Below are positions 1-64,000 of a DNA stretch of 64,000 nucleotides, piece by piece. A program made the translations under genes and the position numbers. Numbering within the stretch: position 1 is the stretch's first letter; each line of letters opens with the position of its first letter. This DNA comes from Sphingobacteriaceae bacterium (GTDB lineage Bacteria; Bacteroidota; Bacteroidia; Sphingobacteriales; Sphingobacteriaceae). The notes under the pieces are model-generated. The model was not told where the DNA came from. It was given only the letters and a program-made list of their open reading frames with translations, and searched no databases. The DNA lies in contig JAGIAD010000001.1 in assembly GCA_017745075.1 (NCBI GenBank), positions 702,876-766,875 of the forward strand, written 5' to 3'.

Positions 1-1
1 C

Positions 2-817
2 CTTCATTTAGGAGAATCCTTACAGCTACAGGCACTGGGAATTGTCGGAGAAATAATAAAGACGAGCAGAACAGTGGGCGAAGCGGTAACAAATGCTGCC
101 CCTTTGGCTCAAATCATTTCAGCATCGACAGAGCTTATCATTTTTAAGGATGACCACCATTTTTCGATAACTTTTGTACCAGCCAACCAGGATTGGGCTC
201 AACATATACCCGAAGTACAAGCCGTTGATCTTTTAATGGTTCTGGTAATACACGAACTTGACGGGTTACTATTTAAGAAGCTGTACCCAAGCTCGGTAAG
301 CTTCGCCAGATCGCTTGATAACCTTGAGGAATATGAGCGTGTATTGCGTTGTAGACCAGAAGCAAATGCAAAAACCACCCAAATTTCATTTGATATTGCC
401 TACTGGGATGAAAGAATTATCAGATCAAAACACGAGCATCAGCAGGTTCTGCTTTTGGAAGAGGGTGCCTGGCCAAATGCGCATATCTCTGACCGGGCCT
501 TAAAAAAGCGTATCTATAATTATATACGATCTAACTCCTATCTAAAAATGGTTACCCTGGAAGATATTGCCTGTAACTTTAATCTCAGTCCGCGTACGCT
601 ACAGCGCAAACTAAAGAGTGAAGAGATCAATTTTCAGCAGCTCGCTGATGAGGCCCGTAAAAACCTTGCTTTAATGTATTTGAAAGATAATTCCATGCAG
701 ATCAAAGAAATATCTACCCTGCTTGGCTACAATGAAGTAAGCGCATTTATACGTGCTTTCAAACGATGGACAGGAAAGGCGCCCAGCAATTATCAAAAGA
801 AAGAGCATCTCTCTTAG
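2..817 (+). CDS. AraC family transcriptional regulator (5' partial, runs off window start)
   Basis: The frame is open from nt 2 with no stop, so the N-terminus lies outside the window. C-terminal AraC/XylS HTH: QIKEISTLLGYNEVSAFIRAFKRWTGKAPSNYQ. Confidence 0.85.
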   Translation, partial: LHLGESLQLQALGIVGEIIKTSRTVGEAVTNAAPLAQIISASTELIIFKDDHHFSITFVPANQDWAQHIPEVQAVDLLMVLVIHELDGLLFKKLYPSSVSFARSLDNLEEYERVLRCRPEANAKTTQISFDIAYWDERIIRSKHEHQQVLLLEEGAWPNAHISDRALKKRIYNYIRSNSYLKMVTLEDIACNFNLSPRTLQRKLKSEEINFQQLADEARKNLALMYLKDNSMQIKEISTLLGYNEVSAFIRAFKRWTGKAPSNYQKKEHLS

Positions 818-909
818 TAGAAATTCTAATCAAAAAGAGCAAAATAAAAACAAATACCCTGGCATTTTCAGTCGGATTTAACTTTCTGAATTGCTCTTTT
901 CAATTATGG

Positions 910-2169
910 TTAAAAATCTACATGGTAATCTTTGGAGAATGGTTTTGCTGCCCAGGCCTTTTTCGATGTCCATTCTGCCGGAGGTGCAGCCCAGAATTCG
1001 TCGGTAGCAGGTAAGCCCAAAGGCAGGAATGATAAGGTAGCCATATACAAACTGCCTGTAGAAGTATAATAATCGGCTATTTCGGGATCGTGACCGCAAA
1101 AGCCAAGCTGTAACCATCCTTTCGAATCAAAAGTTCCGGGTTGGTTATACATATTCTGTTTAACTTTGGTTAAGGCAGAACGCACTTGCGCAGGCTGAAT
1201 AGTGGCGGGCAATTTGTGCATAAGCGCTATTTGGCTTAAAGCCTGAAAAGCACCTGTTCTATAGGTAATTGAACGCCCAATCGGTGGGTATGTCCCTTCG
1301 GGAGAGATCATGCGTTCCTGCCCTACTACGTAACGTTGCATCCTCTTCACTGCAAGATCGTAACGCTCTTTTTTGATTAGCTTTTGATCCAGCATCACTG
1401 CAAGTGTATCAACCATCATCGGGTGGATTACAAAAGAATTGTAGTAGTCGAAAGCCAGGTTTACCCCATCGCCGTACCAGCCATCCCCTTTATACCATGT
1501 GGTTAGGGTATCTACACCTTCATTTAAGCGGTTTTCATCATACTGTTCGCCTATCGATAACAAAAAGGCTTCGGTGATGGAACCAAATAGCAACCAGTTA
1601 TTTCTAAAGGGCTTTCTGTTCCTTAACGATTTAAACGATGCAATAATTTCGCGTTTGGTTTCAGGTTTCAAAGGCTCCCACAGCGCTTTAGGCGCCCTTA
1701 AAAAGGTTTGCGCCAGGTAGGCAGAATCTACAATCGGCTGGTAATCTTTGCTAAAATTTAATTTATCGGGACTGTTTGCTGCAAAACAACTATCCAATCC
1801 TTGAATGGCCTGCTGTTTAAACTTGCTTCTTAAAACGCCTTCAGTAGTGGAATCGTCAGGTAATGCCAGCCATGGCGCAATTCCGGCATAGGTGCGGCCA
1901 ACAGCTTCTAAATACGATACGGCAGGTGTGCGGGAGTCGAATTTCGGCGCTGTAACCACCGGCATATTTTTAATTAGTGTTCCATTCGCTAAATTGGAAA
2001 CAACGGGGCTGGCAATTTTATATAGCAGTTTATACCAATATTCCCTGTCATTTGCGGATAGACCGTTTGCAACGTTACTAGTTTTTGTTGCTGATAAAAC
2101 TTCCTTAGTATTAAATAACCCCAATATGCCGGTTAATGACAAGGCTCCTATAAATTTTCTTCTTTCCAT
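910..2169 (-). CDS. DUF2264-like protein with twin-arginine-like signal
   Basis: 419-aa ORF with N-terminus MERRKFIGALSLTG. It starts 9 nt after the GH88 stop, so it is likely co-transcribed. It resembles DUF2264 proteins that commonly accompany GH88 genes; this family call is from memory. Confidence 0.6.
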   Translation of the reverse strand: MERRKFIGALSLTGILGLFNTKEVLSATKTSNVANGLSANDREYWYKLLYKIASPVVSNLANGTLIKNMPVVTAPKFDSRTPAVSYLEAVGRTYAGIAPWLALPDDSTTEGVLRSKFKQQAIQGLDSCFAANSPDKLNFSKDYQPIVDSAYLAQTFLRAPKALWEPLKPETKREIIASFKSLRNRKPFRNNWLLFGSITEAFLLSIGEQYDENRLNEGVDTLTTWYKGDGWYGDGVNLAFDYYNSFVIHPMMVDTLAVMLDQKLIKKERYDLAVKRMQRYVVGQERMISPEGTYPPIGRSITYRTGAFQALSQIALMHKLPATIQPAQVRSALTKVKQNMYNQPGTFDSKGWLQLGFCGHDPEIADYYTSTGSLYMATLSFLPLGLPATDEFWAAPPAEWTSKKAWAAKPFSKDYHVDF

Positions 2170-2178
2170 TTTTGTGTA

Positions 2179-3375
2179 TTATAAGTACCAGTTTTTATAA
2201 CGCATTAGTGCTTCGAGATAATAATAATCGGCATAACTAAGCGGAACGTCGACTTCTGATTTGAGGGGTAAAGCCCCTGTACTGTGCATGAGTAAAAAAC
2301 CACCGTTCTCGCCGGGCTTTGCACAATATGCGTCGGAAGAAAGTGAAACAATTATTTTTTTTGCTTCGTTTACATATAGTTTGCGTTCACTTTTTGTTGC
2401 ATATTGCCCCAATTCCAACAAAGCAGAGGCAATAACCGCAGCGGCCGAGGCATCGCGGTAAGTCTCCGGAATACCCGGTGCATTAAAATCCCAATATGGA
2501 ACCTGGTCGGCAGGCATATTCGGATGATTGATGATAAATCTGGCGATGTTTTTTGCCTGTTTAAGGTAATTTTTGTCCCTGGTTAAACGGTACATCATCG
2601 TATAGCCGTATAATCCCCAGCCCTGGCCGCGGCTCCACGCCGATTCGTCAGATGCTCCCTGGGCGGTACCTCTTTTAAGTACGGCCCCGGTGTTCATATC
2701 GTAATCAACTACATGGTAAGAGCTATAATTTGGCCTGAAATGATTTTTAAGCGAAATATTGGCATGATTGATAGCAATTTCCCTGTATTTCGGATCACCA
2801 CCATGATCAGATACCCAAGCCAGTAATTCCAGGTTCATCATATTATCAATAATAACAGGGCCTTTCCACTTTTTATTACTGTTCCACGATTGGATTACCT
2901 TAGCTGCAGGGCGATAGCGTGTGGCCAGTGAAGCTGCGGCGGTATCGATAGTTGGTTTATACGAAGCATTACCGGTAATGCGGTAGGCATTTCCGAAACT
3001 ACAGAACATCATAAAACCTAAATCGTGGTTTCCGGTATAATGTTTCTCTTTCTCCAATACAGCCAGGCGTTTCTCGGCTTCTTTTAAGGTACCTGAATCC
3101 CTGGTATATTCGTAAATATACAATAGCGAACCCGGATAGAAACCACTGCACCACCATTTGGTATCGCTGGTTTCCAGCTTATTATTTTTTACATAGTAAG
3201 TTTTTGGCATTCGGTCTGCCGGTGTGTTTTTGGCCAGTAACCGGTATTGTTTCACTGCAAATTCAAACTGCTTGTCGAGCAGGTTTTTCATTGCTTTTTT
3301 TTCGTCGGTTAATTGTTGTGCCTTAGCAATTACTACTGTAGCCATAAAACTTATGCCGAGCAATAATTTCTTCAT
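2179..3375 (-). CDS. Glycoside hydrolase family 88 (unsaturated glucuronyl/galacturonyl hydrolase-like)
   Basis: Signal peptide plus GH88-type motifs WWCSGFYPG, DLGFMMFCSFGNAY, IIDNMMNLELL and SRGQGWGLYGY. Confidence 0.85.
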   Translation of the reverse strand: MKKLLLGISFMATVVIAKAQQLTDEKKAMKNLLDKQFEFAVKQYRLLAKNTPADRMPKTYYVKNNKLETSDTKWWCSGFYPGSLLYIYEYTRDSGTLKEAEKRLAVLEKEKHYTGNHDLGFMMFCSFGNAYRITGNASYKPTIDTAAASLATRYRPAAKVIQSWNSNKKWKGPVIIDNMMNLELLAWVSDHGGDPKYREIAINHANISLKNHFRPNYSSYHVVDYDMNTGAVLKRGTAQGASDESAWSRGQGWGLYGYTMMYRLTRDKNYLKQAKNIARFIINHPNMPADQVPYWDFNAPGIPETYRDASAAAVIASALLELGQYATKSERKLYVNEAKKIIVSLSSDAYCAKPGENGGFLLMHSTGALPLKSEVDVPLSYADYYYLEALMRYKNWYL

Positions 3376-3627
3376 CGTTTAGGTAAATTTATATAAGTCA
3401 TCTTATGTTAAGCCTTTACAGGCTCTTGATTGTTGGTTTCGGCAAATTTGTGTTTTTACAAGTTTAGAAAAGGTGAAAATTATAAAGGATAGGGTAGAAA
3501 ATCGGAAATTAACTGCCTTTTAAGCTGTAATTAAGTATCAATGTGTTTACATTCGATGTTTCAGGCAATCGAAAACATTCGTTTTAAAAAATAATATTCT
3601 CCTTTCAGAGAAATCAGCTGGCATTCA

Positions 3628-4521
3628 TTATCGCTGATCATTTTTTAATGCCGTATAATGCTTAATAAACCAGGCTAATGCAGGGTTTTTATTCGATTCT
3701 TTATAAGCCAATACTACCTCTGTGTTAACAGGGATCGCATCAAACTCAATAAAAGATACTTTCAGCTGCGCGTATTGCCTTTTTAACGATAAAGGCAAAA
3801 TAGAGACACCCAAGCCGGCTTCTACCAATTGTAATATGGAATGTACATTATTGGCCTCGTGGGTAATGTCGGGGCTAAAACCCATTCGTTGACAAATCTC
3901 TATCAGTTTCTGGTTATATTGAGGTGCAAAATCTTTATTAAAGAAGATAAACGGACTTTTCTTCAAAAAATCGGCAAGTTCGTACTGACCACTAATTTTT
4001 TGCTCCGTTAAAAGGGTTACCACTACAAAGGGGTCAAAAAACAAAGATTCTACTTTTAATTGTTCTGATAAAACAGGTGCCCTTAAAATACCTACATCTA
4101 AACCACCATGTTCTAACTCTTTAATTTGGGTAAGTGTAGGTACTTCGAACAAACTCGTTTTGAGATAAGGAAATTCATGGTGCATCAATTTTAAAATTTC
4201 TGCAAGGTGCGATTGGTAAACGGAACTGATATAGCCAATTTTTAATTCGCCGCTAACTCCTCCGTGAATCTTACGGACAACTTCTTTGTTTTCTTCCAGT
4301 TTGGCAAATAAAGCCGTTACCTCGGTCTTAAAATACTTTCCTGCGTTTGTTAATGTAACCCGCTTATTATTCCTTACGAACAGCTGTACGCCAAGTTCTT
4401 CTTCCAGTTCTTTAATCTGCCTGCTTAAAGGAGGTTGCGAGATAAAAAGTTTGGTTGCAGCCTTAGTAAAATGAAGTTCTTCTGCAACGGTTTTAAAATA
4501 TAACAAATGTCTGAGTTCCAT
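3628..4521 (-). CDS. LysR family transcriptional regulator
   Basis: N-terminal LysR HTH MELRHLLYFKTVAEELHFTKAATKLFISQPPLSRQIKELEEELG. I moved the start to the MELRHL Met (CAT at 4519-4521); the ORF track extends to 4539. Confidence 0.92.
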   Translation of the reverse strand: MELRHLLYFKTVAEELHFTKAATKLFISQPPLSRQIKELEEELGVQLFVRNNKRVTLTNAGKYFKTEVTALFAKLEENKEVVRKIHGGVSGELKIGYISSVYQSHLAEILKLMHHEFPYLKTSLFEVPTLTQIKELEHGGLDVGILRAPVLSEQLKVESLFFDPFVVVTLLTEQKISGQYELADFLKKSPFIFFNKDFAPQYNQKLIEICQRMGFSPDITHEANNVHSILQLVEAGLGVSILPLSLKRQYAQLKVSFIEFDAIPVNTEVVLAYKESNKNPALAWFIKHYTALKNDQR

Positions 4522-4528
4522 AATTATA

Positions 4529-4543
4529 ATACCTAACAAGTAT
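4529..4543. promoter_or_regulatory. Candidate LysR box (T-N11-A dyad)
   Basis: ATACCTAACAAGTAT is an ATAC-N7-GTAT dyad containing T-N11-A. It lies 8 nt upstream of the LysR start, in the divergent spacer to the methyltransferase gene. Confidence 0.3.
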
Positions 4544-4574
4544 CATTTTATATAAAAATTGATATTTTACAAAT

Positions 4575-5336
4575 ATGATAAACAGCGCTAACTTCACAAA
4601 AAAAATTAAAGCAATGAATAAAGATTATTCGCACAAGGCGACAAATGAGGAAATCAGAACAAGGTTTGATCATGATGTTGAACGTTTCTCTAACCTGGAA
4701 AGCGGTCAGCAAACCACTATAGATGCTCCACTCACCATGGAGCTTTGCACAGGTGCAGCCAAATATATTAACCCAAATGCAAAAGAACTGTTGGATATTG
4801 GATGCGGTGCAGGCAATTATACGCTAAAAATGCTCAGCAAGATCCCTGATCTTAACTGCACACTTAACGATTTGAGTTTACCGATGCTGGAACGTGCAAA
4901 AAACAGGGTTTCTGCACAAACTACCGGAAAAATAACCACCATACAGGATGATATGCGCAACCTTAATTTACCCGATAACCATTTCAACATCATACTTGCT
5001 GCTGCAACCTTCCATCATTTACGTACCGATGCAGATTGGGAACTTGTTTTCACCAAGGTTTACCGGGCATTAAAACCCGGGGGGAGTATCTGGATTTCGG
5101 ACCTGATTGCGCACGATTCGGTATTGATCGATGACCTTTTCAGAAATCATTACGGAGCCTACCTTGAAACACTTGGTGGTGAAGCCTACAAACAAAAGGT
5201 ATTTGACTACATCGAATATGAAGATAGTCCACGTTCTTTAAACTATCAACTGGCCCTGCTACAAAAAGTCGGGTTTAGCGTTACCGAAATCCTGCACAAA
5301 AACTCTTATTTTGCGGCATTTGGTGCCATAAAATAA
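4575..5336 (+). CDS. Class I SAM-dependent methyltransferase
   Basis: SAM-binding motif I LLDIGCGAGNYTL. The gene is divergent from the LysR gene. The true start may be the internal Met at 4614. Confidence 0.85.
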   Translation: MINSANFTKKIKAMNKDYSHKATNEEIRTRFDHDVERFSNLESGQQTTIDAPLTMELCTGAAKYINPNAKELLDIGCGAGNYTLKMLSKIPDLNCTLNDLSLPMLERAKNRVSAQTTGKITTIQDDMRNLNLPDNHFNIILAAATFHHLRTDADWELVFTKVYRALKPGGSIWISDLIAHDSVLIDDLFRNHYGAYLETLGGEAYKQKVFDYIEYEDSPRSLNYQLALLQKVGFSVTEILHKNSYFAAFGAIK

Positions 5337-5339
5337 AAA

Positions 5340-5375
5340 TTATGCCCAGTATAGTGCTACTATCACCGGGCATAA
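5340..5375 (+). terminator. Hairpin after methyltransferase gene
   Basis: TTATGCCC ...20 nt... GGGCATAA is a perfect 8-bp stem with an inner ATAGT/ACTAT pairing. It starts 4 nt after the stop codon. There is no clear T-tract. Confidence 0.35.
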
Positions 5376-5494
5376 TCTGATCTAAACCTAAATATTGAAT
5401 CGTTTAACGTTATGTGCCATAAATAAACCCACCTTTAAAATTAACCTCGAGTTAACATAGTAGTTTTAAGTTTGTTCTAAAATCAGGAAAGGCG

Positions 5495-6901
5495 ATGACA
5501 AATCCCATAACAAACTTAAAAAGAACAATTTATCACAGCATTTATTTTGTAATTCTTTTTTTTACCATTCTGCCATCCTGCAAAAAAGACAAAAAGCCCG
5601 ATTATCCAATTGGGAGCAATGAGAACATTAATACCTGGATACTCGACAGCCTTAAACGCTATTATTACTGGAATGAACAATTACCTGCCAATCCCAATCT
5701 CGGTTTACCACCAAAAGATTTTTTTAATTCCATCCGCAATTTGTCTGATCGCTTTTCGTATATCAGTATCCCTAATGATCCCACTACTACCACGCCGAGC
5801 AACAGAAATTTCGGTTTTGATTATGCAACAGTAAGCGACCAAAACAGTGCAAATGTTATCGGGATCATTAAAATTGTATTAAAAGATTCTCCGGCTTCGA
5901 GGGCCGGTTTAAAGCGTGGCGACTACATCAGTAAAATTAACGGCAAAACCCTAACCGCTACTAATGCACAGGCTCTGCAAAGCGAGATCTTAAGCAGCGA
6001 CCGATTTTCTTTGGGTTTGGCCGAACTGAAGAACAATACCTGGACAGATACCTATACTGTTGAATTAAGCAAAAGCATAATACTCGACCAGCGGGAGATT
6101 AGCAAGGTGATCGAAAATAATGGAAAAAAAATAGGTTATTTGTATTTTCTGGATTTTAATAGCGGTTTGGCCAGTTCGCTTACTCCTGTTTTTAGTAATT
6201 TTAAAGCAGAAGGCATATCTGAACTGATTCTCGATCTCCGTTATAACGCAGGGGGTCAGGTAGCTGAAGCAGCGGGCATATGTGCCATGATTGCGAGAAA
6301 TATATCTTTCGATAAACCTTTTATTACTTACAAAGGCAACAAAAACGGAGGGATGAAAACCGAATCGATCGGTACTGCGGCTACTTTTGATGGTACTGTA
6401 AATTTTAATACCCTCCTGCAGCAAAACCTTGGACTAAGCCGGGTTTATATTTTATCAACAGCTGGTACAGCATCTGCATCTGAAGTAATCATCAATAACC
6501 TTAAACCTTTTATGCAGGTAGTGCTCATCGGCGAAAAAACAAGGGGGAAAGATGAAGCATCTTTCAGGATATTTGACGCCCGAAACCCTAAACAGGTAAA
6601 ATGGGAAATGCATCCGATTGTTTATAAACTTTTTAATGCACAGGGCAACGGAGGCTATAGTGCCGGAATCAACCCCGATATCACGATCAATGAAATGAGT
6701 ACGCTGCCCTTGTTTCAATTGGGCGATACTTCCGATCCGCTGGTAAAAGCAGCAATCACTGCAATTACAGGTCAAGCTATCAAGACTTCGGTTACGGTAA
6801 ATAATGTGGTTTCCGGAAGCTTCAGGGCCGACCGCATTTTAATGGATTCGAGGGCGCAATCTGCTCAACAAAGTACGGTAACCACTCACCGGTTAAGGTG
6901 A
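5495..6901 (+). CDS. S41 family peptidase lipoprotein (C-terminal processing peptidase-like, PDZ-containing)
   Basis: Lipobox ILPSCKKD and S41-type motifs LILDLRYNAGGQ, GTASASEVIINNLK and GEKTRGKD. Confidence 0.8.
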   Translation: MTNPITNLKRTIYHSIYFVILFFTILPSCKKDKKPDYPIGSNENINTWILDSLKRYYYWNEQLPANPNLGLPPKDFFNSIRNLSDRFSYISIPNDPTTTTPSNRNFGFDYATVSDQNSANVIGIIKIVLKDSPASRAGLKRGDYISKINGKTLTATNAQALQSEILSSDRFSLGLAELKNNTWTDTYTVELSKSIILDQREISKVIENNGKKIGYLYFLDFNSGLASSLTPVFSNFKAEGISELILDLRYNAGGQVAEAAGICAMIARNISFDKPFITYKGNKNGGMKTESIGTAATFDGTVNFNTLLQQNLGLSRVYILSTAGTASASEVIINNLKPFMQVVLIGEKTRGKDEASFRIFDARNPKQVKWEMHPIVYKLFNAQGNGGYSAGINPDITINEMSTLPLFQLGDTSDPLVKAAITAITGQAIKTSVTVNNVVSGSFRADRILMDSRAQSAQQSTVTTHRLR

Positions 6902-6973
6902 TAGAAAAGGTTTTCATTGTGTTAACATTAACTTTAAACACGACCACTAACTTGCCTCCCATAACCGGTACTT

Positions 6974-7563
6974 ATGGAACAGTTGGAAGATTTTAAAAAT
7001 GCAAAACTCCTGAACGCAGTAAAAACTGGCAATTCGGCTGCTTTTAATGAAATTTACCACCAGTACCGCAAAAAAATATATGGTTATGCTTATCATTTTA
7101 CCCGGAGCAGAGAAGAAGCTGAAGAACTTACTCAGGATGTTTTTGTAAGGCTCTGGGAAAACAGATCAAAGATCGATCCGGAAAAGAATTTTGATGCCTT
7201 TCTTTATACACTTATCCGCAATAATTTCCTCTCCACACTCCGTAAAAAAGCCAGGGAAAAAGCCTATAGCAACGAAAACCTTAAGCAAGAGCAGTCTTTT
7301 AATGCCATAGAAGACGAACTCAATGCCAAAGATACCAGGCAGATTGCTCAGGAAGCGATAGAAAGCCTTTCTCCCCAGGTAAAAAAATATACCTGATGAG
7401 TAGAAATGACCACCATACGCATGAGGAAATATCGCAGCTGATGGGCATTTCCAAAAATACGGTAAACAATCACCTTAAAAAATCGCTTGGGATTATGCGT
7501 AAGTACTTTAGAACATATTCTCCTGAAACGATACTATCTTTTATATTGATCATTTTTTGTTGA
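6974..7563 (+). pseudogene. ECF (sigma-70 family) sigma factor split by a -1 frameshift in an A7 run
   Basis: The ORF 6974-7396 encodes region 2 (ELTQDVFVRLWENR) and stops at TGA 7394-7396. Region 4 (IYLMSRNDHHTHEEISQLMGISKNTVNNHLKKSLGIMRKYF) continues in the -1 frame from 7387 to TGA 7561-7563. The two frames meet in AAAAAAA at 7381-7387. Confidence 0.8.
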
Positions 7564-7858
7564 TGGATCATAAGTTTTACATCTTCCCTATTCCGTTTTC
7601 CATTTTACATTTTCCATCATTAAGAAGTTAAGCACATTAAGGTTTTTAGCAAGCCCAGGCGACGTGTTCTCCTTAACTTGTTTCAAGATCCATTTTGCTT
7701 TAGTTTACCAATATCTTAGGCTACCTGTTCTCCCTCCTACATTATACATTTACCATTCCTCAAAATTTCTTCAAAAAAATTTCACTTTCCAATAGCTGTA
7801 TGCAAAGTTTCGTGCATATATACAGTAGCGCGCAGCATAAAAGCTCAGAAACGTTAAA

Positions 7859-8881
7859 GTGAAAGAAAACATTAAAATACTATTTGAACATTATTTAGCG
7901 GGTAAAACCAATCTGGAGCAAGAAAAAATCCTGATGGAGTACCTGGCCGATCCAGCGAATGCTGATAGTGAATTTCATGGCGTAATGGAAAGGGCTTGGG
8001 AAAAACAGGTAAGTGAAACCGATTATTCCCTAAGTGCTGTTCAGGGATTGGCAGAGATATGGGATAAAGTAGAAGAACGCCAGCCAAAAAGCAGATCGCT
8101 TTTCCCACTATTAAAATATGCTGCAGCAATTGTGGTAATCATTTCTGCATCACTTGGCTGGTATGCCTACAAGAAAGCACAGCAACCTGTACAAACTGGC
8201 ATCTCCTTTTTAAGTAAAACCACTCAAAAAGGCGAAAAGGTAAAATTGATTTTGCCTGATAGTTCTATTGTATACCTCGGTGCCGGCAGCAAGCTTACCT
8301 GGCCATCTCACTTTGTGAAAGGTAGTTTAAGAAACATCCAGTTAGAAGGTGAAGCTTTTTTTGAAGTAAAACATGATGCCACCAGTCCTTTTATAGTACA
8401 TAGCGGACAAATGCAGACCAGGGTTTTAGGTACTTCCTTTAATATTTATGCTTATCCAAAAGATGGGACCTTCAGTGTAGCTGTACGCACCGGTAAGGTA
8501 AAAGTTTCGGAGAATAGTGAGGGGAAATTAAAGCAACTTTCGCTTCTTACCCCTGGAATGAAGTTATTATACCATTTAAAAGCACACGATTATACCGTTA
8601 GTAATGAGCGTATCTCCGAAGTTAATGCATGGATCAAAAACAGCTTTGCTTTTAAGGATACTAGCCTGCCCAATATGCTCAAATCATTAGAAAGGTATTA
8701 CAATGTACATTTTGAATTAAAGGCCAATAAACTAAAACAATGCAGGTTTAATGCCACATTTACAAACAAAAGCATTAGTAATGTGATGGAAGAAATCAGT
8801 GTAATGAGCGGCAAAAAGATGAAATATAAAATAGACACTGCAAACAAAACAATTACCGTATGGGGGGAGGGCTGTCAATGA
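7859..8881 (+). CDS. FecR family anti-sigma factor
   Basis: GTG start. N-terminal anti-sigma segment (LFEHYLAGKT..EQEKILMEYL), a single TM helix (AAIVVIISASLGWYAY), and a FecR-type periplasmic domain (EGEAFFEVKHDATSPFIVHSG, VLGTSFNIY). Confidence 0.9.
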   Translation: MKENIKILFEHYLAGKTNLEQEKILMEYLADPANADSEFHGVMERAWEKQVSETDYSLSAVQGLAEIWDKVEERQPKSRSLFPLLKYAAAIVVIISASLGWYAYKKAQQPVQTGISFLSKTTQKGEKVKLILPDSSIVYLGAGSKLTWPSHFVKGSLRNIQLEGEAFFEVKHDATSPFIVHSGQMQTRVLGTSFNIYAYPKDGTFSVAVRTGKVKVSENSEGKLKQLSLLTPGMKLLYHLKAHDYTVSNERISEVNAWIKNSFAFKDTSLPNMLKSLERYYNVHFELKANKLKQCRFNATFTNKSISNVMEEISVMSGKKMKYKIDTANKTITVWGEGCQ

Positions 8882-8969
8882 TAAGTTAGCAATATGCTAT
8901 TAGCGCCAGAAGGCGCAGTAACCCGGATTTATACCTATGAAAAATAAATTAAACCTCTTAACAAAAATA

Positions 8970-9001
8970 AGGAGCCGGATTGCTCGAACAATCCTGCTCC
9001 T
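8970..9001 (+). promoter_or_regulatory. Hairpin between FecR and transducer genes
   Basis: AGGAGCCGGATT gctcgaac AATCCTGCTCCT forms a 12-bp stem with one mismatch. It lies 20-47 nt upstream of the candidate receptor start codons. Confidence 0.35.
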
Positions 9002-9020
9002 AAACAAAAGTTTTTAACCC

Positions 9021-12000
9021 GTGAGAATTAAAAAACATCTTGAACCTATGAAAATAGGATTTTATGAATATATAAAAGAATATATTATCAATTTCGGTTA
9101 CCGGCCAGCAGTATGCTTGTTGGTATTATGTGGCTTTTTGTTTAACCAGGCAATGGCCAAAAGCTTTGAGCAAACGCCCGGAGAAAATAGTGTAAGCATC
9201 AAAATAGCCGAACTAAGCATATCAGATGCCCTTAGCCTTTTAGAAGAAAAAGCAGGCTTTTCGATTAATTATAACAGATCTATTTTTAATCAAAACAGTA
9301 AAATAAGCCTTGAGGTAAAAAATATGCCACTTGAGCTCATCCTCAAAAAAATACTTTCGGGAACCCGGGTAACCTACAGGTTTGCCGATACCCATACCAT
9401 ATTGCTTTACAAACTTCCTGATCCGGTAAGGCCGGGAAGAATAGCGGGGAAAGTATTTGACGAAAAAGGCGAAACCCTGCCCGGTGCATCCATAAAGATC
9501 ATAGAGACCGGTAAAGCCACACAAACCGCCAGCGATGGTAGCTTTACTTTGGTAGCCGATCCGGGTAAATACACCGTAGAAATCAGTTACATTTCTTTTA
9601 ATACACAGCGTATTAGCGATGTGGAAGTAAAAGCCGATAAAAGCACACCACTTAACATTGCCCTTAAACCAGATGCAAAAGGCCTGCAGGATGTTGTGGT
9701 AACCGCCAGTTACAAAAAAGCTTCGGTTGAAGGTTTACTGGCACGACAGAAAAATGCTTCTGAAATCAGCAACGGAATCAGTGCCGAACAGATTTCCAGA
9801 ACACCCGATAAAAACATAGGCGAAAGTTTAAAACGCATTAGCGGGGTAAGCTCGGTAGATAATAAAATGGTTTTGGTACGCGGAATAGGCGAACGTTACA
9901 ATACCGCCCAGCTGGATGGAATTACCCTGCCCAGTACCGAAGCACAAACCCGTAACTTCTCCTTTGATTTAATTCCATCAAGTTTGGTTGATAACGTGGT
10001 AGTAAGTAAAACGGTTACCCCCGATATGAACAGCAGTTTTGGCGGTGGTTTAATACAGATCAATACCAAAGATATACCTACCGAAAACTTCATGAGTTTT
10101 ACAGCAGGTGCCTCCTATAACGACCAGAGTACCGGTAAAGAATTTTTAAGCCATAAACGTGGTAAATATGATTATTTCGGTTTTGATGACGGCCGCAGGA
10201 AATTTCCGGGCGGTTTAGAGCATACCGAGCGTACTACAGCGCCCAACAATACCCTTACAGATCAACAGTATCAGCAAAAGCTGATTGCCCAAAGTCAGAA
10301 ATTTACCAATGATAATTTTACGATGTACAAATATAAAACTGCCCCATCTCAAAATTATCAGTTTACACTGGGTAGAATAATCGGGATTGATACTACGAAT
10401 AATAAAAAACTGGGTTTTACGACATCGTTAAGTTATCGTAACAATCAGAACATTAACACCATTGAGCAGCAAATAAGAGGCGATTGGAATGTTAATACTC
10501 CAAACTCTGGCGCGAAATACCTGTTCAACACTACCTTAGCCGCCATGCTCAATGTGGGTTTACAACTTGATAAAAACAGGTTTAGTTTCCGCAATACCTA
10601 TACGCACATTTTTAATAACGATTTGGTAAGAACTATAGGCTATGATGTTGATAATGGATTCGAATTCTTTACCAAAGGGATAAAACCAAACGCCATTGTA
10701 GAAGCAGACGATCCTACCTATACCGATCTGCTACAGAATAAACTTAACGGACAGCACCAGGCTGGCAAAGTAAAACTGGAATGGAATTTATCACGCACCT
10801 CGATAGACCGTAGAGAGAAAGACCTGAGTATTGCTACCCAGAGCTTGCAGCGATTTGGTAACGAGTACGAATATTTTTATCAGGCAAGCGCACAAAGGGA
10901 GGGTTATATTAAACCCACTTCGCGGCATAACTACAGTAATAATGAACACCATTTTGCCTGGAATGGCGATGCCAGCATGCCTTTTAAAATTGGTGCGTTA
11001 AATAACACGATAAAAACGGGTTATTTTGGCATACACAAAGAAGGAGCATTAACCTGGGAAATAGCGTCGCTTGTTCGCGGCGCAACAATCCCCGATAGCC
11101 TGAGGTACATCCCTATCGGCCAAATGATTGATCCAGCCAAAGTTGGCAATAATGGCTACAATTACTTTATTAACCCTTATTTTTTAAACGGCTATAAAGG
11201 AAAAAGTATTACCCAGGCAGGCTATGTGATGCTCGACAACCGCCTTGCAGAAAAATTACGCCTGGTTTGGGGAGTAAGAGCCGAATATTACAAATACACT
11301 GAGCTTCGTAATGACCTGAATGTTAGAGGCATAAGCAGCTTTGTACTCCCTGAAGAAAAAAAATGGCGCTGGTTGCCATCAGCTAACCTTACGTATAGCC
11401 CGGCAAAAGAAATTAACATCAGAGCAGCTTTTTCAAACGCTGTAGTAAGACCCGAATTAATGGATAATAGCCAGTTTTTCAGGTACGACCCGATGTTCGA
11501 TGCCCAGTTTGGCAACGAAGGTTTAGCCAGTACACAGATTAAAAATTACGACCTTAAAGTAGAATGGTTTCCGGGTCTGGGCGAAATTATCTCGGCAAGT
11601 GCCTTTTATAAAAAGTTCGATCAACCGGTTGAAGTAGTTTTCAGTACCTCAAACGGGGGTGGTTTTTATTACATTAAAAACTCTGATGAAGCCAAAGTTT
11701 ATGGATTGGAACTGGAGTTAAGAAAAAACCTGGGATTTCTTACCAGTAATACCCTGTTATCGCGATTAACGCTTTATAGCAACCTCACCCTGCAAACAGC
11801 CAATGTTATTGGAACTTATGAAGCTACGGGTGCCAATGGAGAGAGCATTACGGTAAGCTCCAAGGCCAAAAGAAACATGTATGGACAGGCACCTTACCTT
11901 ATTAATGCCGGCCTACAATATTTAGATGAACACTTTGGTTTTAATGTGGCTTATAATAAATCGGGCCGCAAAACAACATTGGTTAGTCCGGAACTGAATA

Positions 12001-12293
12001 ACATCGAATATGAAAACCCACGCGATCAGATTGATGCACAGATCAGTTATAAATTTTATAAAAACAGGTTCGAAGTAAAGTTAAACGCAGGTAATTTACT
12101 CAATAAAGCCTCATTGATTTACAGAAATACTGCAAGTTATGAAGCCAATCCAGATTACCAGCCGGGTTCTGATTACAGCAATAAATCGCGCTTAAAGCCT
12201 GGTTTTACCAATAATCTGGAAGATGGAGACCAAATCATGTTTTCGCAAAAATTTGGCCGTACCTACAGCACTTCCATTACCTATAATTTTTAA
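9021..12293 (+). CDS. TonB-dependent receptor/transducer with N-terminal STN signalling domain and carboxypeptidase-regulatory-like domain
   Basis: STN-type segment (ISDALSLLEEKAGFSINYN..MPLELILKKIL), CarbopepD_reg-like segment (GKVFDEKGETLPGASIKIIETGK), plug and barrel, and a C-terminal aromatic residue (SITYNF). The start could be GTG 9021 or ATG 9048. Confidence 0.9.
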   Translation: MRIKKHLEPMKIGFYEYIKEYIINFGYRPAVCLLVLCGFLFNQAMAKSFEQTPGENSVSIKIAELSISDALSLLEEKAGFSINYNRSIFNQNSKISLEVKNMPLELILKKILSGTRVTYRFADTHTILLYKLPDPVRPGRIAGKVFDEKGETLPGASIKIIETGKATQTASDGSFTLVADPGKYTVEISYISFNTQRISDVEVKADKSTPLNIALKPDAKGLQDVVVTASYKKASVEGLLARQKNASEISNGISAEQISRTPDKNIGESLKRISGVSSVDNKMVLVRGIGERYNTAQLDGITLPSTEAQTRNFSFDLIPSSLVDNVVVSKTVTPDMNSSFGGGLIQINTKDIPTENFMSFTAGASYNDQSTGKEFLSHKRGKYDYFGFDDGRRKFPGGLEHTERTTAPNNTLTDQQYQQKLIAQSQKFTNDNFTMYKYKTAPSQNYQFTLGRIIGIDTTNNKKLGFTTSLSYRNNQNINTIEQQIRGDWNVNTPNSGAKYLFNTTLAAMLNVGLQLDKNRFSFRNTYTHIFNNDLVRTIGYDVDNGFEFFTKGIKPNAIVEADDPTYTDLLQNKLNGQHQAGKVKLEWNLSRTSIDRREKDLSIATQSLQRFGNEYEYFYQASAQREGYIKPTSRHNYSNNEHHFAWNGDASMPFKIGALNNTIKTGYFGIHKEGALTWEIASLVRGATIPDSLRYIPIGQMIDPAKVGNNGYNYFINPYFLNGYKGKSITQAGYVMLDNRLAEKLRLVWGVRAEYYKYTELRNDLNVRGISSFVLPEEKKWRWLPSANLTYSPAKEINIRAAFSNAVVRPELMDNSQFFRYDPMFDAQFGNEGLASTQIKNYDLKVEWFPGLGEIISASAFYKKFDQPVEVVFSTSNGGGFYYIKNSDEAKVYGLELELRKNLGFLTSNTLLSRLTLYSNLTLQTANVIGTYEATGANGESITVSSKAKRNMYGQAPYLINAGLQYLDEHFGFNVAYNKSGRKTTLVSPELNNIEYENPRDQIDAQISYKFYKNRFEVKLNAGNLLNKASLIYRNTASYEANPDYQPGSDYSNKSRLKPGFTNNLEDGDQIMFSQKFGRTYSTSITYNF

Positions 12294-12374
12294 AATGACC
12301 ATGAAAAACAGTTCAAATAAGGTTACACCATTTAGCAAGAAAGGAGGAAAATTATTTCCTGCATAGCCATAAAA

Positions 12375-12405
12375 AAACGAAAGGTTGTACCAGAACCCTT
12401 CGTTT
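12375..12405. terminator. Hairpin downstream of the TonB-dependent transducer gene
   Basis: AAACGAAAGG ttgtaccagaa CCCTTCGTTT forms a 10-bp stem with one mismatch. It is flanked by an A7 run on the left and TTT on the right, so it may act bidirectionally. Confidence 0.45.
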
Positions 12406-12672
12406 AAACCGATCATTTCTAGCAGAACGGCCTATCAGGATAAACCTGAAATATTTTAAAATATACTGTTAAAAACCCAGGGTAGCTAACAGGCTTACTT
12501 AGTTAAATTGATTATGAATTACTAAGATATAAAAAAACATAACATTTAGGTATAAACATGCTTTTATTTCCTTAAAAAACACTGGATAATTGGCCAGTTT
12601 ACCTGAATGACCTTGAAAAAATCAACCTGAAAAAACATGGATCATACCTATAAGATCCTATGAAAACAAAAA

Positions 12673-13980
12673 ATGAAAATGAAAAATTTCAAAAACTTAA
12701 TCGGTCTTTTATCAATTGTTGCTGTTTCATTTACAGCTTGTAAGAAAAACGAAGGTGGTGCTGATACATTCGGTAACCGCAGCACTTCAGCAGCAGATTA
12801 TTCGCAATCATCATTGCCAGTTGTGGCTGTTAGCGGAGACATTACCAGCTCTGTTACCTGGACAGCAGGAAACGTTTATGAATTAAGCGGTGTAGTAACC
12901 GTTAGAAACGGTGCAACTTTAACCATCCAGGCCGGTACTTACATTAAAGCTTCTGTAAATACACCTGGTGTACAAAATGGCGTATTGGTTATTGCTAAAG
13001 ATGGTACTATTAATGCTGTTGGTACAGCTGCTGATCCGATTGTATTTACCAGCCGTTACCTTTTAGATGGTGATGCCAGCACAACCGGTAAACCAGGCGA
13101 TTTAGGTGGTTTAATTGTTTTAGGTAATGCTAAAATCAACGTTGGTGATAAACTGATTGAAGGTTTAGCTGACCAGCCTCAGTTCCATTATGGTGGTTCT
13201 AATGATGCTGATAACCGTGGTACTTTACAGTATGTACGTATCGAATATGCAGGTTTCCAACTGGCTCCGAACGTTGAGGTTAACGGTTTAACTTTAGGCG
13301 GTGTGGGTAGCGGTACTACTATCGACCACGTACAGGTTTCTTACGGTTTAGATGACGGATTCGAATTTTTTGGTGGTACAGTTAGCCCAAGCAATTTAAT
13401 TGCTTTAGCTTCTGATGATGATCAGTTTGATTTCGACAATGGTTTTACCGGAACATTAACTGATGCAGTAGCCATTGCTGATAAAAATTCTACACACAGC
13501 ACAAGTGGCGGTAACAGCGATTCTAACGGTATAGAATCGGATAACAATGCTCCAGCTGAAGATGCAACCTTTAGCTTAACACCTAAAACACACCCTACTT
13601 TAATTAACGTAAGCGTTTTCGGAACTGAAAACACCAGTGGTATCGCAGGTTTAGGTTACCGTAATGGTATCCGCGAACGCAGAGGTTCTGAGGTTGATTT
13701 AATTGATGTAATCGTATCAGGTTATAACACTGGTATAGCTTTCGATGCCGATGCTCCTGCTGGTGTTTCGTCTATTAGCACTACATCTGTTCATGGTTTC
13801 GTAAACTCGATCACTACAGCGTCTGGTACTTACGTTGATGGTGGTGGTAACTCATTGGTTGTTAACGCGAGCAACGCAAGTGCTTTTGGTGTTAGCCAAC
13901 CATGGTACAATACACCAGGTTCGCCAGCTACAGTTACTTTACCAAGCTGGGCAGCTGGTTGGTCAAAACTTGTATTCTAA
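12673..13980 (+). CDS. Lipoprotein, predicted right-handed beta-helix-like, unknown function
   Basis: Lipobox AVSFTACKKN. Repetitive G/T/V-rich strands (YVRIEYAG..NGLTLGGVGSGTTIDHVQVSYGLDDGFEFFGGTV). It resembles the lipoprotein at 29601-30860, which also follows a TonB receptor gene. Confidence 0.7.
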   Translation: MKMKNFKNLIGLLSIVAVSFTACKKNEGGADTFGNRSTSAADYSQSSLPVVAVSGDITSSVTWTAGNVYELSGVVTVRNGATLTIQAGTYIKASVNTPGVQNGVLVIAKDGTINAVGTAADPIVFTSRYLLDGDASTTGKPGDLGGLIVLGNAKINVGDKLIEGLADQPQFHYGGSNDADNRGTLQYVRIEYAGFQLAPNVEVNGLTLGGVGSGTTIDHVQVSYGLDDGFEFFGGTVSPSNLIALASDDDQFDFDNGFTGTLTDAVAIADKNSTHSTSGGNSDSNGIESDNNAPAEDATFSLTPKTHPTLINVSVFGTENTSGIAGLGYRNGIRERRGSEVDLIDVIVSGYNTGIAFDADAPAGVSSISTTSVHGFVNSITTASGTYVDGGGNSLVVNASNASAFGVSQPWYNTPGSPATVTLPSWAAGWSKLVF

Positions 13981-14000
13981 TTTTTTCTCTCTTAACAGAA

Positions 14001-14036
14001 AGAGGCTATACCCTAAGGGTATGGTCTCTTTATTAT
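14001..14036 (+). terminator. Rho-independent terminator candidate
   Basis: AGAGGCTATACCC taa GGGTATGGTCTCT forms a 13-bp stem including two G-U pairs and is followed by TTATTAT. It lies 21 nt after the stop codon. Confidence 0.6.
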
Positions 14037-14076
14037 AAAAAACACAAAGCTGTTTTTCATTGTAATTACCCTTTAT

Positions 14077-15177
14077 ATGAAACAAATTTTTTTTACCCTT
14101 TTCTTAATTTCTGCCATAACAATTTTAAGTTCATCTTGTCGCAAAGCAGAACTTCTTCAGCCGGAAACAGCTAAAGTTGTCCAGTTAAACATTACCGGCA
14201 CCACTGATGTTGATCTGGAATACCTGTATAAAGACAGTATTATAGCCATTACCAAGGCAGGTACAGGTGGCATTGGTGTAAAAACCCTTCTTGCCGTAAA
14301 AGATCAGAACTCCATCTTAAAAATCAGAAATAAGGCAACTGCCGAAATATTATTGACCAAAACAATTACTGCAGCACCATTTGATCAAAACATCAGTGTT
14401 TTTTACGATGGTAAAAAAATATATAATAATGCCATTTCATTGCAGTTTAAGGGTTATGCCCTATCCGGCGAACTCGAGTTCTTATTAGATGGAAATTTAT
14501 TATTTTCAGCAACAGGCGCTGTAAATAAACCATATTCTATCCTTATTGACAAAGGTACCACGAGAGAAATTTCTATCAGAAAAAAAGGTGAAACAGCCAT
14601 TTTATTAACCAAAACAATCGAATCGACCATAGTCCAACAAAATATCGGTTACTTTTTTGACGGCACTAAATTAATAGATAATGTAAAACTAGATCCACCT
14701 GCCAACGCTGCCAATATGATGCTAACTGCCAAATTCGAAACAACTTTCCCCAATCAGTTTAAAAATGTAGATGTAGAGCTTGTTTTTTATACCAGGCTTA
14801 AAACCGCATCAAACACAACTGTTGGTTCAAAAGTATCGCCCGAAATCAGATTTACCCTACCTAAAAATGGCTCTTTCAATTCGATAGAACTCCCTCCCTT
14901 GCCAGGCCCGAATTATATTTACAGCTTTGATATAGTAGAAAAAGGCACCAGTAACGAGCCTTATACTTCAGGCTCTCCATTAGTATTGGCAGGCTATACA
15001 CTTAAACCCAATGAAGGCCGGATTACGAGTGCATTTGCAGATAACGGAATTAATTTTGAAGCCGGAAAATCAAAATTATTTGTAATTAATGATGCCAGAA
15101 CTATAGTTACTTCGCCGGCAAAAAACGTTTATGTATCAGGAGGAAGACTAACCGATCTTTCACAGTACTTCCAATAA
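14077..15177 (+). CDS. Lipoprotein of unknown function with internal domain duplication
   Basis: Lipobox ILSSSCRKAE. Two related segments: LKIRNKATAEILLTKTITAAPFDQNISVFYDGKKIYNN and ISIRKKGETAILLTKTIESTIVQQNIGYFFDGTKLIDN. Confidence 0.7.
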   Translation: MKQIFFTLFLISAITILSSSCRKAELLQPETAKVVQLNITGTTDVDLEYLYKDSIIAITKAGTGGIGVKTLLAVKDQNSILKIRNKATAEILLTKTITAAPFDQNISVFYDGKKIYNNAISLQFKGYALSGELEFLLDGNLLFSATGAVNKPYSILIDKGTTREISIRKKGETAILLTKTIESTIVQQNIGYFFDGTKLIDNVKLDPPANAANMMLTAKFETTFPNQFKNVDVELVFYTRLKTASNTTVGSKVSPEIRFTLPKNGSFNSIELPPLPGPNYIYSFDIVEKGTSNEPYTSGSPLVLAGYTLKPNEGRITSAFADNGINFEAGKSKLFVINDARTIVTSPAKNVYVSGGRLTDLSQYFQ

Positions 15178-15201
15178 GATTTACATTTATTAAACGGAAA
15201 T

Positions 15202-15246
15202 AAGGGAAAACCAAAGCACACTGCAACAGGTATTCCCCTTTTTCCT
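15202..15246 (+). terminator. Terminator candidate after lipoprotein gene
   Basis: AAGGGAAAACC ...15 nt... GGTATTCCCCTT is an imperfect stem followed by TTTTTCCTTTG. Confidence 0.45.
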
Positions 15247-15322
15247 TTGTTATAATCTTGCCTGAAACGTGCTTATTTGCTGATCTTTCTATAAAACCTG
15301 GTTATTTTTATGATTTGGCTTC

Positions 15323-16279
15323 CTAGCCATCAATAGCCCGTATCAAATTCGTTATCAAACGTTTAAACCCGGCATAACGCATTAACCAACGGAAAGAAAC
15401 AATACCCAAAAATGCACAGGTTATTCCAGCCAACACATCAAGCATATAATGATGGCTGGTATAAACAGCCGAAAACCAGATCCCGAGCATTACGGTAAAA
15501 AAGAAAATATTAATTTTCCCTAAGCGGTTTTTCAGACCATAATAAACCACAATAACGGGATATGAGGAGTGCAACGATGGCATGGCGGCAAATACGTTAG
15601 AACCTTTGCTGTATATGCCATGAAAAAGCGTAATGCCAAAATAATGGTCGAAACGGGCCAATCCGGCAGTATTACCAGCTGTTTTGGCAATAAATTCGAA
15701 GCCATGTTCCTGTACATACCATGGCGGCGCGGCCGGGAAAGCATAGTACACCACAAAGCCCAATAAATTTACCCAAACAAAAGTGAGCGAAAACTGAACA
15801 AACTGTTCTTTATTCTTAAAGAAAAGGTATGTAGCAAATGCCAAAGGAACAGGCACCCACATTAAATAGAAAAAACCTGTTAATACATCTAAAAATGCAG
15901 TACTATTGATCTTCCAATACTCATTCGGGGTGAGTATTAGTCCATGATAATGAACACCAAACAACTCTTTTTCAATCGTATACAGATCTTTAATATGCAC
16001 CTGATTAAAAAGATAATTTGGAAAGGCTTTCATATAATCAAACAGTATCCAGTATACGATAAAGATTGAAAAACCAAGGATAAAGCGTCTTGTTCCCTTT
16101 GAGATAAAGAACAAAGTATTAAAGATAAAAATCAGTACCAGCTGATCGGTTTTAAAACCGACCAGTAATACTGATAACAATAGATATCCAACAGATATAG
16201 CAACTGTTAGATAAATATTCCTGATATTATAAAAACTGTCTTTAAGCAATAATTCTTGCTGCATGTTATTTTTTATCAA
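15323..16279 (-). CDS. PAP2_3 / AUR1-like phosphotransferase (candidate inositol-phosphorylceramide synthase)
   Basis: Polytopic membrane protein with PAP2-type motifs PSLHSSYP and SHHYMLDVLAG. It is the last gene of the lipid operon. The start is ATG 16279 or ATG 16264, the latter 1 nt after the upstream stop. Confidence 0.7.
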   Translation of the reverse strand: MIKNNMQQELLLKDSFYNIRNIYLTVAISVGYLLLSVLLVGFKTDQLVLIFIFNTLFFISKGTRRFILGFSIFIVYWILFDYMKAFPNYLFNQVHIKDLYTIEKELFGVHYHGLILTPNEYWKINSTAFLDVLTGFFYLMWVPVPLAFATYLFFKNKEQFVQFSLTFVWVNLLGFVVYYAFPAAPPWYVQEHGFEFIAKTAGNTAGLARFDHYFGITLFHGIYSKGSNVFAAMPSLHSSYPVIVVYYGLKNRLGKINIFFFTVMLGIWFSAVYTSHHYMLDVLAGITCAFLGIVSFRWLMRYAGFKRLITNLIRAIDG

Positions 16280-16886
16280 AATTAGACCTAAAAATATGGT
16301 CCCAAAAAGTCCAGCTTACCCCATAACCTTTAGTCGAATCGGAATAGTGGTGAAGCATATGGTGTTGCTTTAGCCGTTTCCAGAAACCGCTTTTAAAATT
16401 AGCATGGTGAAGTGCATAATGCACCATATCGTAAAACAGGTAACCGATTATGAAGCCCGAGAAAAATGGATAAACCATTGTATCAGGCAACAACCAATCA
16501 AAAAGGAAATAAAACCCCAAAGCCATAGGGATACTGGCCGAGGGTGGCATAACCAATCTTTTGGCATCATTAGGATAATCGTGGTGTACTCCATGAAAAA
16601 TAAAGTGGATTCTTTTGCCCCACTCTACATCCGGTTCAAAATGAAAAACATAACGGTGCAGCACATACTCGGTAATGGTCCAAATACCTAGACCGAGTAA
16701 AAACCATCCCGCAAAATTTAAAACCGGCATTTCGGTTACCCAAAGTGCTTTCCAGAAAAGAAAAACGATAACCGGAACATACACGATCAGCGGTACATAA
16801 AATTGAACTTTTGATAAACTTTCCAAAAAGTCGTTCTTAAACATCCTCATGGATGCGGTTGAATTTGAAACAAAATTCTTTTTCAT
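16266..16886 (-). CDS. Fatty acid hydroxylase / sterol desaturase family membrane di-iron enzyme
   Basis: Histidine boxes HRYVFH, HGVHHDYPND, HYALHH and HHMLHHY. Confidence 0.85.
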   Translation of the reverse strand: MKKNFVSNSTASMRMFKNDFLESLSKVQFYVPLIVYVPVIVFLFWKALWVTEMPVLNFAGWFLLGLGIWTITEYVLHRYVFHFEPDVEWGKRIHFIFHGVHHDYPNDAKRLVMPPSASIPMALGFYFLFDWLLPDTMVYPFFSGFIIGYLFYDMVHYALHHANFKSGFWKRLKQHHMLHHYSDSTKGYGVSWTFWDHIFRSNFDKK

Positions 16887-16899
16887 TTGGTATTTTTTT

Positions 16900-17250
16900 T
16901 AACAGTCTTCGACTCCGCTCAGACTGACATTTACTCTATTCTTATTCGGTCGTCATCTCGACTGAAGCAAAGCGTAACGGAGAGATTCTTCATTGCGCTC
17001 AGCATGACAATCAATGCTCCTCCGGTCGTCATCTCGACTGGAGCAAAGCGTAATGGAGAGATCTATCTCAAGCTAGATTTAGCTTCGCTGAACACTCACG
17101 TGGTTCTCGACTCCGTTGCACTTCGCTCGAAATGACGTGTAGAAAGGACTCCGCTCAAAATTACTGATTACTGTCATCCTGAACACAGTGAAGGATCTTT
17201 AATCTATAAATTAAATCTAAAGATTCTTCGTTGCACTCAGAATGACATTT
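16900..17250. repeat. Mosaic of REP/MITE-like repeat fragments filling an intra-operon spacer
   Basis: A 40-nt direct repeat at 16947-16986 and 17023-17062 matches at 38/40. Arms 17172-17200 (TGTCATCCTGAACACAGTGAAGGATCTTT) and 17219-17247 form an inverted pair. There are further ...GCTCAG(A/C)ATGAC... fragments at about 16907-16931, 16985-17010 and 17103-17137. Confidence 0.8.
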
Positions 17251-17275
17251 AACGCCAACAGTATAACTCTCGCCG

Positions 17276-18565
17276 CTACACCTTTATCCTTTCAACCAAT
17301 ACTTTTGAAGGGTCTGAAGCATCAAAGCCTTTTATTTCTACATATTTTACATTCGGAAACCAAAAGGTACCTCCCTCAATCCGGAGAAATATCCGTTCAA
17401 TCTGCATTTTCTTATTGTTGATGGTCGCAAACACATGATATTTTTTGTCTACAGCAGATTTATTCAGGTACATGGGCAGTTTTTTGTGCGAAGTAAACCG
17501 GAGTTCAAACTGATCATTTCCCAGGTTTTTGCTGATAATACCATAAGCAAATTTCCGCTGGATATAACTCAGCTCTTTTTTTTCACCTTTATCTCCGTAA
17601 CGCATCCAAAACACATTTACAGGCTGATCTTTATTCACTACACCATGTTTATCTACATTTAACTGGCAGATGATGGTATTGGTATTCGGATCGCGCTGTA
17701 GATAAAACAATTGATTACTGATATCTTTTGGTGTAGGGAAAGTAATCGGAGATGGATCAGCCTCTTGTGCATTTGCTTTAAGAGAAAACATTCCGCCCAA
17801 ACTGGTCATCAGTACCAAACCTGCGATCAATGCAGCTTTATTATTTCCTTTTCTTCCGTTAAATTCTTGTGCTTCCAGGCCTTTTTTTGCCTCTTGCAAG
17901 CGTTTAACAGCTGTAATATTGGTCAATACAGCCATAATGGTTATGGGCATGGTAAAAATAGACATGGTTTCGAATACATGGAAAGAAATACCTGGTACGT
18001 AAACCTTGTAATCGCCACCTATAAAGTGACCGGCAATGCCGCAGGCAATGGCAAAAACGCCAATAGTTACCACGCGCTCCGGCCGTTGCATTAAACCGCC
18101 TTTGCATTCTACCCCTAATCCTTCGGCTCTTGCACGGGTATAACTCACCATCATCGAACCGATAAGCGCAATAAAAGCAAACAACGAACTTAGAAAGTAA
18201 TGATGTGCTACAAGGTAATAACAGATACCTAAAAACATAATCATTTCGCTGTAACGGTCGAGTACGGAATCGTACAAGGCTCCAAATTTCGAGCTCATGT
18301 TTCCTAAACGTGCTACCTGACCATCGAGCATATCGAACAGGCCAGCAAAAAGTACCAGCGCGCCTCCCCAGCCAATGTAAGACATATCGCCCCGGTTCGA
18401 CTTTTCGGCGCCGAGCACAAAAATTACGGCTACGCCAATATTCAGGATCAGACCGATAGTGGTTACCGCATTGGGCGTTAAACCAATTTTAATTAATCCC
18501 TTTACAAAAGGATTAATGACCTTATATATGCCCTGTTGTAACCTGTCCCTTAATTTAGTTTTCAT
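17276..18565 (-). CDS. CDP-alcohol phosphatidyltransferase fused to a C-terminal DUF4833-like domain (candidate phosphatidylinositol-phosphate synthase)
   Basis: Signature DGQVARLGNMSSKFGALYDSVLDRYSE (DG..AR..8..G...D...D) in the N-terminal membrane domain. It is followed by a soluble domain of about 170 aa (LFYLQRDPNTNTIICQLN...). Confidence 0.8.
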   Translation of the reverse strand: MKTKLRDRLQQGIYKVINPFVKGLIKIGLTPNAVTTIGLILNIGVAVIFVLGAEKSNRGDMSYIGWGGALVLFAGLFDMLDGQVARLGNMSSKFGALYDSVLDRYSEMIMFLGICYYLVAHHYFLSSLFAFIALIGSMMVSYTRARAEGLGVECKGGLMQRPERVVTIGVFAIACGIAGHFIGGDYKVYVPGISFHVFETMSIFTMPITIMAVLTNITAVKRLQEAKKGLEAQEFNGRKGNNKAALIAGLVLMTSLGGMFSLKANAQEADPSPITFPTPKDISNQLFYLQRDPNTNTIICQLNVDKHGVVNKDQPVNVFWMRYGDKGEKKELSYIQRKFAYGIISKNLGNDQFELRFTSHKKLPMYLNKSAVDKKYHVFATINNKKMQIERIFLRIEGGTFWFPNVKYVEIKGFDASDPSKVLVERIKV

Positions 18566-18575
18566 AGCTTATTTC

Positions 18576-21119
18576 TTAAAAATCAAATTTTACCCTTGCC
18601 CTTATCCCCCATTCCGAAACCTCCGGATTATTAAGGTAATTGAAGCGTTTCACCAGATCTACCCTCAATAATTTAAAGATGTTACCTACGCCAACGCTAC
18701 CTTCCATATAGGGCTGGTTACCTAATGCATAAGTCCTTTGTGCACCATTTTCATAAACCGGAAGGCGGTATAAGCCTGTTTGAAAATTCGGATTATTTTC
18801 ATTCCTCAAGCCGCCATATAATGCTTTAAAGGATACCACTTCCCTTAACTTTAATTTTTTTAGCAATGGCACTTTATTAAAAAAGAAGCCATTAAAATTT
18901 TGATCTATATTGATGCTCACATAATGATCGCTCACAAATTCAAGAAAGTTCATCAGGTTATAGGAATTAAGCTGATAAGCATAAGTTTGGTTGGCACGGT
19001 GTATATCCAATAAAGGAAACGGAACTTTTCCTGCAATATAGCTTCCCTCTAAAGTTACGTCACTATAGCCCAACTGCGACAAATAAAAACGCTTATCAAT
19101 GCTTCCCAACAGGTTATGGTAATTGTATTCGCCACCCAGAACCCCTTTTAAACCAGCCGTATATCGCAAATTAAATACCGGATAGCGATCTGGAATAGGC
19201 ACACGGTATATTTTACCCTGATAAAATTTTTCGTTTGGTGCATACCTTAACTGAAGCGAAACTTCGCTCGTAGTTAACCTGTTTACCAGTTGATTATCCG
19301 AATTTAAGTAATTTAATCCACCGGCCGGTGTCTGACTCCATTTTTTAAAGCCAAGGTTATAAGAAAAGTGGTTCTCAAACTCTCTTACATAATCCAAGCG
19401 GTAAAAGTCGTTGTACAGCAACATATCGTTTACCCCGCGTTTAAACGAGAGCAGGAAATTATCTTCCTGTACAAACTGCAGCTCTTGTCCGGGTATTTTG
19501 GTATCGCGTTGAAAACTGGCCCTCACGTAGTTCTGAGGGAATTCGTAGATCGATTTATTATTGAGCGAATAAGTTGCTGAAAGGAAAAACTTCCATTTCT
19601 CATCTTTAATCCCATAAGCGAGGTAGTTTTCAAAGTAATAGCGTTTACTGAGCTCGGGGGTTGTACGCCCTCCAACCCGTAACCTCAAACCTTCTACATT
19701 GTTAAAACTATAAAATGTATTTACGGGACCAATCTCGTACGGTCCGAGGTTTTGATAACCTGCAAATAAAAGCGTAACGATTTTCATTGTACGCTTAAAG
19801 GATGGCAGATTTTGCAGGGTATCGATATTACTATAAATCTTCAGCTGATTCTTCGAAATGGTATCCAGCCTATTATTTTCCCAAAATTTATCGTCTTTTT
19901 TAGCTGCATCGGCCAATACCACGGTGCTTTTCCCCTGAAAAATGGTGTCGGGCAAAACCGTATCAAACTTGTAATTTTTAAAAGTAACGCTCCGTTCGCC
20001 TGTAAAGCCTATTCCTTTGGTTTTACCGATACCAAAATCGGCCAGTAAGTTGCTTTTGCTCAAACTGTATTTGCCTTTATCGTTCGGTTCGAAATTCAAA
20101 TCGATTTTAAGTGCGCGTACAAAGTTGAGGTTAATGTTTTTATTTACCCCAAAAGAAGCCCCGGTAACAGCGTAATGACTGTCGTTGGTAACGTAAATCT
20201 TCCCTTCAAAAAGCATATCGTTTGTATTACGTGGCGTAAAAGACAGCTCAATAACCTCAGGTTTCTGTGTTTTAATGGTATCGGTAATAAAAAACTTATA
20301 AAATGATGGTGCACCATCTGCAATCGGACTCAGGAATTCATTACTGATTACAGAAATATTGTTTTTATAAATATCGATATCCTGGTACATCCTGTCGAAA
20401 TAGGTTTTTAATCCTTTATTATCAATATAACGACTGTCAAATTGAACTTGTTTTTCACCGATTATAATAGTTTTGCTCTTTTCTGGATTTTTACTGAGGT
20501 AACTATCGGCCAGTTTCTCCTGGATATAAATGGGAAGGAGGTTTTTTCCGCCAATCAATGTCGAATCCTGCTCTTGAAATAAAAACTGATAATTCCTGAA
20601 CATCCTTTTGTTCTTGAACTTATCTGATACATTGCTCATCGAAAAGAGCATTTTTTCATACTGCCTGTAAGAAACAGTATTGTAGCTTTTGATGCGGTTT
20701 TCTTCCTTATGGGCAATTACCTGGCGGATCAACTCCACTGCCGGATTATCTTTATTGCGGTATTTTACCTTTTTACCGCCCACAATAACCACTTCGTCCA
20801 GGGCCCTCGAATCGGGTACCATGGCAACATCAAATTCCTGGGTTGCAGCAGGTACTATGTTTTTAAAAACAGTGCGATAACCTACATAATTAAAACTCAG
20901 CACGCTTTGTGGATCTGGAGAAATAAGGGTATATTTTCCATTCACATCGGTCTGAGTGCCTATCTTGGTATCTTTAAAGAAAACAGAAACATTGGGTAGT
21001 GTTTCTTTGGTTACGGCATCGCGAACCGTTCCCGATACAGTGGTTCTTTGTGCAAAAACATTTACCTGCAAAATAAAACTGAGCGCCACGGATAACAAAA
21101 ATGAATAAATCGGTTTCAT
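18576..21119 (-). CDS. DUF5686-like protein with N-terminal carboxypeptidase-regulatory-like domain (outer-membrane type)
   Basis: Signal peptide, a CarbopepD_reg-like segment (VSGTVRDAVTKETLPNVSVFFKDTKIGTQTDVNGKY), and a long region of alternating beta-strand-like sequence ending in an aromatic residue (RVKFDF). Confidence 0.65.
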   Translation of the reverse strand: MKPIYSFLLSVALSFILQVNVFAQRTTVSGTVRDAVTKETLPNVSVFFKDTKIGTQTDVNGKYTLISPDPQSVLSFNYVGYRTVFKNIVPAATQEFDVAMVPDSRALDEVVIVGGKKVKYRNKDNPAVELIRQVIAHKEENRIKSYNTVSYRQYEKMLFSMSNVSDKFKNKRMFRNYQFLFQEQDSTLIGGKNLLPIYIQEKLADSYLSKNPEKSKTIIIGEKQVQFDSRYIDNKGLKTYFDRMYQDIDIYKNNISVISNEFLSPIADGAPSFYKFFITDTIKTQKPEVIELSFTPRNTNDMLFEGKIYVTNDSHYAVTGASFGVNKNINLNFVRALKIDLNFEPNDKGKYSLSKSNLLADFGIGKTKGIGFTGERSVTFKNYKFDTVLPDTIFQGKSTVVLADAAKKDDKFWENNRLDTISKNQLKIYSNIDTLQNLPSFKRTMKIVTLLFAGYQNLGPYEIGPVNTFYSFNNVEGLRLRVGGRTTPELSKRYYFENYLAYGIKDEKWKFFLSATYSLNNKSIYEFPQNYVRASFQRDTKIPGQELQFVQEDNFLLSFKRGVNDMLLYNDFYRLDYVREFENHFSYNLGFKKWSQTPAGGLNYLNSDNQLVNRLTTSEVSLQLRYAPNEKFYQGKIYRVPIPDRYPVFNLRYTAGLKGVLGGEYNYHNLLGSIDKRFYLSQLGYSDVTLEGSYIAGKVPFPLLDIHRANQTYAYQLNSYNLMNFLEFVSDHYVSINIDQNFNGFFFNKVPLLKKLKLREVVSFKALYGGLRNENNPNFQTGLYRLPVYENGAQRTYALGNQPYMEGSVGVGNIFKLLRVDLVKRFNYLNNPEVSEWGIRARVKFDF

Positions 21120-21497
21120 TTAACTTGAAAAAATAAACTGCTTTTGCATGATATAATTGTAGCTTATGCCCGTTAAAACGGAACTCAAAACTTTAGCGAG
21201 TACGTAATTGAGATTAAAAAAATGGGTGAGGATAAATACACCTGCTGTAACGATGATCAGGTTGCCTGCCCATACTAAAATGTATTTTAATATCTGCCAT
21301 TTAATGGCTGTAGATTCACTTTCGAAAACCCATTTGCGGTTCACATAAAAATTAACCGCCCCGCCTGCAACCGTGCCTGTTATACTTGCTGCCAGGTACC
21401 ACCAGCCAAAAAGCCTCACGGCAATGATGGTCAAGCCAAAATCTGTTGCCGAGGCCACTAAAGATGATGCCTGTGCTTTTAGATAAGTGAACATCAT
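21120..21497 (-). CDS. GtrA family membrane protein
   Basis: 125 aa with four TM segments and a GtrA-like pattern (FYVNRKWVF, NYIMQKQFIF). Its stop abuts the start of the next gene. Confidence 0.75.
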   Translation of the reverse strand: MMFTYLKAQASSLVASATDFGLTIIAVRLFGWWYLAASITGTVAGGAVNFYVNRKWVFESESTAIKWQILKYILVWAGNLIIVTAGVFILTHFFNLNYVLAKVLSSVLTGISYNYIMQKQFIFSS

Positions 21498-21499
21498 GG

Positions 21500-21955
21500 T
21501 TAAAATAGTTCTAAAACAACAACCAGTTGCAGTATAACATTTGCATAAATCCCCGCCAGTACATCATCGGCCATTACGCCCCATCCACCTGGCAATACTT
21601 CGAGCTTTCGGATATAAAGGGGTTTGAGGATATCGAAAAACCTAAAAAGAATAAGTCCTATTAAGGTATATTCCCATTTTAAAGGCACAAATAACAGGGT
21701 GATGCACATTCCGGCAACTTCATCAATCACCACCCTGTTATGGTCTTTGCCCCAAATTTCTTCTACCATATCTGCACTCATCACCCCTATCATCACGATC
21801 AGCATCGTGAAAAGCACGGGCCATAGATAGGGATTGGTATAAGGGCCCTGGAAAAGGTGCCAGCAGATGCATGTTGCTATAGCAGCATAGGTACCTGCGC
21901 CTTTGCCGATATACCCGATTCCCAGGGCCGTTGAAAGAAATTTGTGAATAAACAC
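21500..21955 (-). CDS. pgpA: Phosphatidylglycerophosphatase A family (candidate PI-phosphate phosphatase)
   Basis: PgpA-type motifs GIGYIGKGAGTYAA, IDEVAGM and FRFFDILKP. The GTG start overlaps the upstream stop (TAGTG). Confidence 0.8.
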   Translation of the reverse strand: MFIHKFLSTALGIGYIGKGAGTYAAIATCICWHLFQGPYTNPYLWPVLFTMLIVMIGVMSADMVEEIWGKDHNRVVIDEVAGMCITLLFVPLKWEYTLIGLILFRFFDILKPLYIRKLEVLPGGWGVMADDVLAGIYANVILQLVVVLELF

Positions 21956-23280
21956 TATACTGTTTCTATCAGTTCTTCTTCGTAATCCTGACCTAAATGG
22001 GTGATCAATTCTTCGCCCATGATGTAACGTAAGGTATTCTGAAGTTTCATTAACTGTTTAAAAATGTCGTTTTCGGCAGGTACACCCGGAATCGTTTGCG
22101 GCGATTTCAGGTAGAATGATAGCCATTCCTGAATGCCCGAAAGGTTTGCACGTTTAGCCAGATCGATAAACAAGGCAAGGTCTAATACAATCGGTGCGGC
22201 CAAAATAGAATCGCGGCAAAGGAAATTGATTTTGATCTGCATTTTATACCCTAACCAACCGAAAATATCGATGTTATCCCAGCTTTCTTTGTTATCACCA
22301 TGCGGCGGATAGTAATTGATCCTGATTTTGTGGTACATATCGCCATACAGGTCTGGATTAACCTCTGGTTTAAAGATATCTTCCAGTACGCCCAGTTTTG
22401 ATACTTCTTTTGTTTTAAAGTTATCAGGATCATCCAATACCAAACCATCACGGTTACCTAAAATATTATCCGAGAACCAACCATTTACGCCTAATGAACG
22501 TGCTGCTAAACCTGGTGCTAAAATGGTTTTCATTAAGGTTTGACCGGTTTTAAAATCTTTACCGGCAATCGGCGTATTGGTTTCTTTCGCCAGTTCGATC
22601 AAAGCAGGAATATCTACTGTTAAGTTTGGCGCACCATTGGCAAAAGGAATTCCTAATTTTAATGCAGCATAAGCATAAATCATGCTTGGCGCAATACGCA
22701 AATCGTTATCTCTTAAACCTTGCTCAAACGCAGCTAATGATTCGTGCACTTCTGATGGTTCAAAATAAATTTCGGTAGAACCACACCAAACCAGTACCAA
22801 ACGGTCGCAGTTGTTTGTTGCCTTGAAGTTTTTAATATCGTCCATTACGGCTAAAGCCAGTTCGTAACGGTTATCGATATCTTTTACATATTTACCATCC
22901 AGGTTTTTTACATAATTCCTGTCGAAAGCTGCACGCATTGGTTTAATGGCCTGCAATTCTTCGCGTACATCGCGCAACAGGTTGGCATCCAGCACACGGG
23001 CATTTAATGCGGCTTCGTAAACATTATCTTCATAAATATCCCAGCCACCGAAAACGATGTCTTCAAGATTAGCTAATGGCACAAAATCTTTAATTTTAGG
23101 TTGTTTATTCTCGGTTCTCTTTCCTAAACGGATGGTACCCATCTGGGTTAACGAACCGATAGGTTTTGAGATCCCTTTTTTAACTGCTGCAACTCCGGCA
23201 ATCATGGTTGTTGCTACAGCGCCTAATCCTGGCATTAATATTCCCAGCTTGCCTTCAGCTGCTTTTACTTGTTGTTTCAT
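21955..23280 (-). CDS. ino1: myo-Inositol-3-phosphate synthase
   Basis: 441 aa. N-terminal Rossmann segment GILMPGLGAVATTMIAG and a catalytic region resembling MIPS (SDNILGNRDG, KSPQT). Confidence 0.8.
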   Translation of the reverse strand: MKQQVKAAEGKLGILMPGLGAVATTMIAGVAAVKKGISKPIGSLTQMGTIRLGKRTENKQPKIKDFVPLANLEDIVFGGWDIYEDNVYEAALNARVLDANLLRDVREELQAIKPMRAAFDRNYVKNLDGKYVKDIDNRYELALAVMDDIKNFKATNNCDRLVLVWCGSTEIYFEPSEVHESLAAFEQGLRDNDLRIAPSMIYAYAALKLGIPFANGAPNLTVDIPALIELAKETNTPIAGKDFKTGQTLMKTILAPGLAARSLGVNGWFSDNILGNRDGLVLDDPDNFKTKEVSKLGVLEDIFKPEVNPDLYGDMYHKIRINYYPPHGDNKESWDNIDIFGWLGYKMQIKINFLCRDSILAAPIVLDLALFIDLAKRANLSGIQEWLSFYLKSPQTIPGVPAENDIFKQLMKLQNTLRYIMGEELITHLGQDYEEELIETV

Positions 23281-23298
23281 TCTATTTTATTTAAAATC

Positions 23299-24284
23299 TT
23301 ATAACCAATTATTTTTACGGTACCACTTTATGGTTTCGGCAAGGCCCTTTTCCAGTCCGAATTGGGGCGCAAAACCAAAATCGTTCTGAATATTTTTAAT
23401 ATCACAGCCCCAATTAAGGGCGGTGAGTTCTTTTATCTTATCTACATTTAAGGCCGGAATTTTATTAAACACGCCATACAACCTTTCCATTGACCATGCA
23501 AGCCCCTTAATTATTTGCACAGGTACATTCACAATCAATGTTTTTTTGTTTAAAGCTTTACGCACATGGGCAGCCAGCGCAGAACGGTTATAAACCGCCC
23601 CGTCAGATACATTATAGCTTTTACCCACTACATCAGACGCAAGTGCTTTTATAATAATGTCGGCTAAATCAGTGGCGTACACAAAGCTTAATTCCTGCTC
23701 CTGCTTTCCGATATACAGCTCCAGTCCGGCTTTAATGGTTTTAATCAATATGAAAATGTCTTTCTCACGAGGCCCATACACTGCTGTGGGTCTGAATATA
23801 ATTAAGGGCAGATCCGGAATCTGGGCCAGGTAAGTTTCAGCAAGTGCTTTGCTGATTCCATAATTGGTTACCGGATTTGAGGCAGCCTTATCGGTGAGTT
23901 TTTCATTCTTTTGATTTAAAGGTCCCAGCGCAGCCAAACTGCTTACAAATACAAATTTCGTTATACGATGCGCTGATTTTGAAGCTGCCAAAGCCAGGTT
24001 CCGGGTATAAATGGCATTTACCTGGTTGTAATCATCCCGTTTTTTTGCCTTGGTTACTGCAGCCGCATGCACAATGTAATCGTATTTATTTTCTTCTATA
24101 TTTTCTTTCAACAGGTATATCGAAGAAAGATCAAGGTTAACATAGTTGATCGGAAAATCCCTAAGATGCGTTGCAGTGGCTGGTTGACGCACATTTGCAT
24201 ACACTTCAAGATCATTTGCCAAAGCAGATTTTATCAGGTGATAACCCACAAATCCTGTTGCTCCGGTAATCAACACCCGCTTTT

Positions 24285-24288
<4 letters not shown>
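23299..24288 (-). CDS. NAD-dependent epimerase/dehydratase family reductase (candidate ceramide/3-ketosphinganine reductase)
   Basis: VLITGATGFVGYHL Rossmann motif and YGISK (YxxxK). Its start overlaps the upstream stop (ATGA). Confidence 0.8.
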
Positions 24289-26632
<2,344 letters not shown>

Positions 26633-27146
26633 TTAAAACCCTGTTCTGAAAGTTTGGCCTGTGCCGAAATGCTACTGCAGATGTTAAAATCAGCGATACA
26701 GATTAAGGCTGCATTAACCAAACGATTTGATAACACAATTTTAACGCGGAATTGAAACCAAAAAAAGGTTCAAATGTGGGATATATTGGTCAAAAAGTTG
26801 GATCGGGAAAATGTGACATTCAGATGAATTGACTAATTGACATTCTGACTTTTATTATAAAATAGTAAAAAATTAAAAACCGCCAAAAAAGCATCAATTA
26901 CAAGATAAAAACCTGTATTTAAGCAAATTAAAAAACAGCAATTTATTAATCAAAAACACAAAAATCAATCAGAAATTAGTCATTTTAAAAAAAATTCCTT
27001 GTAAAATTGGTCCCGAACATTACATTTGTCAAAGCAAAGTCAGACAGATAAAGGGCGAAAAACTACCCAAAAAGGGTGGCTGAAATTGTAGTGCAAAAGA
27101 TAATCGAATCTGTTAAGAAATTATTAAAAAACGCTGAACGATTTTT

Positions 27147-28043
27147 ATGCAACAAGAATTACTTAACACCACTTTTTCCGAAAAAGAACATGAAGAAGCA
27201 CTTTCTTTAAACGATGGCCTGATGGCAAAAATCCATCATAGTAAAGATCCGCATTATTGCAGTTCGGAGCCTTTCCGCATATCGAGTTATGCTATAATTC
27301 TGATCACAAAAGGCAAGATGAACCTGAAGATAAATTTTGTAGAACATGTATTAAATCAAAGGGATATCCTGCTCATTTTTCCGCATGCCGTTTATGAAAT
27401 TAAGGATAATAGTGATGTTTCTTTCATCAGTATTCATTTTAATAAGAGTTATTTAAAAAACAAGGGAGTATTCTTTAATAGCGGAAATGCTTACCGGATG
27501 TTCCAGAATAATCCCACCCATAAATTTTCATTATCAAAAGAGGAATATACATTCGTTTATTATGATATGCTTGCTTTGCACAAAAAACTGAATGTACCTA
27601 AAGATACTCCCCAGATTAAAAACATTGTACACAATAGTTTCCTGGAATTACTGTACGACCTCTTTCTGATAAAAAACAAACAGAAAGATCCGTTGCCTTT
27701 TGCTCACGACAGTAAGACAGAACTCACCGATCGGTTTTTATCGCTGGTTTCGGAAAACTTTAAACAGGAAAAGCGTGTAATTTATTACGCCAACTGTTTA
27801 CGCATTACACCGAGGCATTTATCTCAGGTTGTTAAACAGGTAACCGATAGAACAGCTGGGAAAATTATTGATGAAATGGTAATCAGGGAAGCGAAGTTAC
27901 TGTTAACCAGCCATGTGATGAATATTTCGGAGGTAGCCATGGAACTGCGCTTCAGCAACTCCTCATTTTTTGGCAAATATTTCAAAAAACAGACAGGAAT
28001 TACCCCCTCAGAGTATAAATTATCGAATAATATTGCGGTGTAG
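27147..28043 (+). CDS. AraC family transcriptional regulator
   Basis: C-terminal HTH_18 (VIYYANCLRITPRHLSQVVK...ISEVAMELRFSNSSFFGKYFKKQTGITPSEY). Confidence 0.9.
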   Translation: MQQELLNTTFSEKEHEEALSLNDGLMAKIHHSKDPHYCSSEPFRISSYAIILITKGKMNLKINFVEHVLNQRDILLIFPHAVYEIKDNSDVSFISIHFNKSYLKNKGVFFNSGNAYRMFQNNPTHKFSLSKEEYTFVYYDMLALHKKLNVPKDTPQIKNIVHNSFLELLYDLFLIKNKQKDPLPFAHDSKTELTDRFLSLVSENFKQEKRVIYYANCLRITPRHLSQVVKQVTDRTAGKIIDEMVIREAKLLLTSHVMNISEVAMELRFSNSSFFGKYFKKQTGITPSEYKLSNNIAV

Positions 28044-28070
28044 TCTATTCTCATTAAGTTAAGTAGGACG

Positions 28071-28150
28071 TTGTCAGTCTGGGCCTGTCGAAGACCTTTG
28101 GTAGTCGAAAGCAAAAAAACATTTGCCCTTCGACAGGCTCAGGATGACAA
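28071..28150. repeat. 80-bp palindromic REP/MITE-like element
   Basis: The arms are TTGTCAGTCTGGGCCTGTCGAAG (28071-28093) and CTTCGACAGGCTCAGGATGACAA (28128-28150). They are complementary at 20/23 positions. Confidence 0.8.
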
Positions 28151-28522
28151 TAATTTTTGCTTTCTCCTTGATTTCACTACCATAGGCGTACTATTTATGC
28201 CAACTAAACCTGATCAAAGCGGGATGCCAATTCCTTCAAATTGGCAGAAGCGGGAGCAGGACTGAACTTCCCCAAAACGCTTCTGCCGTTGCTTTCCAAA
28301 AAACAAACATTAATATTAATTTGAGTTTTGGATATTTTAGCTTGATTATCAAATCATTACAAGATGAGATATGAGCGAGCCGAAGCAATCTATTCTAATT
28401 TTATTATCAAAAAAGATTTTTCATTTGTAGTTTATTGTTTTACCGGTATTCAAGCTCGCTTCGCGGGTGCTTCACTCTTACGCAAAGCCTCTTCTTCAGT
28501 TCGCAATGATGATAATTTGCAA

Positions 28523-29599
28523 TTACCTGTTTACATCGAGTTTTTTACCGGCTATATCTTCCCACCTGTAAAAATGAAAGGTTTTATCATCGCTCATGGC
28601 CACTAATAAACCATGTTTAAAATCGTTATTTAAAGGAACTGAAACGACATCAATACCATCTGTTTGATTGGCTGAATATTTTATCGTGGTTAAGAGCGGA
28701 TGTGGATTGGCCGTATTGGCTTTAGCTACCCTATCGTACACTTTTAACTGCCTTGCGCCCTGATCTGATACCAGGATATAACCTTTATTGCCCGGGGTTT
28801 TATAAATAGCAATCCCCTCATTGTCTACAGCAAAATCACCCTTTCCGAATAATGCCAATTCCTGATCTCCCTTGGCTGGGTCAGCATAATACTTGCGCAC
28901 CCCTACCTGCTCATCGCAATAATAAACAAAACCCAATTCGTTATCAACGGCAATGGCTTCGATTTCTTTTTTACCGCTATACTGGCCAAATTTTCGCACC
29001 AAATTGGCTTTAACATTTCCTTTTCCGTCATCTGACAATAAATATTGCCAAAGGTAGCCTCCGTTTTTGGGCCCTGTTTTACGGCCAACAATGGCATAAA
29101 TTTTTCCGTTCGGATCGGTATACATCGAAATTCCCATCAGATCGCGGTACTCTGCCGCTGTTTCGCCCACAAAAACCGGAATTCCACCATTATCAATTGC
29201 TTTCATATCCGGAAGCGAAAATATGCGCAGTTTATGTGTATAACGTTCTGTTGTTACCGCTATATCTGTCTTTTTACCAGCCAGCTGCAAACCATAGGCA
29301 ATATCGACATTATTGGGCCGTTTTAAACCTTTTACAGTTTTTGACCTGATGATTTTACCTTTCAGATCGAAAACATACAAGCCACCATTACTATCTTTAT
29401 CGGTACCAACAACCAAAGAATGCGCCGGATCGTCCGGGTTTACCCAGATTGCGGGATCATCTGTATCAAAATCAACAGGATCAGATACATATAGGGGTTT
29501 TACTGCTGTACTGTTTCCACTTTGTGCGCCTCCCTTGCAAGAAATGGCGAGGCTTAAAACCGCAAAAGCGGCAAGTTTTAAGATATTGTTATATTTCAT
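28523..29599 (-). CDS. Beta-propeller phytase (3-phytase family) lipoprotein
   Basis: DDPAIWVNPDDPAHSLVVGTDK..GGLYVFDLKGK matches the hallmark of Bacillus-type beta-propeller phytases. Lipobox LAISCKGG. I moved the start to MKYNNIL (CAT 29597-29599), 1 nt after the upstream stop. Confidence 0.85.
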   Translation of the reverse strand: MKYNNILKLAAFAVLSLAISCKGGAQSGNSTAVKPLYVSDPVDFDTDDPAIWVNPDDPAHSLVVGTDKDSNGGLYVFDLKGKIIRSKTVKGLKRPNNVDIAYGLQLAGKKTDIAVTTERYTHKLRIFSLPDMKAIDNGGIPVFVGETAAEYRDLMGISMYTDPNGKIYAIVGRKTGPKNGGYLWQYLLSDDGKGNVKANLVRKFGQYSGKKEIEAIAVDNELGFVYYCDEQVGVRKYYADPAKGDQELALFGKGDFAVDNEGIAIYKTPGNKGYILVSDQGARQLKVYDRVAKANTANPHPLLTTIKYSANQTDGIDVVSVPLNNDFKHGLLVAMSDDKTFHFYRWEDIAGKKLDVNR

Positions 29600-29600
29600 T

Positions 29601-30860
29601 TTATATTTTAGTTCCGTATGCCCCAACAAACGTAGATGGTGAAGGGGAAATATAGGTGATGCCATTTTTCATGATAATGCCAGCTTTATGATGGCGGGTA
29701 AAATTAGTAATGCCTTTACCCAAAGCCGGCGAGTTGCCCTGCAGGTGAAAATCCCATGCGGTATTGAAATCGGCATTGGTAAGGGCTGTATTTAAAGGAT
29801 AATTTACAAATTTAGGATCATTTGCACCTGCAACACTGCTGATTACATCATTTTTGCCACCCACAATATCGCCTGTAGGTTGAAACTGATTTACAGTGGT
29901 CTGGTCGAAACCATAATACCAGTTATTGCTGTAAGCAGAACGGCTATCTTCGGGCTTTTTGGGATCTCTTTTCACACCAAAACGGGTATTGGCGAAAAGA
30001 TTATTAAACAAATCGGCACGTACCGTGCTCTCCAACCAGACTGATCCGCCTTTGGCAGTTGGTCTTCTCCAGCCTGTATTTACCATGGTATTGTTGTAGG
30101 CAATAATGTAGGTTTGTGGTGTTTTATCTCCCGTATTTGATAATTTCAAGGCGTTGGTATTGGTGCTATAAACCAAATTATAGGCAATATCTGCCAAACA
30201 ACCCGATTTAAAGTTCATGGCCTCTCCACCGGTTACGCCTGTGGTGTAAAACACATTATTAGCAAAAATGATCTTTCCGCCCTCAATGTAAGTACAATCT
30301 TCCTGTAGGTTTCTGAAAATACTGTTTTGAACAACCAATTTGCCGTTGGCGTTGGCGAACCAGAGTGCCGGCAGGTTTTCACCCGCTTTCGCTTTATAAA
30401 GGCCCATTTTAACCGATGTCGAAGCATCTGAAGTAGTCGATCCTCCATATTCTAGAATAACATGATCAAGTACCAACTCCTCGCAGGTTGGACCGGCCAA
30501 AATACCACCCCAAAGCTTTCCGAATTTTTTTGATGGGGTTTTATAAAATTCATTTACCGTAAATTTGATTGGATTCTCGGCGGTCCCCAAAGCGTACAGA
30601 TTGCCTTTTATAATAATTTCTGGTTTGGCCACCGTATCCATTAGTACCGTTACTCCTTCTTCGATGGTTAGCGTTTTCCCTTCAGGGATTACAATGTCGC
30701 CTTTAATTACCTGTGTACTGCCTTTGGCCCAGACGCCGGAAACCTCACCGATAGCCGAACCGTCAACAGCGGTGGTATCAACATTTATATTGGCTTTTTC
30801 GCATCCCGCCAGGGCAAGCACAACCAGGCTTAACAGTGTAAAAAACAGTTTCGTTTTCAT
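29601..30860 (-). CDS. Lipoprotein, beta-helix-like, unknown function
   Basis: Lipobox LALAGCEKA. Its repeat architecture resembles the ORF at 12673-13980 (TLTIEEGVTV, VILEYGG). Confidence 0.7.
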   Translation of the reverse strand: MKTKLFFTLLSLVVLALAGCEKANINVDTTAVDGSAIGEVSGVWAKGSTQVIKGDIVIPEGKTLTIEEGVTVLMDTVAKPEIIIKGNLYALGTAENPIKFTVNEFYKTPSKKFGKLWGGILAGPTCEELVLDHVILEYGGSTTSDASTSVKMGLYKAKAGENLPALWFANANGKLVVQNSIFRNLQEDCTYIEGGKIIFANNVFYTTGVTGGEAMNFKSGCLADIAYNLVYSTNTNALKLSNTGDKTPQTYIIAYNNTMVNTGWRRPTAKGGSVWLESTVRADLFNNLFANTRFGVKRDPKKPEDSRSAYSNNWYYGFDQTTVNQFQPTGDIVGGKNDVISSVAGANDPKFVNYPLNTALTNADFNTAWDFHLQGNSPALGKGITNFTRHHKAGIIMKNGITYISPSPSTFVGAYGTKI

Positions 30861-30880
30861 GTCTTTATTTTTAAATGCTA

Positions 30881-33658
30881 TTAATTAAACTTATACCTAA
30901 AGCCAACAAGGTAGTTTTGGCCGTAATAATCACTTCTGATCAAGGTGTTTCCATTTTTAACCAAATCTTCGCCGATGTCGTTATTTGCCGGGTTTGTACC
31001 TTTTATAAATAGTTTTGTTGGTGTATTTAAGATGTTGTTGGCTTTTACAAACACACTGATTCCTCCTTTAAAACGCTTTTCTGCTGATGCATCCATCTGT
31101 ACAAATCCTTCCTGCCACAAATCGTTATTTAAGAATTGTGAAACCGTATTGATGCGTGGCCCTGTATAGGCACCTGCAACCTGGACATCCCAGCCTTTTT
31201 TGGTATCTTTAAACAATAGTGAGAGGTTGGCAATATGCGCCGACTGGCCATAAAGCGGACGTTCCTGGTTAACGTTAGCCGGTTCTGTATCTCCGGTAAT
31301 GCTGTTAATAACCCTGGTGGTTTTAGTAGTGTTAATACGCGAATGGGTGTAGGTATAATTGGCCTTCACGCCTATTTTGCTGAAATATTTGATATAATCT
31401 AACTCAGCACCGTAATTATTGGCTGTACCGAAGTTTCCCGGGCTATAGTAAATATCCTGACCGCGAACAGCATCGGCCTGGAAAGTATATTCAATTGGAT
31501 TTTTAATCCGCTTATAAAAAGCACCAACCAGCAACTGTTCTGAAGCACCTGGAAAAAGCTCATACCTTAAATCGAAATTATCGGCCAGTGCGCGTTGCAG
31601 GTTAGGATTACCACGCTCCTGGAATTCTTCATTAACCACTTTTCCGGGTACAATTTCGTAAAAACCCGGGCGGTTAAGCGCTTTATAGTAAGAAGCGTGC
31701 AACTGCGCTTTTTCTGTTAAAAAATATTTTGCAGTTAAACTAGGTAACACATCAGTATAAACCTGGTTTCCTTTTGGAAAGGATTCTCCCGCCGGAAAAA
31801 GCAGGTTATAACCCTGATTGGTGTGCTCTACCCTTGCTCCACCTATCACTTCAAGTTTAGCCGAAGTGTATTTAAACATCCCATAACCCGCAGTGGTTTT
31901 TTCTGTAGCATCGTAGGTCAGGGAATTGGCTACCGCACCTGTCGGATTGCTTACTACCAGGTTCAGGTCGGTATAACTTTGGAAATTCACATCATACACA
32001 TCATTTGCATGATCTGCCGCCTGGGCCAAATTGTAATTGTTAAAGAAGCTGCTCCTTTGTTTATCTCGGTATAAACCTCCAGCCATAATATCCAGTTTAT
32101 GGATTCCTGATAAAACATGGTAAGTCAGGTCCAGGTAACCCGCTAAATCTTCGTCGGTATTGCGTTCCCACCTGCGGGTAACGGGATTGGTATTGACTAA
32201 ACTGGTTCGCTTGCGTTGAAAATTCTGCTCCAATCCATTCAGGCTGATGCTGGTATTTTCGGGCACATCATTTTTAGCTGAAGAATAAACAGCAGACCAT
32301 TGCACCTTAAATTTATCATCAAAAAATTTATGATCGCCATGCAGTGTAGAATTGTAAACCTGCTGTTCGGTTAAACGGCTACGGGTATCAAAAACCAGCT
32401 GTGCATTTCCTGCAACGGGATCATAATCCTTGTTATAGGTAGTGCTTACAGCATCTCTAACCTGCTGGTTTTTCAGATTAACATACACATTATACAAACT
32501 GATCTGGTGGTCTTTGTTAAAAAAATAATCGATTTTTCCATGTAAGCCCGTACGTTGCTGTTGTTCTGAATATTCGCGATAACTCTTACTGGTTATGGTA
32601 GCATAAGCATCTGTACCCACGACCGAATTATTGTAAAAAGTGCTATTGCTACCGCGATAGGTATTCTGATAACTCCCAGCCAGCACTACACCTAACCTGT
32701 TATCCAAAAAGCGTTTACTTAAAGATAAACTGCCGATTAAATTTGGTGCCGGATTTTTATATTGATAATCGAGTGTTCCTTTGATGAAATCGTTCTGTGT
32801 AGCATTGTAGTTTTTGCCGTTTATTTCATAAGGCGATTTATAATGAATACCTGAAGCATTATAACTGGTAAACTTACGATCAAAAAACAATTGGCTATAA
32901 CCGGTAGAAACATTGGCATTTACCTGCAGCAAACCCGGGGCATTTTTCATCACCATATTAATTGCACCGCCAATCGCATCACCCTCTAAATTTGGCGTAA
33001 GCGTTTTATACACCTCTAAACGATCGAGTAAATCGGATGGAAAAAGATCAAGTGGAACATAACGGTATTTATTATCGGGACTTGGGATTTTAACGCCATT
33101 TACCAAAGTATAATTGTAGCGTTTATCCATCCCCCTTAATATGGCATATTGTCCGTCGCCGTTGCTGTTGCGTTCTATAGATACACCCGAAATACGTTGC
33201 ATTACATTGGCCACTGTTAAATCCGGCGAAATTTCGATTGCCCTGCCTGATACGATATTCATCAACTGCGGGGCATTTTTTTCGAGGTGCCTGGCACCCT
33301 GATCGGTAGCGCCAACTGTATTTGATTTAATAGTGATATCATCAAGACTTTTCGAATCGCTCTCCATGTAGAATTTTAAGTGATCATTATCTTCTTTCAG
33401 TATCGCAATAGTTTTTTCGATGGTTCTATAGGTAATGTAGCTTACACTGATTTTGGCAGTACCGGCTTTTACATCCTTAAATTCGAAAGTACCATCTAAT
33501 CCGGTATTGGTTATGCGCCTTGGGTTATCTAAAACCACTGTTGCACCTACAATGGCCTCTCCCGTTTGCTTATCGTAAACGTGGCCTTTCAGTTTTGTGG
33601 CATGAGCTGTGGCTGCACAAAAAAGAAGTAAAAACAGAATTTGTAATCGTTTGTTCAT
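30881..33658 (-). CDS. TonB-dependent receptor with carboxypeptidase-regulatory-like domain
   Basis: Signal peptide, CarbopepD_reg-like segment (LKGHVYDKQTGEAIVGATVVL), plug (DDITIKS), barrel, and a C-terminal FRYKFN. Confidence 0.9.
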   Translation of the reverse strand: MNKRLQILFLLLFCAATAHATKLKGHVYDKQTGEAIVGATVVLDNPRRITNTGLDGTFEFKDVKAGTAKISVSYITYRTIEKTIAILKEDNDHLKFYMESDSKSLDDITIKSNTVGATDQGARHLEKNAPQLMNIVSGRAIEISPDLTVANVMQRISGVSIERNSNGDGQYAILRGMDKRYNYTLVNGVKIPSPDNKYRYVPLDLFPSDLLDRLEVYKTLTPNLEGDAIGGAINMVMKNAPGLLQVNANVSTGYSQLFFDRKFTSYNASGIHYKSPYEINGKNYNATQNDFIKGTLDYQYKNPAPNLIGSLSLSKRFLDNRLGVVLAGSYQNTYRGSNSTFYNNSVVGTDAYATITSKSYREYSEQQQRTGLHGKIDYFFNKDHQISLYNVYVNLKNQQVRDAVSTTYNKDYDPVAGNAQLVFDTRSRLTEQQVYNSTLHGDHKFFDDKFKVQWSAVYSSAKNDVPENTSISLNGLEQNFQRKRTSLVNTNPVTRRWERNTDEDLAGYLDLTYHVLSGIHKLDIMAGGLYRDKQRSSFFNNYNLAQAADHANDVYDVNFQSYTDLNLVVSNPTGAVANSLTYDATEKTTAGYGMFKYTSAKLEVIGGARVEHTNQGYNLLFPAGESFPKGNQVYTDVLPSLTAKYFLTEKAQLHASYYKALNRPGFYEIVPGKVVNEEFQERGNPNLQRALADNFDLRYELFPGASEQLLVGAFYKRIKNPIEYTFQADAVRGQDIYYSPGNFGTANNYGAELDYIKYFSKIGVKANYTYTHSRINTTKTTRVINSITGDTEPANVNQERPLYGQSAHIANLSLLFKDTKKGWDVQVAGAYTGPRINTVSQFLNNDLWQEGFVQMDASAEKRFKGGISVFVKANNILNTPTKLFIKGTNPANNDIGEDLVKNGNTLIRSDYYGQNYLVGFRYKFN

Positions 33659-33708
33659 TGTGTTTGGTCATGTCTTTTTATTATCGACGGTCAAAGATGT
33701 ACACACTC

Positions 33709-33759
33709 GGTTACACAAAGAAATTATCAGGGTTACATAAAGGCAACAGCGTTACAACG
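33709..33759. promoter_or_regulatory. Cluster of direct GTTACA repeats upstream of the receptor/phytase operon
   Basis: GGTTACACAAAG (33709-33720), GGTTACATAAAG (33731-33742) and GCGTTACAACG (33749-33759). Hexamer starts are spaced 22 and 19 bp apart and lie 52-98 nt from the receptor start codon. Confidence 0.4.
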
Positions 33760-33919
33760 TCCATATATAAAAAAGCAACAACAAAACACAAATATTTGAT
33801 TATCAAAACATTAAATACCATAAAAAACGCCATTATGCTTTTATTACCGTTACATTAACGAATTGTTAAGCCCCTGAAACCGGTAAAAAACAGCCCGTAT
33901 ATTACAGCTGATGTAACGG

Positions 33920-35524
33920 TTATAATGCCTGGATAAATGCCGATAAATTATCGCCTTGTGCCAGGTTCAGCTTCTTCCTTAGCCTGTATCTCGATACCCT
34001 CAGGCTATCGGTAGATATACCGAGTAAGGTTGCAATATCGCCCGAATCGAGGTTCATTTTTAACAGTGCAATCAGGCGCATATCGGCTGAAGTAAGCTCA
34101 CTGCTGTATTTTTTAAGGCTTTCGAGAAATTGGTGGTGTACCTGTTCGAAAGCCAGCGTAAATTCTTTCCAGTTGCGTTCGTGGTTAAAGCTCTGGTTAA
34201 TCTCAGCCAGTATCTGGTTCATTTGCTTCTTCTGGTCGCGTTTATCTTCCTTTACCATCACTTGAAGTGTACTCCTCAGGTTTTCAAGGAACTGGTTATG
34301 CTTGATCAGATTTAAGGTGTGTGTAGATAACTCCCTGCTTTTAACCTCCAGCAATTGTTTCAGGTTTTGTTCTTCGAGCTGAAGGTTTTTGAGCTCCAGA
34401 CTGGTTATTTCGTGTTCTATTGCCTTTTGCCTTGCCAGCATCTGCTGATCTTTTAACTTTAACCGCTGCCTGCTGAAAATAACAAAGCCCAGAACGACCA
34501 GTAATATCATGACGATGGTGGCAGAAAAAGCAATAATCCTGTTTACCTTACGGTCGTTTTTCAGTTTGTTGATCTCATCAGATTTTTTATTGATGTCGTA
34601 AAGCACCTGCAAAAAGGCCGCCTGCCGGGCACCATCTTCAGAATACAGATCAATGGTATACTTATAACCAAGTTTTACATAGTGGTAGGCGCTGTCCATA
34701 TTGTTTAACAGCTCATAGGCCTTACCCAAATCCCTGCAACAGGAGCTTAACTGGTAAATATTCCCCATTTTTTCGGCCAGTTTCAGTGCAGTTTCTGTTT
34801 GAGCAATACTTTCTTTATACCGGCCGGTTTTACGGAGGATATCGCCTAGATTATTAATTACCTCAATACTCCCCAGGTGATTATGATCTTCCTGATATAA
34901 ATTTAATGATTGTTTAAAGTGCACGTAAGCAGAATCATAACGCTCCAGGTCTTCATAAATACTGCCCAGGTTTTCGTGTATTTTTGCAGCTGTACTTTTA
35001 TCGTTAATCTTTTCGTTTATTTTTAAAGCCAGCTTTTGATAGTAAAATGCGCTGTCGTAAAGTTGTCTTTTCTCGTATAACTGCCCGATATTACCCAAAA
35101 CAGTTACCTGTCCGGCCAGGTTATCCGATCTTTTATAAATGCCGATGGCTTTACTATAGCTGCGCATGGCTTTGTCTTTCTGCTTCATATAATAGTAGAG
35201 CACCCCGGCATCGTTAAGGTTAGCGGCCAATAAAAGCGATTGGTTGGCATTAGCGAATATTTTATCTGCTTTTAAAAAGAACTCTAAAGATTGGCTAAAA
35301 TGCCCTTGTGTATAACAGATCTTGCCCATCTGCTGCAAACATTTACCCTCCAAAAGTTCATCGTTATCATCTATAGCTTTGGCGTATATTTTTTTTAACT
35401 GAGCGAGGGCAGCAGTCGGATCTTTCTGGTGCAGTGCAATAACCGATTCGAATTTTTCTTCCCGGGCATTTGCAGTGAAAAGGAAGAACAGAAAAAAGAT
35501 AAGAGCACTAAGGGGTTTGATCAT
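33920..35524 (-). CDS. TPR-repeat membrane-anchored regulator with C-terminal LuxR-type HTH
   Basis: Signal/TPR region, one TM helix (IIAFSATIVMILLVVLGFVIF), a coiled coil, and a LuxR HTH (LTSADMRLIALLKMNLDSGDIATLLGISTDSLRVSRYRLRKKL). Confidence 0.85.
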   Translation of the reverse strand: MIKPLSALIFFLFFLFTANAREEKFESVIALHQKDPTAALAQLKKIYAKAIDDNDELLEGKCLQQMGKICYTQGHFSQSLEFFLKADKIFANANQSLLLAANLNDAGVLYYYMKQKDKAMRSYSKAIGIYKRSDNLAGQVTVLGNIGQLYEKRQLYDSAFYYQKLALKINEKINDKSTAAKIHENLGSIYEDLERYDSAYVHFKQSLNLYQEDHNHLGSIEVINNLGDILRKTGRYKESIAQTETALKLAEKMGNIYQLSSCCRDLGKAYELLNNMDSAYHYVKLGYKYTIDLYSEDGARQAAFLQVLYDINKKSDEINKLKNDRKVNRIIAFSATIVMILLVVLGFVIFSRQRLKLKDQQMLARQKAIEHEITSLELKNLQLEEQNLKQLLEVKSRELSTHTLNLIKHNQFLENLRSTLQVMVKEDKRDQKKQMNQILAEINQSFNHERNWKEFTLAFEQVHHQFLESLKKYSSELTSADMRLIALLKMNLDSGDIATLLGISTDSLRVSRYRLRKKLNLAQGDNLSAFIQAL

Positions 35525-35753
35525 GTTAAAAGCAATTTATCAGAGACAAAGCAGAACAAAGAAAGAGCACCCATGTTAACTTAAGGTTAAGTTGAAGAAT
35601 TAACTGATAGCGGCAGAAGTCAAAATCCAATTTTGGGGCCAGCGTTAAGCAATATTTTGTAATTTAGAAACCGAATAGCGGTTTACCGTTATGCCTCCCT
35701 TAAAACAAATAAGGCCTTTAATAATACAGCGCGAAAACCAAAAATTAATACAG

Positions 35754-36338
35754 ATGAGAAAGATTATCTTAAACCTAGCCGTTACATTGGATGGATACAT
35801 TGAAGGACCTAACGGTGAAATTGATTGGTGCATCATGGATGATGATACCAATTTCAACGATTTTTTAGATAGCATAGATTCTATTTTTTATGGAAGGATC
35901 AGTTACGATCTGTGGGGCAATTATCAACCTGGAGAGGAAGAGGATGAATTGATGAAATCAATCTCTGAAAACATTAACAGCAAGAAAAAATATGTTTTTT
36001 CGCATACCAAAGCTGATGATGGCACAGGCGCTATTTTTATCCATTCAGATATTGAAAAAAAGGTAACCGAAATCAAAAACCTTCCCGGAAAAGACATCTG
36101 GTTATATGGTGGCGCAAAACTAATCTCTACCTTTTTAAATGCAGGTTTGGTTGATGAACTACAGCTTGCGGTACACCCGGTAGTATTGGGTAGCGGAAAA
36201 TTACTGTTTAACGAAATTACCGACCGGGTTTGGCTCACATTAAAAGAAACTAAAAGCGCTCCATCTGGCGTTGTGCAGCTGATATATAGTGTGAAGGATA
36301 AATTAGCAAAAACCAATACCATTGATCAGGTGGATTAG
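35754..36338 (+). CDS. Dihydrofolate reductase-like (RibD C-terminal domain) family protein
   Basis: MRKIILNLAVTLDGYIEGPNGEIDW... and LYGGAKLISTFL. I moved the start to ATG 35754. Confidence 0.8.
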   Translation: MRKIILNLAVTLDGYIEGPNGEIDWCIMDDDTNFNDFLDSIDSIFYGRISYDLWGNYQPGEEEDELMKSISENINSKKKYVFSHTKADDGTGAIFIHSDIEKKVTEIKNLPGKDIWLYGGAKLISTFLNAGLVDELQLAVHPVVLGSGKLLFNEITDRVWLTLKETKSAPSGVVQLIYSVKDKLAKTNTIDQVD

Positions 36339-36367
36339 GGAATAAGCAAGGCGCCGTCAACAAATGA

Positions 36368-37018
36368 TTATGCTTTAATTTTCCTGGAAAGAATAATCTG
36401 ATAAACGTACAATGGCACGGACCACGCAAACCAGAAAATGGAAGGACTAACTTCACTCATATTGCCTACCCGTGCCATAATGGGCATCTTCAAAATCAAG
36501 GCTGATATTACAAAAGCAATGGTAACCATATAACTACGCACCATCCATTGTTTATGCTGTAGAAATTGTTTTTTTATTGCTGCTCTAAAAGCAATGAACG
36601 AAGCAGATATCCAAACAGAGACCCAAACCTGAAGTGAAAAAGCATAGGGCCAATTCACCTCATAAGCAGTTGTAAATGATAAAATAACTGCCGTAAAACT
36701 GCTGCCCAGAACAGCAAGCAGATACAGGTAACCTAATGCACGGTGAATTTTGGGACTGTAAAGCAACAATGATTTTAGAAACTGCGGTGGACCTGAAATC
36801 AGTGCTCCACCACCTGCTGTAATGTGAAGAATGAGTATATATTTAACGCGAAAATATTTCTCCATGGCAGCCTGTGTTAACTGCAGAAAATGATCTGCGC
36901 CATGCATAAAATACCAGGTCAAGAAAATAATCCCAAACCATAAAATTAAAGTTAGCAATTCTGAAATCCCTAAGCCAAAAATGTTGTTTTTTTTGAAAGG
37001 TGTATTTAAATTTTCCAT
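36368..37018 (-). CDS. DUF2306-like integral membrane protein
   Basis: 216 aa with about 6 TM helices. It sits adjacent to an HxlR regulator, as is common for this family; the family call is from memory. Confidence 0.55.
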   Translation of the reverse strand: MENLNTPFKKNNIFGLGISELLTLILWFGIIFLTWYFMHGADHFLQLTQAAMEKYFRVKYILILHITAGGGALISGPPQFLKSLLLYSPKIHRALGYLYLLAVLGSSFTAVILSFTTAYEVNWPYAFSLQVWVSVWISASFIAFRAAIKKQFLQHKQWMVRSYMVTIAFVISALILKMPIMARVGNMSEVSPSIFWFAWSVPLYVYQIILSRKIKA

Positions 37019-37149
37019 GTATCGATTCTTGTTTGTTTACAAAAATCAGTAATGGATGTATCTGCCACAATAAGGGAAAAAAGATTCGGTGACCGAAAAT
37101 TTATTCGGTGTAAATACTAATCTACAGACAAATTCATCAATAATTTAAT

Positions 37150-37512
37150 TTAAGCAGATACAGGTTCTTCTGTGCGCACCAGTGCCTTGTTTTCCGTTCC
37201 CCATTTATCCATCATTGCAATGAGTGGCATAATACTTAAGCCAGTTGTGGTTAAGAAATAATCAACACGGAGTGGATAACCAATCACAACTGTTTTGGCA
37301 AGCAGACCAGCTGCCTCTAATTCTCGCAGTTGCATATCAATTACCCTAGGCATTGCTGTGGGAATCTGTTTGTGAATCTCGGTTGGCCTCCGGTAACCAC
37401 GGCTAATGGCATCCAAAATGCAGGGTTTCCATTTTGCACCTAATAACTTCATAAATACCGTTATCCCGCAATCGAGGTCTTCAGGCAGTTTTCTATCGTA
37501 GCTTACAGCCAT
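37150..37512 (-). CDS. HxlR family winged-helix transcriptional regulator
   Basis: CGITVFMKLLGAKWKPCILDAIS..RPTEI...QLRELEAAGLL. Confidence 0.85.
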   Translation of the reverse strand: MAVSYDRKLPEDLDCGITVFMKLLGAKWKPCILDAISRGYRRPTEIHKQIPTAMPRVIDMQLRELEAAGLLAKTVVIGYPLRVDYFLTTTGLSIMPLIAMMDKWGTENKALVRTEEPVSA

Positions 37513-37837
37513 ATTTCTCAGGTTTATAATACCATTAAATTATTTAATGTATAAAATTAACTAAATTAAAAAAGAATGAAATCAGATTTAAGTCAGGTAA
37601 TTTATCCTTATTAAAAATCTTTAGCACAGCCTTAAACATCGGTGCTATCTTGAAATGCCAGGTAAAAGCAGAAAAGTAGTTACCAATGGAAAATACCGCT
37701 GGTTTGTTTGAGATTGATGTTAGTGCCGATTAGCATTTTTTTAGTCAGAAGTGCTTAACCGAGAATCCAGTTAGCTGTTAATCGATTTAAATAATTAGCC
37801 TTCAACTATTAACAATACCTAATAAAGAGATAATAAA

Positions 37838-38707
37838 CTAATTTAATTTTTTAACCTGGTTTCTATATTCGGAGGGTTTCATGCCTTTAATGGCCTTAAA
37901 AAATTTATTAAAGTTAGTAGGATTGTTAAATCCGCTGGCATAACAAACGTCAGCAATTGAGTAATCTTCAACCTGGAGTAACTTACAGGCATGCCCGATC
38001 CGTATTTCATTGATAAACTGCGTGAGCGATTTTTGTGCCCGCATCTTAAAAAAGCGGCAAAATGAATTGGGCGTCATGTTACATAATTCGGCTACCTCAT
38101 TCAGGTGAATATCGTTATGAAAATTTTTCATTAAAAACTGGTAAACCTTATTGATTCGGGTACTGTCTTTCTCATCGTAATGGTTTTTAAATGTAGCACT
38201 CGAAAGGTAGCGGTAGTGTTTCGACCTGGCCAGTATTTTAATGATTTCAACTACCGAGATGATATTATCAAAACCATCATTGTTAGCCAGGCTGAGTAAA
38301 ATAGGTTTCACCTTATTGGTGGTTTCCTTATCAAATACCATCCCCCGTGCTGCCCTCGAAGCCAGATCTGCTACCTGCAGCAAAACTTCCTGGTCATTGG
38401 TCAGCTTAGCGAAGAAATCGGCACTGAAGTAAACCACCACCGATTTTACGGTTTCATCGTCATGATCATCGTAGCGTTTATCATTTTGCCAGATATGGGG
38501 CAGATTGGGTCCCATCAGCACCAGGTCATCGTCTTCGAAATTCCCGATATGATCGCCAACGATCCTTTTACCCTGGCTCCGCTCAATCCACACCAGCTCG
38601 CACAAATCATGAAAATGGAAAGATGATATAAGCCGGTTATTATCAATGTGTTTGATATGGATGGACTTATCACCCGAATGGTTGACATTGATCAGTTCTG
38701 ATCTCAT
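37838..38707 (-). CDS. AraC family transcriptional regulator (cupin N-domain)
   Basis: C-terminal HTH (LNEVAELCNMTPNSFCRFFK...IADVCYASGFNNPTNFNKFFKAIKGMKPSEY). It is divergent from the SusC-like gene. Confidence 0.9.
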   Translation of the reverse strand: MRSELINVNHSGDKSIHIKHIDNNRLISSFHFHDLCELVWIERSQGKRIVGDHIGNFEDDDLVLMGPNLPHIWQNDKRYDDHDDETVKSVVVYFSADFFAKLTNDQEVLLQVADLASRAARGMVFDKETTNKVKPILLSLANNDGFDNIISVVEIIKILARSKHYRYLSSATFKNHYDEKDSTRINKVYQFLMKNFHNDIHLNEVAELCNMTPNSFCRFFKMRAQKSLTQFINEIRIGHACKLLQVEDYSIADVCYASGFNNPTNFNKFFKAIKGMKPSEYRNQVKKLN

Positions 38708-39019
38708 ACTTTTTTGTTAAAACCCTTATTTAGTAAACTAAATTAATGATAAATAGTAAAATATACTTATTTAAGGTAAAAAAGTTTAATTTTTTACAAT
38801 TATAGTTTTACAAAAGTGACAAGGGCCTCCCTAATTTTAGTATTTATAAATATTTAACTGCAAGCGGCGCCTGCGCTGTTGGATATTTTTTAAAAAAAAT
38901 AAACCGTATGACAAAAATCACCCTTTTTAGGTCACGCCACTTCTCCGGCTAATTTCTTTTGCGTACAAAAAAGATTAAGACAACTGAACATTAACTAACC
39001 AAAAAACAATTCAAAAATC

Positions 39020-42000
39020 ATGAAGAAAATTTTACTTCTGCAGTTTTTGCTCTTGTTCTCGTTCTATTCCTTTTCTCAGGTCAGGAAAACCATTAACGGA
39101 ACAGTCAAGAGTGACGACAAAAAACCGCTTCAGGGCGTAACAGTTACAGCCATTGGGCAAAACGGCACAACAGTTACTGATGCCAACGGTAACTTTAAAA
39201 TCGAAGTAGTCAATCCTGGAAGCACCAAGCTTCGTTTTACTTTTATAGGCTTTAAAACGGCCGAGGTAATGGCCAATAACCCTTCTTTTAACATCACTCT
39301 AACCGAAGAAGGCAATACACTCGATAATGTAGTAGTAGTGGGTTTTGGCACCACCAATGTCCGTAAAAATTCTACGTCGGTTTCTACACTTAACCCCGCA
39401 ACCATTAAACAATTGCCTATTGGTGATATGGGCTCAGCATTACAGGGCCGAGTGCCAGGTTTAATTATACAGCAGGGTTCTGCCGAACCAGGCCAGAACG
39501 GAGCCAGTATATCTATCCGTGGTAATGGAGAGCCGCTATATGTAATTGATGGTTTCATTTCTAACCGTCAGCGTTTTTTAACCTTAAACAAAGAGGATAT
39601 CAAATCGCTAACCACCCTGAATGATGCGGCCTCGACCGCTGTTTATGGTATGAATGCAGGTAATGGGGTAATTGTAGTTACCACCAAGCAGGGTGAGGCC
39701 GGTGAAATGCAATTCAATTACCAAAGTAATTTTGGATTTAACACCCCTTCGTATACCCCGAAACGCATGAATGCCTATGAATTTGCCACAGCGATAAACA
39801 AACTGAACCAGGCACTGGGGCAAGGCGTAAATGCTTTTAAAACACCTGCCGAGATGGCTGATATCCAAAACAACTTATCAAACTATACCAACTGGGAAAA
39901 GGAATTGTTGCGTAATTACGCACCGCAAAATGAGCATACCCTCTCGGTAAATGGCGGTAGCGAAAAACTAAGGTTTTTTGGCAGCTTGAGCAGCTTAGGC
40001 CAAAAGGGTATTTATAAATTTAATTCGCTGGATTATAACCGGTACAACTATCGCTCAAATGTGAGCACCAACTTTGATAAAATCGGCCTCTCCTTCGATT
40101 TTATGCTCAATGGATCCCTTCAGGATGAGAAATACCCTCCTGCAAGTGCAGGTACTATCTTTTCGCGTTTAAAAGACCGTACACCATTTGAAAAACCGTT
40201 TACCTCAGCAGGTTTGGTATCCAACCAGTTCGATAACCCTGCCTTGCAATTACTTAGCCCGGGTTATGTTAAACTGCGTACGGTTTACAACCAACTGTCG
40301 GGTATGTTAAAATGGAACGTTCCGGGTGTAAAAGGCTTAACCCTTGGTTTTAACGGAAACTATAACATTGCCTCCCAGGACCGTGTAGATTGGATTGAAA
40401 CGGCTACTTATTATGATGACCAGGGAAATGCAACAAAAGAACTACCAGCCAATATTGGCGTTTCGAGATCATCGTACATGACTAGTCAGTACGATGTAAA
40501 TGCCCGTGCCGATTATAAAACATCAATAGCAGGTTCGCATAACATAGAGGCAACAGTTGTACAAACCATGCAGCATTATTACACTAATACCCTTGCAGGC
40601 AGTTCACGAGGTTTTACCACCACAGAGATTAAACAAATTCAAAAAGGCGATGCCTCGCTGATTACAGCCTCCAATTCCGAGGGGGAACAGGCATGGATGG
40701 GCTATGTTGGCCGTTTCCATTATGATTTCAAAAACCGCTATATCCTTGAGTTTGCCGGCCGTTACGATGGTTCGGATAATTTTCCGGATGGCAAGCGCTG
40801 GGGTTTCTTCCCATCTGTTTCTGGCGGCTGGGCCATTTCTGAAGAGAAATTTTTCGACGGTATAAAAGATAAAAACGTGTTGAACTACCTTAAAATAAGG
40901 GCCTCATATGGGCAGATTGGGGTAAACAATATCGATCACTGGGCTTATTCATATCTCCCAACCTATGCCTATAATACCAATGCTTATGTAGTAAATGGTC
41001 AATTGGTTAATACGGTTACACCTGGTCCTACGCCAAGTGTAAATATTACTTGGTTCGACCGAACCAAATACGATTTGGGGCTCGACTTCTTCCTTTTTAA
41101 AAACAAACTGGAAGGTAAAGTGGATTACTTTTTCGAGAAAACCAAAGGCTTTCTGGCCGCCGATGCTTCACGCTATGTTGATCCGATAGGCTATTCACTT
41201 CCATTGATTGTTTCGAGAGCAGAAGACCGCATTGAGGGTTTAGATGGCTCGCTCGATTATAAAACGAAGTTAGGGCAGGTAAGTTTTAATGCAGGTTTTA
41301 ACTTTACCTATTACCGTTCGCTGGCATTTAGAACCAACGAAGATAGCGTAACGCTGGCCAATCCACGTTTAAGGGCACAAGGCAACGAGAAATATTATGT
41401 GGCCACTGGTTATATTGGTGCAAAGGTGTATACGAATCCGCAAGATATCTTAAATAATCCTAAAAGGATCACCTCAAGAGATTTAAGGCCCGGCGATTTA
41501 CAATATCAGGATGTAAACAATGACGGAAAAATTGATGGACAAGACCAGGCCAGATTTGGGCATAACACCTCGCCTACTTTTGTTTTTGGCATAAACCTGG
41601 GGGCAAGCTACAAAGGTGCAAGTATTGCGGCCACCTTACAGGGTACCGGCTCACGTCAAACCTATATGAGCAACGTGGCCATGGCTTCGGAAGGAGAACG
41701 CCGGCTGGATTTTACCTACCAGCTTGATACCTGGACACCAGAAAATCAGGGTGCAACATTCCCACGGGCTGGAAACGCTTCCTTAAACGACAATAACAAC
41801 TACGCCTCATCCGATTTTTGGGTGCGCAACTCTACTTATGTACGTTTAAAATCGCTTACGCTTTCATACGATTTTAAATATGCAATACTTAACAAACAAA
41901 ACTGGCTACGCAACTTAACGGTATATGCCTCTGGTATCAACCTGTTTGCAGTTGGCCCATCTGTTAAATATGGCGATCCTGAAGCCAATTCTTTTGATGG

Positions 42001-42055
42001 CTACGCATACCCGATGATGAGAACATATTCTTTTGGATTTCAACTTGGTTTTTAA
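39020..42055 (+). CDS. SusC/RagA family TonB-linked outer membrane protein
   Basis: Signal peptide, CarbopepD_reg-like segment (INGTVKSDDKKPLQGVTVTA), TonB box/plug (LDNVVVVGFGT), and C-terminal FGFQLGF. It is followed by a SusD-like gene. Confidence 0.92.
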   Translation: MKKILLLQFLLLFSFYSFSQVRKTINGTVKSDDKKPLQGVTVTAIGQNGTTVTDANGNFKIEVVNPGSTKLRFTFIGFKTAEVMANNPSFNITLTEEGNTLDNVVVVGFGTTNVRKNSTSVSTLNPATIKQLPIGDMGSALQGRVPGLIIQQGSAEPGQNGASISIRGNGEPLYVIDGFISNRQRFLTLNKEDIKSLTTLNDAASTAVYGMNAGNGVIVVTTKQGEAGEMQFNYQSNFGFNTPSYTPKRMNAYEFATAINKLNQALGQGVNAFKTPAEMADIQNNLSNYTNWEKELLRNYAPQNEHTLSVNGGSEKLRFFGSLSSLGQKGIYKFNSLDYNRYNYRSNVSTNFDKIGLSFDFMLNGSLQDEKYPPASAGTIFSRLKDRTPFEKPFTSAGLVSNQFDNPALQLLSPGYVKLRTVYNQLSGMLKWNVPGVKGLTLGFNGNYNIASQDRVDWIETATYYDDQGNATKELPANIGVSRSSYMTSQYDVNARADYKTSIAGSHNIEATVVQTMQHYYTNTLAGSSRGFTTTEIKQIQKGDASLITASNSEGEQAWMGYVGRFHYDFKNRYILEFAGRYDGSDNFPDGKRWGFFPSVSGGWAISEEKFFDGIKDKNVLNYLKIRASYGQIGVNNIDHWAYSYLPTYAYNTNAYVVNGQLVNTVTPGPTPSVNITWFDRTKYDLGLDFFLFKNKLEGKVDYFFEKTKGFLAADASRYVDPIGYSLPLIVSRAEDRIEGLDGSLDYKTKLGQVSFNAGFNFTYYRSLAFRTNEDSVTLANPRLRAQGNEKYYVATGYIGAKVYTNPQDILNNPKRITSRDLRPGDLQYQDVNNDGKIDGQDQARFGHNTSPTFVFGINLGASYKGASIAATLQGTGSRQTYMSNVAMASEGERRLDFTYQLDTWTPENQGATFPRAGNASLNDNNNYASSDFWVRNSTYVRLKSLTLSYDFKYAILNKQNWLRNLTVYASGINLFAVGPSVKYGDPEANSFDGYAYPMMRTYSFGFQLGF

Positions 42056-42063
42056 GCTTAAAA

Positions 42064-43935
42064 ATGATGAAACATTATAAATCGATACTTATTCTTGCGC
42101 TGGTGGTCTTAATGGGCTCATCGTGCAAAAAATTTCTGGAAACAAAGCCCTATGATAAAATTACGGGCGAGCAAACCTGGACCAGCGAGAACTTAACCAC
42201 TGCTTTTATTTATCAGATCTATGCTGATGTACTTGGCGAAGGCTCCTGGATGGCCTCTTATGCCAACGGCAACTCTGCCAGATCAGAAAGCAGTACCAAA
42301 AATGCCATGACCGGTACGCTAAACTCTTCGTTCTGGTCGAAAGAAAGGGCTGAACTAATGACGAATAACGACAATTATGGTTGGTTAAGCTATTCTATTC
42401 TCTGGCGCATCCATACGGCAATGAAAAATATACAAGCCAGCACTGCATTTTCGCAAGCTTATAAAGATCGTTCATTAGGTGAACTTTATTTTCTTCGTGC
42501 TGCCCACTATTTTGTATACGCCAAACAATATGGCGGCTTACAAATCATTGATCGTGAGCTTTCTCCTGATGATAACCTTCAGATCCCGAGAGCAAGCATT
42601 AAAGAAACCTACGATTTTATTTTGTCCGACTTAACCAAAGCCAGTACTCTACTTCCTGCTACAACTGAAAGAGGTCGCGCAAATGCGAAGGCTGCACATG
42701 CCTTAATCATGCGTGTAGGCTTGCAAGCTGCTGCCTATGTAGATGGTGGTGTGGCCAACAGCATTTATTACGATAAAGTGATTGCATCTGGTATCGCATT
42801 GGGACTTTCGCAATCGGGCGCTCAGTTAAGTCCTTATTATAACCTGTTCAGGAGATATGAAACTGCTGTTGCCGCTACCGAAAATATCCTGACCCGCGAA
42901 CGCAACAAAACCAATTCGTCATTGTACGATACACCAATGCAATATCAGGGATTATGGTCGACAGGAAAGTTTTCTACCTATGCAAAACAAAACTTCCCGA
43001 TTAATGTAACCATGAACTTTTGGGGCATGGATGGCGGCGCCTGGCCAACACAAGATCTGGTGGATGATTACCTGGTAAAAGATGCTGATGGCCGCATTAA
43101 ATTCTGGGGAGATGCCTCGTACGTGAGTACCGGTGCAAACGTGGATGAAAAAATGTATTTCAGCGCCACTAAAAAACGCGACCTAAGGTTTTATGCGACA
43201 GTACTTTACGACAGCTGCCTGTACTTTAACAATCAGGTGAGGGTATTTTTCAGGCGCGATGGTAATGTAAGCAATGCCAACAGCAAAATTAATGAAGGTT
43301 CTTTTCAGGAGTATGGCTATAATGCCGGCAATACCGAAAACTATAACTCCTCAACCGGTTATTCGATGCTGAAATATTTTTACGACCAGGTGCTCAGCCT
43401 ACCTTCGCCTTCCGATCAAAGGTTAGACTATTCGTTTTCGGTACTGCGTTATGGAGAGGCTTACTTAAACATGGCCGAGGCTTACCTGATGAAAGGTGAT
43501 TTTGCCAATGCGAAACTTTACATGAGTCCAACCATGGTTAAACATGCTGGTTTTGATGAAGCCTCGGTAACTGCATACCTCGCACCACTTACAGGTAACC
43601 AGATTGGCAATTCGCTTTTTGAGGCTTACAAAAGGGAAAGAAATGTAGAAATGGTATACGAAAATAACGACCGGTATTGGTCGCTGCTGCGATGGGGAAT
43701 GCGCGCTTCGGGCGGTGTACGCAATGGAGAATATGCTTCAGGTGGCTACGTAATTCCAGAAATGCAAGGCTCGCTACGAGGCATCCGGATATCGCGCGAT
43801 GGTAAAACGTATAGCTTCTTTACCGATAACAATGCTGTGGGCGAAGCCAGATTTTCACCTAAACGCTATTTATTGCCAATTAATCAGGCTTTCCGTTTAA
43901 GGTCGGGCGTAAAACAGAACCCTGGCTGGGAATAA
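42064..43935 (+). CDS. SusD/RagB family nutrient-binding lipoprotein
   Basis: Lipobox LMGSSCKKF, SusD-like TPR-type helices, and a C-terminal QNPGWE. It starts 9 nt after the SusC-like stop. Confidence 0.9.
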   Translation: MMKHYKSILILALVVLMGSSCKKFLETKPYDKITGEQTWTSENLTTAFIYQIYADVLGEGSWMASYANGNSARSESSTKNAMTGTLNSSFWSKERAELMTNNDNYGWLSYSILWRIHTAMKNIQASTAFSQAYKDRSLGELYFLRAAHYFVYAKQYGGLQIIDRELSPDDNLQIPRASIKETYDFILSDLTKASTLLPATTERGRANAKAAHALIMRVGLQAAAYVDGGVANSIYYDKVIASGIALGLSQSGAQLSPYYNLFRRYETAVAATENILTRERNKTNSSLYDTPMQYQGLWSTGKFSTYAKQNFPINVTMNFWGMDGGAWPTQDLVDDYLVKDADGRIKFWGDASYVSTGANVDEKMYFSATKKRDLRFYATVLYDSCLYFNNQVRVFFRRDGNVSNANSKINEGSFQEYGYNAGNTENYNSSTGYSMLKYFYDQVLSLPSPSDQRLDYSFSVLRYGEAYLNMAEAYLMKGDFANAKLYMSPTMVKHAGFDEASVTAYLAPLTGNQIGNSLFEAYKRERNVEMVYENNDRYWSLLRWGMRASGGVRNGEYASGGYVIPEMQGSLRGIRISRDGKTYSFFTDNNAVGEARFSPKRYLLPINQAFRLRSGVKQNPGWE

Positions 43936-43956
43936 TTTATAACACAATTTGACAGA

Positions 43957-44505
43957 ATGAAAAAGACAATAAAAACAATGATGCTAAGCGGCCTGATAGG
44001 GTATATAGCCCTAAGTTCGGGTTGCCTGAAGAAAGGCCTTGATGATTTACAAAATTCGGCAGCAAAGGAAATGACAACGGTTGATTATACCTATAGATTT
44101 TTGTATACCGATACCATTCAGAAAGGCACGCCTAAGGAAGAGATACAGAAAGACCGTGTTTGCGAAGTTTTATTTAAGAAACAAACCACCAAACTGACCG
44201 AAAATGGTACAGATGTTTTTCAAACCACAATCAATTATGATGTGAACTCGGTTTTAAAGGCTGGGCCTACCGGGTCAGTTACCAAGAACATGTTGTACGC
44301 TCAATTTCAGAAACTGATCCAGGTAGACCAGTTAAGCAAATTATGGGTATACACCACGGTTTCAGATGTATCAGTAGTTACTCCATTAAATAATGCTCCA
44401 AAACTGGGTAGCCCGGGCGATTTTTCGAAAGATGCAATGTACGAAGTAAAAGCCGCCAATGGTAGCACCAAAAAATATATCCTACGAACGATTAAAGGCT
44501 TTTAA
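43957..44505 (+). CDS. Small PUL-associated lipoprotein, unknown function
   Basis: Lipobox ALSSGCLKKG. 182 aa, located immediately after the SusD-like gene. Confidence 0.7.
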   Translation: MKKTIKTMMLSGLIGYIALSSGCLKKGLDDLQNSAAKEMTTVDYTYRFLYTDTIQKGTPKEEIQKDRVCEVLFKKQTTKLTENGTDVFQTTINYDVNSVLKAGPTGSVTKNMLYAQFQKLIQVDQLSKLWVYTTVSDVSVVTPLNNAPKLGSPGDFSKDAMYEVKAANGSTKKYILRTIKGF

Positions 44506-44671
44506 TCTTAGTTAGTTTAGTTAATGTTGGCGTGGCAGGGGATATTGTCCGGGTCTTTTCAGCCTTATTTCAAATCAAGTCTGATACTGACAATGAGCAC
44601 CACACTTAACTTTAACAATTAAAATACCGACTACGAAACATTGAATTTTAACCTTAATGCTCCATTCTCAA

Positions 44672-44712
44672 AAAGGCCATACAATTTACATTGTCTGGCC
44701 TTTCTTTTCTTA
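44672..44712 (+). terminator. Rho-independent terminator candidate
   Basis: AAAGGCCA T ACAAT ttac ATTGT C TGGCCTTT forms 8+5 bp of stem and is followed by CTTTTCTT. Confidence 0.6.
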
Positions 44713-44808
44713 TCTCAATTAATCTTTCTCCAATTTAAAATATGGCAATTAATCTATTTCCAATTCAATAATAATCCCAGTGCAAAAAGTCATGGTTAAG
44801 GTTTGTAT

Positions 44809-44828
44809 AAAAAAATGCCCTTTCGGGC
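44809..44828 (-). terminator. Terminator candidate after symporter gene
   Basis: The minus strand reads GCCC gaaa GGGC A TTTTTTT, 22 nt after the stop codon. The stem is only 4 bp. Confidence 0.4.
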
Positions 44829-44849
44829 GTTTCTGTAACATGTAATATT

Positions 44850-46502
44850 TTAAAAGAACAAAATATTTAAAAACAACTTAATGGCCAATACAATCATGCC
44901 CAGATAGAGCGGATTGGTGTACCAGGTTTTGCTTTTTAAATCCTGTTTAGGAGTTAAACTATATACCAGGCCAACCAGCTCCCTCTCAGCCTTGGGCTTT
45001 GTAAATAAGCTAATGACAATGGTAAACAGCATACACACGATAAAGGAAATAGAAGCAATGGTAAAGGCCTGCCCCGTAGCTGAATAAAAATTGAATTTAT
45101 GAGCCAACCAGCCGCCTTTACCCTCAGCTACCGATAAACCATGGGTTACAGCCGCAGCAGTTGTACCTAAAAGCAGGCCCCAAAAAGCACCATGTCCGCT
45201 AGTTCGTTTCCAGAACATGCCTAAAAAGAATGTGGCAAATAAAGGTGCGTTAACAAAGCTGAATACCAGTTGCAACAAATCCATAATGCTGTTAAAACCC
45301 CGCGCCACATAAGCGGTGGCAATGGAAATGAGAATGCCTGCAATAGTAGTCGCCTTACCAACCATTAAATAATGACCGTCTAAAGCATTCTTTTTGATGT
45401 GTGTCTGGTAAATATCGTATGTAAACACAGTATTGAAAGCCGTAACATTACCTGCCATGCCACTCATAAAGGAAGCAATTAAAGCAGTAATGCCAAGGCC
45501 AAGCAAGCCTGTGGGATAAAGCTTTTGCAACAATAAAGGCAGTACCATATTGTAATCTTTATCGCCGTTTATATTCACAGGCAATTCAAAACCGCTATAC
45601 TTCCCTTGCAGCGCCAGTAAAATAATACCGGGAAGGATTACTATTGCGGGCATTAATATTTTAGGGAAAGCTGCCAAAACAGGTGTACGCTGCGCTTCGT
45701 TCAGGTTGCGGGTGGCCATGGCACGCTGAACGACTAAAAAATCGGTACACCAGTAACCAAAAGCCAAAACAAAGCCCAAACCAAACACCATGCTAAAGGC
45801 ATCAACGCCCATGGGGTTATTGGCCGGACTATCCAATCCTTTCCATACATGGAGCTTTGCCGCATCAACATGCTGTAGAATACCATCAATACCACCAGCT
45901 TTATCCAGCCCGATATAAACCAATGGGGCTATACCGATAATGATGAGAAAGAACTGAAGCACTTCATTGTAAATGGCACCTGTTAAACCGCCCGAAAAGG
46001 TATAAATTAATACCACTCCGGCAGCCAGCCAGATAGACAGGTCAAAATCCCATCCTAAAATTACTTTCATGAGCATGGCCAGCGCATAAAGTGAAACACC
46101 AGACGAAAAAACCGTCATGGCGGCAAAAGTAAAGGCATTAAAAGTTCTTGTTTTTTCGTCGAAACGCAGTTTTAAATATTCAGGCACACTGCGCGCTTTG
46201 CTGCCATAGTAAAAAGGCATCATGTATACGCCTAAAAAAATCATGGCTAAAGCTGCACCCAACCAATAAAAATGCATGGTGTACAAGCCATACTTGGCAC
46301 CGTTGGCTGCCATACCCAAAACCTCCTGGGCACCTAAATTGGCTGAAATAAAAGCCAGACAAGTAATCCAAAGGGGAATGTTGTGCGAGCTGAGCAGAAA
46401 ATCATTACCGGTTTTTATTTTCTTTTTCAGCACTAAGCCAATGCCCATTACGAGTATAAAATAAATAGCAATAATCAGGTAATCGAAAAATTCCAGTTTC
46501 AT
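44850..46502 (-). CDS. Sodium:solute symporter (SSS) family transporter
   Basis: 550 aa with about 13-14 TM helices and an SGLT-like pattern (GAQEVLGMAANG, SGGLTGAIYNEVLQ). Confidence 0.85.
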   Translation of the reverse strand: MKLEFFDYLIIAIYFILVMGIGLVLKKKIKTGNDFLLSSHNIPLWITCLAFISANLGAQEVLGMAANGAKYGLYTMHFYWLGAALAMIFLGVYMMPFYYGSKARSVPEYLKLRFDEKTRTFNAFTFAAMTVFSSGVSLYALAMLMKVILGWDFDLSIWLAAGVVLIYTFSGGLTGAIYNEVLQFFLIIIGIAPLVYIGLDKAGGIDGILQHVDAAKLHVWKGLDSPANNPMGVDAFSMVFGLGFVLAFGYWCTDFLVVQRAMATRNLNEAQRTPVLAAFPKILMPAIVILPGIILLALQGKYSGFELPVNINGDKDYNMVLPLLLQKLYPTGLLGLGITALIASFMSGMAGNVTAFNTVFTYDIYQTHIKKNALDGHYLMVGKATTIAGILISIATAYVARGFNSIMDLLQLVFSFVNAPLFATFFLGMFWKRTSGHGAFWGLLLGTTAAAVTHGLSVAEGKGGWLAHKFNFYSATGQAFTIASISFIVCMLFTIVISLFTKPKAERELVGLVYSLTPKQDLKSKTWYTNPLYLGMIVLAIKLFLNILFF

Positions 46503-46551
46503 ATTAGAATAGTATTATTTGGTTAGTACTATGGTTTGGCCAAAGCCAATA

Positions 46552-47433
46552 CTATGGTTGTGTTTTCCAGGGAGCTGCCGGAAGACCGGTTACCTTTAAT
46601 TTAACACTAAAGAGTGAGCCACTATGTGGGTGTAATCTTAATGCTTCAGTACTTAATCCATCTTTTGCTGTAGTAATCAGCATCTGGTTCATGTGTTCGC
46701 CGCCAAAAGCACAACTGGTTACGTGTGGGGCATTCACTTCTATTTTACCAATACACTCGCCAGTTAACGGATTATAACGATTTACACAACTACCGCCCCA
46801 CATGGCTACCCAAAGCATCCCTTCGGTATCAATACACATCCCATCGGCCAGGGTATTGGTTTCGGTTATTTGTACTACAATCTGTTCGTTGTTGATATTG
46901 CCTGTAGCCAAATCGTAATCGAAAGCTTTAATTTGGTACGAAAAACTGTCAATGTAATACATGGTTTTATAATCCGGCGACCAGCAAATACCATTTGACA
47001 CATTTGTTCCCCTGATCTTTTTAATAAGTTTATTTTGATCATAACAATACAAGTTCCCGGCGCCATGCTTTGCATTAACATGCATGGTACCTACCCATAG
47101 TCTGCCCAAGGCGTCGCAGGCGCCATCGTTACTTCTGTTTTGGGCATCCTCATTAAATTTAACCAGGGTTTGCATTTTACCGGTCTCAAAATTCATAAGA
47201 GCCAGTTTCCCTTGTAATGCCACCAGCAATTGATCTTTCCAGGCGGGTGCCAGCATTCCCGGCATTGCTCCTATCTTTTTCGTTGCTATTTTTCCGTTTA
47301 CCGGGTTACAGGTACCAATAAGTTTGCCTTTGATATCGACAAACAAAAATTTTTGCCACCCTGCATGCCAGCGGGCACCTTCACCTAAAATTAAATCTGC
47401 CTTATAAATTAAATCAGGCTTCCAGATTTCCAT
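46552..47433 (-). CDS. SMP-30/gluconolactonase/LRE family lactonase
   Basis: LGEGARWH, NDGACDALGRLWVGTM, SNGICWSPD and DGMCIDTEGMLWVAMWGG. Confidence 0.85.
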   Translation of the reverse strand: MEIWKPDLIYKADLILGEGARWHAGWQKFLFVDIKGKLIGTCNPVNGKIATKKIGAMPGMLAPAWKDQLLVALQGKLALMNFETGKMQTLVKFNEDAQNRSNDGACDALGRLWVGTMHVNAKHGAGNLYCYDQNKLIKKIRGTNVSNGICWSPDYKTMYYIDSFSYQIKAFDYDLATGNINNEQIVVQITETNTLADGMCIDTEGMLWVAMWGGSCVNRYNPLTGECIGKIEVNAPHVTSCAFGGEHMNQMLITTAKDGLSTEALRLHPHSGSLFSVKLKVTGLPAAPWKTQP

Positions 47434-47473
47434 CTATAATTAATTTACCTTAACCATTATAAATTCTAATATC

Positions 47474-48262
47474 TCAAACATCCTGCATCAACGCGCTCCT
47501 GCCACCATCAATCAAATAGGTAACACCCGATGCAAAAGCAGCATACTCGCTGGCTAAGAACACACACCAGCCGCCAATTTCTTCTACTTTTCCGATTTTT
47601 TTTACAGGGTGAAGGTTTATGGTACGTTGTTTTTCTTCTTCCGGGTTTTCGAAAGCATTAAACCATTGCTGATTACCAGGTGTATCGATAAAACCAGGTG
47701 CAATACCAACTGTTCTGATTCCTGGTCCCCATTCTATAGCCAGGCTCCTGACCAAACCTGTTAAGGCTGTTTTTGCTACGCTGTAAGGTGCACATCCGGG
47801 TATACTGGCATAGGCATGATTAGAACCCATAATGATAATTATACCACTATTTTCTTCCAGCAACGTTTTACAATTTTTAGCCAGTCGCCAATGCGCTGTA
47901 AGGTTTAAATCGAGATTAAACTGCCAGTCTTGTTCAGTACTGCCTTCCAAACCGGTAAATACATTCTGACCAGCGTTGGAAACCAAAATGTCCAGTCTTC
48001 CATAATCGCTGGTAATATTGGCAACCAGGTTTTCTATCTCCTCAACTACAGTCATATCAGCCCTGAAATAACCGGTATGCACGTCGTAGGATTCCATTTC
48101 GGTTAAAAACCGTTTGGCTGCTTCACTGGTTTCGCTTTGCTCTGCACAACCAATTATCGTACAGCCTGCTTTGGCCATCATTTTGGCAATGCCCAGACCA
48201 ATGCCCGAGCTAACACCGGTTATTAAAGCAGTTTTTCCTTTTAAATCTATTGTAAGTGCCAT
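47474..48262 (-). CDS. SDR family oxidoreductase
   Basis: TGVSSGIGLGIA cofactor motif and catalytic YSVAK. Confidence 0.9.
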   Translation of the reverse strand: MALTIDLKGKTALITGVSSGIGLGIAKMMAKAGCTIIGCAEQSETSEAAKRFLTEMESYDVHTGYFRADMTVVEEIENLVANITSDYGRLDILVSNAGQNVFTGLEGSTEQDWQFNLDLNLTAHWRLAKNCKTLLEENSGIIIIMGSNHAYASIPGCAPYSVAKTALTGLVRSLAIEWGPGIRTVGIAPGFIDTPGNQQWFNAFENPEEEKQRTINLHPVKKIGKVEEIGGWCVFLASEYAAFASGVTYLIDGGRSALMQDV

Positions 48263-48308
48263 GTTATCTTATTAATAGTGCATTATAACTTTTAGTTTCC
48301 CTGGAAGT

Positions 48309-48380
48309 TTGTCACGTTGAGCCTGTCGAAACGTTTCGCACAATGTTTGAGCAGGCCCTTCGACAAGCTCAGGATGACAA
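48309..48380. repeat. 72-bp palindromic REP/MITE-like element inside operon spacer
   Basis: The arms are TTGTCACGTTGAGCCTGTCGAA (48309-48330) and CTTCGACAAGCTCAGGATGACAA (48358-48380). The termini belong to the same family as the element at 28071-28150. Confidence 0.8.
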
Positions 48381-48410
48381 TGCTATATTTATGATCCAGT
48401 TCCTCATTTT

Positions 48411-49577
48411 TTATACATAAAATCCCGGTCTTGGTATTAAAACTCCAGGGTGTTTCTCCATTTCTGTTTCAATTAAGTCGACTCCTAAACCTGGCCTGTC
48501 GCTCAGTTGTAAATGCCCGTTTTTAACCATATCTGCAATGGGATGAGTAATAATTTCATCGCGCCATGGCACGTCGTTAAACATAAATTCCTGCCTGAAA
48601 AAGTTAGGTACGGAAGCACAAACCTGAGCCGAAGCGAGTGTAGATAATGGCCCATTAGGATTGTGAGGTGCCAGCAGCACATTGTAGGCCTCCATCATGG
48701 TGGCCATCCGTTTCATTTCTGAAGGGCCACCGCAGCGGGTAATGTCGGGCATCATTACATCGCAAACGTGTTTTTCGAGCACATCGCGAATTCCGTGGCG
48801 GGTATAATGGCGCTCACCTACGCAAATGGCTACGTTAGATGGGATCCGCTCGCGCATGGCGCGTAAGGTATTTGCATTTTCTGGTCCGGCGGGCTCTTCG
48901 TACCAGGCAATATTGAGTGCCGACAGGCGCTGTGCCATTTTTACGGCAATGCTATAGTTAAGCATGGCGTGGGTTTCGATCATGATATCGAAATCATTGC
49001 CTACAGCTTCTCTAACAGCTTTACTTACTTCAAAGGCCAGATCCTGTTGTGGTACGGTTAAGGTGAGGTTGGGCGCCAGATCTTCGCCATAGAGGTAATT
49101 GGTATGGGCAAAGGGATCGAACTTTAAACCGGTAAACCCTGCCGCTTTAACCTTTTTGGCCTGGGCTGCATAATCATCGATATTGTGGCCACCCCCGGTA
49201 AACCAATAGTTGGCATATAACAAAATTTCTTTTCTGAAAACGCCGCCTAGTAGTTCGTAGCAAGGTACGCCCAGTACTTTTGCTTTTAAATCGAGTAAAG
49301 CCATATCGATACCACTAATGGCGCACATGCTGGCACCAAAAGGTCCCATCCAGTTTAAATCGCGGTAAAGTTTAGTCCAGATAAAATCCGTTTTCATTGG
49401 GTCTAAACCAATAATCCGTTGACCAACATGTTTGGTTGCTTCAAAAACTATTGGGCTGCCGGGCCAGTTGGTGGCCTCACCTACTCCGGTGTGGCCGGTA
49501 TCAGTATATATTTTTAACAATGTCCAGTTGTACTTTACGCCTTCAACCAGCCATACTTTTACATCTGTTATTTTCAT
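48411..49577 (-). CDS. Enolase-superfamily (mandelate racemase / galactonate dehydratase-like) sugar-acid dehydratase
   Basis: MKITDVKVW..LKIYTDTGHTGVGEAT, SGIDMALLDLKAKVLGVPCYELLGG and YEEP. Confidence 0.8.
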   Translation of the reverse strand: MKITDVKVWLVEGVKYNWTLLKIYTDTGHTGVGEATNWPGSPIVFEATKHVGQRIIGLDPMKTDFIWTKLYRDLNWMGPFGASMCAISGIDMALLDLKAKVLGVPCYELLGGVFRKEILLYANYWFTGGGHNIDDYAAQAKKVKAAGFTGLKFDPFAHTNYLYGEDLAPNLTLTVPQQDLAFEVSKAVREAVGNDFDIMIETHAMLNYSIAVKMAQRLSALNIAWYEEPAGPENANTLRAMRERIPSNVAICVGERHYTRHGIRDVLEKHVCDVMMPDITRCGGPSEMKRMATMMEAYNVLLAPHNPNGPLSTLASAQVCASVPNFFRQEFMFNDVPWRDEIITHPIADMVKNGHLQLSDRPGLGVDLIETEMEKHPGVLIPRPGFYV

Positions 49578-49608
49578 TTTTTAGTTTTTACATTTAACGG
49601 TTCCTATG

Positions 49609-49680
49609 CTGTCGGATGTTACCATCCGACAGATAGTTAATCTTTTCTTTGCATCAAAGTCAGATGGTAACATCTGACTT
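49609..49680. repeat. Two related perfect hairpins in inverted orientation
   Basis: CTGTCGGATG ttac CATCCGACAG (49609-49632) and AAGTCAGATG gtaa CATCTGACTT (49657-49680). The second is the inverse of the first with a compensated G:C to A:T change. Confidence 0.75.
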
Positions 49681-49695
49681 CACAACAAGAACTTC

Positions 49696-52614
49696 TTACT
49701 GCAACTTAAATTTAACACTTCCTTTTAGTGTTTTTCCTTTAATATTAATCCGGCCATCGGTAAAAGGGCTGCCGTAAAATGGCTCTGAACCGTTATTGGA
49801 GTAATCGGCTATTAACAATTGTATTTTTTCGTCCTGCAACCAGCTGCGAGCGGCTTGGCTTCCATCCGATTGAATAAGCAGGCTGTTTTGGCTATTGCTC
49901 AGTTGAACTTGTAGAATCTGTTGCCTCGTTGATCTAAAATCATTCGATCCCATTTCGTTGGCATCGTCTTTCCAAAGTGTAGCACCTGGCTTTCCAAATT
50001 CTTCTACTGCATGTAACCATCTGGCATTTAATTTCGTGGTTCCGCTGGCACGGGCAATATCTTCTTCAGAATAGGTGGTAAACTCTCCTTTACGCTTCCA
50101 GTTTAACTCATCAAAAGTTTTCGGCAGCTGAAAAATCATGCCATATTGATATGGCTTTTCTAAACTGGTTTTTACTTCGTAATCTACCCTGGTATGGCCA
50201 TCACCAGAAAAGGTGTAGATTAAATTTCCTTCGCCATTGGTATAGGTTACTTTTATGGTAAAAACAATAGCATCTACAGTTTGATCGACTTTAATAGTAT
50301 TGGCAAAAATGGTGTACAGCGGATAGTTTTTAAGCGGATGAATGTTATTTTGGTAGGTTTCGCCAGCTACATTGGGCTTGCCTCCATCTTCGCTGTTCAT
50401 GGCAACCACACCAAATACAGGGCCTTGCGCTAAAACTTTCTGACCATTAATGGTTGCACCAGATATTACGCCGGTAATTTTGCTGATGGTATAATTTACA
50501 TCGCCCTGGATTACCGAATAAGCCATTTCATTTTCAGTAAAGGATAAAGCAACTTTGCTGCCTTGTTCCTTTTCGATAGCTGGTTTTAAAACAATCCGTT
50601 CTTCATTTACCACATTGCCCGATGGATCCTTAAAGGAAAGATAAACTTCTTTGGTATCAGTCTTTACGGGCACTTGCAATATACCTTCACCATGTGGTTT
50701 AATGTTGGAGGTTAAAGGCATATTCACCCCGTCAATCCTGGCCTGAATAGTTACTTCGCTGAGTGAAATAAAGTCGTGGCGGTTTTCTACTTCGAGTAAC
50801 AATTTGCCATTTTTTATGGTTGGCTTAAATACATTTTTGATAATTACAGGAGAATAAGCTTTTTTCATGCCCCAATACTCTGGTTTTAACCTGCGCCATG
50901 CATCAATTGGTCCCCAGGGGCCATAACCTACAATATTGCCATCGGGCAGGTGAAAGGTATCATCAATACCACTCCAAATGGCTCCTCCTAAATTACCTTT
51001 ATGCACATACATGCTATCGTACATTTTAACCAGCGACGGACCATAACTGGCCCGCACACCCGGGTCAGTAAGCAGCTCACGGCGGTTATAGGTACTGAGG
51101 TGTGCATATTCGCCAAATAAAGTAGGTCGTTTCATCGTGTCGGTTGCCTTTGGACCATTAATGCCCGGATAATGATAATTGGCAATATCGACCTTATTAC
51201 CCCCGTTGTTGAAACCTCCCCAGCATTGATCATGGAAAGAAACGGGGCGCGTAGGATCTAATTTTTTGGCTTCACGATAAACCTTATCCCACAAAGGACT
51301 CCAATAACTTTCGTTACCGAGACTCCAGATAATTACTGAAGGGTGGTTTTTACCGGCCTGCATTTTCTCGATATTGGCTGCAAGCATGTATGGATAAAAT
51401 TTTTCGTCTTTATAATTCCACAATTTCCAGATGGGTGATGCCCCATGCTGAATCCAGGTTAAAGAGCTTTCGTTTTCTACAAACAAGCCAATGCTATCGG
51501 CTATGGCTAAAAATCTTTCGCTTGGTGGATAATGTGAAGTACGGATGTAATTACAATTGCCTTTTTTAAATAATTCAGCATCTTTCAACTCCAGTTCATC
51601 GCTTATAGCCCTGCCTGTTAATGGATGTACGGAATGCCGGTTTACCCCACGTAATTTTATGGGCATACCATTAACCAAAAGCTGATTACCTTTTACCTCT
51701 ACCTGTCTGAAACCAATTTTTTGCTGATGGCTTTGAGTGGTTTTTCCATCAATAATCAGGGCGGTGGTTAAGGTGTAAAGATATGGTTTATCGGTATTCC
51801 ACTTGGTGGGATTTTTAATAGCCAGATCGGTATTTAACAGGCTTGTTTTTTGCCCCGATAATGCAGGCAAAACTGTTTTAACGGTTGCTACATTTTTTCC
51901 GGTAGCATTAGTTAAGGTATAAAGCACCTGCCCTGCTGCCGCCTTTTGCGATTGATTGTTTACCAGTGCTTTTAAGTTTAAGGTAGCATTGTTGTAGCTT
52001 TTATCTAAAGTAGTTACTACAGTTAGATCGGCCAGGTTAACCTCTGGCAAAGCAAACAAAGTTACATTGCGTAAAATACCGCCAACGGTGTGTACGGCAT
52101 ACTGCGAAGTACAGGCTAAAATATCGCTGATGGTATTGGCCTGCACCTCAACCTGCAATACATTTTCGCCACTTCTAAGTGCATCTGTAATATCTGTTTC
52201 GAAGGGCACAAAACTACCCTCGTGTTCAGCCAGTTTTTTACCATTTACCTTAACTATAGCATGCGAACTTACGCCATCAAAACGAAGTTTAATTCGGTTA
52301 CCATTCCAGTTTTGGGGTATTGAGAACGTTTTAATATAGGTGGCCGTTTCACCGGCATTTACCATAAAGCCCTGCATTACCCATTCGCCTGGTACTTTTA
52401 TATTTCCTTTTTGATAGGTTTGTTCAAACTTCCAATTGCCATTTAAAGAAATAACAGGTTGATTGCTATTTAGCAACGACGATGGAATGGGTGAAAGCGT
52501 GCTCGCAATACCACTGTTCTGTGCCATTAACTGCAAAGTAGTACTACTTAGCAAAGCAAGGGTGAACAATATGCAGCACCTTATTTTGTAGTTGTAAATT
52601 TTATTAGTGACCAT
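49696..52614 (-). CDS. Glycoside hydrolase family 2 (beta-galactosidase-like)
   Basis: Signal peptide. TSHYPPSE and NHPSVIIWSLGNESY (acid/base Glu context). Multi-domain, 972 aa. Confidence 0.85.
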   Translation of the reverse strand: MVTNKIYNYKIRCCILFTLALLSSTTLQLMAQNSGIASTLSPIPSSLLNSNQPVISLNGNWKFEQTYQKGNIKVPGEWVMQGFMVNAGETATYIKTFSIPQNWNGNRIKLRFDGVSSHAIVKVNGKKLAEHEGSFVPFETDITDALRSGENVLQVEVQANTISDILACTSQYAVHTVGGILRNVTLFALPEVNLADLTVVTTLDKSYNNATLNLKALVNNQSQKAAAGQVLYTLTNATGKNVATVKTVLPALSGQKTSLLNTDLAIKNPTKWNTDKPYLYTLTTALIIDGKTTQSHQQKIGFRQVEVKGNQLLVNGMPIKLRGVNRHSVHPLTGRAISDELELKDAELFKKGNCNYIRTSHYPPSERFLAIADSIGLFVENESSLTWIQHGASPIWKLWNYKDEKFYPYMLAANIEKMQAGKNHPSVIIWSLGNESYWSPLWDKVYREAKKLDPTRPVSFHDQCWGGFNNGGNKVDIANYHYPGINGPKATDTMKRPTLFGEYAHLSTYNRRELLTDPGVRASYGPSLVKMYDSMYVHKGNLGGAIWSGIDDTFHLPDGNIVGYGPWGPIDAWRRLKPEYWGMKKAYSPVIIKNVFKPTIKNGKLLLEVENRHDFISLSEVTIQARIDGVNMPLTSNIKPHGEGILQVPVKTDTKEVYLSFKDPSGNVVNEERIVLKPAIEKEQGSKVALSFTENEMAYSVIQGDVNYTISKITGVISGATINGQKVLAQGPVFGVVAMNSEDGGKPNVAGETYQNNIHPLKNYPLYTIFANTIKVDQTVDAIVFTIKVTYTNGEGNLIYTFSGDGHTRVDYEVKTSLEKPYQYGMIFQLPKTFDELNWKRKGEFTTYSEEDIARASGTTKLNARWLHAVEEFGKPGATLWKDDANEMGSNDFRSTRQQILQVQLSNSQNSLLIQSDGSQAARSWLQDEKIQLLIADYSNNGSEPFYGSPFTDGRINIKGKTLKGSVKFKLQ

Positions 52615-52746
52615 GATATTATTTAAGTCTATTATTTAGTCATCTTTTCGATCGGTTTGTAGCGAAACGGAAAAATTACGAAACTCCTCCTTTAAAAATC
52701 CTATAAAATAATTTCAATTGCTTGTATGATTTATTTTGAACAGGCT

Positions 52747-53451
52747 TTACATAATGCCGTATTTATCGAATGCTTCTTTGGCACTCATGCCTTCCAGAAT
52801 CTTTTTCTGCACCATTTTTTCGCCCCTTGCTTTTTCAAGGGCACGTGAAATAATTTCCACTTCGTGTTGTTTGGGCACAATGCAAACACCATCTATATCG
52901 CCTACTACAATATCGCCGGGGTTAACCAAAACGCCTTTAATTTCGATTGGTACTCTAAAATCGATTACTTTACCACGCGGAGCCTGGTCTTGTGCATAAT
53001 TGCCATAAGAAAATGACGGAAAATTAAGCTGTAATATGCCTCTGGTATCTCTCGAGTAGCCATCAACTACTGCACCTGCCGCACCTAAAATTTGTGCACG
53101 TGTACTCATTAATTCTCCCCACAAAGCATAACTTGGCGATGCGCCGCTACAAATGTAAACCTCATTCTTTTTCAGATCGTCGAGCGCCTCGAGCATTAGG
53201 CCAAATGGCTTTTTAAGAACAGGATTATTACTTTCATAGGCAGCACATTCTAACACATCGGCTTCGAGCACGGTCATTGCCCTGCCTGCAACAAACATAT
53301 CGGCTTGTAAAGGTTGTATTTGCGGCGGCAAAAACTGGTGCAAAAGCCCCATCTTATCCATAATGTCGCCAATTACGGCACTATAAAGTTCTGTCCTTAT
53401 AATTTCAAAGAGCTCATCGTCATTTTGCCATTCTATATTTTCAATCGTCAT
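52747..53451 (-). CDS. RraA-like / class II pyruvate aldolase-fold protein
   Basis: GELMSTRAQILGAAGAVVDGYSRD and GDIVVGDIDGVCIVP match the typical RraA/HMG-CHA aldolase fold pattern. Confidence 0.75.
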   Translation of the reverse strand: MTIENIEWQNDDELFEIIRTELYSAVIGDIMDKMGLLHQFLPPQIQPLQADMFVAGRAMTVLEADVLECAAYESNNPVLKKPFGLMLEALDDLKKNEVYICSGASPSYALWGELMSTRAQILGAAGAVVDGYSRDTRGILQLNFPSFSYGNYAQDQAPRGKVIDFRVPIEIKGVLVNPGDIVVGDIDGVCIVPKQHEVEIISRALEKARGEKMVQKKILEGMSAKEAFDKYGIM

Positions 53452-53651
53452 TTGGTTTTTGTGTATTGGGATGCTGAATTTGTTTATAATTCAAAAATGG
53501 ACAATTGGTAAAAAAAATCGTTAAGCATAGCTACCCACTTCTTAAACTTTTTTACCATAACTAAAGAAATTAAAAGAAATAAAAAGACAAAATACTTCAT
53601 TTAACTATATATCATTAGCTCATGAAGTATCATAACACCATAAAGTTCTTA

Positions 53652-53687
53652 TAAAAAAATAGCGACCAGGATAAACCTGGCCGCTAT
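53652..53687 (-). terminator. Strong rho-independent terminator between the SusD-like gene and the catabolic genes
   Basis: The minus strand reads ATAGCGGCCAGG tttat CCTGGTCGCTAT followed by TTTTTTT, a 12-bp stem with one mismatch. It lies 33 nt after the SusD-like stop. Confidence 0.7.
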
Positions 53688-53719
53688 AATCATTGTGTGC
53701 ATAAGTAGATGCATTTATC

Positions 53720-55372
53720 TTAATAACCGCTGTTCTGCTTTAAAACGCCTTTAGAAAGATCCAGCTGATCTTGCGGGATTGGCATTAAATACAATTTATC
53801 AGTCCAGGTTCTAACCTGGATAGGTTTAACGGCATCGCTGATACTAAAAATAGATTTCATTACCTGTGGCGCAATTTTCCATCTTCTGATGTCCATATAA
53901 CGCTGTCCTTCTATAGCAAGTTCTATACGTCTTTCGTTTCTGATCAATTCTCTTAAGGTTGCTTGAGTAGCATATTTAGTCCGGTCTACCACCGGCATAC
54001 CAACACGGTTTCTGATCTGGTCTAAAGCATCGTATACACTTGCATCAGGACCGGTCAATTCGTTTTTGGCTTCGGCATAGGTTAATAAAACTTCGGCATA
54101 ACGGATCAGGATGTTGTTGGCGTGGTTTTCCATCTGATCACGGTAGATTTTCGGATCTACCATTTTACGCACGCTATAACCTGTTAGTGAGGTATTACCT
54201 GCACCTTCGGTCCATTTAAAGGTATAACCATCTTCAATAGCATTCCAGGGGTTTCCATCAAATAAAATACTGGCATAAAAACGAGGGTCCCTGTTTTTAT
54301 ACTCGTTTTTAAATGCCGGATCTTTGGCTTTATACCATGCAGCGCGTTGTGCTGGTGTAGGCGGCGTAATTAAATCGCCGGTTTTATAACTTGGATAGCT
54401 GTTTACCAGCTCTTGTGTTGGCGCAATAGAGCCCCAGCCCGCTAAATCGGCAGAAGGCAACAGGGTATTTAAAGAATTAGGATCCTGTTGAGGAATACGC
54501 TGTCTGTCTAAAATCACTTCTACGTTTCCTTCATTGGCCTGTTGAAACAAAGCTTCGTAACTACGCAAACCTAAACGGAACTTTTTCTCGTCATCGGCAT
54601 TTGCAAAATCTACCCATACACTGTAATTATCTTTAGCACTTAGAGCATCTTCGGAGGTTACTTTAAACAAGCTGTAACCCAAGGTCATTACCTGGCTTGC
54701 TGCATCGGCAGCCTGTTGCCACTGGCCATCGTATAAGTATGCACGTGCTTTTAAAGCGAGTGCTGCTCCTTTGGTAATGCGTCCCTTCTCATTTGGTTTA
54801 CCTCCGGCATAACTTTGCGGTAAGATTTTAGCAATAGCATCTAATTCATCTACTACAAATTTTAATACTTCTGCTTTTGGTGTTCTTGGTATATTTTCTT
54901 TGCCAAGCTCAACCGTTTTTGTCGATAATGGCACATCACCAAATTTACAAATCAGCCAGAAGTAGGCATTTGCCCTGATAAAACGAACTTCGGCTTTATA
55001 GCGATCCAGCAAAGCCTTATCAATAGCAGTTACCTTATCTGCATTATCTAAAAAATAATTGGCGCGGCCAATTGCGGTAAAATCCCAGCCTGCATTTAAA
55101 GCAGCGTTTATATTCCCTGATGATACATCTGTTGCCGAACTTTCCCACGGATATTGTGCGTGTGCATTATCTGCAGCCGCATCGTCGTACACCATGTCAT
55201 CGCCAGGCAACTGGTTGTATACACCATTTACGGCCAGGTAAACATCATTTGCGTTTTTCCAGAAAGTAGCTTCCGATACCTGATTTAATGGCGGCCTTTC
55301 TAAAAAATCTTTTTTACAAGAAACCAAGACAGTTGATAACAATATGCTTGTAACTATATATATCTTTTTCAT
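53720..55372 (-). CDS. SusD/RagB family nutrient-binding lipoprotein
   Basis: Lipobox LSTVLVSCKKD and C-terminal QNSGY. I chose the start at MKKIYIV (55372). ATG 55384 and GTG 55399 are alternatives, and 55399 would overlap the SusC-like stop. Confidence 0.9.
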   Translation of the reverse strand: MKKIYIVTSILLSTVLVSCKKDFLERPPLNQVSEATFWKNANDVYLAVNGVYNQLPGDDMVYDDAAADNAHAQYPWESSATDVSSGNINAALNAGWDFTAIGRANYFLDNADKVTAIDKALLDRYKAEVRFIRANAYFWLICKFGDVPLSTKTVELGKENIPRTPKAEVLKFVVDELDAIAKILPQSYAGGKPNEKGRITKGAALALKARAYLYDGQWQQAADAASQVMTLGYSLFKVTSEDALSAKDNYSVWVDFANADDEKKFRLGLRSYEALFQQANEGNVEVILDRQRIPQQDPNSLNTLLPSADLAGWGSIAPTQELVNSYPSYKTGDLITPPTPAQRAAWYKAKDPAFKNEYKNRDPRFYASILFDGNPWNAIEDGYTFKWTEGAGNTSLTGYSVRKMVDPKIYRDQMENHANNILIRYAEVLLTYAEAKNELTGPDASVYDALDQIRNRVGMPVVDRTKYATQATLRELIRNERRIELAIEGQRYMDIRRWKIAPQVMKSIFSISDAVKPIQVRTWTDKLYLMPIPQDQLDLSKGVLKQNSGY

Positions 55373-55385
55373 TTTTCTATTCATT

Positions 55386-58300
55386 TTATAATCCTGCACT
55401 TAAACCAAACGACCATGTTTTAATCCCGGGATAACCTCCGCGGCCTGAAGCAGATTCGGGATCATAATCGCCCAAACGTTTATCGGCCATAATGGTGAAA
55501 GGATTATTGGCTGTTCCGTAAATTCTCAGTTTAGACAAACCAATTTTTTTCACAGCATTTTGAGGTAAGGTATACCCCAGAGTAATGCCCCTTACCCTGA
55601 AGTAAGAACCGCTAAACAGGTAAAATGACGAAAGCTGATTGATATTATGACCCGCATCAGCAGTTAACAATGTCCTCGGGAAATCTGCATTTGGATCAGG
55701 GTTTTCTTTTGTCCAGCGGTTTAACAACTGCACTTTGGCATTTGCACCGTTAAAAAAAGGTGTCGAAGCTTCTTGCCCCAAAAAGGTTTTTACTTTAGCT
55801 ACGCCATAAGTAAGGACATTAAAATCAAAACCTTTGTACGATGCGCTTAGGTTAAAACCATAGTTTACAAAAGGTACGTCGTTGCCAATAATGGTACGGT
55901 CGGCTGCGTTAATCACATTATCGCCATTTATATCCCTGTATTTAATATCTCCGGCTCTGGTACGGGCATCCTGGAAAGCGTGTGAAGCAACCTCTTCATT
56001 ACTAACAAAAAGACCATCAGCAATATAACCGTAAAAAGATCCGAGCGATTCACCAACTCTTTGAATATATTGGCCATCAAATCGATCATTGTTATTATCA
56101 CCAATCTTGGTGATTTTACTTTTAATTAATGATAAGTTACCACCTACGCTAAAAGTGAAATCTTTACCAATGCGGTTATTATGGGTAACAGCCAGCTCAA
56201 ACCCTGTATTACGCGTACTTGCTGCATTGGTAAAAGGTACCGTTAGTGGATAAGTTGCCAACGCAGCATTACGCAATAACAGATCTTTGGTATCCTTAAT
56301 ATAATAATCTGCAGTAATGTCTAATTTACCTTTAAACAAGGTAATATCTGCTCCGAAATCGGTCATATACACTTTTTCCCAGGTAGTGGTTGGCCATGAT
56401 CCGTCTGCCTGCCAGATTCCGTCTTGTGCGGTACCTTCAAAACTATATTGAAAGCCTGAGTTTAACCGGTTAAAATAGTTACCAACAGCAACCACATCCT
56501 GGTTCCCCAATGAACCATAAGAACCACGAAGTTTTAAATTATCAACCCAGTTGATGTTTTTCATGAAATCTTCTTTTGAAACCACCCAGCCTGCAGAAAA
56601 CGATGGAAAAAAGGCTCTGCGTACATCTTCACGGAAGCGCGAAGAATAATCGATACGGGCATTTACCTCTAACAGGTATTTATCTTCAAAAGCATAGTTA
56701 AAACGGCCGAACATCGATCGCATGGCCCATTCTTCGGCTGCTGTTCTGTTGGCTAAACCAAAAACACCACCAATAATATCGTCGCCGTTGTTATCTGATA
56801 ATATATCTTCTCCGTTACCAGAACCATTAATGATGGTACTTAAATCGTTATTAGGGAAGTTTCTTCTGCCCAGAAATGCACTTCTAAGCACATTGCTTTC
56901 TTGCGATGCACCTACAGTTAGCTTGCCATAATGTTTACCAAAAGTACGTTCATAATCTGCAGTAGCTTGCACCAGCAATTCTTTTCTTTTAGACCAATAC
57001 TCTCTTAAATCGTTCTGTGTTCCTTGTCCGGCAGGCAGTGGAATAGGGTTACCCGTTAAGAAATTATTGATCGGAGTCATGGTATTGTTAAAGGCCGTGC
57101 TGTTATTGTTGGTAAATTTTAACGAAACCAATCCATTAATAGACAGACCTTTTAATGGCGTTAAAGTAGCGTTGGCAGCAGTTTGGAGCAAATTATTACG
57201 GTTGCTGCCTTTTGATGATTCGGCGATCATGCGGGCCTGGTTACGGTATGGAAGTGAGCTGCTGGCTACTGTTCCGTTGTTCACCGACCCCCACTGGCCA
57301 TTACTCTGGCGAAAAACAGTGGTTGGCAAAGAACGGTTTAACTCCGTCCAAGATAAGTTACCCAAACGATCAAAAGCCTGGTTAATGAAAGAGATATTGG
57401 TACCGATTTTTAAAATATTCTCTACTACTTTGGTTTCGGTATTTAGTTTTGCACTAAAACGATCCTGGTCTTTATTAGGAATTAATGACTCCTGCGTTAA
57501 ATAATTTAAGCCTAAATAAGTACTGGTGGTTTTACCAGGTGCATTGATATTTAAATTCACATCGCCTTGCGGTGCACTCGATCTTAAAACCTCTTTATAC
57601 CAGTCGGTATTTGGATATAAATCAGGTTGAGAACCATTTCTGTATAATTCTATTTGAGCTGGAGTATACATAGGGCTACGGCCCACGTTGGTTAAGGCTT
57701 CGTTATAAAGCGTAGTATAATCAACCGATCCCAAATATTTAGCAATACGGGTTGGCGACTGCCAGCCATAATTGGCATTTAACTCAATACTTACTTTTTC
57801 TCCACCGCCTCTTTTGGTGGTAACCATAATTACACCGTTAGCTGCTCTCGAGCCATATAAAGCTGCAGAAGATGCATCTTTTAACACAGACATGCCCGAA
57901 ATATCATTTGGATTTAGTGTGGCAAACTCCTGCGAGCTGGCCGGAATACCATCAATAATATAAAGTGGAGTGCCTGCACCTGCCAAACTGCTTCTGCCCC
58001 TGATATTAACAGCAGTACCTCCGGTAGCACTTGCACTTACATCGCCAGGGCGTTGCAAAATGGTTAAACCCGGAGAAATACCCTGCAAGGCATTTTGTAT
58101 TGAGGTTACAGGCCGCTCTTTTAATTGTTTAGGTGTAATGGTGGCGATGGCTCCGGTTAAACTCGATTTTTTTTGTGTACCATAAGCGACCACTACTACC
58201 TCATTTAAATCGTTGCTTTGCGGCACCAAAGTAACTTTTACGGTAGCCGATGCTTTTATTTCTTTGGTTTGATAACCTAAATAAGAGATCACCAAAATGG

Positions 58301-58850
58301 CATCATCGGCCACACCCGTTAGTTTAAAGTTTCCACTTTCATCACTCATGGTGCCCTGCTCTTTGCCTTTTATTTTGATACTGGCACCGGGTATACCTTT
58401 ACCAATTTCGTCTACAATCGTACCAATCACATCAATAATTTTGTTTAAGGGCGCCCCTTGTGCCAGCTTATTTGCAGCAGCAATATTTAAAGGCCGTTCT
58501 TTAACCACAATGGTATTGGCCTGTATAGAATAAGTTAAGGGCTGATTTTTGAAGCACTGATCCAAGGCTTCGGTTAAAGGCATATCTTTTATATCAATGC
58601 TCACCATATTTGCCTTTTTTAAATCGCTCTGGATAAAAAACACATTATAGCCGCTTTGATTTTTTATTGCTTTAAGCACTTTTTGTAACGATGCATTTCT
58701 TTCGTTAAGTGTAATGTTCTTTTGTGCAAAACTGCCCGCATTAACATGTAAAAAGGCTACAAAAAGCAATAAGATGGTTAGCTTCATAGATAACAGAATT
58801 TTATTCTTTATACGGCTTGAACCGTATAAATTAAAATCGTAAATTTTCAT
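55386..58850 (-). CDS. SusC/RagA family TonB-linked outer membrane protein with N-terminal STN signalling domain
   Basis: STN segment (LQKVLKAIKNQSGYNVFF..MPLTEALDQCF), CarbopepD_reg-like segment (GTIVDEIGKGIPGASIKIKG), TonB box (LNEVVVVAYGT), and C-terminal FGLSAGL. Confidence 0.92.
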   Translation of the reverse strand: MKIYDFNLYGSSRIKNKILLSMKLTILLLFVAFLHVNAGSFAQKNITLNERNASLQKVLKAIKNQSGYNVFFIQSDLKKANMVSIDIKDMPLTEALDQCFKNQPLTYSIQANTIVVKERPLNIAAANKLAQGAPLNKIIDVIGTIVDEIGKGIPGASIKIKGKEQGTMSDESGNFKLTGVADDAILVISYLGYQTKEIKASATVKVTLVPQSNDLNEVVVVAYGTQKKSSLTGAIATITPKQLKERPVTSIQNALQGISPGLTILQRPGDVSASATGGTAVNIRGRSSLAGAGTPLYIIDGIPASSQEFATLNPNDISGMSVLKDASSAALYGSRAANGVIMVTTKRGGGEKVSIELNANYGWQSPTRIAKYLGSVDYTTLYNEALTNVGRSPMYTPAQIELYRNGSQPDLYPNTDWYKEVLRSSAPQGDVNLNINAPGKTTSTYLGLNYLTQESLIPNKDQDRFSAKLNTETKVVENILKIGTNISFINQAFDRLGNLSWTELNRSLPTTVFRQSNGQWGSVNNGTVASSSLPYRNQARMIAESSKGSNRNNLLQTAANATLTPLKGLSINGLVSLKFTNNNSTAFNNTMTPINNFLTGNPIPLPAGQGTQNDLREYWSKRKELLVQATADYERTFGKHYGKLTVGASQESNVLRSAFLGRRNFPNNDLSTIINGSGNGEDILSDNNGDDIIGGVFGLANRTAAEEWAMRSMFGRFNYAFEDKYLLEVNARIDYSSRFREDVRRAFFPSFSAGWVVSKEDFMKNINWVDNLKLRGSYGSLGNQDVVAVGNYFNRLNSGFQYSFEGTAQDGIWQADGSWPTTTWEKVYMTDFGADITLFKGKLDITADYYIKDTKDLLLRNAALATYPLTVPFTNAASTRNTGFELAVTHNNRIGKDFTFSVGGNLSLIKSKITKIGDNNNDRFDGQYIQRVGESLGSFYGYIADGLFVSNEEVASHAFQDARTRAGDIKYRDINGDNVINAADRTIIGNDVPFVNYGFNLSASYKGFDFNVLTYGVAKVKTFLGQEASTPFFNGANAKVQLLNRWTKENPDPNADFPRTLLTADAGHNINQLSSFYLFSGSYFRVRGITLGYTLPQNAVKKIGLSKLRIYGTANNPFTIMADKRLGDYDPESASGRGGYPGIKTWSFGLSAGL

Positions 58851-58958
58851 ACATTTGTTAGGTTTTAGGTTGAGTTAAATGCCTATAGCAGTTGCTATTA
58901 CATTTACAATGTTTTAACTATTTGGTTATTGTTGGAACAATTTTAATCTAAAGCTTTA

Positions 58959-58988
58959 AACGGGTTTCGATTGCAGTCGAAATCCGTT
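58959..58988 (-). promoter_or_regulatory. Hairpin between FecR and SusC-like transducer genes
   Basis: AACGGGTTTCGA ttgcag TCGAAATCCGTT forms a 12-bp stem with one G-T pair. It lies 23 nt after the FecR stop. Confidence 0.35.
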
Positions 58989-59010
58989 CTTCAGATTAAA
59001 ATTTAATATG

Positions 59011-60156
59011 TTATTTTAAAATTTTAATCCTCCTTCCTTCTATCTTAAATTTAAACTTATCAGTAGATTCTAATATTTTTAAGGTTTCCTGCAGGTTGTT
59101 GTGTTTTGAAAAAGATCCGCCGAAGTAAATCCCATCAAAATCGCCAACATACTCTATATCAACATCGTACCACCTGGCTAATTTTTGCATTGCTTCTTTA
59201 ATTCCTTCATTATTGAACACAAAGAAGCCATTTTTCCAGGCGATATATTCTTCAACATCAACATTACTTACTTTGAACTCCTTATCGTGGAAAACAGCCT
59301 GCTGTCCGGGTTTTAACAAACCTGTAGCCAGCGGACTAAAGTTTTTAACGGCTACCCCGCCTTCTACCAGGGTTGTTTTAATCTCATCATCATCAGCATA
59401 GGCACTTACATTAAAATGGGTACCCAAAACACTTATTTCCTGTTTTGATGTTTTAAGTTTGAAAGGCTTGTTTTTATTCCTGGCTACTTCGAAATAACCT
59501 TCACCGGTAAGTTCTACCATTCTATATTTGCCTGTAAAAGCAGTAGGATATTTTAATGATGACATGGCGTTTAACCAAACTTTGGTTCCATCGGGTAATG
59601 TAACCTGATACTGGCCACCGGCTGGTGTACTGATGGTGTTAAAACCTGGCTTAGCCTGTGCTGAATTATTTTCCAAAATGGTATAAACCAATTGCCCGTC
59701 GGCAGTTTTGGTAATTTGAATTCCCTCCTGCCTGGATATTGTACCATTTAGCGCCTGATCTAAATTAATTTTAGTTCCGTCGGCAAGTGTTAAAAAGGCT
59801 TTGTTTCCTCCGGGTTTGATTAAACCAGCTAATTTGGTTGTCTTTTTTACGTTGGTACGTTCATTTATAATAAACAAACCTAAGCCCAAAACAATAATTA
59901 ATGAGGCGGCTACAGCTAAGCGATAAAAATACCTGTTTTGACGTTTCTTCTCGTGCTGCCCTATTTCCTGGTTAATCCTGTTAAAAATCTTTTTGCCCGT
60001 TTCTGCATGCTCTTCCCCATCTATCTGTTTTTCGCCCTCCAGAAGATTTTGATCCAACTGATCATTGTACCAGGATTCTAATTTAAGGCGTTCTTCCCCA
60101 CTGGCAGTACCGGCTATGTATTTTTCTGTTAAACTTGTTAATTCTGCTTTTTTCAA
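59011..60156 (-). CDS. FecR family anti-sigma factor
   Basis: N-terminal anti-sigma segment (LTEKYIAGTASGEERLKLESW), a TM helix (LAVAASLIIVLGLGLFII), and a FecR domain (GEGYFEVARNKNKPFKL..VLGTHFNV). Confidence 0.9.
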   Translation of the reverse strand: MKKAELTSLTEKYIAGTASGEERLKLESWYNDQLDQNLLEGEKQIDGEEHAETGKKIFNRINQEIGQHEKKRQNRYFYRLAVAASLIIVLGLGLFIINERTNVKKTTKLAGLIKPGGNKAFLTLADGTKINLDQALNGTISRQEGIQITKTADGQLVYTILENNSAQAKPGFNTISTPAGGQYQVTLPDGTKVWLNAMSSLKYPTAFTGKYRMVELTGEGYFEVARNKNKPFKLKTSKQEISVLGTHFNVSAYADDDEIKTTLVEGGVAVKNFSPLATGLLKPGQQAVFHDKEFKVSNVDVEEYIAWKNGFFVFNNEGIKEAMQKLARWYDVDIEYVGDFDGIYFGGSFSKHNNLQETLKILESTDKFKFKIEGRRIKILK

Positions 60157-60249
60157 TTGCTCGTGGTTTGGTGTATGTACCCAAAACGAGAAGTATCCCC
60201 CAAAAGAATTTTAATTATTTTTATAAACAACTATTTAACAGCTAATTAT

Positions 60250-61105
60250 ATTTAATGAAATTTAAAAAAATTACCATATCAGTCATTGAAGGAAGTTTAA
60301 GACTACCCTAAATGAACTTATATGCCTTAAATGGGTGAAATACCTTTCGATATCTGATAACCATATAAGCCACTAAAGAAAATATAAGATTACCTTAAAT
60401 GAAATTATATGCCTTAAATGGTGAAATACCTTTCGCCCTCTGATAACCATATAAGGTCATTAAAGAAAATATAAGATTACCTTAAACGAACTTATATGCC
60501 TTAAATGGTAAAATACCTTTCGTCGTCTTATCACCATGTAAGCCACTAAAAAATATAAGACTACCTTAAATGAACTTATATGCCTTAAATGGTGAAATAT
60601 CTTTCACCATCTTATCACCATGTAAGCCACTAAAAAAATATAAGACTACCCTAAAGTGAACTTATTTGCCTTAAATGGGTGAAATACCTTTCGATATCTG
60701 ATAACCATATAAGCCACTAAAGAAAATGTAAAACTCCTTAAATGAACTTATACGACTTATGGTGAAATACCTTTCGCCATCTTATCACCATATAAGTCAC
60801 TAAAGAATATATAAGACTACCTTAAATGAACTTATATGCCTTAAATGGTAAATACCTTTCGCCATCTTATCACCATGTAAGCCACTAAAGAAAATATAAG
60901 ATTAGCTTAAATGAACTTATATGCCTTAAATGGTGAAATACCTTTCGATATCTTATCACCATATAAGTCACTAAAGAAATATAAGACTACCTTAAAATGA
61001 ACTTATTTGCCTTAAATGGTGAAATACCTTTCACTATCTTATAACCATATAAGCCACTAAAGAAAATATAAGATTATGCCTTAAATGGTGAAATACCTTC
61101 ACCTA
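60250..61105. repeat. Tandem array of about 10 copies of an ~86-bp non-coding unit
   Basis: The anchor TATGCC/TTTGCC occurs at 60321, 60408, 60495, 60579, 60665, 60751 (variant), 60835, 60920, 61006 and 61075, giving periods of 84-87 bp and a final 69 bp. A degenerate leading copy starts near 60250. No ORF of 60 aa or more exists on either strand. Confidence 0.9.
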
Positions 61106-61689
61106 CCCCAGATACCACCAAGCAACAATATGGCCCAAAATAAGAATTCGCCCATTTCGGTACGAAGGAGGCGTAATGCAATGGTAATCTGGTTTTCTAC
61201 CGTTTTTGGAGAAAGATTTAACCGGTTAGCAATTTCTTTTACACTAAGGTGCTCTTTTCGGCTCAGGATAAAAATTTCTTTACATTTTTGAGGCAACAAC
61301 TCAATACTCTCATCCAGGCGTTGTGCAATTTCTTTTTCGGTAAAGGCATTTTCGGCATTATGTGCACTCACCAAAAGATCGGTATCATGAAGTAAATCGG
61401 TGCGTAATTTACCATCTCTAATGGCTTTAAAAACCTGAAAACGAACAGCAGTAAACAGATAATTATTCAGATTATCGACCGAAGTATGCTCGCGTTTTAA
61501 CCAAAGACTCACAAATATCTCCTGTATAATATCTTCAGCGGCCTCCCGATTACGTAAAATATGATAGGCTGATAAATATAACCTGCTCCAGTACCTGTTG
61601 TAAATTTTTTCGAACGCAGACCGATCATTACTTTGCATATCGGCAACAAGCAAACTATCAGGCCATAGTTGTAAATTATCAGGTTTCAT
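61099..61689 (-). CDS. ECF (sigma-70 family) sigma factor
   Basis: Region 2 (AEDIIQEIFVSLWLKRE), region 4 HTH (LSRKEHLSVKEIANRLNLSPKTVENQITIALRLLR), and a hydrophobic C-terminal tail. Confidence 0.9.
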   Translation of the reverse strand: MKPDNLQLWPDSLLVADMQSNDRSAFEKIYNRYWSRLYLSAYHILRNREAAEDIIQEIFVSLWLKREHTSVDNLNNYLFTAVRFQVFKAIRDGKLRTDLLHDTDLLVSAHNAENAFTEKEIAQRLDESIELLPQKCKEIFILSRKEHLSVKEIANRLNLSPKTVENQITIALRLLRTEMGEFLFWAILLLGGIWGR

Positions 61690-61821
61690 TAGTTTAGTAT
61701 AAAGAATATCTTTGCAATACTAAGCAAAAAAATAACGGCTCAATTTACATATTTTTTACAAAGTAGCATAAATGTTGCATTGTTTGCGAGGCAAGTAAAC
61801 TGAGTTAACAATTAACCGGCA

Positions 61822-62289
61822 TTACAGCGGATAAGCCGTCTCACTTTTTGGCTCTGATAGTACAAAGTAGCTTTGAACGGTTGTAATATTGGGCAGTGTG
61901 GCCAGCTTATTCCGTAAAAATTCATGATAGGCATCCATATCTTTAGTAGCAATACGCAAGATAAAATCGTGTGCCCCGGTCATTTGAAGACACTCCATTA
62001 CTTCTGCAAATTTGGAAACTTCGGTTTCGAATTCGATCAGGGTTTTAGCCGTATGTTCTTTCAGCAAAACATGTGAGAACGCAATCAGATTGCTGTTGAT
62101 TTTTTTGCGATCAAGGATTGCCACAATTCTTTTAATATAACCTTGCTCCTTTAACCTCCTTATACGCTCGTGTATGGTTGCTATCGATTTATGCAGCTTT
62201 AATGCTACTTCTTTATGGGTAAGAGCGGCATCATGCTGCAGTAATTTCAATATTTCGATGTCAACCTGGTCTAAATCTCCTTGTATCAT
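61822..62289 (-). CDS. Lrp/AsnC family transcriptional regulator
   Basis: LDQVDIEILKLLQHDAALTHKEVALKLHKSIATIHERIRRLKEQGYI plus a C-terminal RAM-like domain. Confidence 0.9.
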   Translation of the reverse strand: MIQGDLDQVDIEILKLLQHDAALTHKEVALKLHKSIATIHERIRRLKEQGYIKRIVAILDRKKINSNLIAFSHVLLKEHTAKTLIEFETEVSKFAEVMECLQMTGAHDFILRIATKDMDAYHEFLRNKLATLPNITTVQSYFVLSEPKSETAYPL

Positions 62290-62487
62290 ACGCTTAACGG
62301 ATTGAAAAAAAATATAAAGGGCATTAAAAAACCCGACACAAACTGAAATAAAAATTAATAATCACTCAAAAAAACAGAAAATTTATGTAAAAAACGACTT
62401 GTATTGACATAAAAAATAATATTACGGAGTTTTACCGAAATTTTAATCAATCAAAACAGCTCTCCCTGATTTAATTTAAAAACATCC

Positions 62488-63534
62488 ATGAGAACGTTAA
62501 CAGCTAATGAAATGACTTCGGCTAAAAATGGAAAATTTGAACATTTATCGCTTCTGGTTGGCAATACGCCCATGCTGGAACTGACCTATACCTACCAGGG
62601 AACTATGGGTAAAATCTATGTTAAATGTGAGCATTATAACCTAACCGGCAGCATTAAAGACCGGATGGCACTTTACACTTTGAAAAAAGCTTATACCGAA
62701 GGTAAAATCAAAGCCGGAGACCGTATAGTTGAGGCCACGAGCGGCAACACAGGGATTGCATTTGCAGCAATAGGCAAGGCACTAGGTCACCCGGTTACCA
62801 TTATTATGCCCAACTGGTTGAGTAAAGAGCGCATGGATATTATTAAAAGTTTAGGCGCCGAAATTATTCTCGTGAGCAAAGAAGAAGGCGGTTTTATCGG
62901 TAGCATTAAACTTGCAGAAAAAATGGCTGCAAACAGTAATGATATCTTTTTACCAAAACAGTTCGAAAATATTGCCAATCCGGAAGCACATGAATATACT
63001 ACGGGCAGGGAAATCTGGGGACAATTGCAATTGAAAAACCTATCGCCTGATGCTTTTGTAGCAGGAGTAGGTACCGGGGGAACCATCATGGGCGTAGGTA
63101 ATTTTTTAAGAAAGCAAAATGCCAGCATTAAAATACACCCGCTTGAGCCTGCAGAATCGCCAACATTAACTACGGGTTATAAAGTAGGCAGTCATAGAAT
63201 CCAGGGCATTTCTGATGAGTTTATTCCCGAGATCGTTAAACTGAGCGAACTGGATGAAGTGGTACAGGTAAACGATGGCGATGCTATACTTATGGCTCAA
63301 AAACTAGCTGAGAAATTAGGTTTAGCGGTTGGCATATCTTCAGGTGCCAATGTAATAGGCGCCATCAAACAACAGCAAAAAATGGGAACTGAGAGCTGTG
63401 TGGTAACCATCTTTTCTGACAGCAATAAAAAATACTTAAGTACCGATTTAATGAAGCAGGAACCAGTTAAAGCAGGATACATTACCCCTGAAGTAGATTT
63501 TCTGGATTACCAGGCCTTTAGCAGATTAAATTAA
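62488..63534 (+). CDS. Cysteine synthase family PLP-dependent enzyme
   Basis: [10 protein letters not shown], the PLP-lysine motif [20 protein letters not shown] and [10 protein letters not shown]. The start may be the Met at 62512. Confidence 0.85.
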
Positions 63535-63557
63535 TCAACATAACCAATAAACCACAA

Positions 63558-64000
63558 CATGAAAAAAAACATCTTTTTGTTCTGTGCCGTATGCCTGACC
63601 AGCCTTAGTGCATACAGCCAGATTTTAAAGCCTGTAACCTGGAGTTATGCGGCAAAAAAAACCGGTCCAAATACCGCTACCGTTTTCATCAAAGCCACTG
63701 TAGATCAAGGCTGGCACCTCTATTCGCAATTTGTTAAGGATGGAGGCCCTGTTAAAACAACCTTTACTTTCCCTGCATCTGCTGCTTATACCCTGGTTGG
63801 GAAAACAACCGAACCAAAAGCGATAACCAAATTCGAATCTACTTTTAAAATGGATGTAAGCTACTTTGAAAAGTCGGTAGTATTTCAACAGAAAGTGATG
63901 CTGAAAGGCAAAACCGCAACCGTTAAGGGCAGTGTAGAATTTATGGTTTGCGATGATAAGCAATGTTTGCCACCAGAGCAGGTCGACTTTAGCATTCCTG
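63558..64000 (+). CDS. DsbD N-terminal-domain-like thiol:disulfide interchange protein (3' partial, runs off window end)
   Basis: My own translation from ATG 63558: MKKNIFLFCAVCLTSLSAYSQILKPVTWSY...VEFMVCDDKQCLPPEQVDF. It has a signal peptide and the conserved C..C-containing beta-sandwich end. It is absent from the ORF track because no stop codon lies within the window. Confidence 0.7.

Follow-up and report, generated by a model that had tools for sequence, protein, structure and literature searches.

A tandem array of ~86-bp units separates an ECF sigma factor gene from its fecR partner in a Sphingobacteriaceae bacterium

What is a tandem repeat array doing between the genes of an ECF sigma factor and its FecR-type anti-sigma factor? 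In the window, by which we mean the whole 64,000-nucleotide stretch of DNA analysed here, 942 bp lie between the sigma stop codon and the FecR start codon, where about 155 bp is typical of loci without an array. A first-pass annotation, made from the sequence alone, had described this 942-bp gap and, within it, about ten tandem copies of a non-coding unit of roughly 86 bp with stops in all frames, and the sequence agrees on each count. It had proposed an iteron-like protein-binding platform, a structured RNA or attenuator, a spacer of variable copy number or, as a fallback, a minisatellite. Here we weigh these explanations, together with others, against the structure of the repeat, its counterparts at orthologous Pedobacter loci and the known systems that it resembles.

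The features of the locus are collected in Table 1. All of the genes lie on the minus strand, and the sense transcript is therefore the reverse complement of the strand on which the first-pass annotation had read the repeat. In the window the sigma gene is followed by the FecR, SusC and SusD genes, and then by an RraA-like gene, a GH2 gene and an enolase-superfamily gene. The N-terminus of SusC is an STN signalling domain, and SusC represents the downstream target module. We considered and rejected the reading that the repeat encodes guide RNA for a dCas12f-sigmaE system, since the locus is of the canonical rpoE-fecR-susCD type; loci of the dCas12f-sigmaE kind comprise an operon of sigma factor, dCas12f and guide RNA without linkage to FecR and SusCD, and rpoE-fecR-susCD is the canonical, non-dCas12f locus type (PMC13472631).

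Table 1. Coordinates of features in and around the array (positions in the window)
Feature	Coordinates	Strand	Details
ECF sigma-70 factor gene	61099..61689	-	196 aa; Bacteroidetes expansion family 1; Pfam Sigma70_r2, r4_2; TIGR02985 at 138.5 bits (cutoff 126.4)
FecR-type anti-sigma/transmembrane sensor gene	59011..60156	-	381 aa; Pfam FecR, FecR_C; start codon TTG, conserved among orthologues
SusC/RagA TonB-dependent transporter gene	55386..58850	-	Pfam STN, CarboxypepD_reg, Plug; TIGR04056
AsnC-family gene	61822-62289	-	upstream of sigma
FecR-proximal spacer	60157..60272	-	conserved in all orthologues; from spacer alignment
FecR-SusC spacer	58851..59010	-	context, not array; from alignment and fold
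Full units	60273..61043	-	60958-61043, 60872-60957, 60787-60871, 60704-60786, 60617-60703, 60533-60616, 60446-60532, 60360-60445, 60273-60359; every one an nhmmer match, E 1e-19 to 4e-24
First unit in direction of transcription	61044..61110	-	truncated, with ~19-nt internal gap; from unit alignment; nhmmer match 61044-61100, E 1.6e-10
Representative hairpin 2	60874..60923	-	CAUAUAAGU..GCUUAUAUG; 17 pairs with bulges; equivalent segment in every unit

Tandem Repeats Finder places the array at 60273-61087, with a period of 87, 9.5 copies, 86% matches and a score of 1154; periods of 171 and 341 also scored. Nine full units run head to tail, each 83-87 bp long and thus mostly not divisible by three, with pairwise identities of 78-91%. 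A 27-mer anchor occurs six times in the whole window at three mismatches or fewer, always inside the array, and not once in 100 shuffles. The array is non-coding, its largest ORF being 29 aa, and it is poorer in G+C (about 30%) than the genes on either side (38-40%). The anchor positions and periods listed in the first-pass annotation hold, as do the private variants that it had noticed in its units 1 and 5: ATGGGTG and CGATATCTGATA are common to the units beginning at 60273 and 60617, which fits a weak higher-order period of four units. Its boundaries require correction at both ends. It had begun a degenerate copy near 60250, but the most degenerate full unit, on the FecR side, is 60273-60359, and 60250-60272 is an A/T-rich flank outside the array. 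On the sigma side, the internal deletion that it had seen in the last copy is real, although this is about 19 rather than 17 nt long, and the copy overlaps the last sigma codons and the TGA stop (tca at 61099-61101).

In the Logan short-read assembly SRR14086906, different contigs carry the genes for the identical sigma and FecR proteins. The sigma contig stops 52 nt past the gene and the FecR contig begins 196 nt before FecR, so that the assembly breaks inside the array at both edges and the copy number given here is that of the source assembly only. Nevertheless, the array or its copy number is very improbable as a product of misassembly: both array edges are exactly reproduced in SRR14086906, whose contig ends reach 66 and 80 nt into the array and are base-for-base identical to the window; instead of random noise, the units show a higher-order pattern and distinct substitutions that they share; and related arrays occur in three other independent assemblies.

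Seven orthologous Pedobacter loci are without the array and otherwise intact. Their sigma-FecR spacers measure 106-162 bp (Pedobacter sp. AK013, 153 bp; P. psychrodurus, 161 bp; a JGI genome, 158 bp; ENA ERZ27397460, 158 bp; Logan SRR18573377, 106 bp; Logan SRR7050961, about 161 bp; complete genome CP021237, 162 bp). The expectation that sigma and FecR genes are normally adjacent is hence only partly right, for a spacer of this size is usual and its FecR-proximal part is strongly conserved. Related sequence is found at the identical site in three other lineages, here called L012, L013 and L014, and its presence among close relatives is patchy. The L013 contig (ENA) stops 38 nt past the sigma stop, within a unit like those of the window, and the L012 contig (Logan) stops within the repeats. 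The L014 locus (ENA) has a complete spacer of 435 bp with about two copies of a composite unit of ~150 bp. This composite, found in L014 and L012 in about two copies, consists of a module A of ~80 bp (TTTACCACCTAAGAC...GTCTAAGGTG), a palindromic module B of ~63 bp (ACCATTTAAG...CTTATATGGT) and a short linker; the core of the window unit and module B share 87% identity. Copy number across lineages is therefore zero at seven loci, about two of the composite in L014, and 9.5 in the window.

The composition of the unit points to its origin. Each ~86-bp unit is a copy of the sigma stop-codon region (..GTGAAAGGTATTTCACC) joined to the ~63-bp palindromic module B. In the window and in L013, the sequence around the sigma stop codon (..GGTAGGTGAAGGTATTTCACC, ..GCAAGTGAAAGATATTTCATC) has its homologue in the 5' part of the window unit (..GCGAAAGGTATTTCACC), and in both the array begins within that stop codon. 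This resemblance suggests an origin by local tandem duplication. A dimer of the window unit aligns to the B1-linker-A'-B' portion of L014 minus a core of ~65 nt in A', so that on this alignment the window unit is a composite from which the core of the second module was deleted. The simplest reading of these sequences is that the sigma 3' end and proximal spacer were tandemly duplicated, and that an internal deletion and further amplification followed in the lineage of the window. Unit-like pieces are also present in the spacers of array-less loci, namely CTCATTTA..TAATGGT in L017 and GCTTATAT in L019.

The history of the spacer is not that of the sigma gene. Over the sigma gene, the window DNA is closest to the array-less loci L017 and L018 (90-91% identity), and L012 and L014 reach only 80-81%. 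Over the FecR-proximal spacer, by contrast, the window is 83% identical to L014 and 72-76% identical to the array-less loci in that alignment (L006, L007 and L008). The last ~30 nt of the window sigma gene (..LLLGGIWG) likewise match L013, L014 and L012 and not the ..LLLAGIWGK type of array-less loci; the gene ends in R-TGA in the window and in AAA-TAA (K-TAA) in array-less relatives. By these comparisons the array sits on a distinct spacer haplotype, comprising the last ~30 sigma nucleotides and the FecR-proximal spacer. As this haplotype disagrees with the sigma gene tree, we infer an exchange through homologous recombination whose breakpoint lay ~30 nt upstream of the sigma stop codon. Since related modules persist where sigma DNA is only ~80% identical, the element would be either old or repeatedly transferred.

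An alternative to local duplication is that the array is a nest of a low-copy, dispersed palindromic element, similar to a MITE or REP, whose modules A and B, small and non-autonomous, would have been inserted and then amplified; other copies would be expected elsewhere in Pedobacter genomes. Like MITEs, both modules have terminal inverted repeats, of 10 bp in module B (ACCATWTAAG / CTTATATGGT) and 13 bp, imperfect, in module A (ACCACCTAAGACA / TGTCTAAGGTGGT); the patchy distribution is also what such an element might leave, and the BrickBuilt MITE of P. gingivalis offers a precedent among Bacteroidetes (PMC4596501). However, nhmmer found no copy of module A or B outside the sigma-FecR spacer in 63 kb of the window and ~110 kb of related Pedobacter loci, and blastn found no match to the array among plasmids and phages. 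An exact 20-mer searched against 185,579 species genomes and an exact 21-mer searched against JGI metagenomes gave chance matches only, in unrelated phyla or coding DNA; these words span a junction specific to the deletion-derived unit of the window and are thus insensitive to diverged copies, which limits sensitivity at the genome-wide scale. Every occurrence is at one orthologous site, no target-site duplication was recognised, and the unit contains sigma 3'-end sequence, which points to local duplication. We therefore regard the dispersed-element explanation as improbable. The check on dispersal proposed in the first-pass annotation thus returns a locus-specific unit, within the window, ~110 kb of related Pedobacter DNA, plasmids and phages, and it is the minisatellite, there the last resort, that the locus specificity and the copy numbers of 0, ~2 and 9.5 between lineages favour.

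Our preferred explanation, which we hold with a little better than even confidence, is that the array is a locus-specific minisatellite produced by repeated local tandem duplication and tolerated rather than purpose-built. Its position is consistent with this. The sigma-proximal half of the spacer varies strongly among all orthologues, and the ~100 bp next to FecR are conserved; the array would occupy the former half, unconstrained in all relatives, upstream of the conserved block, and its expansion seems to have been tolerated because nothing essential was disrupted. The FecR-proximal spacer contains a promoter-like TTG-N19-TTCTTTTG at 60201-60230 and a block TTCTTTTGGGGGATAC..TTTTGGGTACATACACCAAACCA, and in six of nine orthologues TTG-N17-19-TTCTTTTG keeps a constant distance of 50-51 nt to the FecR start codon. 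These ~100 bp probably supply FecR with a promoter or leader of its own, an assignment made by consensus matching only, and so sigma and anti-sigma may already be uncoupled without the array. Were the array transcribed from the sigma promoter, it would form an untranslated string of imperfect hairpins, ~0.8 kb long, 3' of sigma, and at most this might passively lower the read-through that reaches fecR or shield the sigma mRNA at its 3' end. We infer that the array is not a dedicated regulatory device.

A second intergenic region of the locus, the FecR-SusC spacer, is far more conserved than the flanking coding DNA. It is predicted to fold into a long nested hairpin (-35.9 kcal/mol), contains two 6-bp palindromes and is unique in the window.

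The principal functional alternative is an intercistronic RNA: some ten long imperfect hairpins, co-transcribed with sigma, which would act like REP/BIME or Correia elements in operons to set the ratio of sigma to anti-sigma. They would do so by blocking 3'-5' exonuclease and stabilising the sigma mRNA, by RNase III cutting or by polarity; fecR read-through would fall, and copy number would tune the basal activity of the SusC/D locus. The minimum free energy fold of the sense (minus-strand) consensus unit gives a small hairpin 1 and a long imperfect hairpin 2 at -22.2 kcal/mol (z -3.2), against -14.1 kcal/mol for the antisense. Over 11 copies from three lineages, hairpin 2 is paired in 93.5% of cells, and its pairing is 94.7% in sense and 81.5% in antisense, an advantage gained through G-U pairs. 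The first-pass annotation had taken the ATGTAA variants to preserve pairing only in plus-sense RNA; across the whole hairpin it is the minus sense that pairs better. A hairpin fold is also predicted for module A of L014 and L012 (z -2.7). The element has persisted in lineages that have diverged, and one compensatory event separates them, a bulge-shifted U.G in the window having become G-C in L014 and L012.

Other results tell against a selected structure. The covariation-aware folding that had been suggested as a check gave no compensatory pair: RNAalifold on the aligned units found none changed on both sides and preferred a different pairing, the alternative pairings in the unit being due to its internal sub-repeats. 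Minor-allele cells make up 7.2% of stems and 8.9% of positions outside (p = 0.46), so variability is no lower in the stems; 6 of 11 copies have a broken hairpin 1, and the named hairpin structure was marginal against shuffles (10 of 500). Seven related lineages manage without the array, and FecR probably has its own start signal. Nor did transcription signals emerge. Sigma-70-like promoter sites in the array did not exceed shuffles, the strict Bacteroidetes motif TTG-N17-21-TAnnTTTG was absent from both of its strands, and a consensus scan found no intrinsic terminator in it. In Rfam no family reached its gathering score anywhere in the window, and with E values up to 10 the array matched best to miRNA models from plants and animals, whose 20-27 bits fall below the gathering scores of 46.7-86. 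The earlier proposal of a structured RNA accordingly survives in weak form, in the well-paired sense hairpin and its single compensatory change, and we consider a functional hairpin array possible but unlikely.

A protein-binding array was the other functional proposal. Each unit holds sub-repeats CATTTAAGG, CATATAAGT and CATTTAAGG at offsets 0, 9 and 19 (CATWTAAG type), spaced by 9-10 bp or about one helical turn, and most units hold a palindrome TGAAA-N4-TTTCR, the wider pattern TGAAA-N3-5-TTTCR occurring in seven units; judged by their sequence, the phased sub-repeats and the palindrome could be protein sites. An iteron-like DNA platform might bind a regulator cooperatively at either motif, for example one of Lrp/AsnC type, and could wrap DNA or form a roadblock between sigma and fecR. 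The array holds 13 copies of the motif CCTTAAATG and the rest of the window one, where 1.3 would be expected for the whole window, and an AsnC-family gene lies on the same strand, the sole gene upstream of the window sigma before a PALP gene. Yet motif enrichment simply follows from tandem duplication, and the palindrome is not conserved in the L014 and L012 versions. The motifs are absent from the conserved sigma and susC control regions, and in relatives eight genes separate the AsnC gene from sigma. Hence we find no support in the data for the iteron-like platform, which we judge quite improbable. The narrower reading as AsnC/Lrp sites was rejected, as the palindrome of most units is missing from the divergent AsnC-PALP control region, where an AsnC site would be expected.

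Two further classes of repeat were set aside on their architecture. Iterons proper are direct repeats of 17-22 bp at a replication origin, bound by a Rep initiator; the present locus belongs to a polysaccharide-utilisation gene cluster on the chromosome, and no rep gene lies near it. CRISPR arrays consist of short repeats with unique spacers of similar length between them; here the units abut without unique spacers and no CRISPR-DR model matched inside the array.

The array is a fresh example of an already known type of feature. In arrangement, its closest known analogue is the set of MIRU repeats in senX3-regX3 of Mycobacterium tuberculosis, where tandem units of 77 and 53 bp lie between a signal-transduction pair thought to be co-transcribed (PMC4213456). 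There the repeats are found in few lineages only, vary in copy number between strains and uncouple the downstream regulator; MIRUs are dispersed at ~40 loci per genome, and the MIRU-bearing region has measured promoter activity (PMC4213456). The likeness lies in head-to-tail units of 83-87 bp between same-strand sigma and FecR genes, presumed to be co-transcribed, and in restriction to certain lineages. The copy numbers of 0 (seven loci), ~2 (composite units, L014) and 9.5 (window) compare lineages, with at most one resolved array per species, where those of the MIRUs compare strains. Unlike MIRUs, the Pedobacter unit occupies a single locus in the 64-kb window and ~110 kb of related loci, has no promoter consensus, the likely FecR promoter lying outside the array, shares no sequence similarity with them and belongs to another phylum. 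Supply et al. reportedly described in 1997 small ORFs within MIRUs that overlap the stop and start codons of the flanking genes; in the Pedobacter array every frame contains stops, ORFs reach 29 aa at most, and overlap with the sigma stop is confined to the first unit.

BrickBuilt of Porphyromonas gingivalis is a MITE with an internal minisatellite of 23-nt units, present 19 times per genome, with bidirectional promoter activity and a proposed influence on neighbouring transcription (PMC4596501). It shares with the array its phylum and its character as an intergenic, species-restricted, spacerless tandem repeat flanked by inverted-repeat ends, whereas the Pedobacter unit is 86 bp long, locally derived and confined to a single locus, and no promoter was detected in it. 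The array belongs to neither the MIRU nor the BrickBuilt family. In enterobacterial operons such as malE-malF, REP/BIME clusters of imperfect palindromes lie between cistrons, form RNA hairpins and can stabilise the upstream mRNA, giving differential expression within the operon (for a general description see PMC2817692); REPs are 20-40 nt long, G+C-rich, linked to RAYT transposases, present in more than 100 copies per genome and alternating in orientation within BIMEs. The array resembles them as an intercistronic cluster of imperfect palindromes, and their mechanism is the one invoked for a functional hairpin array; its units differ in being 86 bp long, ~30% G+C, in one orientation and at a single locus in the DNA searched.

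Several observations sit awkwardly with a minisatellite that is tolerated and nothing more. Despite a divergence of 9-22% among its units, the array has not undergone collapse; no copy has lost hairpin 2, which pairs clearly better in the sense strand; and the change of U.G to G-C after a bulge shift between lineages is compensatory. The persistence of related modules in diverged lineages is unusual for a purely neutral repeat. In a more ambitious scheme, decidedly unlikely in our estimation, array-bearing and array-less spacers would be alternative recombining alleles maintained in Pedobacter populations, and the sense hairpin array would be an insulator between sigma and anti-sigma that copy number can tune. 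Under it, more units would mean less read-through into fecR and a higher ratio of sigma to anti-sigma; the linked glycan-uptake locus, SusC/D, would consequently have a different basal level or threshold of induction, and the minisatellite would be a rheostat for trans-envelope signalling.

If instead the array is only a tolerated minisatellite, as we prefer, its worth is practical, as a sequence at which short-read assemblies of the locus break and as a candidate VNTR marker for strains of Pedobacter. The array also marks out where the locus may vary, the sigma-proximal half of the spacer being free to do so and the FecR-proximal ~100 bp and the FecR-SusC spacer being strongly constrained. 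Should the hairpins prove to alter read-through or mRNA stability, the locus would be a natural case in which the number of repeats determines the proportion of sigma factor to anti-sigma factor, in parallel with the MIRU repeats between senX3 and regX3.

At the 3' end of the ECF sigma gene, the final ~30 nt shift in affinity from relatives that lack the array to the array-bearing haplotype, and the encoded C-terminus reads ..LLLGGIWG, as in that haplotype, rather than the ..LLLAGIWGK of array-less relatives; an apparent recombination breakpoint is placed here. The hydrophobic tail itself (GEFLFWAILLL.GIWG.) is kept across the family. Besides the array, only one tandem repeat in the window has a TRF score above 52 (Table).

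Upstream of sigma, a stretch that is conserved and common to orthologues, as judged by eye (TTG-N18-TAGTATTG), is promoter-like and fits the Bacteroidetes -33/-7 promoter type. Gene content 5' of sigma also differs among loci. In the window (61690-61821) and in Pedobacter locus L017, the AsnC-family regulator gene lies immediately 5' of sigma with no intervening genes, whereas in L005-L008, L018 and L019 the interval holds a gene block encoding cNMP-binding, YceI, tautomerase, SDR, lumazine-binding and NMO proteins, among others.

Downstream of the array, most orthologues keep both the block adjoining the FecR start and the TTG start codon, although FecR of L014 apparently uses ATG instead.

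Features of the sigma-FecR-SusC locus and the remaining tandem repeat
Feature	Position	Strand	Description
Small tandem repeat	44716-44773		30-bp unit x 1.9, 85% matches, TRF score 88
FecR-SusC spacer	58851-59010	minus	160 bp
Conserved block immediately 5' of FecR	60157-60230	minus	~70 bp, TTCTTTTGGGGGATAC..TTTTGGGTACATACACCAAACCA
Apparent recombination breakpoint, sigma 3' end	61099-61130	minus	
Promoter-like stretch 5' of sigma	61700-61760	minus	AAATTGAGCCGTTATTTTTTTGCTTAGTATTGCAAAGAT

When orthologous loci are aligned, the spacer between FecR and SusC is ~93-97% identical, and it remains so in orthologues where identity falls to 76-78% for FecR DNA and to ~60% for SusC DNA. It contains a long nested hairpin (TTTTAATCTGAAGAACGGATTTCGA-CTGCA-ATCGAAACCCGTTTAAAGCTTTAGATTAAAA) and the palindromes ATTGTTCCAACAAT and ATAGCAACTGCTAT, and the predicted fold of the entire spacer is -35.9 kcal/mol. 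The spacer has no match in Rfam, and no second copy of the element occurs within the window. It is probably the sigma-dependent promoter or leader of susC, and is arguably of greater interest than the array.
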